From NCBI GenBank assembly GCA_951406725.2, contig OX597826.1, positions 33,170,001-33,234,000 on the forward strand: a stretch of DNA of 64,000 nucleotides. The letters run 5' to 3'. This stretch comes from Octopus vulgaris (Eukaryota). Under the pieces are notes generated by a model. The model saw only the letters and a list, made by a program, of their open reading frames with translations, did not search any database and had not been told where the DNA came from. This document shows, piece after piece, positions 1 through 64,000 of the stretch. The position numbers were made by a program, and so were the translations under genes. Every line of letters starts with the position of its first letter. The stretch's first letter is position 1.

Positions 1-140
1 GCTGAAACTCCCTGGGAACTACATTAACGTTACATGTGTCTGTGTAGTACTCAGCCACTTGCTCATCATTCCACAATTAGGGAGTTCTATTGATAAATTC
101 AATTGGAACCCTCTTCATCGTACCCAATGGAGTTCCTGTT
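1..140 (+). mobile_element. 3' part of SINE family D
   Basis: ctccctgggaactac...tgtctgtgtagtactcagccacttg matches the 3' body of the copies at 22895-22985, 17980-18045 and 51445-51520. Confidence 0.6.
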
Positions 141-450
141 TAATATTTTCATGACATTGGTTTATTACTGGTATTTGTTCTCTTCACTTTCAGAAGAACA
201 ACAATATGATATATTTCTACAAACCATCAAGAAATCCAAAGCTTAGTTTATCAAATGAACTTAGGAATATTCCAGCAAGAATAAAGGTTTTCCTTTTTTA
301 TTCATGTCTTTCTCTGGAGGAGGAGGAGATGTTTCATGTGACATTTGTAGACCCTCTGAGACTGGGGAGATTGATGGAGTTATTGAGTTATTGTTCCTTT
401 AGAACTTGAATCTCTTACACAATATTGATGTATCAAAGCAACCTACACAT

Positions 451-452
<2 letters not shown>

Positions 453-491
<39 letters not shown>

Positions 492-563
492 AAACTATAT
501 ATATATATATGCACACACACATTATATACATATCTATATATATATACATATATACTAACAGTT

Positions 564-596
<33 letters not shown>

Positions 597-597
597 T

Positions 598-641
<44 letters not shown>

Positions 642-880
642 TTATATATCTATCTCTATCTATATATATACATATATACTGACAGGTTTATATGTATATA
701 TATATATAGTTATATAGATGTAGATGCAGCAATATATAGCTAGATAGATATACCTATATGTGTGCATGTGTATATATATGTGTGTGTGTGTGTATATATA
801 TATATGTGTGTACATGCATACATATATATATACATACATATATATACACATACATATATATATGCATTTATGTATGTATA
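453..880. repeat. Compound (TA)n/(CA)n microsatellite; representative of dozens of similar tracts (e.g. 1320-1740, 6400-7190, 8820-9230, 12210-12760, 14890-15240, 16600-17030, 29210-29930, 30820-31460, 34970-35230, 35930-36420, 47620-48070, 48480-48930, 58490-59140)
   Basis: Directly visible dinucleotide runs. These explain the YIYI, HTHT and CVCV pseudo-ORFs. Confidence 0.97.
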
Positions 881-1348
881 TCTACATAGCTGCCTGCATG
901 CTTGCCTACACAACAGCCAAAATGACACATGCCAACACACGAGGAATATTACACTGTAAAGAACCACCATATGAATTACCGTGTAACAATGCCATAATTT
1001 ACAGAAGATTCAGATTTATAAATAGTGAATACCTTATTTCAATGTTAACATGTCAATAACGAAGCTAGTGAATTACGGTTTATCAACATTATGGGCTGTG
1101 CTTCTGTGTTGGTCAAGAAACACAATTATACGACAATAAATATTACTTTATTATGTTGAGCTAAAGGTAAATAATATGTCAATGATTCACTGGTGAGCCT
1201 CGGCTTATTCGAGTAATGTAATTCTTTTGTCTTCCATCTGTAGGAATTCAATGAAATGCTGTATTGCATAGCCACGTCGGGAGATTAGCTTTCAAGTAAT
1301 TTTGCATACACATATATTGACGTGTGTGTGTGTGTGTGTATGTGTTCG

Positions 1349-1383
<35 letters not shown>

Positions 1384-1589
1384 ATGTGTGTTTGTGTATA
1401 TATGTGTATGTACATGTATGTATATATATATATGTGTGTGTGTCTGTATATATATATATGTATACATATATATAAATATACATTGTATATATATATGCAT
1501 GTGTGTCTGTGTATGCATGAAGACATATATACATACATACATACAAATATATATATATATATATATACAATGCACACACATACACATAC

Positions 1590-1623
<34 letters not shown>

Positions 1624-1679
1624 GTGTGTATATATACATGTGTATATATACGTGTGTATATAGCTAGATAGATAGGTAA

Positions 1680-1742
<63 letters not shown>

Positions 1743-2299
1743 AATGAGAGCACGTTTAAATGTACAAATGTGCTCTGTACACACACAAACCTGATAATAT
1801 TAACTTCTCTCTGTCTCCCTCCTTCTCTCTCTCTCTGTATATATATTTATATACATACAAACACACACATGTGTATTTATATATATCTTACATAATCTAA
1901 TAAACGAATGTCGTTTTTTTTTGTGTTTGTCTGTGCATCTATCAGTCTGTAAATAATATTCCATCTCTCTCAGACAACTGAGGCCATCTCCTTGGAATTT
2001 CGCACATAAACCAATTTAGACCAGTTAATAACTCTAATCCACTTTGCAATGGTTTTCTTCCTCCTTGACCATGATAGCTGAACTGATTTTCTTACCAAAA
2101 GATCTAACATGGCAGCAAGACTAAGCAGCCATAGGTGAATTGGTTAAGGAGTTGAAGTTGTGACTAACTAAACCCTCAGCTACTGAGTTCAAATCAGTTT
2201 AAGGTAGCATTTGAATTTTATTTTTAATCTTTACCATTAAAATCTGCTTTTTTTCTTACTTTGTTTGCAAGTTTTGCGGTTGTTGTGTTTTTTTTAGTT

Positions 2300-2690
2300 C
2301 CTTTGCTTGTTTCAGTCATTAGACTGTGGCCATGCTGGGGCAATGTTTTGAAGAATGTTTGGTCGAATGAATCAACTCTAGTACTTGTTTCTTTTTAATG
2401 CCTTGTACTCTTATTCTATCAGTCTCTTTTGCTGAACCACTAATGTGACAAGGACATAAACACACCAACACTGGCTGTCAAGCAGTGGTGGGTGACAAAC
2501 GCAGATAAATAGACACACACACAGAGCAGGTCTGCACACACTTTTTGTCCAGCAGTGTTCTTTTCATAATATATCATTAACTGCTTTGTGTCAATAGAAG
2601 AAGACATTAGCTCATGGTACCCTGTAGGTGGATGGAACCCAAAACTATATGCCTGAATAGCAAACTGTCTTAACCACACAGCCAAACCTG
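2300..2690 (-). mobile_element. SINE family A copy (degenerate)
   Basis: Reverse complement of the family A tail (tgtttcagtcatt...gactgtggccatgctgggg) and head (taaccacacagcc). Confidence 0.7.
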
Positions 2691-2784
2691 CAAGTGTTGA
2701 TGGTGTTAGGGGATGCAGAGCCAGGGCTTAGCAAGAAATATCCATACTTGCGAGGTATGTTTCATACAACATAAACGTTATTAT

Positions 2785-2900
2785 AGTCATCATGATGATA
2801 ATGATCCTCATGAACGTTGTCGTCATCGTCATCGTCATCAACATTATCATCATCATCATCATTATCGTTGTCATCGTCATCATCATCATCGTTGTCATCG

Positions 2901-2934
<34 letters not shown>

Positions 2935-2985
2935 TATCATATTTGTCGTCGTCATCATCATCATCATCATCATCATCACCATGAT
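2785..2985. repeat. (ATC)n/(GAT)n trinucleotide tract; similar tracts at 3495-3780, 7375-7820, 16085-16450, 17460-17775, 37040-37300, 44520-44860, 61185-61410 and 61715-61950
   Basis: Directly visible. These explain the poly-His/Met/Asp/Ser pseudo-ORFs. Confidence 0.95.
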
Positions 2986-3018
2986 TGAATGCATGTTATG
3001 AAAATTACATGAATAGTG

Positions 3019-3156
3019 GAGTGGCTGTGTAGCAAGTATCTTGCTTACCAACTACATGGTTCCAGTTCAGTCCCACTACGTGGCACCTTTGGGCAAGTGT
3101 TTTCTACTATAGCCTTGGACCAACCAAAGCCTTGTGAGTGAATTTGGTAGATGGAA

Positions 3157-3215
<59 letters not shown>

Positions 3216-3440
3216 GTATGTGTGTCTGTGTTTGACCCCCTATTACCCCAACATCACTTGACAACCGTTGCTGGTGTGTTTACGTCCCCGTAACTTAGTG
3301 GTTCAGCAAAAGAGACCGATAGAATAAGTACTAGGCTTACAAAGAATAAGTCCTGGGGTCGATTTGATCGACTAAAAGCAGTGCTCCAGTATGGTTACAG
3401 TCAAATGACTGAAACAAGTTAAAGAGTAAAAGAGTAAGAA
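3019..3440 (+). mobile_element. SINE family A, near full length: tRNA-like head, internal (TA)n/(TG)n spacer, 3' body ending in (agtaaa)n
   Basis: Head gtggctgtgtagcaag...cagttcagtcccact has A/B-box-like motifs, followed by ccttgggcaagtg...ccaaagccttgtgagtg. The 3' body gatagaataagtactaggcttac...tgactgaaacaag recurs at 38210-38605, 42305-42705(-), 45000-45210(-), 53540-53675, 56150-56345 and 57490-57870(-). The head recurs at 54328-54490 and 63145-63300. Confidence 0.85.
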
Positions 3441-4244
3441 TAAAGAGCAGTAATCTCTCTTGTGAATCCCTTGCAGCATTCTGAAAATTATAGAGATGAT
3501 GATGTTTGTGTTGATGACAACGATGATGACGATGATGATAATGACAGCAACAACAATGGCAACAATAACCATGAACACAACAACTATGACAGCAACGATG
3601 ATGATAAAGATGTTGTTGAGATGATGACAATGATGATGATGAGGGTTACGATTATGATGATGATGATGATGGCGATGGTTGTTATAAAGAAGTTGATGAT
3701 GATGACAGTGATGATAGAAATGACAACGATGATGATGAAGATAACAATGATGATGATGATGATGATGATGATGTTATGAAACGTACATCTGGATTAGCAT
3801 CATCTGAAGAAGTATCTTAGACTTAAGATGCTGCCCCTAAGATCTTCCCAAGGTTCTGTTGAAGGTCAGTCAGTGTACTTAACTCTGATTTGAAGGCTTT
3901 TAAAGTGATTATTTGTCTTTATTCTTGGACAGAACATCAACTTACCTTCAATAAGATTCCTACAAGTCTTCAATCGGTAATTCCTAAATGGCTGGATCAA
4001 CCAGCACATGTACACTTGAGTGCAAACGAAACGCCATCAGTGTATTTGCAGTGATGGGTTCAAATGACGGGAAACCAAGGCTAATGATTTAACCTTTAAG
4101 TTTTGGCTTAATGAGAGAGACCTATACATCATTGCTAAACTGCTGGAAATAGCAGCCAAATCTCCCTCAAATTGCTTCTTACTGTCACACTCTTCCGCCC
4201 TTTCTCTTTCTTTCTCTGTATTTCTATGCATTTGTAAATAAGTA

Positions 4245-4615
4245 ATATTACCAGTGTCACCTTGTGATCATTACCAGCGTCGCCTTACTGGCACTTGTGC
4301 TGGTGGCATGTGGAAAACTTTTGAGTGAGGTCGTTGCCAGTGCCGCTGGACTGGCTCCTGTGCAGGTGGCAAATAAAAAACACCACTTGAGCCTGGCTAT
4401 TGCCATTACTGCCTGACTGGCCCTCGTGCCAGTGGCACGTAAAAGCAACTACTACAAACTCAGAGTGGTTGGAATTAGGAAGGGCATCCAGCTGTAGAAA
4501 CTGCCAGATCAGATTGGAGTATGGTACAACCATCTGGTTTGCTAGACCGCAGTCAAATCATCCAACCCATGCCAGCATGGAAAGCGGACATTAAATGATG
4601 ACGATGATGATGATG
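4245..4615 (+). mobile_element. SINE family B: internal ~60-65 bp tandem subunits and a (GAT)n tail
   Basis: gcacgtaaaagca...gagtggttgg...aggaagggcatccagctgtagaaac...ccaacccatgccagcatggaaagcggacattaaatgatga. Other copies at 13490-13735(-), 14440-14728(-), 24552-24865, 27219-27460(-), 32755-33198, 33780-34130, 37630-37860, 49434-49759 and 51010-51430. Confidence 0.85.
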
Positions 4616-5226
4616 ATATCATCGTTGTCATTGAGTTATATATACTCTTGGCAGGTTCAATACCATGAAATGCTCTGATATTATTGTGTGTGTATGTGTG
4701 TACATGTTTACGCACACATTTGTATGTATATTGTTGTTGTCATTACCATTGTCGTCGTCATCATTGTCATTGTTGTCGTTGTCGTCATCATTGTCAGCAT
4801 CATCGTCATCATCACCATCATCATCATTATCACAATTCGATACTCATTTTCCATGCTGGCATCGTTTGAATGGTTTGACAGGAGCTAGCAAGGCTGGGTG
4901 CCACAGCAGGCTCCAAATGTCTGTACGGGAATGGTTTCCACAGCTTCATGCTTTTCCTTATGCCAACCACTTTACAGAGTGTACTGGGTGATTATTACGT
5001 GGCACCAGCACCAACAGGGTCACTGAGTAACTTGCAAAACAAAAACAACAAACAAAAATCCCCCTCAGCTGGGAGGAAGGAGCAGTAGCGAGGGTAGCAG
5101 CAGTTTTATACAAGTTGATGAGAGATTTATATATGCATATGTCTATCTAGCTATCTTCTTATCTATCTATCTTTCTACATATCTACCCATGTATGTATGT
5201 ATCTATCTATATATCTATCTGTCTGT

Positions 5227-5259
<33 letters not shown>

Positions 5260-5571
5260 CACCTACCTATCTTTATATATATATATATATATATACATAT
5301 ATATATGCATATATATGTGTGTCTGTGTGTATGTTTGTATGAGATTGTATTTCCTTTGTTTCAGCTGATTTGTTACCTCTCTTGAAAACAAGTGAAGATT
5401 GGTGAAAGGAAGAGCACCCAACGCTAGAAAACATACTCCTGTTTTGATCCATTCAAGCATAAAGAAGTAGTTATTAAAACAATGATAATGATGCGGATGA
5501 TGATGATGACGATTATTTCACTGGTCCTATATTTATTTGACCCCAGGAGGATGAAAACCAGAGTTTTAATT

Positions 5572-5573
<2 letters not shown>

Positions 5574-5647
<74 letters not shown>
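5574..5647. repeat. (TAA)n tract; others at 10588-10650, 11150-11272, 20412-20563, 39187-39270, 47490-47620, 52430-52700, 59285-59420 and 61407-61525
   Basis: Directly visible. Confidence 0.97.
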
Positions 5648-5649
<2 letters not shown>

Positions 5650-5696
5650 TAAAAAATACCTTAGGAACGAGAACCCAGGTTTGAAATTTCCCCAAG

Positions 5697-5740
5697 ACAC
5701 CTGATGAAGGCTGGAGGGTATATCAGCTAAGATGCTATGT
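5697..5740 (+). ncRNA. Decayed type I hammerhead ribozyme within a short element (~5648-5830)
   Basis: acac-CTGATGA-a-ggctg...cagct-AAGA-tgct-atgt. The core CUGAUGA and stem II are intact; GAAA and stem III are mutated. Confidence 0.4.
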
Positions 5741-8076
5741 TAACAACAAACAAGATGAGAACAAATATCTGTCAAATGTAAATAATGTAAATGATACACA
5801 TAATTCCTCAACTCTTAAATATAGAACTGTAAAATCTACCGTTTGTTAAGGAATGTCATGTTTAAAATTACTTTTTGTTGAGATACGTCTAATTTATTAG
5901 ACATCTTGACTTGCAGAAAATACCAATTCTATTTTTGGTAGATATTCAACATCAATTTAATTTCACAGTCAAAGGGTTAAAAAGCCTTGCTATAATACAT
6001 ACTGCCAATTTCCCATCTTGAAAATGAAGTTTAATTTGACATAATTGAATTAAACTAATGAATTAAAGTAAAAACCTTTACTATTAAATAAGCTTCATTG
6101 AGAGTCATAGAGCAGTAGCTGTCAGACATAGCTTCACGATAGAAAACATTTCATGCTCCTTCCTTCCCCGATGGTGTTTCCAAATGATGAAGACATTTAT
6201 AATATGAAATTGCCAAATGGCGCCAGATTGGTTCCAATCATTTTGGCTTCAACAAGAAAAAGAGAAATATTGTTGTGTCTGTTAGGTGTCAAATTGTTTT
6301 TTCTTCTTTTGGTTTTTTTCTACCAAGTCACCGACCCGATCTTGCAAGGAGACAAAAATAAATATACAAAATTGTATAAATATACACAGGCATATGTCTG
6401 TATGAATGTGTGTGTGTATTTAAGTATGTGTGTATGTGTGTGCATACATATAAGTATATATATATATATACACATACACACATATGTATATACATATATA
6501 TATGTACACTTATATATATATTTGATATATATATATACATACATATATATATATATACATATGTGTGTGTATGCATGTATGTATATGTATATGCATACAC
6601 ACACATATTTGTTAGAGGAGATGTATGTATCTTCATGTGAGTGTGTTATAGTGAATGATATTATATGTGTGTGTGTATGTGAATACATATGTATAAGTAT
6701 ACGTGTATATGTATATATATATATATATATCTATATCAACCATATATATACACATACACAGACACACACATACACACACACATACATATACTCATATATA
6801 GATATATATATTATTTTATGAACAATAACGTACTTTTATATTGATATATATATATATGTATATATATATATATTTACACACATATCTGCATGCATATACA
6901 TACCTATAAATTTGTGACACACACACACACACACGCACACATTTATATAGTTACAAGAGAAACACGTACATATATGCTTGTACCTCTCACCAAAACTTTA
7001 CACATGTGTAGTGTGTGTGACTGTGTGTGATTTGTGTGTGTGTGTGTGTGTTTGTGTGTGTATGTGTGCGTATGGGTCTGTGTGTCAGTGTGTATGTGAA
7101 TGTCTGTATGTATATAAATTTTTATGTTTGTGTGTGTGTGTATGTGAGTATGTGTGCACATGTGTGTGTTTGTGTGTGTGTATGTTAAGGTAAGGTCATG
7201 ATTTGATAGACACACCATTTCAAAACATATTTAACATTTTCAAAATATCTCTAAATTACGTTAAGAAAAACAAAACCAAAATGCCTCTATCCTCACTTTG
7301 ATATCTGCGTATCTTTTTCGAGATTGTTTTTAAAGATAGTCAACATTCATCTGCCTTCTTTTTCTTCACCAAAACAACATCGTCTACATCAACCCCACCA
7401 CCACCATCACCACCACCACCACCACCATCATCATCGTCATCATCGTCATCGTCATCATCATCATCATCTTCATCATTATCATCATCATCATCATCATCAT
7501 CACAATCATCATAATCATCTTCATCATAATCATCATCATCATCGTCGTCGTCGTCATCATCATCATCATCGTCGTCGTTGTCAACGTCATCATCATTATT
7601 GGGATCATCATTGGGATTATCATTGTCATCATCATCATCTTCATGAATATCATCATCGCCATCATCATCATTGCCATCCCCGTTCTTGTCATCATCATCA
7701 TCGTCATCATTGTCATCATATTTATTTTCCTCCTTCATTCTCCTTCTCCTTCACCTCCACCTCCTCCTCCTCCTCCTCATCATCATCATCGTAGTCATCA
7801 TCGTCTTCACTGTCATCATCCAGTTTACTTAAAGAACTGCATGGTTGGCGTCATTTTCCTCCGTCTCATACACTAAAGCCCCTTTTAATAAATCTTCTGT
7901 TCTAACAGTACTTTCCAACATAACACGTTACATGTTTAGGTCTTCCATTTTTAATTTTCTTATTTCCTTCCTGCAACAACATTATTTTTCCTCATAACAA
8001 TCTCTTGTGAGCATTCCTGCTTTGTTTGTATTCATTTCTGATCTCTTTTTTGTCTATCTCTATGTAGCTTTAACAA

Positions 8077-8390
8077 GAATGGCTTTGTGGATAAGGAGAT
8101 TGACTCTCAGCCACATGGTGCCAGGTTCAGTCCCATTGCATGACACATTGTCTTTTACTATAGGCTCAGGCATATGAATCATAGCCTTGTACATGGATTT
8201 ATAGATGGAAATTGAGAGAAGCCCACCATGTGTGTAATTATCTTTCAGTATCTGTCTATGAAATCCACTGTCAAGGCTTTAGTCGGCCCAAGGCTATAGT
8301 ACAAACACTTGCCCGAGTTACCATACAGTGGGACTGAACCTGCAACGATGTGGTTAGGAAGCAAGCTTCTTACCACGCAGCCACACCTGG
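8077..8390. mobile_element. Two SINE family A heads in inverted orientation (8077-8230 +, 8240-8390 -)
   Basis: ggttcagtcccattgc on the + strand; cagtgggactgaacc...cttaccacgcagcc is its reverse complement. Confidence 0.75.
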
Positions 8391-8953
8391 TAGTTAATAA
8401 ATTAGCAAGCAGTGTCTTTTGTTACCGGATTTCTGTGTAAACATATTTTGTCATTAAGAAGTAATATCTTGCTTCAAAATGGGTGAGGGTTAGTGACAGG
8501 GAGTGCATCAGGCTGCAGAATTTCTCCCTCATCAAGTTTCCATCTGACCCATGCAAGCATGGAAAATTGTATGTGAAAAGCAACGATGCTGGTGATAATG
8601 AAAAGGTGATAAATGTATGTTTAATGTGCTACTGAAAGTGTTGGTGTACATATTAAATCTAAACAAACTCAGGCTTGTTGCTGTTCATATTGAAATTTAA
8701 TACTGATTGCAATAAGTTAATTACCGCCATTATAATTACAGCTCAATAAATATTCAAATATTCAGCAGTATTAAATGCATGGAGTACTTTTCTTTGATAT
8801 GTGACAATACATGCAATTTACTATGTGTGTATATAAACGTGTATATGAGTGTGTGTGTGTGTGTGTGTGTGCATTTATACACATACACACATATCTTGAT
8901 ATAATATATATATATATATATATACATACATATATATACATATATATATATAC

Positions 8954-8988
<35 letters not shown>

Positions 8989-9035
8989 TATATATGGTAT
9001 ATATATATATGTGTGTGTGTGTGTATATACATATA

Positions 9036-9092
<57 letters not shown>

Positions 9093-9100
9093 TACATATG

Positions 9101-9167
<67 letters not shown>

Positions 9168-9185
9168 ATATATACATATACACAC

Positions 9186-9230
<45 letters not shown>

Positions 9231-10079
9231 CATGCATAACTCTCATTGCTGTAGTTTGGAAAGTATGCAATTTTGCATTTGGATAATTGCATTCCAGAAT
9301 ATCTCATAAAAATAACTCTATGCAATCAAGAAGGGCAACAACAACAACAACAACAGCAACAACAACGGCAACAACAACAACAACAACAAAATTCTGATGA
9401 CGCTGAGCTAGCTCTGAGTAGGGTAGAACGGTAAAAAAAGAATAACAGGAACATAAGCAAAAAAGGAAAACTAATACAAATATTCTCTTGGGAATGTTGG
9501 GTCTCTCTGAGATCTTTATTTGATATTGATTATGTTACCATTTTTAGTTTTATTTCATTATTTTTTAGACACCAGTCAGTCGAAGCCAGTCTTTAGAGTG
9601 TATTAAATATTTGACTGTGTTAGTTGTTATCTATTTAGTTAAGCTAACACCGTTTCCAGTCTCATTGGTTTTGTTCTTCTTTGAGACCAGCAAAGAGACA
9701 TTTGTTAAAAGTCACTTGTAACATTTAGTTTCTGAATGTTACAAGGTAAAAATTCAATTAATAATCATCTCACCTTGTTTCCAATTTCATTGTTTGTTCA
9801 CTGTGAACAGACAAATGCTGTTTACCTAAGGGGCCTAAATTCCACCAAGGACTTTCAGGGTTGGGTCTCTGTGAGATATTTACATTGGGGTCAGTGTAAT
9901 TGACTTATCTCTTACCCTAAAATTGCTGGCCTTGTGCCAAAATCTGAAACCATTGTAAGCTACATTTAAGGTAGCAAGCTAGTAGAATCATTAGCATATT
10001 GGAAATATTGCTTAGCAACATTTCTTGTGACCCCTTATAATTTCTCATGGCTTCTGATCTTAACTGATTGGAAGTGTTA

Positions 10080-10587
10080 TCACGTATATTATTTTGTCTT
10101 GATATAAAAGATGGGCTACAGCAAATACTCTGCTCCATACCACAGAATTGCTTGTCAGTTGCTTGACAAGAACTAGTTGAGCATGTCCCTTAGTGGCTGA
10201 CGATATGTGCATCCCTGATCACAAGCAGAATCACAGAATCTGATCACGAGCTGGGGAGAATCATAGCCATGTGTTGAGAGGAATTGTTTGGGATTTGAAT
10301 ATTTCACCTCTGGAAACATGGGAGTTTCATTTAACATCCTTAAACAGCCCTTATTCAGGGACCTTTTGAGTGGCATGGGCTACTCAAGCTGAAGAAAATT
10401 CTAACTGGGCCCCACCTGCAAGATAATGTGCTGTTTATCTTGATATGAGATCACCATGTCATGCACATATGGCTATGATGTATGTGCCTGGTGTACCCTT
10501 ATCAGAAGGAGCAATCATGATGGGTATACTGGGCTTTGTATATTTTACCCCAGTGTCACTTTAATGGCATGCACTGCTCTCTCACTC

Positions 10588-10590
<3 letters not shown>
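10080..10590 (+). mobile_element. Non-coding repeat with a (TAA)n tail (3' UTR, or SINE partner, of an R4/Dong-like element)
   Basis: A homologous copy lies on the minus strand at ~60895-61160 (ccactaagggacatgctcaact). The 3' end tgcactgctctctcactc-(aat)n is repeated at 11221-11240. Confidence 0.7.
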
Positions 10591-10650
<60 letters not shown>

Positions 10651-10651
<1 letters not shown>

Positions 10652-11148
10652 TTAATAAGGACATGAGCATACCCTGTGACCATAATAACATAGCAAAAGA
10701 ATTTCATAAGATCAGAAAATATAAAGATTTGTTAATCAAAATCAAAAAGATGTGGCATCTCAAGAGGGTTACAATACCAGTGATTACAGGAGCACTTGAA
10801 ATGATCAAAAAAGGAACTGAAAATTATTTTTAAATGATCCCTGGCTTACCATCCATACAGGAAGTGCAAAAGATTGTCTTAACTGGTACGTCACACGTAT
10901 TGAGAAGAGCATTGTCGCTGTGAATTTTCTTTCCTTTTCCCTCCACTTTATTTTTTTTGTTTATTTTCTATTTTTTTTATTTTTCTCCCTGTCTTCCCCT
11001 TTTTCTCTATCACATGACTTTGTAAATGAACAATCTGGTGTGTGTATTTTAATGGGCTACTAATGTATAGAGTCCGTTTCTCTGTCCAAGGTGTCAGGAA
11101 GCCACTCAGCAAGAAATGGAAATAGATTTGAAAGATGATGCAAGTAAA

Positions 11149-11150
<2 letters not shown>
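10651..11150 (+). pseudogene. 5'-truncated R4/Dong-clade non-LTR retrotransposon: C-terminus of the restriction-like endonuclease plus 3' UTR
   Basis: DMSIPCD..KIRKYKDL..MWHLK..IPVITGAL..*MIPGLPSIQEVQKIVLTGTSHVLRRAL*, with one in-frame stop at 10831. Flanked by (TAA)n on both sides. Confidence 0.8.
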
Positions 11151-11212
<62 letters not shown>

Positions 11213-11273
11213 TAGCATGTTGCACTGCTCTCTCACTCAATAATAATAATAATAATGATAATAATAATAATAA

Positions 11274-11735
11274 CCATACTCTGGGATATGCCAATACACA
11301 CAGATAGAGAAATTAAGGCCAACAGACCAGATATAGTTGTCAGAGATCATGAAGAAAAAAAATGCTTTCTAATTGATGTATCAATACCGGCAGATGACAA
11401 TGTATCTCTAAAAGAAATGGAGAAACTCTCAAAATACAAAGACCTGGAATTAGAGGTAACCAGAATGTGGAATCTAAAAACTGAAACAATTCCTATCATA
11501 GTAGGTGCATTAGGCATGATAAAAAATATTCAGGCAAATACATAACAAAAACACCAGAACTTACAAACACATATAACATACAGAAAATTGCACTACTGGG
11601 CACTGCACACATCCTACGCAGAACACTTTCCATACAATAACCATCAGAGCATCACAACAAATCACAGCACATACCCAAGACACACAGAGCTGCGCTCGGT
11701 AGTGAAGTGAAAGCACGATATAAAAAATAAAACTA

Positions 11736-11740
<5 letters not shown>
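11274..11740 (+). pseudogene. Second 5'-truncated R4/Dong-clade element: RLE (PD..D..K) domain plus 3' UTR
   Basis: ILWDMPIHTDREIKANRPDIVVRD..CFLIDVSIP..KLSKYKDL..IPIIVGALG, then a frameshift into QKIALLGTAHILRRTLSIQ* (stop at 11638). Flanked by (TAA)n. Confidence 0.88.
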
Positions 11741-11766
<26 letters not shown>

Positions 11767-12215
11767 TTAATAACCCAATATCTGGCTGGTATGTATTTTA
11801 TAGCAAAAAAATTCACTGCAGCAAGATTTGAACACTTAATGTGAAAGAACCACAACAGTTCCTGCAAACAATTTGTCCAATATTCCGACAGTTCTGTGAA
11901 TCTACAGCTTTGGCAGATAATTAGTGAAATTAAGTCAAGAATTTCTGTGGCAGATTCATTGACAGTTTGGAAGTAGGGTAGTGGAGGGTGGTAGCAGATG
12001 GGGGTTGATTCTGAACCCACCGTCACTAGTACTGCTGCTAACGCTGGTGGTGGTGGTGGCGGTGGTGGTGGTGGTGGCGATGCTGGTGGCGGCAGTGGTA
12101 GTGGTGGTGGAGCTGCTGCTGATGCTGCAGTTGGGTTTATGTAAAAGCAGCATGTTTTTATCCAGTCACTTTTGATCTTAAGTGGAAATGAACTCTAAAC
12201 TAAATATGGTATGTA

Positions 12216-12264
<49 letters not shown>

Positions 12265-12595
12265 GTATATATGTATATATATATATATATATACATATTT
12301 ATATATATGCACACATACATGTATGTGTGTATACATATATATACATAAATACATAAATACATACATACACATAAATATATATGCACACACACATGCATAT
12401 ATATGTATATATATACATATATATATATATACATCTTTATCTATATATACATGTGTATATGTATATGAGTGTGTGTATGTATATAGTAATGAGTGTGTGC
12501 ATGTAAAAATATATTTATATATATATATACATAAAAAACATATATATATATATATATATTATATATAGACATATATATATACATAAATACCCATA

Positions 12596-12643
<48 letters not shown>

Positions 12644-13214
12644 CATAGGTGCATATATGAATATATAGATATCTATATATATATAAATGGAAACATACAT
12701 ACACGTGCACACTTGAACACACATGCACACACATACATGCATGCACACATGTATATACATAAATTAGGAACGTTTTTAGATGAAGGAATTTATATGCTTA
12801 GAAGAACATGAGGAAGATATGTGAAATTGCTAAATTGTAAATTCAGTGTCAAAAATACATATTGAATACTTACTAGATGCATATCTGCAATATGCTGCAG
12901 ATATGCATCTCGTTGCAGTGCATTTAAAAAGGAAAATTAGCACCACACATCATAGCGCATATATATTGATATATATTAAAGCTTATGAAGTCCGAACACT
13001 GAAAGATGAATATCATAAGTAAGATTAGCAATTTAACTTGGCTGATCTGTTATCGCACGCAGTGTGTACATGGGTGCATAAGTGTGTGTGCATGTATGCA
13101 TGTGTGTGTGTGTGTGTGTGCTCGAGTGTGTTTGTTTATTGTTGTGTAAGTCTGTAAAGTGTGAGTCAGTGATGGACTTTATAAAGTCATTGATCTACAA
13201 ATGACTATTCTTTA

Positions 13215-13336
<122 letters not shown>

Positions 13337-13960
13337 GCACACATACATGCATACATGCCTGTGTGCATGTTCAATAGATGCTAGTATGGAAGGCAGACAT
13401 TATGATATGTGTAGATATAATCATCTTCATCGTCATCATCGTTTAAACATCTATTTTCACAAGCTTGCCTATATATGCATGCAAGTACATATCATCATCA
13501 TCATCATCATCATCTTCTTTTAACCTCCGTTTTCCATGTTAGCATGGCTTGGACGGTTTCGACCAGGGTCTGGGAAGCCAAGAGGCGGCACCAGCCTCCA
13601 GTCTGATCTGGCAGTGTTTCTACAGCTGGATGCCCTTCCTAACGCCAACCACTCCGTGAGTGTAGTGGGTGCTTTTTATGTGCCACCAGCACAGGTTCCA
13701 AGGGAGGCTGGCAGTGGCCATAATCAGTTGGTGCAAACAGATCTTCTTATCCCTTAGACGGTTATTCCAACCACTAATTCTACTAACCTATGTATGTACA
13801 TACATAAATACATACATATAATATATATATGTATGTATGTATGCATCTATCACTCTATCTATCAATATATCTATCTGTCTATCTTTCTAGGTATGTGTAT
13901 GCATATATACACACGTACACACACACAAACATATACACACACTTACGCACATATATATGT

Positions 13961-14005
13961 TGAGTCTGATGATGGCGTAACTGGCTGAAACTTCACAGTC
14001 ACAGT
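13961..14005 (+). ncRNA. Probable type I hammerhead ribozyme (weak stem I) at the 5' end of a dispersed repeat (13960-14340)
   Basis: gt-CTGATGA-t-ggc gtaactg gct-GAAA-ct tcac ag-TC-ac. The full core and a GUC cleavage triplet are present. Confidence 0.55.
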
Positions 14006-14339
14006 CATTAATATTCTTGTTTAAGAATAAGTTGTATGTTATTTGTATTTGTGTACGATTTCTTTGTTTTTTCCATCCTTGTTTTTGTATACATTCACTG
14101 CTATTTTCAAAAGGATCTAGTGCTCTTAGCTTAGTTTTTCCTTGGAGCTGGCCAGATTGGGACAATTTCGAGTATAACCAGCCAAAATTGCAAAGATAAT
14201 CTGGAACTCGACTGAGGAAAGAAAACTCCAAATGACCCGTCCTTGTTTTCTTTGTATCATCTATCTGGATGTTCTCTTGTCCCTTTTTTGTATCACCTAA
14301 CTGCCTGGATGTTTTGCGTTTTTGTCTCATTTCTGTATT

Positions 14340-14340
<1 letters not shown>
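14000..14340 (+). mobile_element. Dispersed repeat, homologous to 18480-18770
   Basis: Shared blocks: tgctc.tagcttagtttttccttgg.gctggccagat, aaattgc.a.gat.atctgg, gactga.ga, aatgacc.gtcc and atgttttgcgtt.ttgtc. Confidence 0.75.
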
Positions 14341-14435
<95 letters not shown>

Positions 14436-14899
14436 CACCATCATCATCATTTAACGTCTGCTTTCCATGCTAGCATGGGTTGGACGGTTTGACTGAGGAC
14501 TGGTGAAGCAGATGGCTGTACCAGGCTCCAATCTTGATCTGGCAGAGTTTCTACAGCTGGATGCCCTTCCTAACGGTCACGCTCAAATGGTGTTTTTTAC
14601 ATGCCACCTGCACAGGAGGCAATCCAGTGGCATTGGCAACGACCTCGCTTGAATGTTTTTTTCACGTGCCAGTAAGGCGATGCAGTAACGATCATGCTTG
14701 AATGGTGCTTTTTACGTGCCACTGGCATATACACATGTATATATATAAATATATATATATGAATAAAAGAATAACACTGTCAAATAAAGGAATAAGTCAA
14801 GAGAGGAGTTTTCACATTTGTGTGCTACTCTGGTGTGTATGTATGCACGTATATATGTGTGTGCGTTTATTTATATTTATGTGCATTTATGTATGTATG

Positions 14900-14950
<51 letters not shown>

Positions 14951-14991
14951 TTATGTCTATATTTGTGTGTGTGTGTATATATATGTATGTA

Positions 14992-15164
<173 letters not shown>

Positions 15165-15186
15165 GTGTATATATGTATATGTATGC

Positions 15187-15234
<48 letters not shown>

Positions 15235-15554
15235 ATAGAGATGCAAGTATTGAGAAAGAGATAGGTTGAGTGAATATGTAGATAGAGAATAATGGGAGAG
15301 AAAGATGGCATGAGAAGATAGAGGAGGAGTTTGATAGCAAAACCGTGAAGATAAGCAAATGAGATTATTGTGATGAATTTATTTTCACCATCATTTTAGA
15401 AGAAAGTCTGTGATATATTATGGTATTGAAGAATTTGGTGCCAGAGTGACATTCCATCAGCATCTAAATATATGGAAATGCAATGTGTGTTAGTGATGTG
15501 TGAGTCAGTTGCTGTTTCACTTGCATTATCACTTTGTTAAATAAACATATATAA

Positions 15555-15900
15555 AAAAAGGGGTAAAGACCCCCTTTGGTTATGAAGGACCTTGGGTCTG
15601 CACTTTGGAAGTCCCCCTCTAAAGGACAAGTCCAAAGAAGGCTGCTTTATTGGAGACCAGCAGTTACCCATGCATACAAGTCTTCCCTCATCCATGCCAC
15701 TGATGTTATCCCAGAGAAAGGCAAAGGGGCCGATACAGCATGGCACCAGGTATACTGCAACTTATTTCTAGAGCTGAAAGAACTGGGGTAACGGGAAACG
15801 AAGTGTCTTGCTCAAGAACACAACAGACAGGCTGGTGCAGGAAATGAACTCACTACCTCATGATTGTGAGCCCGACGCTCTCACCACTGAGCCATGCACC
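15555..15900 (-). mobile_element. SINE family D (tRNA-like head, CORE-like cttgagcaagacac motif)
   Basis: The reverse complement reads gtgcatggctcagtggtgagagcgtcgggctcacaatcatgaggtagtgagttc...cttgagcaagacacttcgtttc. Related heads at 22710-22830 and 42735-42860. Confidence 0.7.
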
Positions 15901-16187
15901 ATCGCGAAATAAACCTACAAGTGACTGAGTATTCCAAGGTATGTGTTCCTTTAAGAGATTGTTATGTTGATTCAGCATGATGGAGTATGTGGCAAGACTC
16001 AGTGTGTTCGGTTTTTTCAAGTAAAATTCTGGCCATTTGAAAAGATTCCTCATAGTTTCCCTAGCTGACTAATTCCATTTGCTTCATCGTCATCAACTTC
16101 CTCCATCTCTTCATCATCATAACTAGCACCATCATCATCATCAACGTAATCGTTATTCTCCGCATCGTCATTGTCATCATCGTCAAT

Positions 16188-16218
<31 letters not shown>

Positions 16219-16405
16219 CCATCATCATCTTCACCATCACCATCATCATCATCATCATCATTATCATTATCATCATCATCATCAACATCATCATCACTAT
16301 CACCATCATCATCTTCAACATCACCATCATCATCATCATCATTATCATTATCATCATCATCATCAACATCACCATCACTATCACCATCATCATCTTCAAC
16401 ATCAC

Positions 16406-16443
<38 letters not shown>

Positions 16444-16513
16444 ACAACAACATTGTTTTAATCCTGCATTTTTCCTAGAAATTACAAATATTTATTTCTA
16501 ATTTGTAAATATG

Positions 16514-16549
<36 letters not shown>

Positions 16550-16812
16550 GTATTTGCAGGCATGCTGATCAATGTTCTCATTTGGATTAATTAATCCTCT
16601 TATATCTTGTATGCATGGATATGTGTGTGTGTATGTGTGTGTGTGTGTGTGTGTGTACAAATACACATTTATATAGATATATAGATTTTGTATATACACA
16701 TATCTGTGTATATATATATATACACACACATGTATATACAAATGTATATCTATTTATGTTTATACATGTCTGTCTCTCTTTCTCTCTCTCTCTCTCTCTC
16801 TCACTCAATATG

Positions 16813-16905
<93 letters not shown>

Positions 16906-17463
16906 ATATGTATATATATATACACACACACACACACAAGCACGCATTTATATTTGCATATTTACGCATATGCATCTATATATTCACATATGTATATATA
17001 TACACACATGACACAAACACACACACATTGATGTATATGTATGAATTAATAAATAAGTACGTTTACATCTTTTGGATAATAATGTATCCATTTAAGCAAT
17101 TTCGAATATAAACCCTTTTGAGATTGCAGATGTGCGGCTGTTGCTGCTACTGGTGCTACTGGTGCTGCAGTTGGGGGGGGGGGGTCGGTGGTGAGGATGT
17201 TGAATTAATTGAAGCCTCATTTCTGGTCATGTTTGATTGATATCTCTGAGCAAGAAATGTAAATGTGCAAACTGCTATCAGCTCACACCCACTCCCTTTG
17301 CTCCCCATCCTCTTCCTTCACCTCCCCTCCCTACCCCATGCACTTCTACCCCCCTCCCCTCAAAAGCGCACCGTCGAGCGATTATCCAAATAAACTGTGG
17401 CTATAAAAGATAGAAGATTCATTTGCTAATATCTAAATTTCTATACTCTGTCTTGTAGCACAG

Positions 17464-17497
<34 letters not shown>

Positions 17498-18430
17498 AAT
17501 GATGAAGGCAATGGTGATGATGTTTGTGGTAGGGGTGGTGGTGATGATGGTGATGGTAGTCATAGCGATGATGATGATGACAGCGATGATGACGACGATG
17601 ATGGTGTTGGAAGTGATGGTTGTATTGGTGCAGTGATGATGATGATTATAACAATGATGATGTTGACAATGACAGTGATGATGAAAACGATGGCCACGAT
17701 GACAATATTTATGAATATGATGATTATAATGGTTATGACAATGACGAGGATGACAACAACTATGACGACGACGTCATAGGATTGCGGTTTCAATTCCCAG
17801 ACCGGGTGTTGTGAGTGTTTATTGAGGGAAGAAACGCTTAAAGCTCCACGAGGGTCTGGCAGGGGCTGGTGGTGACCCCTGCTGTACTCTTCCACCACAA
17901 CTTTCTTGCATTCTTCTTTCCTGTTTCTGTTGTACCTGTATTTCAAAGAGCCAGCCTTGTCACAGTCTGTGTCACTCTGAATCTCCCTGAGAATTATGTT
18001 AAGGGTACATGTGTCTGTAGAGTGCTCAGCCACTTGCACGTTAATAAATGAGTTGCAACGTCACTGGTGCCAAGTTGTATCAATTTTCTTACTTTGTACT
18101 TCACTGTCCTGGCTTTCTCTTCTCACCTCCTTGATTCTTCGGTTTCCTCTCTCCCCCCTCTCTCACATTTCTTTGCTTTTCTTAATTTGCACTTCACTGT
18201 CCGTGTCTTTCTTTTTTCTTGCCAATCCTTGGCACGCTCTCTTTCTTCTCCACCTCCTTAATTCCTTGTTCCTTCTTTTCTCTCTCTTCTCCCCCTCTTT
18301 AATTACTTTGCCCCTCTTTTTCTCTCTCTTCTCTTCTCATGTGACGGCTGGCCAACCATAGCCCTTTCACTTCGGACCAGCGCCACGATAACACCGCTTC
18401 CTTCGTCCGCCGTAAGGCATTATTTTTCAT

Positions 18431-18474
18431 ACACGCCAGCTGAGTTCAATTTGTCTAAGTCGAAAGACGCTTGT
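18431..18474 (+). ncRNA. Unclassified structured motif: P1-CAGCUGAG-hairpin-AGAC-P1'
   Basis: acacgc-cagctgag-ttcaattt gtct aagtcgaa-agac-gcttgt. The same frame recurs at 40810-40867(-) with a different hairpin. Confidence 0.35.
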
Positions 18475-18795
18475 TGTTATGTCCTTTTATTATTATTATT
18501 ATTGTTTTTTCGTATTTATATTCGTGTAACATCGTCTGTTTTTCTGTCCTTTTTTCTTATATATTCGATCCTTTTTCCAAGAAATCTAATGCTCGTAGCT
18601 TAGTTTTTCCTTGGGGCTGGCCAGATCGGAGAAATCTCAAGATTAATCACCCGAAATTGCGAGGATGATCTGGTTCTTGACTGAAGATTAGAGGCTTCGA
18701 ATGACCTGTCCGTTTTTGTATCGTCTATTTGAATGTTTTGCGTTCTTGTCCCATTGAGTATTTTTATATATATTTTTTATACATTTATTGAAATA

Positions 18796-18836
<41 letters not shown>

Positions 18837-19501
18837 TACATATAAATTATAGAAATATATATTTATTTATGTACATATGTATATGTATACACACATACAC
18901 ACATATATATATGTGTGTTTGTGTGTATGTGTGTGTGTGTGTGTGTGTACATTTCATGTATGTGTGACTGCAGTGCAACATGAGAAGTTTATACAGAATA
19001 AAATAAGAACACCTTTAAAAATATTTGGCAGATATTTACATTATTCTCCCGAAAGAAATAATCAAGTAAGTCGTTAATTAAAGAAAGCAAGGAAAATTTA
19101 AATAAAACACATATAAAGAAGCAAACGAAACTCAATACTTACCTAAGCAACACTCATAGTTCTGATATATTCTAACAAGACAGCAGCTACAGCAACAACA
19201 AATACAACAACAACAACAACAGCAGCAGCAGCAGCAACACCACCGCCAGCAATAGCAGAAACAACAACAACAAATTACTTGAAATTTGATTAGCAGAAAT
19301 TTTCAGTTAATACAAAATATTTGCCAGGTAACCTATCTTTAATTTTGCCCCAACCGACACCATATAAATAAAACATAAAAATAAATAAGTTAGAAATATA
19401 TAACATATATATATACACACACACACATATATATACATATATATATAAATATATAAAGATACATATACATACATACATATATATAAATATATAAAGATAT
19501 A

Positions 19502-19534
<33 letters not shown>

Positions 19535-19643
19535 ATGTATGTATGTATATATATATTTATATATATACTTATATATCAGACATAAAAATGAATAATGTAA
19601 AAATACATGCAAAAATATATTCTAAATAAGACAAAATATTCAA

Positions 19644-19686
<43 letters not shown>

Positions 19687-20411
19687 CATAGAAATAAATT
19701 TAAAATATTTATAAATAAAATATCATAAATAACATGGAAATAAATTAAGAATATATTTATATATAAATAACATAAAAATAAATAATTTAGAAATATATAA
19801 AATATATATATATATAAATAACACATAAAATGAAGAATTTAGAAAGGTATAAAGAAAAAATATATAATTAAGACATAAAAACAAATATATAAACATGAAA
19901 TAAAAACATAAAACTAAGATAAATAATTTTTGGTAATATAATAAGTTTTTGGCAGCTTCTGATGAAGAAATATGTGAAAGGGAATTACGGATGAAATGAC
20001 AAACAAAATGTAAAATAATAAGAAATATTGCATAATTGAGAATTACTGGTCTATTTAAGAGATATATTTTACATATTAACATTGAAATGATGAGCAAACT
20101 TTTCTTTTGAAAGAGGATGCTCTTTTTTGCGGTTAATGATGACATTTTGGAAAAGAAGAATTATTGCAATAATGAAAAATAAGACATTAGAAGAAAGTTT
20201 GGAGTTTGTACTGCAGTCAAAACACATGCATGCACATATATATATGCACATATATGTACATGCAAGTGGAAATAATGATAAGAATGATGACGATGATGAT
20301 CATGATGATGAACATAATAATAATAACAATAATAATAAAAGAAATATGCAATTATTTTAGTCTGGAAATATAAGTATAGGAAGAAAAGTATGGAATATAA
20401 CTGAGATTTGA

Positions 20412-20477
<66 letters not shown>

Positions 20478-20517
20478 CATAATCATAATAATGATAATAA
20501 CGATAATAATAATGATG

Positions 20518-20549
<32 letters not shown>

Positions 20550-20564
20550 AATGATAATAATAAT

Positions 20565-20660
20565 GTGTCTCTGCTGTGCCACATCTGCAAGACAGTGGAT
20601 GAAACCATTGCCCATATTATGAATGAATGCCCTAGACTTGGCCAAAACCACTACAAGTTA
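20565..20660 (+). pseudogene. CCHC zinc-knuckle fragment of an R4/Dong-like element, abutting a (TAA)n tract
   Basis: CHICKTVDETIAHIMNECPRLGQNHYK = C-x2-C-x8-H-x4-C, the knuckle that precedes the RLE in R2/R4-type elements. Confidence 0.7.
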
Positions 20661-20679
20661 GGTATTCCCAAAGGAATAA

Positions 20680-20985
20680 CAAAGATGTATATCAGAATGA
20701 TGGACAACTTATTGAAGAAAAGGTATACACAACATCTGGTGTCATTCAGAGCAAATTAAAAAAATACATGCAACATCTCTGTTAAATATGATATTGACAT
20801 TGAAAGAAGGTAGAATAAGCAACTCCCAGGTATAATGGAAAATTATTGCTAAAGCCAAAAAGTACAAAAGACAGGACACCAAATGTGAACTTTGTATTGC
20901 TGAAAAATTAAACTTTATATAATCAACAGATAACATTCTAAACATCAGGGATAAAAACCTCTCCCTGTATACACAAGCAATATTT
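20680..20985 (+). pseudogene. Penelope-like element GIY-YIG endonuclease relic
   Basis: YIRMMDNLLKKRYTQHLVSFR, then a frameshift to ATSLLNMILTLKE..*WKIIAKAKKYKRQDTKCELCIAEK..ILNIR. This matches the PLE pattern YIGxT..FKxRYxxH..SF / WxI..KA..Y....CxLCxxEK / LNxR. Confidence 0.75.
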
Positions 20986-22709
20986 TGTACTCAGCTATTT
21001 CAAAGAAGAGCCATGATCTGCAATGGTAACCCCACCAGGATAGCCTCTTTCCTAAACACTAACATACATAGCACCCAAACTCCACACACAGAAGAAATAT
21101 GCCCCAAGGACAAACTACCTCAGCATACAAGCATAAGAACACTGTGCCCAGAACATAAACAAAGTAATTCAATCAAATTGATCATACAACAATTTGCCCA
21201 AGTGACAAATCCAAGGGAGACAAGCACCCAAAAGATGCCTCCCAAGCGCAACCTCCCTTCATTCATTGATTCATTGCTTTGTTCACTTGAAATTATGAGA
21301 ATCCCCATGAGTAATATGAGGCTGTATTTTCTAAAATGGAGGCAAACACCTTTCTCCATGTGATCAGCTTGAAAAATAGTTAAGACAATTGGATATTTTC
21401 CTACTTTTCTTAACATGAAACTAATGGTAGCCTTAATTCACAAATAAAGAAATTACATTTACCAATGCGGTGTTGAGCACTCACTTTCATTGTTCGATAT
21501 TTACATATATGTTTGTGTGTGTATAAATAAGTGTGTGTGTGTATTTATGAGTCACATGTACACATCCATAGATGCATGCAAGAATGTTTGGTAGTTGAGT
21601 ATTGATGGTTTCATACAAGCAAAATATTAATATGTTCATCTAATCCTCAGTGAGTAAATACACTAACTGACACTCACACACGCAATTACACACACACACA
21701 CACAAACACACACATACACACACATACACACACATACACATACACAAATACACACAACAGATGCACAAACACACATATCCGTGTCAGCATATAAAGTGGA
21801 GATGAGCTGTTGATAATGATGATGATGATGATGATGACGATGATGATGATGAGGTTGATATATGTTGATACATATATATGTGCATGTATACATATGTATT
21901 CATGTATAAATAGTATATATATATATGTAGATGTATATATATATACATCTATATATACACTTACATATAAACATGTATTAACTATGTGTATATATATATA
22001 TAATTATATACACTTACATATATGCATGTATTAACTATTATACATACATACATACATACATATATGTATTATCTATGTGTATGCATATATATATATATAT
22101 ACACATATATACATATATACATATATATTTATATATCCATGTGTGCACACACAACTGAGTGTGTGTATATGTGTGTGTGTGTGTGAAAAACCAAGAAAGT
22201 GCAAGAACAAGAGTGATCTAGACAGACAGCAGAGAATCCATCGTTAATGTTACACATCTCGTTATATCGTTATTGAATCACACAAGAGCGTAACATATTT
22301 CAGAGAGCAACTCTTGTCTGTACAAAGGAAGGAAGGAGTGAGACAAAGAAAAACAGAAAGAAATACAAAAAAAAAACCCAGCAATGCCGGAGGAGGTAGC
22401 ATGTGAATTGGGCTCAGAGATAGATTGATTCCGTTAAAACTAAACATTGACTGAGCTAGCACGAGAGATTGGATTAATGTCAGGAGGATAATGCAAATAA
22501 GAATAATAGATTGAAGGAAGGGAAGAAGAAGAAGAACAGCAAGTTTAATACTTTCTGGAATACAAGAATATTTGGGATGGTGCTCAACATCGGTTTGCAT
22601 CAAATGAAACAGTTGGGAAATATTGTTACTCCTGGATATATTGTGGAGTAATTTCTGCTCCCTGGTACATAGCTGTGCCTCCTTCAATATCTGATTCTTT
22701 TTTGTGAAG

Positions 22710-22985
22710 GCTCATGGCTTAGTGGTTAGGAGTGTTCGGCTCAGGATCGTAAGGTTGTGAGTTCGATTCCTGTTGGCGCCTTGTATCCTTGAGCAAGACA
22801 CCTTATTTCACGTTGCTCCAGTCCACTTTGTCAGCAAAAGTGAGCTGTACCTGTAATTCAAAGGGGTCAGCCTTGTCCCATTCTGTGTCATACTGAATCT
22901 CCCTGAGAACAATATCAAGGGTATGAAGGTCTGTGGAGTACTCAGCCACTTACACGGTTAATTTCACAAGCAGACTGTTCTGATA
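22710..22985 (+). mobile_element. SINE family D, near full length
   Basis: tggcttagtggttagg (A box), gagttcgattcc (B box), ccttgagcaagacacc, then a 3' body shared with 1-140 and 17930-18045. Confidence 0.8.
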
Positions 22986-23364
22986 GAGTGCTAGTCATTG
23001 AGTTATGCTGCTGCTACTTCTACTCTGTAGCATCTGAGACATTGCAGACCTGCCATTCTGGAGCCACAGGTTGTGATGCTGAATTATTTGGCAGCAGGCA
23101 TTTTTAATGTTACTTTCACTTTCTCTCATCACTCTCCCTCATTCTCTCTCACTCTCTCTCTCATTTTGTCTCTCACTCTGTCTCTCACTCTGTCTCTCAC
23201 TCTCTCTCACTCTTACTCCCATTCTTTCTCCCTCTCCCTCTCTCTCACTCTCCTTCTCTCCCTCTCTTTTCTCTCTTTATGAGTATAAGAAAAGGGCAAA
23301 TGTTTTTGTCAGTTCAGTTAATAAATTCTATTCAAATGGGAATTAGAATCCAGCTAGAAGAATA

Positions 23365-24546
23365 TAAACAAAATCGAACACACACACACACACACAAGAT
23401 GTGTGTGTGTGTGTGTGGTTAGTTGGTGGCAGCAGATGTGCTTTTTTAGGCATAAAAGACTATATTTCCAAATGCCCCTGGTGTGAAACATCTGAAAGTA
23501 AGTCATTGACACAAAAGACGTCAACGAAAAGAAACAGTGACACAAACCAAAGGGAAAGAAGTGGTGCCAAGATTAGAACACGGCAAACAGTAAAGAAAGA
23601 GGAGAAAATACAATTGGAATTTTGTGACATATCCCACAGATGTAAATACAGAGAAAATAATAACCAAACTGAAATCAGTTACAAGGGTGAAGTTACCCAA
23701 GGAGATGTATGGAGAAAATGTGAAAGCAATTTCGATTGAAAAGGGAAAGTATAGCAGGCTGAAAGAAAAATGTTGGACCACCATGATTTGTGGTCGAGTT
23801 CAATGAACTACTGCTAGTAGTTGATCTAAGCAAAATAGAGCCATATATAAGGTATTAAAAAAAAGGGAGTAAATTGGGGTTTAAAAAAAGGGAGGAAGAA
23901 AAGGAAAAAAAGAGTAAAACAAAAAGATGCTAAGAGAAAAAAAACCGATAAAGATTATAAAATGGACAGTAAAAACGTTCAAATGGCACTGCATGTGAGC
24001 GGGGTGCATGCAGCCATTTCATCACCATTGATTTCATTATACATTTTACAATTTTTCATTCGTTTTATGTTTTTGTCCCCACTGTGATATTCTGTCTGTC
24101 TTTGTGCTGTCCCCTCTGTGTTATGGCCGTAGTGCCAAATAAAAAGATCCCATAGACATGCAAGGCAACTCACATCAGCTCCCTTTTTTGGAGTGACAGA
24201 TATCGATGTTTCATCATTGTTTTGGATTATTTCTGTGGCATGAAACGTTGAGACATGCTAGAAGATGGTTCTTAAACAGTTTAACATTTAGTCATAGTGA
24301 GCAACACAGCTTGCAGCAGGCTGTTTTTGGTATGTGGCATTGATAAGTCAAAACAGTGATGAAACATTGATGTCTGTTGCTCTGAAGAAGGGACCTTATG
24401 TGAGTTGTCTCACTTGACTATGACTTACTTTCAGGTGTTTCACACCAGGGGGCTTTGAGAATATATTCTCTTATGCCTAAAGAAATGCAGATGCCCTATC
24501 AACTAACAGCTCACACACCTTGTGTTTGTGTGTTCAATTTTGTTTA
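23365..24546. mobile_element. ~1.18 kb segment bounded by ~130-145 bp degenerate terminal inverted repeats (MITE or foldback-like)
   Basis: taaacaaaatcgaac...ttaggcataa...cccctggtgtgaaacatctgaaagtaagtcat (23365-23506) is the reverse complement of atgacttactttcaggtgtttcacaccagggg...ttatgcctaa...gttcaattttgttta (24420-24546). Confidence 0.6.
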
Positions 24547-27460
24547 ATAAATTGCCAGTGCCACCTGACTTGCCAGTGCTGCTTGACTGGCTCCTGTGCT
24601 GGTGGCACATAAAAAGCTCCATTCAAGCATGGTCGATCCCAGTACAGCCTGACTGGCCCTCATGCTGGTAGCATGTAAAAAGCACCCACTACACTCTTGG
24701 AGTGTTTGGCATTAGGAAGGGCATTCAGTTTAGAAACTCTGCCAGATCAGATTGGTGCTTGGTACAGTCTTCTGGCTGACCAGTCCTCAGTCAGACCGTC
24801 CAACCCATGCCAGCATGGAAAGCGGACGTTAAACGACAACGACGACAATGATGATGATGATGATGAAATTGTAATAATTTCTCTACCTCTCTCTCTCTCA
24901 TTCTGTCTATGTGTATATATCTGCACACACGTATATGTGCGTGTGTGTGAGAGAGTATGTTTGTACGTGTGTGTGTGCTTGCCTCACGTGCCAAAAAGTA
25001 CTGTCAAGCAAAACAAGCTGTGTGTCCAATGTTGTCTGCCTCCAAATAACTTCACCAAATCCTCTCATTTCCTGCTTTGTTGCATTTACATTTTCTGATC
25101 AGCTTATCTTGTACCATTTCCTATCAACTACATCAGACTCACTCAACTTTCTTTCTGGCCTCCCATTTTATTTCTACCTGCTTTAGGACCCATAGCAATC
25201 ATAATGGTCTGTCCTTGTGCTATTTCCTTACACCTCCAATATCATAGGACGGCTGATATTGGCAACGATAGATAAAGAATACACTGTCACAATGTAATAA
25301 CAATACAAAATAGAAACGGCAGCAGGAACAAACATGTAACAAACCAATGATCAATACTTCCAACATATTAACTCGAACTGTAAACTGTACCTGGACTTCG
25401 AAGACCAAACTACGAACTGCCAACGTCAGACCACTACTGTTCATATGTGTTGGTCCTGTCTATTCTCATCAGACAGAGTCGTACTTTTGCCACAACACCT
25501 TCCAAACAAGAAGACCAGAATACCTTCCGGAGTGCTCTATCTGCATACCCTTTCATTCTATCACTGCCACTCCCCTGGTAGTTCAAGAGGAGCATTAACC
25601 ATACGGGTATCATCATTCTTGGAGGGTGTGTAGAAGCCATCGACAAGACTTTTTCTCTTTGATAAAATAAATTAAAGAAAGAAAGAAACAATCACAAAAA
25701 AGACATATAGCTTTTTGAAGTGAGAACCAAATTGTTCAGTGAATATCATAAGCACTTTTTAAAGAGACCTTATGGCACAGGAAGTACTGAAATCAATTTG
25801 TGTGTATATATGGTACATACACACACACACAAAATGGGTTTATTTCAGTCTTGGTCCACTCACAAAGCTTTGGCCAACTTGAAAACACTTGCCTAAAATG
25901 GTACATAGTGGGACTGAACCAGGAAAATTATGGCTGGGAAGCAAGATTCATAACCACACACCATGCCTGCACTTAGTATAGATTCTAATTAAAATGGAAG
26001 AGTTAATGCAATACATAAAAGAGATCTAATGTGCTTTTTTTATTCCTAAACCATCAACTTAGAAAATGTGGGTTCAAGAATAAAGAGAAAACTTTGACTG
26101 TATATTATATCTTAAGAGCCAACATCCCTATTTAATTGAAAGCATAGAGCCAAGCTCATTATCTTTATGGTATCATTTGCTACTTTGGCAAGGATGAATT
26201 ACAAAGGATTTCAGATTCTGAATCAGGCTGGCCTCAAGCAATTGGGTTTAGCAACGGATCCAATCACGCAAAACAGAAAAAGAAATGCTATGATTTATCT
26301 GATCCCACGCACACATAAAAACTCTCTCCATTTCAAATTATCTTTCATTGATATCACAAATTTTCTTTTCATTCGTTTGTTTATTTAATTTTTTTAATGT
26401 TTTTTTTTTATTCTTTTTATCCGCTTGCTATCTTTCTATCTCATTTATGCAATCAACCCATCTGCGTATTAAAAAAACGTAACCCTTTAACAAATTATAG
26501 GGTACTGCAGAACCAGTGTTAAACTCCAATTTCCCCAGTGTAAAGAGAATGAGGAATATTACTACCCTGTATGATAGAAAACTAGCTTAACAGAAATTTA
26601 CTTAATCCATGTTGGTAAACACCAAGGTGGACTGTGGCAATGTAAGAAATATAATTTATTTCTGAATTCCGTGAGATATCTGCAATGGATTTGAAATCCC
26701 AGTATAAAAATGCACTGGTTCATTATCTCAACATCTCAAGATATCAATTAAAGAATTATGGCATGAAAGAAACCATTGATAAACTAATAAGATTACCATT
26801 TATATGAACTGAACCAATCAGCTGTAACATGCACGAAAATATAAATAATAAGTGTGGCTTTTCAATCAAATATCAGAGGGTTCAGTCCCACAGAATGGTA
26901 TTGTCAGTGCATCTTCTACTATGGCACAAATCTGACCAAAGATTGAGATAGGATTTGGTAGACAGATTGAAAAACAAGCTCACCATGTGTGTAATGTGTA
27001 AACAGACACATTTCTTTTCTCTCCATTTTTCCTCTCTCCATTTTTTTTCTCTCCTCTTTCCTTTCTATAGATGAGCATATGCTCAAAATATCAAAGATTC
27101 CTTTCATTTATCCTGTGCATCCACCTGATACACTTTGTTTACTGTTCCCTCACCTGTCTCTGTCACTGTTAAATATATATATACATATATATACATATAT
27201 ACACATATATATATATATCATCATCATCATCATCATCGTTTAACGTCCGTTTTCCGCGCTAGCACGGGTTGGACGGTTTCGACCGGGGTCTGGGGAGCTC
27301 GGGACTGCCCCAGGCTCCAGTCTAGTCTGGCAGTGTTTCTACAGCTGGATGCCCTTCCTAACGCCAACCACTCCGCGAGTGTAGTGGGTGTTTTTTACGT
27401 GCCACCTGCACAGGTGCCAGAGGGGTCTGGCATCGGCCACGTTCGGATGGTGCTTTTTAT

Positions 27461-28997
27461 GGGGGGGGTGCAGAAATATAGGGGAGCATCAGTGGGAGGG
27501 GTGAGAGGGGTAATGCATGGTGAAATAGCGTATTGAAGAGGGGGGTTCAAAGAGTAGACACCTATAATGGTGGTGGGGGGGGGTGCAGAAATATAGGGGA
27601 GCACCAGTGGGAGGGGTGAGCACCAGTGGGAGGGGTGGTTCAGAGGACAGGTTCTAGGCAAGTAGAACGTAGGATATCGAGAGAGGGGTAATGCATGGTG
27701 AAATAGCGTATTGAAGAGGGGGTTCAAAGAGTAGACACCTATAATGGTGGTGGGGGGTGCAGAAATATAGGGGAGCACCAGTGGGAGGGGTGGTTCAGAG
27801 GACAGGTTCTAGGCAAGTAGAACGTAGGATATCGAGAGAGGGGTAATGCATGGTGAAATAGCGTATTGAAGAGGGGGTTCAAAGAGTAGACACCTATAAT
27901 GGTGGTGGGGGGTGCAGAAATATAGGGGAGCACCAGTGGGAGGGGTGGTTCAGAGGACAGGTTCTAGGCAAGTAGAACGTAGGATATCGAGAGAGGGGTA
28001 ATGCATGGTGAAATAGCGTATTGAAGAGGGGGGTTCAAAGAGTAGACACCTATAATGGTGGTGGGGGGTGCAGAAATATAGGGGAGCACCAGTGGGAGGG
28101 GTGGTTCAGAGGACAGGTTCTAGGCAAGTAGAACGTAGGATATCGAGAGAGGGGTAATGCATGGTGAAATAGCGTATTGAAGAGGGGGTTCAAAGAGTAG
28201 ACACCTATAATGGTGGTGGGGGGTGCAGAAATATAGGGGAGCACCAGTGGGAGGGGTGGTTCAGAGGACAGGTTCTAGGCAAGTAGAACGTAGGATATCG
28301 AGAGAGGGGTAATGCATGGTGAAATAGCGTATTGAAGAGGGGGTTCAAAGAGTAGACACCTATAATGGTGGTGGGGGGTGCAGAAATATAGGGGAGCACC
28401 AGTGGGAGGGGTGGTTCAGAGGACAGGTTCTAGGCAAGTAGAACGTAGGATATCGAGAGAGGGGTAATGCATGGTGAAATAGCATATTGAAGAGGGGGGT
28501 TCAAAGAGTAGACACCTATAATGGTGGTGGGGGGTGCAGAAATATAGGGGAGCACCAGTGGGAGGGGTGGTTCAGAGGACAGGTTCTAGGCAAGTAGAAC
28601 GTAGGATATCGAGAGAGGGGTAATGCATGGTGAAATAGCGTATTGAAGAGGGGGTTCAAAGAGTAGACACCTATAATGGTGGTGGGGGGTGCAGAAATAT
28701 AGGGGAGCACCAGTGGGAGGGGTGGTTCAGAGGACAGGTTCTAGGCAAGTAGAACGTAGGATATCGAGAGAGGGGTAATGCATGGTGAAATAGCGTATTG
28801 AAGAGGGGGTTCAAAGAGTAGACACCTATAATGGTGGTGGGGGGTGCAGAAATATAGGGGAGCACCAGTGGGAGGGGTGGTTCAGAGGACAGGTTCTAGG
28901 CAAGTAGAACGTAGGATATCGAGAGAGGGGTAATGCATGGTGAAATAGCGTATTGAAGAGGGGGGTTCAAAGAGTAGACACCTATAATGGTGGTGGG
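27461..28997. repeat. Tandem array of ~10 copies of a 155/156-bp G/A-rich unit
   Basis: gcagaaatatagggga recurs at 27470, 27585, 27759, 27914, 28070, 28225, 28380, 28536, 28691 and 28846. Units are almost identical; complete units carry one GATATC and one ATGCAT. Confidence 0.97.
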
Positions 28998-29219
28998 AGA
29001 AACGACATCCGGTATAGTTGGAGCAAAATAGAGATATCCGGTATTGGTGGTGGGGGTGGGTAGGGCGGGCGCGCCGAGAAGAATCGGCAGCCAATTTCTA
29101 ATCAGCCCTGTAAGGGAGATAGATCTTAAATATCTATAACGATAACTAACGAATTATACAGAATATGCAAAAACGAGGCGAGGCTGAAATAGTAAACAGA
29201 GTGGAGACATATATATATA

Positions 29220-29255
<36 letters not shown>

Positions 29256-29695
29256 CAAATATATATATGTATAAATATATGTGCATATATACATGCACAT
29301 ATATTTATACATATATATATATACATATATACTTATAAATATATATATATACATATATACTTATAAATATATATATATATGTGTGTGCGTGTGTGGGCGC
29401 GTGTGTGTGTGGGCGCGTGTGTGTGTGTGTGTGTATGTAGAGAGAGAGAGAGAGAGAGAGAGACAGGGTGTTGTGAATATATTGTCATCTAAATTATGCA
29501 AAAAGGAAAATAACACTGATGTCTCATTTTAACAGATATATTTACCAAAATTACATGAAAATATCGTAAAATTCTAAAGAGTAAATTCATTCCATACATG
29601 ACAATGGAAAACAGGACAAATAAACACAGAGAAAGGAACCTTCATCAGTTGTCGGCTGTCTATCTACTCCTAGTTTTGAGCATATATACATATAC

Positions 29696-29775
<80 letters not shown>

Positions 29776-30022
29776 TCATCATCATCATTTAACGTCCGCT
29801 TTCCATGGTAGCATGGGTTATATATATATATATATACATATATACATATTTATATATATATATATATACATATATACATATTTATATATATATATACATA
29901 TATATATATACATATATATATACATATATATAAAATAGTAATATTAGGGAATAAATCCAAACTTACAGGGAAAAATTAGATTTAGGATTAAATCCAATTT
30001 TATAGTATAAATATATTATATT

Positions 30023-30161
30023 ATATTATATTAAATTAGAGATAAAATCACTATTAGGCAAATCAAAAAGTGAAAAACATAAGCCAATGCATAAAATTAT
30101 ATGTATTGGCTTATGTTTTTCACTATTTGATTTGCCTAATAGTGGTTTTATCTCTAATTTA

Positions 30162-30170
<9 letters not shown>
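30023..30170. repeat. Near-perfect palindrome with ~70-bp arms
   Basis: attaaattagagataaaatcactattaggcaaatcaaaaagtgaaaaacataagccaatgcata / tatgtattggcttatgtttttcactatttgatttgcctaatagtggttttatctctaatttaat. Confidence 0.92.
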
Positions 30171-30213
<43 letters not shown>

Positions 30214-31044
30214 TATAGATATATATACACATATACATATACATATACATACATATATATATATATTTATATATATGCAACTGGCTCTTTTCAATTTCTG
30301 TCTACTAATTCCACTCACAAGGCTTTGGTCAGCCCGAGGCTATAGTAAAAGACACTTGCCCTGGATGCCATGCAGTGGGAATACATTTATGTATAATTAA
30401 ATATATAATCTATGAACTACAAATGATAATTGTGTGTGTGTGTGTGTGTATTTATAAATATCTTGTAATTATTTTTTATTTGGTTTTTACAGGATTTTTG
30501 ATGCCAAATCACGTGTTGTCTCATCTCCCGTTGTTTTACTTTAATTTGAGAGGGTCATATTGTTAATAACATCACACATAACTGCCTTTGTTCACTTCTG
30601 TTTTATTACTCAGTAACTAATTAGTAAAATAATTAACTTATTAATTAATTGATTTGTCAGAATCTTTTCATCACTCCCCGTAACCACATCAGTGACATGC
30701 CCTTTATGCATTCACTTCATGTTTCTTGCTTGTTTTCTATAAAAGCAACAAAAAACGTAGACATTTTAAGAAACCATCGCAGAGATGATGCACGCACGCA
30801 TGCACTCACACATGCACATACATACATACATACACACATACACACATACATACACATATACATACATAGATACATGCTTAAACATACACACACACATATA
30901 TTCATACACACATACACACATACACACACATACACACACACATATACACACATACACACATACACACATACACACATACACACACATACACACACAGACA
31001 CATATGCATAAATACACACATATACTCACACACAAACTCACACA

Positions 31045-31086
<42 letters not shown>

Positions 31087-31729
31087 GTCTCACTTGCAAT
31101 TAGGCATGCATGCAAGCACAGACTTCTAACGTAACTTTGCACACACTCACACATTCATACAAAAGCGTTCTCTCTCTCTCTCTTTCCCATGGATAGTCTT
31201 TTTCCCTCTCTTTCTCTCTCATAAACACATATAACCATACAGACACATTTTACACACACACATATCGATACACACACATATCGATACACACACATATCGA
31301 TACACACACATATCAATGGACACACACACACATGCACACACACACACACACACACATCTCACTCTCTCTTTCACCCAGCCACAAGCACACATGCACTGCA
31401 CATACACACATGCATATACACATATCACTGCATATGCACACACACACATGTGCACGCGTATACCCGAGGGTTTCTCATTATATATTGATTTCTTTATTTT
31501 ATTTTCATTTTCTCCAAATTTCATTCATGACTTGCAGCTGGGGGGTTGGTGGGGGTGGAGATGCACGAGAGGGGAGTGTTATGTGACGGTAGTGGTGGTG
31601 AAGACGGTTGTGTTGGTGTCTGAAGCGATGGCTGTGGTGGCGAGGACAATATAAAGTAAAGCTAAGTACAGCTGTGATGATGACAGTGATAACGATGATG
31701 ATGATGATGATGATGAGTGACTATAAGAT

Positions 31730-32255
31730 GGTGGTGTTGGGGTATGACATTACAATGATGTTGGTGGGAGGTGGGTGGTGAAGGTAAGGGTAGTGGTGGT
31801 GGTGGTGAGGGTAGTAGTGGTGTTGTGGTGGTGATGGTGGTAGAGGTGGTGATGGTGGTAGAGGTGGTGGTGGTGGTGGTGATGGTGGTGGTGGTGGTGA
31901 TGGTATTGGTAGAGGTGGTGGGGAGATGGAAGTGGTGGTGGAGGTGGTGGTGGTGGTGGTAGTGGTGATTGTGGTGTGGTGGTGGTGGTGGTGGTGATGA
32001 TCTTGGGAGAGGTGGTGGTGGTGGTGGTGATGGTCTTGGGAGAGGTGGTGGTGGTGGGATGGAAGTGGTTGTGGTGGTGAAGGTGGTGGTGGTGGTAGTG
32101 ATGGCTTTGGTAGAGGTGGTGGTGGAGGTGGTGGTGGTGATGGTGGCGGTGGGTTGTGTTGGTGGTGTTGGTTGGTGATGGTGGAAGTGGTGGTGTTGAT
32201 GGTGGTAGTGGTGGAAGTGGTGGTAGTTGTGGTGGTGGTGATGATGGTGGTCGTA
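31730..32255. repeat. Degenerate (GGT)n tract; a second tract at 34320-34765
   Basis: Directly visible. These explain the poly-Pro/Thr/His/Val pseudo-ORFs. Confidence 0.95.
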
Positions 32256-32696
32256 GGAGCAGCAAATAGGGAAAAGGAGAACATAGATATGAGATAAGGG
32301 AGAGTTGGGAGAGGTATTGACAACAGTATGGTGGTGGCACTGGTGACAGTGAATGATGGAGTAATATGTTGCTCTGGTTGCTGTTGTTGTTCATGTTGGT
32401 GTGGTGGTAAGAATGGTGAGAGTGGTAGTGTGAGGAAGAAGACAAATTGTGGTTGTTGATGTTGCTATTACTGTTATTGTTACTGTTGTTGTTGAACCCC
32501 ACATCAGTCCTGATCGAACAGACTTATGGTCAAAGGTGCTCCAACCTCGCCCATCCCAACTTTTTCCAGATCACAAGGAATCTTGAACAATATTATCCAC
32601 TAAATACTGTGATCTTCTGTAAGATGGTTTGTGGTTGTTTAGCAGTGATTTCTACCAGGTTTTGTGGCCCTGTAGGGTTCTCCTTCATTGGTTCAT

Positions 32697-32732
<36 letters not shown>

Positions 32733-33325
32733 GTATATATACACACACTGAGAAGACCCAGCAAATAAAATCAGTTCACAGCCATAACCTACACCAGTGT
32801 CGCATAACCAGCATGCTTGAGGAGACCTATTGAGTCAAGTACATCAAAATCACATTGAAATGGAAATTGTAGTTGTGAACCCCATGCTGGTGACATAAAA
32901 AGCACCATCCGAATGTGGCCGATGCCAGTGTCACCTTGACTGGCTCCCATGCCGGTGGCACATAAAAAGCACCATCTGATCATGGTCAATGCCAGCCCCC
33001 TCTGGCCCCTGTGCCGGTGGCACGTAAAAAGCACCCACTACACTCACGGAGTGGTTGGTGTTAGGAAGGGCATCCAGCTGTAAAAACACTACCAGATTAG
33101 ATTGGAGCTTGGTGCAGCTTCCTGGCTTCCCAGACCCCAGTCGAACTGTCCAACCTATGCCAGCATGGAAAACGGACATTAAACGATGATGAGGATGATA
33201 TATATATATATATATAAATATATATAAATAAATATATATGACAAGAATTGCAGTGTGGAAGGTGTTTGTAAGCCATTTAAGAAACACACAAAAGCCGTTC
33301 AATTCACTTCAACATTTAAGTTTAA

Positions 33326-33376
33326 TTTGTCAAAATATTTTCGGCGCTTTAAGACAGCAACCTGTTCACTGAGAAA
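33326..33376 (-). ncRNA. Type I hammerhead-like fold with a G3-C8 swapped core
   Basis: Minus strand reads tttctca-GTGAACA-g-gttgc tgtcttaaa gcgcc-GAAA-atat-TT-tgacaaa. It lies in a ~150-bp element inside (TA)n. Confidence 0.6.
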
Positions 33377-35025
33377 AATCCGTGCTGATATATATATGTG
33401 TGTGTGTGTATATATATATATATACATGTATGTGTGTGTGTATATATGTATGTATATATGTATGTATTGTCATAGATGTCAGTTGTCCTGTAGGTGTGAA
33501 TATCTCTTTGAAAATCAAAGAGAAAGATGATAACTATAAAAACTGGTTTGAAACTTTCAGCTTCTGTGTCCAAATTACAAATTCAGATGTGAAGAAATGG
33601 CAAAATGGCTAACAATCTGGATAAGCTAGGGTTTTTAGAAATAGATATCAACCAACTAATTTGTGTATTATAAATACAATCTGTGAGGGGAACAGTAAAA
33701 ATATGCAAAACTTTTCTCAAATTTAAAATGTGGTTTTGTTTTTGTTCTCCACATTCCAAATATGGAGCTTTGTATACATCCGTTTGTGGCTGTTGCCAGC
33801 CTCGCCTGGCCCCCATGCCGGAGGCATGTAATTAGCACCATCTGATCGCGGCCGTTGCCAGCCTCGCCTGGCCCCCGTGCTGGTGGCACGTAAAAAGCAC
33901 CATCCGTCCATGGCCGTTTGCCAGCTCCGTCTGGCACCTGTGCAGGTGGCAGTAAAAAGCACCCACTACACTCTTGGAGTGGTTGGCGTTAGGAAGGGCA
34001 TCCAGCCGTAGAAACACTGCCAGATCAGACTGGGCCTGATGCAGACTTCTGGCTTCACAGACCCCAGTTGAACCATCCAACCCATGCTAGTATGGAAAGC
34101 GGACGCTAAATGATGATGATGATGATGATGTATCTTTGTAAGAAACCAGCTCCTTCCTCGACAGAAGAATTTAAATAATTAGAAATGGAAGCAAACACAC
34201 ACATGCATATATACATACATACACACATCCACAACACCATAGAGAGTGATTTGATCAAGACTGGCTGCTCTTTCTGTCAGATCAAGTTATATTGAGGTCA
34301 TTCTCATTATGATAAGATGGTAGATGGTAGTGGTTGCAATACAGGATTGGTGATTGCAGTTATATAGGTAGTGGTAGTGATAGTGGTGGTGTTGGTGGTA
34401 GTGATGGTAGTGGTAGAAGTGGTGATGGTGGTTGTGATGGTTGTGGAGGTTGTGGTGATGGTGATGGTGGGGATGCAGGGATGCTCATCGTGGTGGTGGT
34501 GGTAATGGTATAGATAGTGGTGACTGCAGTGACAATTGCAGTGGTGGTGGTAGTTGTGCTAGTGGTGGTGCTGCTGGTGCTGGTGGTGAAGTTGGTGGTG
34601 TTGCTTGTGGTGTAGGTTGTGGTAGTGACAGTAAAGATAGTACTGATTGCAGTGGTGGTGGTGGTGGTGGTGGTGGTAGTGGTGGTGGTGTTGTTGTTGG
34701 TGGTGGTGGTAGTGATGGTGGTGGTGGTGGTGATGGTGGTGGTGGTGGTGGTGGTGGTAGCAGTGATGCTTTCAGTACTCAATATATATACATGTATGTT
34801 TCCTATTGTTCATTTCCGCACCACTGTTATCTCTAATGGAATCCTTCCCCTTCTCTTCCCCCCCCTCCTTCTCTCTTCCTCCACCCCACCCAATTTATCC
34901 TGTTCTGCTTCTTAACAAAGAAATGAATCATAGATCAGTATGTGCATTTCCATGTTACACATGTTAGGTGTGTATGCGTGTATATATATATATGTATATG
35001 TATATGTATGTATGTATATATATAC

Positions 35026-35059
<34 letters not shown>

Positions 35060-35193
35060 ATATGTATGTATATATGTATGTGTATATATATGTATATATA
35101 TATATATATATGTATGTATGTGTGTGTGTATGTGTGTGTACATGTGTGCGTAGACTCATGCATGTATAGCCATTCATGTTTTATATGTACGTA

Positions 35194-35226
<33 letters not shown>

Positions 35227-35374
35227 CACAAACAAAAAGGAAAAATTACAAAGACTAAATGAAAAATAAAATGAAGACAATTAAAGAAATTCTTCCAGGT
35301 TTCTAATCCTTTCAAAGTCAGCAAATGTTGTGGGAGAAGGGTGAGGTGGGTGAGGAGAGGGAAAATCATGTATA

Positions 35375-35417
<43 letters not shown>

Positions 35418-36011
35418 GAACAACATATATAATAAAACATATCTAAAAGAAAACAAAAACTTACAGATAATTAAAAATTGACAACTTTTACTTTGCACCC
35501 TTCTTTTTAGGCTCATAGATATTTACACACACACACACACACACATACACACACACACACACACACATACTTACACACGCATATATATGTACATACATAA
35601 GCACACACAGATACACATATACATTCATACACTCATATATACCTGTAATCAGTGCGATAGGTTCAACTGAACACCTGGCAGAAATTGATATTTTCGGTGG
35701 TGTCTTTTTTTAGGAACTTTTTTTTACTGTAATTTTTTGGGGAGGTGGATGGGAGAAGGTGGATGGGGGAGGGGTATTCTTTTGTGATCGCCTCTGTCTT
35801 TTCCTTCCTTTTTTGGGATTTTTTCTACGTTTCCTCTATTTAAAAGTAAATTACTACAAGAGTTACAACAATAACAGCAACAACACTGATAGAATAAAAC
35901 GATTCATAGAAATATACATACATTCACTCATGTGTGAGTGTGTGTGTGTGTGTAAGTGCGTGTGTGCATATATACACATATATACGCATATATACATACA
36001 CACATACAAGC

Positions 36012-36052
<41 letters not shown>

Positions 36053-36119
36053 CACGCGTGTATGTGTAGGTACACATGTCTGTCTATCTGTCTATTTGTC
36101 AATACCTATAATATATATA

Positions 36120-36235
36120 ATATATATATAATATGTATATAATATATACATATATGATATATCATCATCATCATCATCGTTTGATGATGATGATATATCA
36201 TATATGTATATATTATATACATATTATATATATAT
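36120..36235. repeat. Fold-back palindrome, ~54-bp arms, loop TCATCGTT
   Basis: 36182-36235 is the reverse complement of 36120-36173. Confidence 0.85.
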
Positions 36236-36269
36236 GTATATATGTATATGTGTTTATATACATACATTC

Positions 36270-36354
<85 letters not shown>

Positions 36355-39184
36355 CACACACACACACACACACACATATATACATATATACACACACACA
36401 CATACACAATCACACACACATGGGCAAGAAAGGGAGAGGCAAAGAGAGACAGAGAAAGAAAATGTCTGAGAGTAAAGAACATCAAATTCTACCGTTTCAG
36501 GAATTTAAGTCAATTAAATCTGTTTTAATCTTCTATTTATCTGTTTCCTAATTCGTAGTCTTGTAGGAAGATTATGGTGGCTTCTTGGGTGGATGCCATT
36601 TTCTTTAACCTTGGGTTAACTCATAACCTTGTGAGGGAAACTGGTATAGAAGGAAACTGAAGTGAAGCTTATCAAATGCAGTGTACCAGTAAGTCAAAAA
36701 GTACAACAGTGCTACACACTGTGTTACACTGATTTTGCTAGAGAATATGTTAAGGCTACACATGTCTTTAGTATACTCAGCCATCTTCATACTAATCCAA
36801 TGAGCAAATAGTTCAGTTAATTGAACAATTGATTCTTTCCATCATCATCATCATCATCATTATCTTCATCATCATTTAACATCCATATCTGCAAAAAGGC
36901 ACTCAGTCCATTCCGTGAAGTGGTTGGTGCTAGAAAGGGCCTCTGGGTAAAACAGTTAAAAGGGAGCCTGGTGCAGTCTTCTGGTTTGACAGGAACTGGC
37001 AAACCATTCAACACATGCCACATAATGGAAAACAGACGAAAAATGACGATGATGATGATAATGATGATGATGATGATGATGATGATTATGGTGTTCGTGA
37101 TGATGGTGATGATGATGGCAATGATGATGATGATGGTGATGATGATGATGGCAATGATGATGATGATGGTAATGATGATGATGATGGTGATGATGATGAT
37201 GGCAATGATGATGATGATGGTAATGATGATGATGATGATGATGGTGATGATGATGTTCGTGATGATGATGGCAATGATGATGATGATGGTGGTGGTGGTT
37301 GTGGTGGTGATCCCATGCTGGCTTTGGTTGGAATAAAGGTGCCCGTGGCAATCGCCCTTTTTGACCCCCCTATAAATCCAGCCCTGCTCACATCCCCTGG
37401 AATGCTATCTCTGGTTGGGAAACCCTGCTTTAGGGTCTGACAGGTGGGAGATTTTTCTTTTTTGCTCTTTGTTTTAGGTCTAGCTACCATGTAAATGTCT
37501 CTCTCTTGAGGGCTCATATACAGAAATATACAAGAAGACAATAGATGTGATTTGAGGTGTATTTTGCTGCTATTTCTATCAGGTTCTTACTACTACTTCT
37601 ACTATATATACACATACACACAAACACTGCCATGTGGAAGTGTCTGTGCAGTGCTACACAAAAGCTCTCTTGCAGTACTACATGAAAGCACCCAGTACAC
37701 TCTGTGAAGTGGTTGGCTTTAGGAAGTGCATCCAGCCATAGAAAGCCATACTAAATCACACGGGGGTCTGGTGCAGCTTCTCAGATTGCCAGCTCTGATC
37801 ACATCGTCCAACCCATGCCAGCATGGACAACAGATGTTAAAAGATGATGATGATGATGAAGATAGTTGGGTCTAATCTGAGAAGAGATTTGGCTGCTATT
37901 TCTGCTGTTTCAATCAGGTCAGGTCCCATATAAGAGACTCTCATATTTTGCTCATACACACTCATACACACGTACACACAAAATAACACGCAATAACACA
38001 CACAAAACACACATGCACACACACTCAAGCAGTTTTATATACTCATTAATTAATAAGATAATTATCATTTAAGTGCAGACTCACCTCTGGTGCCACAATT
38101 GCATCCTCTTCACTCTTTCTCTATTCATTTAATATAATTAACTAATTAACTAAGTTTACTAATGTATCAACAAACCATTTCATTAACTTTCTTATACTTA
38201 ACTAGTAGATGCAGTCACGGTTGTGGCTGTGTGGTAAGAAGCTTGCCTCTTAATCATGTGGTTCTGGGTTCAGTTCCACAGCGTGGCACCTTAGGAATAA
38301 ATGTTTTTACTAATATCTCGGGTTAACCAAAGCCTTTTGAGTGGATTTTAGGGGACAGAAACTGAAAGAAGCCTCTATGTATATGTGTGTGCATGTGTGT
38401 GTTTTTCCCCACCCTTCTGCTTGATAACTGGTGTTGGTGCATTTACATCCCAATAATTTAGTAGCTTGGCATAAGAGACTGACAGAATAAGTACGAGGCT
38501 TTAAAAAAAGTGCAAAAAAACAAAGCTGGAGTTGATTTATTTAACTAAAAATTCTTCAAGGCAGTGCCCCAGCATGGCCACAATGAAATGGCTAAAACAA
38601 GTAAAAAAATTTTAAATCGAAAAAAAAGCCAAGCACAATGTTCTCTCTCTCACGAAACCTTTTCTTGTTCTGTCATTTTAATCTTAAAAACAGTGATTAC
38701 CAGAAAGAAAAGCTGTATAGATAATGCTGATTGGAAGATAAACTGAGTGAAACAAATTTGAAATATTTTTATTACTTTGAGTAAAATTAGAGTACCTGGA
38801 TCTAATTCTGGTGCACAAAGTCCATTACAGTAATCTTGCCTTGGCATTTGATGCCTTCTTTAGCATTACAGCCTTAAAGGTCATCGTATAATGGATTGAG
38901 GAAGTCGGGTGAGAGAACTAAGTGCAAAATTGTTTTATGATTTCGTAAGCATAAAGGCTAGTGATGTTGAGGGGAGGGGATTAACCAATTACATCAATGT
39001 CACAGCCTGGATGGTAATTCTTTTTTGTTTTTTTTTTATTTTATCAACCCTGAAGGGATGAGAGGCAAAGTTGAATTTGCTGGGGTTTGAACTTGGAATG
39101 TAGAGTCAGAGCAAGTAGCACAAAGCTACTTTTTTATATTCTGTGCTCTAACAATTCTGCTAGTTAATAATAACAATAGAAATA

Positions 39185-39254
<70 letters not shown>

Positions 39255-39268
39255 TAATAATAATAATA

Positions 39269-39633
39269 ACAAGAGCACTCAGAGAGCATAAACTTCTGCC
39301 AAGGTAACACCAACATCCTCTCAACGATTAGCCGGAGATGATTTTTAAAATGAGAATATCTGAAATAAACTTGACTGTTTTCACAAACGAGAATACTAAA
39401 AATGAACTTGACCGTTCTCAAAAATTTAAGCAAAAAACAGGAGAAATAATCCAGAATCCTTGTTCAGTACTAGATCGATCCCAAAATCTAATCAATTTGT
39501 GCCAGTCACGAGTCCAAACATCCCTGAAAGTTTCATTGAAATCCATCCCGCGGTTCTTGTGATATCTTGTCCACGGACAAACAAACAAAGACAACTGAAA
39601 ACTATTCCTCCGCCTTAGCGAAGGCGGATGTAA
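39269..39633 (+). mobile_element. Helentron-associated non-autonomous element (HINE / DINE-1-like)
   Basis: A sub-terminal ttctgccaagg near the left end, a short (acaa)n microsatellite, a terminal hairpin tccgcctt-agcg-aaggcgga at 39609-39628, and taa flanks. Confidence 0.55.
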
Positions 39634-39736
39634 TAAATGCTGATGATATTAATGATAAAATCTTTCATACAGAAAGACTATTAAGGACCATGACATGTAC
39701 AAGTATGGACCAGGGATATATATATATATATATATA

Positions 39737-40289
39737 TATCCAGATCTCACAGAGAGTAAGGGCCGGATGGAAGGCATTCAATGGCATAAGGGATGTGTTC
39801 AAGGGAAGGTTGGACAGGACCACCCACACCAGCCTCATTAACAGTGCAGTTCTGCCTGCAATGTTATACGGTAGTGAAACATGGGCTACCACAAAGAGAG
39901 AAGAGCAAAGACTGGTAATGGCTCAAAGAGCCATGGAAAGGTCAATGCTTGGTATCTCGTTGAGAGAGCACATAAGTAGCAAGATCATCAGAAAGAAGTC
40001 CGGCGTGAGAGATGTCATCGCAGAGTATACACGCAGCAAGTATAAATGGGCTGGACACGTCGCCTGGCTCACCGATAATCGGTGGACGCACGCAGTTGTC
40101 GAGTGGTACTCGCGTGAGTGGAAAAGACCACCCAGAAGACGTCCACGACGGTGGATTTATGATTTCAGGAGAACGATTGGGGTCACGTGGATGAGAAAGG
40201 CGCGATCCAGAGAGGAGTGGACAGCGTGCTATGACCAGCGGTATCAAATGGACGCCTGACGGACTGATCGATCAAGGTGATCAAGGTGA

Positions 40290-40290
<1 letters not shown>
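39737..40290 (+). pseudogene. 5'-truncated RTE-clade LINE: RT C-terminal region and short 3' tail
   Basis: ISQRVRAGWKAF..VLPAMLYGSETWATTK..QRAMERSMLGISLREH..KWAGHVAWLTDNRWT..W..KRPPRRRPRRW (stop at 40257). A tandem tail gatcaaggtgatcaaggtgat follows, and the element is inserted in (TA)n. Confidence 0.9.
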
Positions 40291-40325
<35 letters not shown>

Positions 40326-40470
40326 AAAAGCAATTAAGATTCAAGTCAATTCTAATGAATTTACTTGAATGCGGTACTTAACTTAGATGCACCAGAAAAC
40401 TATATGGTGTTAACCATACAGTAATGTGGGGTGATTATAAACGAGAAAGAAGCAACAAGAATGGATTAGT

Positions 40471-40561
40471 TTTTAGTACAATTGTTTCATACAAAGACAG
40501 GCTTTATTAAAAGTTGCAAAAATTGCAGCAGATAAAAGTGTCCCGTACTCATCAGCTAAAA
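40471..40561 (-). ncRNA. Type I hammerhead ribozyme: canonical core, long stem II, palindromic stem III
   Basis: Minus strand reads ttttag-CTGATGA-gtacgggaca...tgtctttgtat-GAAA-caattg-TA-ctaaaa. Stem I is a perfect 6 bp. Confidence 0.8.
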
Positions 40562-40809
40562 TACATATGAGTTCTCCAAATATATATATTGAAAGAAAGT
40601 CAGAAAAAACACAAAAGAGCATATTAGGTTTGAGTGGCTGAAAGAAATTTTTATCTAAGATAAAATTAAAAAATACAAATTATATATATTTGGAATTCTT
40701 GTAATACAAGGAACATATAAGTTTCATTCGAATGTAGTGGACTTTTACATGAGTTAACTAATTCATATAAATAAGTAACAGCGCCCGGGCATGCATTAGG
40801 CATTTATAA

Positions 40810-40867
40810 ACAAGCATGTCGTTCGAGTCTCTACATTTTGTTGAGACTCGCACTCAGCTGTGCTTAT
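40810..40867 (-). ncRNA. Second copy of the CAGCUGAG-hairpin-GAC motif
   Basis: Minus strand reads ataagca-cagctgag-tgcgagtctc aacaaaatgta gagactcgaa-cgaca-tgcttgt. Confidence 0.35.
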
Positions 40868-40932
40868 CTAATCAATGTATTTTATATACAAATATGACAT
40901 ATATATATACTGTATGTATATATATGTGTGTT

Positions 40933-40975
<43 letters not shown>

Positions 40976-41428
40976 TTAATTATATATATATATATATATA
41001 TATACACAAACACATACAAATATATATGCACACAGGCACACATATATATTGTAGTTAATGGTTGCTGCTCATCTACAAAAAATGGTAACTTATCTTTGCA
41101 TCAATTCTGATTTTTTTTTTTTTGTTTATTTCACAATAAAAAGACGTTGAATCCTACCAATATGTTATTAGAATTTAAAATGACTATCTGATGTAAACTA
41201 AATGTTTGCATACAAAATCAAAATTATTTAGATTAAAACCAATAATAATAAAAAAAAAAAACACAATACAATCTGGTTGCTATTTGTTTTCAAATTTAAT
41301 AACAAACACTTAGTAATAATTAAGCCAAGTTTGAAGTTGTATATTTTACTTTTGATAAACATTTATGCCAGAGCAGTATGTTCAGTAAAGTAGAATTATT
41401 ATTATTATTGTTATTACTATTATTATTA

Positions 41429-42093
41429 AGGCAGTGAGCTGTCAGAATTGTTAGTTGGCCAGCAAAAGGCTTTGTGGTATTTCATCTGTCCTACATTCTG
41501 AGTTCAAATTCCGCCAAGGTTGACTTTGCCTTTCAACCTTTCAGGGTCGATAAATAAAGTACCAGTCAAATACTAAGACTGATGTAATTGACTGGTCCCT
41601 TCCCACAAAATTGTTTCAGGCCTTGTGCCTAGAGTAGAAAGGATTATTATTATTATTAAGGCAGCAAGCTGACAGAATCGTTAGCACGCTGGACAAAATG
41701 CTTAGCAGTATTCTGCCTGTCGCTATATTCTGAGTTCAAATTCCACCTAAGTTGTCTTTGTCTTTCATCCTTTTGGAGTTGATAAATTAAGTACCAGTGC
41801 TACATTGAGGTCGCTGTAATTGACTATCTCCTACACCCAAATTTCAGGCCTTGTGCCTATAATAGAAAGGATTATTATTATTATCATTAAAGCAGCAAGC
41901 TGGCTGAGTCGTTAGCTTAGTAGCATCTTGTTCTTCTTTATATTCTGAGTTCAAATTCCACTGAGGTTGACTTTGCCTTTCATGCTTTCAGGGTCAATAA
42001 ATTAAGTACCAGTTGAGTACTGGGGTTGATGTAATCAACTAGCCTGCTCCCCACCCCGAAATTGCTGGCCTTGTGCCAAAATTTGAAACCAAT
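41429..42093 (+). mobile_element. Head-to-tail trimer of SINE family C (tRNA-like head plus a Nin/Deu-like central domain)
   Basis: Units start at ~41429, 41659 and 41889. Each has ttctgagttcaaattcc and gactttgcctttcatcctttc.gggtcgataaattaagtaccag, separated by (tta)n. Dispersed copies at 9830-9955, 39000-39165(-), 43695-43910, 45235-45450(-), 50870-51005, 56905-57035 and 63900-64000. Confidence 0.85.
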
Positions 42094-45000
42094 ATTCCAC
42101 CCAGAAACAAGGATTAAGTTCCGTTGAAGTCCTCATCTTAATAAAGGACAAAGGTCAACTGCACATGTTGATGTTATTGCAGGGTCACACAACATAAAAG
42201 TGGATAAATCAAAGCTTATTAGGGGCTGTGATCCCAAGTGTGGTACAGGGAAATGAATTTTGGTTCTTTGAAGAAAAAGAAGGATATGTAGATAAATGAT
42301 TTCTTTGCTTTTATATTTTACTCATTTTAGTTATTAAACTGAGGCCATGCTGGGGCACTGTCTTGAAGAGTTTTTAATTGAATGATTTTCTTTAAGGCTG
42401 GATACTTATTCTATCAGTCTCTTTTGGCAAATGGCTAAGTTACAGGGATGTAAACAAACCAACACTTGTTATCAAGTAGTGGTGGGGAACAAGTAAAGAC
42501 ACAAAGACACACACACACACACATACATGAACATGCACACACATATATGAGCTTCTTTCAGTTTCCACCAACAAAATCCACTTACAAGGCTTCGATGAGT
42601 CTAAAGCCATAAAAGAAGACACTTGCCCAAGGTGTCACACTGTGGGACTGAACCTGAAGCCATGAGGTTGGGAAGCAAGCTTCTTACCACACAGCTACAC
42701 TTGTGCTTGTCTATTTTTTAGAAATACTTTTGGTAGCACATGGCCTTGTGGTTCGGGTATTTTGCCCACAATTCTAAGATTGTGGTTCCAACTCATGGAC
42801 CAGATGGTGCACTGTGTTCTTAAGCAAGACATTTCACGTTGCAGCATTCCACTCAGCTGGAAATGAGTTCTAGTAATGCTTGGAGAGTTAACCCCGCAAG
42901 GGACTGGTGTCGTGCTTGGGGTGAGTATAGTACTCTCTGTCACTTGTATGGCATGGAAATAGGGTCCAACTCTGGCCTTACAAGTGCCGGGGCTCTGGAC
43001 AGGTTCCCAATACTTTTGCCAGACTAGTTTCAACTTTGGTAGGCTGACCTTTTGACAATAAAACCATCGTGTATCTAATCATACGACTCATACCAGTATG
43101 AAAGTGAAAAGAAAAAAGAAATGGATGCACATTGATGATGATGATGATGATGATAATGATGATGTTGATGATGATAATGGTGGTGGTGGTGGTGTGTTTG
43201 AACATCTGCCATAAGGTTATTTAACAAATGAAATATACAGTGAAGCATACATTCATAGATCTGAAGATATTCATCCAATTTTTCATTGTTTTTTTTTGTT
43301 TGTTTGTTTGTTTTTCGTCTACCATTACGTATTACAGCATTTGAAATTGTTTTTGTTTTGTATATTTTTTTAATCTAAATTATTTCGCTTTTGTATGCAA
43401 ATTTCTATTTTCATCAGATATTTAATATAATTTCTGATGATATCATGATATGATTTAAAGTCTTTTTCTACAAAATAAAATTGCAATTTTTAATCAAATT
43501 TATCTCTAAAATATGGATGTCAAATTACAAACTAGTTTTGTTTAATGTCTGAGAAAGTATACTTTACCATTATATTTGTGTAGATAATGGCTAGATACAT
43601 GAATGTTTTGTTTCAAACCATCTTCGGTCTATCTGTTCTAATAGACGGAATGTCTACAAGAGACAAGGAAATTTCAATATTTGAGCTCAATAAAGTGGTG
43701 GCCTGGCAAAATAGTTAGAAAAAACAGCAAAATGCTAAGTGGCATTTTGGCTGTCTTCATGTTCTGAGTTCAAATTTCACCAAGGTTGACTTTGTCTTTC
43801 ATCCTTTCAGAGTTGATGAAATAAACAGCAATTGTGCGCTAGGTTGAAGTAATTGACTCAGCCCCCGCCTCTAAAATTGCTGGCCTTGTATCAAATATTG
43901 AAACCAAAATCATTTACATTTATAAGGCACTGAGATGACACATGAAGAGTGAGGGTGCTACATATTTCCCCTAAGAGGAATGAGATGGATTGTCATGACT
44001 GGAATGTCTTAGCTTATATATATATCTGCAGAATCAGGACTGACCTGTGGTTAAAACAACAACAACAACAACAACAACAGTAGCAGCAGCAGCACCACCA
44101 ACAACAACAACAAGTACAGCAAAATGTTTACAACATAGCGAAATGTTTTGACTCTGATTATCAGATTTATAATTCCCAAGAGATTTCAGAAGCCCCTTAA
44201 GGGAGTCATTAGAAGTGGGGAAAAAAAGGGCATTTCTAAGGGGCTGCTAGATTTATTATTGTCCCTATGGAATTGGGTATGTTATTATCTTCCTCCTTTT
44301 TTTCATGTGTATGTGTGTGACTCATTCCTCTGTGGTAAGGATATAGAATAGGGGGAAGGTGTGTGGGGTGTGAGGTGGGGGGTGAGATGACTTATAGAAC
44401 AAAGGAAGCAAGGCAGTAATAATATTTAGAAATCACAAATAGTGATGTTGACGAGATAAACCATTGTCCTCCTATGGATGTTCCCTTATTGATCATAGGA
44501 TGAAAACATCAATTTTATAGGGTATCATCGTCATCGTCGTCGTCGTCGTCATCATTGTTGTTGTTGTTGCCATTGTTGTCGTCATCATAAATCATCTTTA
44601 TAATCATCATCACCATCATGGCCATCACACTGGTCATCATCATTGTTGTCATCATCACCATCATCGTCATTGTCGTCATCATCATCATAGTCATCATCAT
44701 CGTCGTCGTCATCATCATCCTCCTCCTCATCATCATCATCGTTGTCGTCGTCATCGTCATCATCATCATCATTATCATCGTCATCGTCATCATCATCATC
44801 AACATCATCATCGTCGTCATCGTCATCATCATCATCGTCATCATCATCATCATCATCATTGTTGTTTATAGTCGTCTATAGCCATGGCTATTTAAGAAGT
44901 CACTTGCCCTAGGTGCCATGCAGTGGAACTGAACCTAGAACCATGTGGTTGTGAAGCAAACTTCATGCCTGTGCCCATGTATACATTTTAATATATATTC

Positions 45001-46275
45001 CTTTATTCTTTTATTTGTTTCAGTCTTTTGACTGCGGCCATGCTGGAGCACTGCCTTTAGTCAAACAAATCAACCTGAGGACTTATTCTTTGTAAGCCTA
45101 GTACTTATTCAATTAGTCTCTTTTGCCAATCCGATAATGTTAAGGGGATGTAAACACACCAACATTGGCTTTCAAGCAATGGTGGGGGGACAAACACAGA
45201 CACACAAAAATATTCAAATGCATATATATATATTTCTTTATTGCCCACAAGGGGCTAAACATAGAGGAGACAAACAAGGACAGACAAAGGGATTAAGTCA
45301 ATTACATCGAACACAGTGCATAACTGGTACTTATTTAATCGACCCTGAAAGAATGAAAGGCAAAGTTGACCTCGGTGGAATTTAAACTCAGAATGTAATG
45401 GCAGACAAAATGCCGCTAAGCATTTCACCCAGCGTGCTAACGATTCTGCCAACCAAATCCACTCACAAGGCTTTGGTCGGTCCAAAGCTATAGTGGAAGA
45501 CACTTGCTCAAGGTGCCACACAGTGGGACTGAACCCAGACCCATGTGGTTTGTAAGTAAGCTACTTACCACACAGCCACTCCTATATTTATATATATGTA
45601 ATACATATATGTATATATATGCCTTGTTGTACCATTTAACTACTTTATATATATATATATATATATATCTGTGTATGTGTGCATGTGTGTGCATGGAATG
45701 GGCTTCTTTTAATTTCCTTCTCCCAAATCCACTCACAAAGCTTCCATTGACCCAGAGCTCAAGTGCTCTTGATTGAAACTAAAACCAGTATAATCAAAAA
45801 TTCTGAATAACATGGTCTTGAACTGATGACTAAAGTTCATGAAATTGGAAGTTACCAAAGTTGAGATCAAGACAGAAAGCTTGAAAACTTTCTGAAATAC
45901 ATTCCTTCACCATCCTTACTATTTAATGCCCGTTTTCCATGCTGGCATGGGTTAGATGGCTTGTTAGTTGCTGGTGCCTCTGTGGATTTTGCCAAAATCA
46001 AATGCCCACTTCTTTGGAATTGCATCAACAGCTAGATGCCCTTCTTAATGCAAACCATTTTACTACAAGTACTGGGAGCTTTTTTATGTAGTATCAGCAC
46101 CAGTGAAGTCACAGAGTAACTTGCAAGACAAAGGCTCCTCACTGAAGATGATGAGTGGAGTTGTATTGAGGGCAGTGGCCTTGTGCCAGGAGATGAGAGG
46201 TTTAAAAGTATGACAGAGCAGCAAAGGAAGGGGCCTTGCTGTAGAGGAAATATATCACAGTTAGAAGAGAGAGAA

Positions 46276-46307
<32 letters not shown>

Positions 46308-47552
46308 AAGATGGAGAGAGAAAAGATTGAAGTGAATATGCATCAGAGTGTACCCCAAGTTACAAGGCGGTACCTCTGTATTTAAGTAAAGTCATACAGA
46401 AGACTGAACTGGATGAATTGGCAGAGAAGTTCACAAGAGGATGATGAGAGAAACAAAGAAGGAAGGGGGAAGGGGAATAGAGTGCATGGTGAATAGGTGA
46501 AGGAGAGAAGATTTAGAAGATGAGCTTTTGGAAAGGGATTTGTAAGGGACAGATGGTGTGCAGGGGTATAGACATAAACTACATGCCTTTAGGGTCTTAC
46601 TTTGGCTTAGATGAATGGGTCTTCTCAAGCACATCAAATCAATGTTAATTAACCTAATAAAGATTAATTAATTAACGTGAACATGACTTCTATTTACTGT
46701 AAATGTGACATCTCAGTTTTACAATTAACAGTTCACTGAAGACTGGGTCATTTGATTCATCAGCATCATTTTCTCATCAATAATATCTGTATAATTCTAA
46801 CCCCAAACCTTCTTTTACTGCCGTTGTTGTTTTTGTTAATCTTTTTATTTTAGCCCCAGGATACCTTGAATGAACGAGAACATGATCAGAGGTATTCTGA
46901 CTATGACCCTCCTGTTTTATTTCTATCTTCAGGGCACTCCTCCTCCTCCTCACCACCTCTACCACCAACACTGGTTAAGCAAACCTGTGATCAAAAATAT
47001 TCCATCATGACCATCCTGTCTTTTACTGTCATGCAAGAATACAACACAAATTTCAAAATATCTGGGGAGTTTTTTAATATATATAATGGGCATAATTTGA
47101 GAGAGATTCAGCTGCTATTTCCAGCTAGTTATGTAACTGCATTTAGGTGTTATGGATTAAAAGAAGGGATAACTTCTATCAAAAGATATGAAGTTGGCAC
47201 CGCATGCGTCTGAGGTTTAAGACTTATTCTGGAAAAAAAAAACCTGAAGCTCAAATTTATGATGGCTTCACTGGATGCTGTCATTTTAGAGATGGCGTTT
47301 ATGATGAAGAATGACAATTAAATTAACCAGATTGAAAAGAAAATAGTTCTGTTTGTTCTATACATGTGTGTGTGTGTGTGTATGCATGCGTGTATGTGTG
47401 TGTGTGTGTGTAGTTACACACTTATATATATGCGAGTGAATGCATATATTTTGCCTGGCGTGCTAATGATTCTGCCAGATTGCCACTTTAACAATAATAA
47501 TAATGATAACAATAATAATGATGATAACAATAATAATAATAATAATAATATA

Positions 47553-47622
<70 letters not shown>

Positions 47623-47857
47623 TATACATATAATATATATGTAGATATATATATGTGTGTATGTATATATATATATATATGTATGTATGTATATATATAT
47701 ATATATATACAGATATATATGTATGTATATATGTATATTTGCATTAATATATAAGTATGTATATTTATGTATATGCACACATATACATATGTGTGTGTAT
47801 TTTCATATTTATATCATTGATTTAACACTTACTTTTTCCATATAAATAGATTGCTTG

Positions 47858-47910
<53 letters not shown>

Positions 47911-47924
47911 TATATATAAATCTG

Positions 47925-47973
<49 letters not shown>

Positions 47974-48487
47974 CCTCGCTTAGAGATTTATTATTGTTAT
48001 ATATATACACTTATATAGAAACATATATGCACACACACACATATATATATTTATATATATATATATATATATACGCTCTCAGAGAAAACACCTTCAACCA
48101 AATCTTCTATTTCTACAAATTATATTTGCAATATCATTGGTAAAGGAAAATCAGGAAGAATACTTTCAAAAAAAAAAAAGAGAAACTTGTCTAAAAAGAC
48201 AAGTCTCTTTAGCCATTGTTCCGTTTTATCTTGTCTCCAAGAACAATGCCGATAACAATCTAATTAACATTTGATGTCACACTAAACTATACCTATTGTC
48301 CAACTCTCTTTTGTAGCAGTCTCTCTACAAAGCAATTTTCATAGCTTGTGTCTGCCCATTCACGCATGCTTTGTTACAGATTGTTACAAAGAGATGTGAC
48401 TGAAATTCTTTGAATATTCCATTTTTAGCTTCCTTGGCTCTCTCCTTTACACCTTAAGAATGCAGATTCCATTCAGATATGTATATT

Positions 48488-48526
<39 letters not shown>

Positions 48527-48596
48527 GTATATATATATATATATGTATATATATGTATATTTATGTATAAATATAATATATATATGTATATTTATG

Positions 48597-48659
<63 letters not shown>

Positions 48660-48705
48660 ATAGATAGTTATATAGATAGATGGATTGATAGATATAAATA
48701 CATAC

Positions 48706-48753
<48 letters not shown>

Positions 48754-48776
48754 ATACGTATATGTATATATATGTA

Positions 48777-48824
<48 letters not shown>

Positions 48825-48827
48825 TAG

Positions 48828-48859
<32 letters not shown>

Positions 48860-48869
48860 ATATAGATAG

Positions 48870-48935
<66 letters not shown>

Positions 48936-49281
48936 TATTTTCTTCTTGTTGCTATTGTTGTTGTTCTTCTCGAACTTATCTTCTCCCTCCTCCTCCTCTC
49001 CTTCATCATTATCATAATTATTAATGTTATTATTTTTGTTGTTGCCGTTGTTATTTAGCTTCATTTTTGAAGAATGCTGTTAATCATATCCATTGTATTT
49101 ACTGGTCAATAATTCAGTTTGTTTTGGACAATACCATCAAATTGATTTCTTCTTTTCCAATCAGTGATTTCAGTAGACATTGACTCAAAGGTTTTTCATT
49201 TGTCCAGCCAAAAGCATGCTTTCTGTACTTCATCATTTTGAAATTACATGGCTAAAAGTCTATGGAATGCTGATTCATAGA

Positions 49282-49911
49282 TTTTTCTAAGTGTAAATCC
49301 AAAATTGCACTAAACAAAATCATGAAACAAGTTGGTATTATGTACATATATTACCCATTTTGTAATCATATTTGTTATCAGTTGAAATACATTAATTTTG
49401 TTTCAGTTAATTCTAAAATTAACGAAGAATTAAACACTTGATTTGAGGAGGCAAGTGAAGTTTTTGTCATGGCCGATGACAGTACCGCTTGATTGGCACC
49501 CATTCTGGTGGTATGTGGAAAGCACCATTTGAGCATGGTCATTGCCAGTGCCACCTGACTGGCTCCCATGCTGGTGGCTTGTAAAAAGTACCATTCAAGT
49601 GTGGTCATTACCAGTGCCGCCTGACTGGCTCTGGTGCCAGTGACACATAAAAAGCACCATCTAAGCATGGCCATTGCCAGTGCTGCCTGACTGAGCCCTC
49701 TTGCTGGTGGCATGTAAAAAGCACCCACTACACTCTTGGAGTGGTTGGCACTAGGATGCTTTTTCTAAGTGTAAATCCAAAATTGCACTAAACAAAACCA
49801 TGGAGCAATTTGGTGTTATGTACATGTATTACCCATTTTGTAATCATATTTGTTATCAGTTGAAATACATTAATTTTGTTTCAGTTAATTCTAAAATTAA
49901 CGAAGAATTAA
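49282..49911. repeat. 152-bp direct duplication (49282-49433 / 49760-49911) flanking a 326-bp SINE B fragment
   Basis: tttttctaagtgtaaatccaaaattgcac...aacgaagaattaa occurs twice, with about 6 mismatches. Confidence 0.9.
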
Positions 49912-49990
49912 TTTTGTCATTTTTAATCTGATGTATGGAACATAATACAATTTTAGAAAATTACTATTTTTAAATCTCACAACTTTAGAG

Positions 49991-50434
49991 TAAAGATTGT
50001 TTGCCAACATAACATGGCAGTCCTGGTTTATGATGAATGTTGCTGTAATTTAGCCCCATGTTATGTTGGCAAATAATCTTTACTACTAAGTACTGTTGCT
50101 GAATATCTCTTGTTATGAGACTTAAAAATAGTAATGTTCTAATTTATAGATCAATAACTAGTTGTCACTTTGAAAACTATATATTTCAAACGGGAATTTG
50201 GTGGTGCCACCTCTAGCCAAGCAATTATTCTGTGCTGAAGAAGAGAAATAACCCAGAAATCACAATACACAGATATTGTTTTGAGGTGAGTGGGGTGCTA
50301 GATTCTCTTTTTCGAAAATATAAGGATGCAGATCATGTCGTATAGCTAGCTGGAGACAATGTCTCCTGAGGCTAAATTACAGCAACATTCGTCCTAAACC
50401 AGGACTGCCATGTTATGGTGGCAAACAATCTTTA
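49991..50434 (+). mobile_element. Retrozyme/PLE-like element: 352-nt terminally redundant unit plus an inverted 5' segment
   Basis: ccatgttatg.tggcaaa.aatcttta occurs at 50056 and 50408. 49991-50058 is the reverse complement of 50367-50434. An HHR lies inside the unit. Confidence 0.7.
50229..50273 (+). ncRNA. Type I hammerhead ribozyme (stems II and III degenerate)
   Basis: tctgtg-CTGAAGA-agagaaataaccca-GAAA-tcacaa-TA-cacaga. Stem I is a perfect 6 bp. Confidence 0.62.
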
Positions 50435-52563
50435 ATATAATTTTAATGGAAGAGAGAAAAAGAGAGAGAGAGAGAGAAGGAGGAGGATAACAAGAAGAAG
50501 GTGATGGTGACCATGATGAAGAAAAAGGTAGGTGTAGAAGAAGGAAGAAGAGAAGAAGAAAATGGTGATTTAGCTTCAATATTGGACTGGTATTATATTT
50601 GGTGACCCTAAAAGGATTAAAGGTGATGTTGACCTCCATGGAATGGGAACTCAGAGCACAACAAACTGGAGCAAATACCACCAGGTTTTGTATCTGATGT
50701 TCTAATAAGTCTGCCAATTTAATATCTTGATACGTTAAACGATGATGATGATGATGATGATGATGTAGATGACATGAAAATGCTTCAAATATTCCATATT
50801 TTTCAGTATCAAATTGGTAGAATTGGTAGTGTCTTGAAGAAAACAGCTTACGCTATTTTTTCAGGTTAAGGTGGCAAGCTGGTAGAAATTGTAGCATATC
50901 GGACATTTCATGCATAGCAGCATTCCATGTATCTTCACATTCTGAGTTCAAATTCTGCTGAGATTGAATTTGTCTTTCATCTTTTTGGCATTAATAAAAT
51001 ACATACCAATTAAACACTTGATTTGACGAAGGAAGTGAAGTTATTGTCATGGTCAATGACAGTACCACTTGATTGGTACCCATGCCGGTGGTATGTGGAA
51101 AGCACCATTTGAGCATGGTCATTGCCAGTGCCACCTGACTGACTCCCATGCTGGTGGCTTGTAAAAAGTACCATTCAAGTGTGGTCATTGCTGGTTCCAC
51201 CTGACTGGCTCTCATGCCAGTGACACATAAAAAGCATCATCTAAGCATGGCCGATGCCAGTGCTGCCTGACTGGGCCCTCATGCTGGGGGCATGTAAAAA
51301 AGCACCCACTACACCCTTGGAGTAGTTGGCATTAGGATGGGCATCCAGCTGTAGAAACTTTGCCAGATTGAATTGGAGCCTGGTACAGCCTTCAATCAAA
51401 CCATCCAACCCATACCAACATGGAAAGCTGTCTTTATTGTGCTTAATCTCCCTGGGGACTACAATAAGGGAACAAGTGTCTGAGGAGTGCTTGGCATGTT
51501 AATTTCACAAGCAAGCTGTTTGTTGAGCAGACTAAGTGGAGCCCTTGTTTTCATAATCTACAAATTGTCAGAAAGTCCCAACATGGGTAATTGTTTTCAA
51601 GAAGTACAAAGCATGAAACAAAGTTCATTATCAGGTAGTTTGTACTATTATAAAATTCCAGGTAATTTTTCTTTAAGCATGCCATTCAGAAAGAAATGCT
51701 GGTTACAGATTGCTCGCAACTGCTTTAGACATTTTTCAAAATTTTAATAAAATTGCATACATTTCAGAGAATGTATTTGTTGAAAACTTATTGAAAACTT
51801 TGAAAATTCCTTAAGTCATATACCAATTGTGATGTATAAATAAATTAGAAGCACTAAACATCAGATTTATAATTTAGGAAGCCAAAACCAAAACCAAAAT
51901 AATGCCAAATTATTTTCTATAACTCTTGCTGCTGTTATTTACTTATTTTCTTATTTATTTTGTTTTGCGTTATTTTGTATAATATTCTCTATTTTACCAA
52001 TTCTAAGTTGATTGATGTTCACATCCTTGAGAATATTCCGGTAGTTTTAGAGAGGGAAATCTTCAAGAAATATTAACAATACAAATGCTTCTAAAGATAT
52101 TTCTTGGCCATATATGACATATGAATAATAGAAAATTTGCAGGAAATTTTGTGCTTACATATGCAGTTCATGTTTAAAAATCGCTCATTCAAAATTCATA
52201 CGCCAAGTTTTACTAAAATGGCATTGAGCATTTTATAGAACTTCGCCATCACGAAAACGATTATGATGACGATGATGATGATGATGATAACGATGATTGT
52301 GATGATGACGAGGTGGTGGTGGAGTTTGTGGTAACAATAATAACAACAAAATGATAATGATAGCAATATAACAATAATAGCAATAAGAATAATAAGGATA
52401 AGATGATGATGATGATGATGATGATGACAATAACAATAACAATAACAATAATAATGAAAATAATAATAATAATAATAATAAAAATAATAATAATAATAAG
52501 GAAAATAATAATGATAATAATAAAAATGATGATGATGATAATAATAATAATAATAATAATAAC

Positions 52564-52679
<116 letters not shown>

Positions 52680-53692
52680 TAATAATAATAATAATAATAA
52701 TAATGATGATGTTGATGATGATGATGATAATGATGATGATAGTGACTGGAAACTAATCTAAAGTTATATTTTATGAAAGACTTTACGAAATATTCTTTTT
52801 TCTATCATCTATGACACAAAGCTGTGCAATGGAATGAAAGATGATGTAACATTTCCTTGCTTTTAAGGTTTCAATTTAGAAATAAAATAAAATTAGTTGT
52901 GTTCAGAAGTGTGTAGAAAGAAATGCCAAAAAAAAAAAAAGAAAGAAAATTTAAATAATAAAACCAAACAACAAAAACATGAAAAAACAAAGTGGATTAA
53001 GAAGAGGTGCAAGGACCAAAAGAATATCTGCGTTTCTACTCCTTCTTCTGCCCCCTGTTCTTCCACCTCATCACCATCATGGCTGCTGTCATCGTCGTCA
53101 TCATCATCGTTGTCATCATCATCATTTTCATAAGCCAACATTTTAGCTTCCATATTTGTCCATATTGGCAAAGATTTTTCTCAGACATTATATTGGGTGT
53201 TTTTTTTTTTCATAATGGCTTCTTTATGAAATTGTTTCTTTTTGAATTTTAAAATGCAGATACTTTCCTTCTCTCTTTCCAACTCTGCCTCTCCTTGTGT
53301 GCGTGTGTGTGTATATATACATATATATATATATATATGTATGTATGTATGTATGTATACATATAAAGATATATATATATATAATTATATATTTATATAT
53401 GCATATGCATATAGACATACACACACACACACACACATATATATGCATATATATATATTGGTATATCTCTATCTATCTATACATACACACACCTAAACTC
53501 TTATCTAAGATGTATGATTATAATTTTATGAATGATAGAAATCTGCAAAAGAGACCCGATAGAATAAGTACTGGGCTTACAAAGAATAAGTCCTGGGGTC
53601 GATTTGCTCGACTAAAGGTGGTGCTCCAGCATGGCCGCAGTCAAATGACTGAAACAAGTAAAAGAGAGAAAGAGAGTATATATGTATATATG

Positions 53693-53750
<58 letters not shown>

Positions 53751-54262
53751 ATTAATGAGAGATGGAAGATGGAAAATTTGAGAAAGTTTATTGATTTCTA
53801 CAATTGCTTTTACGCATCTAGCATCAATCCTTCACAGGTGGGATACTGTACTCCTGATTTAGGTGTATCTGTTGGTGTAGATGTGTCTCCTCAGGGGATT
53901 ACATGATGTATCTCCATAAAGTAACATGTGTTCCATAAATTTCATTCTTGGTGTTTGTATACAAAAGCAGCAAATTTAGGGGTACAGCTTCATTATTATA
54001 GAAGATTAATAACAAGTATCAGATGCAAAAAGAAACAGATAAACAATACAGCAAAAAAATGTGTGTGTCTGTCTATATTTGTCCCTCACCATGGTTTCAC
54101 AACTGAAGTGTTTATGCCCCTGAAATTTAGCAGGCTTAAAAGAATAAGTACTGAATTAATTGTTTGTGGTAGTGCTCCACGATGATCACGGTTTAATGAC
54201 TGAAACAAGAAGAATATAATACATACATACATACATATATATACATATATATACATACATAC

Positions 54263-54306
<44 letters not shown>

Positions 54307-54504
54307 ATGTGTGTGTATATATATATACACAGTTGTGACTGTCTGGTAAGTAGCTTGCTCACCAACCACATGGTTCCTGGTTCAGTTCCACTGCATGGCA
54401 CCTTGGGCAAGTGTCTTCTACTATAGCCTCAGGCTGAACAAAGCTTTGTGAGCGGATTTGGTAGATGGAAACTGAAAGAAGCCTGTCATATATATATATA
54501 TATA

Positions 54505-54989
54505 TAAACAAGTCAAATTGCGATAAAATAAGATTAATTATTATCGCTGGTATTTCTAGCACAAGCCATATATTTATCATATATCAGTACATTAAGGCGA
54601 AATATGTGCTAGAAACACAGAAGCTAGATAAATTTAGTGAAATGAAGATAAAAACATTTACTAACTCGGTTCCTCTTAGACTGCAGTTTCGTTCTTTTCA
54701 GCAATAAAGATAATTTATTTGCTCAGGGAGAATTCATCGGTAAGAGCCCTGTTGTTCTGAGATCCTAACTCACTAGAAGCATGTGCTTCTAATGATTTGC
54801 TCTCTCTAACTAATCAGATCACTGCGCAGACTCAGAACGTCCCGACAAAACTAGGGATTTCTGGTATATTGTCTAACGCTCAAAATTTATCGAGAAATAT
54901 GTAAACAAGTCAAATTGCGATAAAATAAGATTAATTATTATCGCTGGTAATTCTAGCACAAGCCATATATTTATTATATATCAGTACAT
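54505..54989 (-). mobile_element. Retrozyme/PLE-like element: 397-nt unit with 88-bp terminal redundancy
   Basis: 54505-54592 is repeated at 54902-54989 (2 mismatches). An HHR lies on the minus strand, and the element is flanked by (TA)n. Confidence 0.8.
54673..54746 (-). ncRNA. Type I hammerhead ribozyme, U4C core variant, GUC site
   Basis: Minus strand reads ctctta-CCGATGA-attct...agaac-GAAA-ctgcag-TC-taagag. Stem I is perfect and stem III is palindromic. Confidence 0.8.
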
Positions 54990-55004
54990 GATATATATAT
55001 ATCA

Positions 55005-55055
<51 letters not shown>

Positions 55056-55290
55056 ACAATTGAGGATAAAATCTTTAAAAGAAATTATCAGTAGTCAGCG
55101 TGAAAAACCTCGTAAGAGAAAAATCCGTAAAATCTTCCTCTTTGAAAATATTCATTTATATTATATTGAGGGTACTACTATTCGTAGATACCAACACGCT
55201 AAGAGGGACCAATGCGGTCAAAACTACTAAAATAAACAAAATTTTACCGAATGCAAAACTTCAAAACACATCATTTTAAAAAAGAATTCA

Positions 55291-55354
55291 GTTACATATC
55301 ACATGTGATTTCGCATTTAATGCAGAATATGCATTTCATGTTCGTCAGTGCAAC
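55291..55354 (-). ncRNA. Type I hammerhead ribozyme (inverted copy)
   Basis: Exact reverse complement of 55841-55904. Confidence 0.78.
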
Positions 55355-55840
55355 AAACTCAAGAAATATAAGAGAAAACATAACATTACAAGCTCGATAG
55401 CCAACCGTAGAATTCGTCGTAGCATGTACGAATGTTTATCTTTACATATCTATGAAAATGGCGGGCTTATTCGCAATGCATTTCGGTAACAAATTGTCTA
55501 GTCGGAATAAAAATTCAGTATTGAACTATTCTGGTGAATATAAATGAATATTTTCAAAGAGGAAGATTTTACGGAATTTTTCTCTTACGAGGTTTTTCAC
55601 GCTGACTACTGATAATTTCTTTTAAAGATTTTATCCTCAATTGTTAATTTATATTTTTCACCGGAATAGTTCAATACTGAATTTTTATTCCGACTAGACA
55701 ATTTGTTACCGAAATGCATTGCGAATAAGCCCGCCATTTTCATAGATATGTAAAGATAAATATTCGTACATGCTACGACGAATTCTACAGTTGGCTATCG
55801 AGCTTGTAATGTTATGTTTTCTCTTATATTTCTTGAGTTT

Positions 55841-55904
55841 GTTGCACTGACGAACATGAAATGCATATTCTGCATTAAATGCGAAATCACATGTGATATG
55901 TAAC
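55841..55904 (+). ncRNA. Type I hammerhead ribozyme with palindromic stem III
   Basis: gttgca-CTGACGA-acatgaaatgca tattc tgcattaaatgc-GAAA-tcacatgtga-TA-tgtaac. Confidence 0.78.
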
Positions 55905-56039
55905 TGAATTCTTTTTTAAAATGATGTGTTTTGAAGTTTTGCATTCGGTAAAATTTTGTTTATTTTAGTAGTTTTGACCGCATTGGTCCCTCTTAGCGTG
56001 TTGGTATCTACAAATAGTAGTACCCTCAATATAATATTA

Positions 56040-56116
<77 letters not shown>

Positions 56117-57440
56117 ATGTATTTATATATATATGTATGCATATGTTTGTGTGTCTGTGCTTGTTGCCCCACCGTCACTTGACCACCAATGTTGGTGTTT
56201 TTATGTCCCTGTAACTTAGTGGCTCACAAAGGAGACCAATAGAATAAGTACTAGGCTTGCAAAGAATAAGTCCTGGAGTCGATTTGCTCGACTAAAGGTG
56301 GTGCTCCAGCATGGCTTCAGTCAAATGCCTGAAACAAATAAAACAGAAAATGAACATATGCATACACATACACACACACACATATATATATATGTACACA
56401 CACACATATATATATATATATATTGTGCATGCACATACACAGGCATGAACCACATTCACTCTGATGAAAAAAGACAGAACACCTGCAAAATCTTAATCAT
56501 AGAAAAATGTCCAATTTTCTTTCCATAAAATAATTTATTTTATTCTAATCAATCGAATAAATAAATAAATAACATTAACGATTTTCATAGCTCAAATTTA
56601 ATAATTCATACTACCTGCATGATTATCTTTTAGATTTTGATTTTTCTAATTTCGCTTTCTTCAGTTTTTTTTTTTTTGCTTTTTAATTTTCTTGTAATTT
56701 TGACTCAAATTTGTGCCATTCTTCATAAACAGAAACCTATAAAGTTTTTCTGAATTCAAAATTGATTTAATAATATTCTGAAACAGTTCCTTAAGGATTT
56801 AGAGCAGCAACTCAAAGCCCTCGAAGTCCTTAAATTGGTAAAAATATTTTGTCTGTTTTGGCAGAATGCAGAGGGACACTATCTTGTTGGTATATTGTCA
56901 CAAATGTCCACCGGGGTTGACTTTGCTTTTCATGTTTTCAGGATCGATAAATTAAGTACCAGTTGTATACTGGGGTCGATCTAATCGACTGCCCCTCCCC
57001 CAAAATTTCAGGCCTTGTATCTAGAGCGGAAAAGGGTATATTGTCACAAATGTATAGAAGCTAGGTGATGATAAAGTTGGATTGTTAAGTGGTGTGGTTG
57101 AGGGGTAAGAAATTTTGCTTCGCAACAATATGGTTCCAGATTCCTTAGGCAAATCTTTTCTACGATAGCTGCAGGCTGGCCAAAGACATGTAGATGGAAA
57201 CTGAAAGAAGCCTGTCATATATATACATACATACTTATGTCACATGATAACATGACTAACAAGACTATTGGATGGTACTACACATCACTGGTCACAATGT
57301 GGCTCAGCAAAAGAAATTGATAAAACAGATACCAGGCTTTAAAAAAGTGAATGCTGGGATTGATTTGTTCAACTCAAATGCTTCAAGGCAGTGCTCCAGC
57401 ATGACCACAGTCTTATAGCAGAAACAAGTAAAAGAAAGAC

Positions 57441-57486
<46 letters not shown>

Positions 57487-57877
57487 CCTATTATTTGTTT
57501 CAGTCATTTGACTGTGGCCATACTGGAGCACCACCTTTAGTCAAACAAATTGACCCCAGGACTTATTCTTTGTAAGCCTATCACTGATTCTATTGGTCCC
57601 TATGCCGAACCGCTAAGTTATGGGCACGTAAACACACCAACATCAGTTGTCAAGTGATGTTGGGAGGGGGAAGGGACAAACGCAGACACACAAACACACA
57701 CACACATACGATGGGCTTCTTTCAGTTTCCATCTACCAAATCCACTCACAAGGCTTTGGTCATTCCGAGGCTATAGTAGAAGACACTTGCCCAAAAATGA
57801 CATACAGTGAGACTGAACCTGGAATCATGTGGTTGGGAAGCAAGCTTCTTACCACACAAGCATGCCTGCACCTACTA

Positions 57878-57989
57878 ATCTTATCAGTTAGGGAAGCATT
57901 TTGTGTGTATGTATGTTTGTGTGTGTGTGCATGCGTGCATGTTTTTTGCATGTGTGTGTATGAATGCCTGTATTTGCATATGCATATAT

Positions 57990-58077
<88 letters not shown>

Positions 58078-58093
58078 ACACACACACACGGGC

Positions 58094-58125
<32 letters not shown>

Positions 58126-58154
58126 ATACAAAATGCTTCCCTAACTGATAAGAT
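57878..58154. repeat. 27-bp perfect inverted repeat around a TG/TA/CA microsatellite core
   Basis: atcttatcagttagggaagcattttgt (57878-57904) versus acaaaatgcttccctaactgataagat (58128-58154). Confidence 0.9.
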
Positions 58155-58527
58155 GGAGACAAACGACTTCATTTGGTTGGAGTCAAAAGAAATTTCCTTT
58201 CTTCACAGTTTTGTTGTAATTTTCTATTTTGATTGCTGGGTGTGTCCCTGTTTTTGTCAGGAAATGTCTGGCTAATTGTCTGGCGCTGGGAAAGGATTGA
58301 AGAACCATTACCGAGATGATGGAAGGAGATATCTTTGGAATTGTTGCTATTGTCTATTTTTTTTTTGTTGTACTTGTATGTTTATTGCAAGACATCTAAG
58401 TGTGTTGTAATTGTTTTCTGTTCCGCGAGTGAGTGTGTATATGTGTGAGGTGGGTGTCTGTATACAAGAGTACGTACATATGTACGTACATAAATACGTA
58501 CATACATAATATATATACATATATATT

Positions 58528-58570
<43 letters not shown>

Positions 58571-58815
58571 TATATATATATAATATATACACATATATAT
58601 ATATATAATATATATATACATATATATATATGTAGATAGATTCACACACGTATGTTCCATGTACATGTGTGTTTGGATAAGTAGATTTTTAAAGTCCATT
58701 TTATTTTCTATGTAAATATAGGTATGCATATATATGTATACGTATGTATATATATATATATATATATATTTATAGATATATGTACATACACATATTTATA
58801 TATATAAGCGTATGA

Positions 58816-58862
<47 letters not shown>

Positions 58863-59355
58863 CATATACATATATATATATATATACATACATATATATA
58901 TATATATTATATATATATAATATATATATATATATTTATATATATTATATATATATAGATATATAGATAGATAGATAGATATATAAATACATATATATAT
59001 ATATACCTCTGTGAATGTACATGCACATGTATGCCTATATACATGCATATATATATATATATATATATATATGATGATGACGATATATATATGTATGTAT
59101 GTATGTATGTATATACGTAAATGGATATTTAAGTGTGTGTGCATGAATGTGCAGTTTAATGACTGCGTAAAGAAGGTGAGATGAGGTGGGAAGGTAATAT
59201 TTATGTCTGAGACATTCTGGAACCTACAAGTATATATACAACTGGAAGAAATTAATCTGAAGAAGAGGAAATTCAGTGCTCTTGTATTATTATCATTATT
59301 ATTTTTATTACTATTATCATCATTACCATCATCATTATTATCATTATTATTATTA

Positions 59356-59410
<55 letters not shown>

Positions 59411-59683
59411 CATTATTACCAGAGAAATATAAATATACTAAAGTATATACGAAGAAGCAGGCGCAGAAAAAAATTGGAATCTGTTAACAAAATAGGTTGG
59501 TAATATCTGTTAGAAATTTTTTTCTTTTTAATCTAAATTTATTTGTAAAAAATGGACTCGTTAATAAAAATGTTAAAATTTTTTATCAAACTGTTAACAT
59601 AATTGTTATTTTCAGAGAATGAAATAAAAACACTTTTAAATAGTTTGTTGCAGTTGTTGTCGCTGCTGCTGCTGCTGTTGTTG

Positions 59684-59715
<32 letters not shown>

Positions 59716-60119
59716 GTTGGTGCTGCTTCTACTGTTGTTGTTGCTGCTACTGCTTTTCTTTCTACTGTTTTTTGTTGACTTGTTATTGCTGTTTCTATTT
59801 TTTTTTTTTTTTAGCCACAGGTTGGTCCTGATTGGCCTGATAAATGGTAAAAGATATTTCAACAGCAATGATGATCCCTTCTCTTTCTCCATGCGTAGTT
59901 GACCCAGAAGAAAGGATTTTTTAAAAAACGAAGTTGGTTTAACCATTACATTATCTTAAACCACAAAAAGATAAGATAAGTGTTTGTAAATATGTGATGG
60001 AACCCTTATTTCCAACGAAATAACATTATAGCCCCTTCGAATTTTATAAGGAGATCCCCACCCTGGGTCCTAAAACCATTCTTGTTTTGCCTGTCAACAT
60101 TTCTCTTGGAGAACCAGTC

Positions 60120-60530
60120 AAGGTCTATGTAAACCTCCTCAAGGAATGTGAAGACGCAGACTGGAAAGTGGAGCATTTTTCCAATCGAAGTCGGATGTAG
60201 AGGTTTTGTTGGACACAATGTGAGATGACTGTTGTTATTGTTAGGCCTAACTCATCGTAAAGTAAATACCACCATGAGCGATATCCAAACTACAACGGAA
60301 AAGGCTGGCCACTGGATTTGGTTAAAAAGAGACAATGAGCAATGGCTAGAGAAATATTGAGCTATAATCAGTTGTTCTAGCCAGCAGAACCTCACATCAG
60401 TGATGGGTGGCGGTGTGCATTGTTGCCAACGAGAGGTAGGCCCCAAAATGGCATGCATTCTCTCCTGATGACCCCATACACTTGCTGGCTTCCAGTGTAT
60501 GTGGAGCTTTTGACTGGTAACACTTGCATG
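60120..60530 (+). pseudogene. 3' end of an RLE-type non-LTR retrotransposon, Hero-like
   Basis: With one frameshift it reads YVNLLKECEDADWKVEHFPIEVGCRGFVGHNVR*LLLLLGL..TEKAGHWIWLKRDNEQWLEKY* (stop 60358-60360). PxEVGCRGF and WIWLKR are typical of Hero-type C-termini. Not shown in the ORF track. Confidence 0.75.
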
Positions 60531-61488
60531 TGCAAGTTGTTTGCAAAACATGAGAGAATAGGCTGCGATTTGAGGTCGAGTTCACTGCTATTTTGAGGGA
60601 CTGTGTAGGGCGTTTTGTTGGTTGTTTTGCTTGAAAATCTTTAATCTTCATTGGGTATCAACTGCTAGTGTTTATGCCTTTAGCATTGAGATTACTATCA
60701 AACTTAATACTTATTTATGCCTGTTGTTTTGAATTAATCATGCATTATCTTGTAACCTTGAAATTTTGATGATGTGACTGTTTATTTTCAGAATGACATT
60801 GTAAGGTATGTGTAAAAGCCAAGATCTGCCTGGTTTCAACATAAAACAAGCAGAATATTTGGGCTGGATATGAATGATTTAAATGCCGAATACAGAAGTC
60901 CATCCCACTCAAATGGTCCCTCAATAAGGGTTGTTTAAAGATGTTGATAAAAACACCCGTGTTTCCAGAGGTGAATTATCCAAACCCCAAATAATTCTTC
61001 TCAATGCATAGTTACATTGGTCCCCCACTATTTCTGCTCGTGATCAGATGCACATTTCGCCAGCCACTAAGGGACATGCTCAACTGGTTAAGGTCAAACA
61101 ACTGACAAGCGAAGCTGTGGTGTTGAGCAGAATATTCACTGTAGCCCATCTTTTACACGTAGTGATGTTTCCCTGCTACTTCTTTATCATCATCATCATC
61201 ATCATCATCGTTGTTGTCATCATTATCATCATCATCATCATCGTTGTTGTCATCATTATTATCATCATCATCATCATCATCACCATCGTCATTGTCGTCG
61301 TCACATCATCATCGTCGTCATCGTCATCATCATCGGCATCATCGTTGTCATCGTCGTCATCATTGTCATCATCATCATCATCGTCGTCATCATCATCATC
61401 ATCATCATTATTACTATTACTATTACTATTATTATTATTATTATTATTACTATTATTATTATTACTATTATTATTATTATCATTACTA

Positions 61489-61525
<37 letters not shown>

Positions 61526-61731
61526 CAATTTTATAGTGACTGCTTTATATCATTGGTAAGTTCTTGGCATTTGTATTTAATTGGATTCTTTGATAAACCC
61601 CGATTGCCTGAGGCCATCACATGCAGCATCTGGCATCTTATGTCATTCCTTGTTATCTTCAATATAACAGCTCATTACAACTGTAACAGTTAAGATCAGG
61701 AATATAATGAGATGGGATCATGATTGTTATG

Positions 61732-61763
<32 letters not shown>

Positions 61764-63385
61764 AAGGATCATGATGATGACTATGATGATGATGGTGGTG
61801 ATGATGATTACGATGATAGAGATGGTAGCTATGATGATGGTGATGATGATGATGAAGGTGATGAAGATCATGATGAGAAGGATTTGAACTCAAATCATCG
61901 TTGTCACAGTTGTAGTCATCATCATAATCCCCATCACCATCATCATTGATATCATGGTTACCAATGTCAGTACCAGCACTACTGCATCTCCCTTCAACAC
62001 CACCACCTCAACCATCACCTCCACCTATAACAGAAAATTATGTCACCTAGGTAAGAGAATATCTGTATGTATATGTGATTGACAACAGGAAGGGCATCTG
62101 GCCATAGAAAATTCCCTGGAGCAAATTCCTTCCAACCCATGCTAGCATGGAAAAACAGATTGTAAAACGATGAGGATAATGATTGTGTAGGTGGCCAGTA
62201 TATAGAGTAATATTACAAACTTATTTTACCTTTCTGCTACTGCTCCTGCAACTGATTGTGGTACCATAACCAATTAAATATACATTTGCTTGAAATATAC
62301 TGGAAGTAATTCAACAGACTTTACAACATTTCCTCCCCGAAATGTTGCTTTCGTCTAGTCTAGGCAGTAGAAATTATTAGAGATTTACACTGCATTCATT
62401 TAATTTATGTATTATTTTTATAATTTTTTTCCCCTTTCTCTGTCCTGTTGTTTTTCTACAGCTGTGTTTACATTCAGTCTGTAAGGGAGACTTTAGTTTA
62501 GTCGGAATTGAAATTAGAAAAAAACAAACTCAAGACTCTACCCATAATATAATTTGTTATCTTTTCTTTCTGTCTAAACATTCATTCAGCCCCGTTTTAA
62601 TTAAGAGTTACCTTCAATACAGGACACATCCCCATTCACTTATGAAACATAACACAACAAGTGCTTGTGGAATTTATTTACACTCCTACAGAAACTAGTT
62701 GGACTATTTAACTTCACTGTGTTTTTGTCGTGTTTACTTTAGTTTATATTCTTGTTATCATATTTGATTCTCTCCCATTGTTGTTGTGGCTGTTGTTGCA
62801 TATTCGGCAGTCAGCACTGACTAACAAATCTACAATGCAGACATACAGAACAGGCCCTCGAGATGCTAGGGGGAAGAAATTCAGGGGCCTTCCAAGTATA
62901 TTTCATTTTAAATTATTTCACTGGGAGTAAAATCTATTGATAAAATGTTTCTTACAATTTGTTACGATGTTTGCTTAGCCACCGTATGGTTTGGGTTCAG
63001 TCTCACTGTAAGGTACCATGTCCAAGCATCTTCTACTGTAGCACTGGTCCAACCAATTTTTTCTGAGTGAAGAAAACAGTGTGAAAGCCTTTTTATATAT
63101 ATGTGTATGTGTGTGCATACATATATTTATATATATTGTACATAGGTGCAGGAGTAGCTGTGTGTAGGAAGCTTGCTTCTGAACTACATGGTTCTGGGTT
63201 CAGTCCCACCGCATGGCAAGTGTCTTCTACTATAGCCTCAGGCTGACCAAAGCCTTGTGAGTGGATTTAGTAGATGGAAATTGAAAGAAGCCTGTCATAT
63301 GCATATATTAGTGGTAAGAGCAAAGGGGTTGACTTCTAGCATAAGGTATGTCCACTTAGTGGTCATCCCTCTTATATGTATGTAT

Positions 63386-63550
63386 TAATGCACCTGCAAC
63401 TTATGGTTCAGCAGTGAACCCACTATTCAGTTCATAAAACCAGAAACCAAATGCACTTCAGGTTTTTTGTATCAATTTACTTTATATACATATATATACA
63501 TATAAATATAATATATATATATATATATATATATCATCAAACGATGATGA

Positions 63551-63594
<44 letters not shown>

Positions 63595-63708
63595 GTATAT
63601 ATATGTATATAAAGTAAATTGATACAAAAAACCTGAAGTGCATTTGGTTTCTGGTTTTATGAACTGAATAGTGGGTTCACTGCTGAACCATAAGTTGCAG
63701 GTGCATTA
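63386..63708. repeat. Fold-back palindrome with ~155-bp arms, loop AACGATGA
   Basis: taatgcacctgcaacttatgg...gtatcaatttacttt is exactly inverted at aaagtaaattgatac...gcaggtgcatta; only the (TA)n part differs between arms. Confidence 0.95.
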
Positions 63709-64000
63709 GCAGCAGCAGCAGCAAGGTAAATAAGTTTGTAGCCTTATTTTACATACACTCCACCTTCACAATGATCATCATCATCGTTCTACAATCTGCT
63801 TTTCTGTGCTTGCATGGGTTAGAAGAATTTGTTGGGGTGAGTTTTCTATGCCCAGATGTCCTTCCTGACACCACTCCTCCCCAGGTTAAGTAATATGCCA
63901 CTGGGGTCATCTTTGATTTTCATACTCTTCAAGGGATACTGGGGTTGGTGTAAATGACTAACCTGTTCCCGCAAAATTGCCGGCCTTGTGCCAAAATTTG

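Follow-up and report, generated by a model that had tools for sequence, protein, structure and literature searches.

The window, i.e., the whole 64,000-nt stretch of DNA that was analysed, contains an insertion of a noncoding hammerhead repeat on the minus strand between two (TA)n runs. The insertion is 485 nt long and comprises 1.22 units (485/397). Unit coordinates (u) are defined as 54902 minus the window position; on this scale, the predicted ribozyme cut falls after u223, and u397 (54505) is the last position of the element. The following features are found at the locus.

54505..54989, minus strand: retrozyme insertion of 1.22 units, with a fixed 3′ end at 54505 and a ragged 5′ end at 54989
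54505..54901, minus strand: complete 397-nt unit
54902..54989, minus strand: 5′-truncated upstream unit (u310-397), the "88-bp repeat", whose length varies among copies
54997..55007, minus strand: stutter at the 5′ junction, with u313-323 copied again; stutters also occur in other copies
54488..54504: (TA)n target run, 3′ side
55008..55052: (TA)n target run, 5′ side
54506..54517, minus strand: 3′-terminal 12-mer, shared with the 3′ end of Penelope-like element (PLE) family 2
54673..54746, minus strand: type I hammerhead, Rfam RF00163 (Hammerhead_1), 29.4 bits
54746-54741 with 54678-54673, minus strand: stem I, six perfect pairs
54740-54734, minus strand: core CCGAUGA
54739, minus strand: C4 (U4C), subfamily-wide
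54691..54733, minus strand: stem II with a long extension; its first pair is A10.1 (54733).C11.1 (54691), not G-C
54690-54687, minus strand: GAAA
54687-54680, minus strand: stem III palindrome ACUGCAGU
54681-54679, minus strand: GUC
54678..54679, minus strand: predicted self-cleavage site, after u223 (covariance-model alignment)
54771..54794, minus strand: 11-bp hairpin (u108-131), retained across subfamilies with base changes

The direct repeats at 54505-54592 and 54902-54989 are 88 nt long, have a period of 397, and are identical at 86/88 positions (97.7%). No ORF of at least 150 aa overlaps them, which agrees with the original prediction of ORF-free 88-bp repeats at a 397-bp period. The longest ATG ORF in a doubled unit has 34 aa, the GC content of the unit is 0.35, and a search for Pol III A/B boxes gave no match. 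Pfam searches with eight ORFs of the window and a tblastn search of the window with PLE ORF2 gave no match either.

The predicted hammerhead parts (a perfect stem I, CCGAUGA, ACUGCAGU, GUC, and a site at 54679/54678) are all in place, and their strand is the minus strand. The original prediction had specified neither this strand nor the A.C first pair of stem II (G10.1A). The Hammerhead_1 score of 29.4 bits (E 4.1e-5 in a 701-base search) lies below the gathering score of 34, which explains why the hammerhead is absent from the whole-window Rfam gathering scan. The core departs from the canonical type I consensus (C3 U4 G5 A6 N G8 A9, G12 A13 A14 A15.1, NUH) at C4, and the window subfamily lacks the canonical G10.1-C11.1 pair.

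The stem at 54771-54794 is complete (11 bp) on the minus strand only, where a U.G pair stands in the position of a C.A mismatch on the plus strand. The hairpin that had been predicted here is present, but the "highly structured RNA" drawn from it was overstated, as the fold energy relative to shuffles reaches z = -2.5 for the linear and z = -1.9 for the circular form, with 55% of the bases of the latter paired. Under constrained folding, C4 and canonical subfamilies could not be told apart. RNAalifold found zero consensus pairs in the last 60 nt of 12 sequences; the terminal claim therefore concerns a sequence motif only, and a conserved terminal hairpin is not supported.

Dispersed copies with a fixed 3′ end

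The genome searched comprises 2.8 Gb in 227 contigs. A DNA search, in which the best 40 of 681 candidates were scored, returned at least 70 matches that are 91-100% identical, and an exact pattern of the 3′ end plus TAT has 294 matches genome-wide. The main set consists of 85 independent loci that were picked by best match or hammerhead pattern, after removal of 7 overlapping fetches and 2 segmental duplicates. The 3′ end lies at u392-397 in 80/85 loci and exactly at u397 in 69; in the 26 loci that came from the DNA search, reaching u397 was built in, but they were free to extend past it. None of the 85 loci has its 3′ end at the cut site, and 3′ ends at the cut site are thus not supported. 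The fixed 3′ end is located 174 nt beyond the cleavage site and is followed by (TA)n, with (TA)4 directly downstream in 83/85 loci and upstream in 62/85.

The 5′ ends are ragged and start at 72 distinct positions among the 85 loci. Fixed LTR-like ends in all copies, the pattern that the original prediction had named as speaking against itself, are thus not what is found. With a variable overlap and a fixed 3′ end, the copies have neither an LTR in the 88-bp overlap nor randomly permuted ends. The permutation survey that had been proposed consequently gives a split answer: 5′ ends do vary, but free permutation is excluded by the fixed 3′ end. The core of the prediction, that a hammerhead repeat was retro-inserted here as a copy longer than one unit, is supported.

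At least two cores are present in 13/85 loci, and arrays reach 6.55 units. A further 58 loci chosen by the 3′ end are 26-946 nt long; overall, copy sizes range from 0.07 to 6.6 units. Units are joined head to tail at exactly 397-404 nt without an ORF between them. Inverted 5′ pieces occur in 5/12 loci of subfamily E, the most divergent one, and in two more loci (L198 and L149), with none in 87 hammerhead-selected loci. The 5′ end lies at u199-229 in nine loci, and copies of the 3′ cleavage product alone are not abundant. Because the target is (TA)n, a target site duplication (TSD) is not discernible.

Such tandem arrays might also arise by satellite-like DNA amplification, in which unequal crossover and gene conversion would carry a dead ribozyme repeat into microsatellites. 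Local array growth may contribute to the 13 multicore loci. As an account of the family this is very improbable, since dispersal over many contigs, a base-exact 3′ end, 5′ truncation, stutters, and inversions are a footprint of reverse transcription.

A non-LTR retrozyme is characterized by a short noncoding tandem unit of 150-450 bp, a type I hammerhead in each unit, low GC content, and the lack of LTR ends, all of which the octopus family shows with its 397-404-nt unit. Plant LTR retrozymes are defined by two LTRs with type III hammerheads and a 4-bp TSD, whereas the octopus copies have a type I hammerhead, a variable overlap, and (TA)n flanks. The internal fixed 3′ end, 5′ truncation, and partial tandems are those expected of a PLE-mobilised element.

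Two further observations concern individual copies. In L061 (3880-4170, oriented), a tRNA-like SINE of ~290 bp with a short duplication sits within a retrozyme unit at u291. At L255 (G000:C6:54783152), a 1425-nt contig (run X3, record 22) joins unit positions 5-290 to retrozyme-free single-copy sequence of G000; the junction fits a polymorphic insertion, a splice, or a chimera. Pieces of the unit are present in contigs from sequencing runs of unrecorded type, which carry no transcription, strand, or circularity information.

Core variants and the cleavage signal

The U4C substitution is present as predicted and, moreover, subfamily-wide. Same-flank exact patterns give 98 matches for C4 versus 4 for U4, and position 4 is C in 99 of 106 aligned monomers (median identity to the window copy 97.2%, selected partly on the hammerhead motif), with the other core positions conserved. 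A mutation of a single copy is thereby ruled out. The substitution is paired with G10.1A: position 10.1 is A in 106/106 monomers, and position 11.1 is C in 81, A in 19, T in 4, and a gap in 2. The sister subfamilies (75-93% identity) have the canonical core with G10.1-C11.1 (222 exact matches), and this pair is found in 16/30 monomers that cover all subfamilies.

The stems covary across subfamilies. In stem II of the same 30 monomers, pair 2 is U-A in 20 and C-G in 9, pair 3 is C-G in 18 and U-A in 12, and pair 4 is U-A in 14, C-G in 12, and A-U in 2 (pairs counted by position; MAFFT misaligns stem II). Stem I is 88% paired across subfamilies, with double changes at 2/6 pairs. The junction motif TGTTTAC(A/G)TATT is retained down to 75% identity among sequences that had been selected on the motif.

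In a tree of 30 rows (2 of 32 picks, which lacked a clean segment, were dropped), midpoint-rooted on the divergent subfamily E in place of a true outgroup, a clade of C4 copies is recovered (support 100/99). Within it lies a U4 group (99/94) whose stem II starts with A.A and whose stem I is compensated. The nesting suggests that G10.1A came first, followed by U4C and then by C11.1A together with a return to U4. As C4 lies within a CpG, this reversion would be an easy transition. In runs X15 and X16, contigs of organism A mostly have C4, and those of organism C mostly have U4 with the stem I change of subfamily D; this hints at lineage-specific expansions, contig depth not being copy number.

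The window subfamily has spread about hundredfold while bearing two core changes that are predicted to weaken the ribozyme. With U4C and A10.1.C11.1, its ribozyme is probably derived and slow. According to the available text of Perreault 2011 (PMC3088659), U4C "considerably decreases activity in vitro" yet allows viroid infectivity. The viroid hammerhead cited there has the same core substitution as a rare variant, whereas in octopus it has become fixed along with G10.1A in a genomic subfamily of ~100 copies.

In the classical retrozyme cycle, a dimer cleaves itself, a host ligase closes the 397-nt circle, and the reverse transcriptase (RT) rolls around it, which would require that the C4 ribozyme cuts enough. 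This route is shown for retrozymes of coral, mussel, and axolotl in the available text of Cervera 2020 (PMC7229834), and it is compatible with insertion by a PLE, for which the form of the template is left unspecified. Apart from the changes above, the core is intact, and the stems covary. Of the 51 5′ ends that 133 clean-ended loci have within u175-310, 11 are located at u222-227 (p 1e-5 a priori; 0.001 by scan), and in the A/D lineage 22 of 30 junctions lie at ~u222-233, with 4 at u208-221 (hand tally, among the matches listed, 100 of 119). The excess near the cut site is, however, not replicated genome-wide. In the canonical-type subfamilies, a genome-wide pattern places 6/31 junctions in u222-227, where 6 are expected (hand tally), and the C4 copies alone give a weak signal (5/31; p 0.011, scan 0.5). 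Only 1 of 18 newly seen A/D loci falls in u222-227 (again among 100 of 119 matches listed), and most lie at u230-231, where the base of stem I offers a TA microhomology; cleavage and RT stalling fit the A/D pattern equally.

The units within a locus differ at 0.73% of sites (74/10102 sites, 49 loci), compared to 0.8-3.1% between loci, depending on the subfamily, and 1.0% to the nearest locus. The differences within loci follow no recurring pattern, and L199 has five identical units. These values are consistent with a homogeneous multimer or with one template copied repeatedly, as a circle or by template jumping. Identical units would suit the classical cycle, as would arrays longer than 5′ truncation could maintain in the absence of regeneration. 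The lowered activity of U4C in vitro (Perreault 2011, PMC3088659) and the 8/9 Xenopus retrozyme dimers that stay uncleaved in the available version of Li 2026 (bioRxiv 10.64898/2026.07.22.740005) count against it, and its operation in this family is given somewhat less than an even chance. Divergent RT-PCR, which had been proposed as a check for circles, is not decisive alone, as genomic tandem arrays carry the same circle-like junction sequence.

Penelope-like elements and the route of insertion

A search for GIY-YIG domains, in which the best 150 of 6136 candidates were scored, revealed several PLE families; a closer partner may exist beyond this number. Four of the loci (L183, L184, L239, and L248) represent at least two young families with RT-CxxC-GIY-YIG frames of 781 aa and 785 aa, each preceded by a separate ORF of 359-437 aa (stop to stop). 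The 781-aa frames of family 1 are intact and have Pfam matches to GIY-YIG (4.2e-7) and RVT_1 (1.1e-6, just under the cut-off), and the linker of this family is CX4CxxC. The accessible text of Craig 2021 (PMC8557442) assigns this linker to Neptune and Nematis and links it to microsatellite bias. Family 2 has intact 785-aa frames, as in L239 and L248, and is young, with 98-100% identity among the best 40 of 2208 candidates. The PLEs examined have fixed 3′ ends on (TA)n and U3-A8 minimal-type hammerheads near the 3′ end. Minimal PLE hammerheads, and a dimer mode for palindromic stems III, are described by Cervera 2014 (PMC4209133, seen in part).

The fixed internal 3′ end and the 5′ truncation of the octopus copies correspond to the geometry that Frangieh 2024 (PMC11167929), in its available text, demonstrates for a PLE protein. 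The protein nicks AT-rich DNA and begins reverse transcription within its RNA, at sites that match genomic ends; in the Poseidon PLE, internal initiation in vitro is independent of ribozyme activity. Inverted 5′ pieces and partial tandems are likewise described for PLEs in the portions available of Craig 2021 (PMC8557442).

Between the unit and PLE terminal repeats, no DNA homology was found in 30 GIY-YIG loci and 20 long family-2 loci, so descent does not point to the donor. The 3′ ends of the window unit and PLE family 2 have 12 nt (54506..54517) in common, with CATAT next in both. In the unit, the 12-mer adjoins the near-invariant TGTTTAC(A/G)TATT motif, which extends across the unit junction and is the putative RT start site. 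A match of 12 over 11 PLE ends is reached by 23/3000 shuffles for subfamily A; the same test gives 751-2988 of 3000 for the sister subfamilies, which is not significant, and T-rich TTGTTT ends also occur in other PLE families. As a link to PLEs, the motif is weak.

A tblastn search with PLE ORF2 gave matches at 8 retrozyme loci. Five were read, and only L077 (G000:C18, ~76.946-76.948 Mb) is a fusion, with the PLE downstream; in the other three, the PLE is ~1.5 kb or more distant by coordinates. In L077, a C4 retrozyme (u12-397 plus u1-91) is joined, in the sense orientation and over a 2-nt TA microhomology, to a 1.2-kb 3′ piece of PLE family 2. Its duplicate L076 has neither the PLE piece nor u1-91, and this sole fusion could reflect a later PLE insertion with target deletion. 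Apparent PLE links at L156/L256, L201, L048, and L090 are separate insertions divided by (TA)n or unique sequence.

The unit might be merely a truncated pLTR of an autonomous PLE. PLEs have the same end pattern, and the pLTRs of 21 PLE entries show homology to Xenopus retrozyme families in the available version of Li 2026 (bioRxiv 10.64898/2026.07.22.740005). This origin is nevertheless improbable: the head-to-tail units are ORF-free between their joins, none of the 85 + 58 + 20 loci has a continuous upstream ORF, and L077, the one fusion among the five ORF2-matching loci read, has its PLE downstream. The PLEs read also carry minimal U3-A8 hammerheads, unlike the canonical-type motif of the retrozyme, and neither an attached RT and GIY-YIG ORF nor pLTR homology was found among the best 150 of 6136 PLE candidates.

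Both 5′ truncation and inversion occur with LINEs as well, and the mover could be a microsatellite-targeting LINE. This is unlikely, because the copies have no poly(A) and no tail of their own, their 3′ end lies, in the manner of PLEs, inside a unit that continues, and the sole fusion, found with PLE ORF2 as the query, is with a PLE.

With fair confidence, the family is regarded as a young, noncoding, nonautonomous non-LTR retrozyme in (TA)n that is likely inserted by the endonuclease and RT of a Neptune-type PLE. In this process, the PLE protein would bind RNA of the 397-nt unit in multimeric or circular form, and its GIY-YIG domain would nick a (TA)n run. RT would begin at a single point inside the RNA, 174 nt past the ribozyme cut; at this UGUUUA/CAUAU junction, AUAU would be able to pair with the (TA)n target. 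It would proceed backwards via the hammerhead into the next unit and halt at a variable point, yielding copies of 0.07 to 6.6 units. Efficient cleavage is probably not needed for insertion. A more tentative extension takes the family as a SINE-like RNA parasite of a Neptune-type PLE, with a non-pLTR origin and a priming-site mimic, whose most recent subfamilies spread after stepwise damage to the hammerhead (G10.1A, U4C, then C11.1A with the return to U4), the ribozyme and circle being dispensable. L077 would then record one template switch with the PLE, and slow or absent cleavage would favour copying.

The kind of element is known. In the accessible text of Cervera & de la Pena 2020 (PMC7229834), non-LTR retrozymes are defined, circles are shown in mussel, coral, and axolotl, and PLEs are proposed as movers. 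The 350-390-bp repeats of mussel are nearest in size to the octopus unit. As far as that text goes, both share a low-GC (35%) noncoding tandem unit of ~400 nt with one type I hammerhead, a short palindromic stem III, copies from monomers to multimers, and coexisting PLEs. The octopus family differs in U4C with A10.1.C11.1, in a TSD that is not discernible in (TA)n, and in a 3′ end mapped away from the cut. Li, Clavereau & Pollet 2026 (bioRxiv 10.64898/2026.07.22.740005), in the part available, report pLTR homology in Xenopus and cleavage in 1/9 dimers. A PLE link and many solo and partial copies are common to both systems, but their link consists of pLTR homology and co-occurrence in vertebrates, whereas that in octopus consists of end geometry, target, fusion, and a short 3′ motif, without pLTR homology.

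With EN+ PLEs that have the Neptune/Nematis-type linker, as far as described in the available texts (PMC8557442, PMC11167929), the retrozyme shares partial tandems, 5′ truncation, a microsatellite bias, a probable fixed internal RT start, and, in some loci, inverted 5′ pieces; unlike them, it has no ORF and a canonical-type rather than a minimal hammerhead. The RT start of PAc is not target-homologous (PMC11167929, in part), whereas the octopus AUAU could pair with (TA)n. A literature search, largely of records other than full texts, found neither a cephalopod retrozyme nor a retrozyme with mapped fixed 3′ ends nor a genomic family fixed for U4C.

The variant core, the mapped start site, the target, and the candidate partner are new detail; neither a new element class nor a host function is established. 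The available texts of Cervera 2020 (PMC7229834) and Li 2026 leave the mover of animal retrozymes and the need for cleavage and circles as questions. The octopus family makes both directly testable in vitro, as it combines a putative RT start known to the base and a defined target with a candidate donor PLE that is intact and with a natural series of core alleles of known copy number (canonical, G10.1A, U4C with G10.1A, and A.A with U4).

Other repeats of the window accompany the insertion. SINE-like dispersed repeats with (TA)n ends lie at 53556-53690, 54340-54487, and 56236-56370, and the TA tail of one of them hosts the retrozyme. The ~1-kb element at 55053-56040 has 384-nt inverted arms that are 99% complementary and probably represents a young insertion of foldback or MITE-like type into (TA)n; a relative with 95-98% identity adjoins the retrozyme array in L199. 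A young tandem array with a 155-bp period (8.9 copies, 99% matches) occupies 27618-28997.
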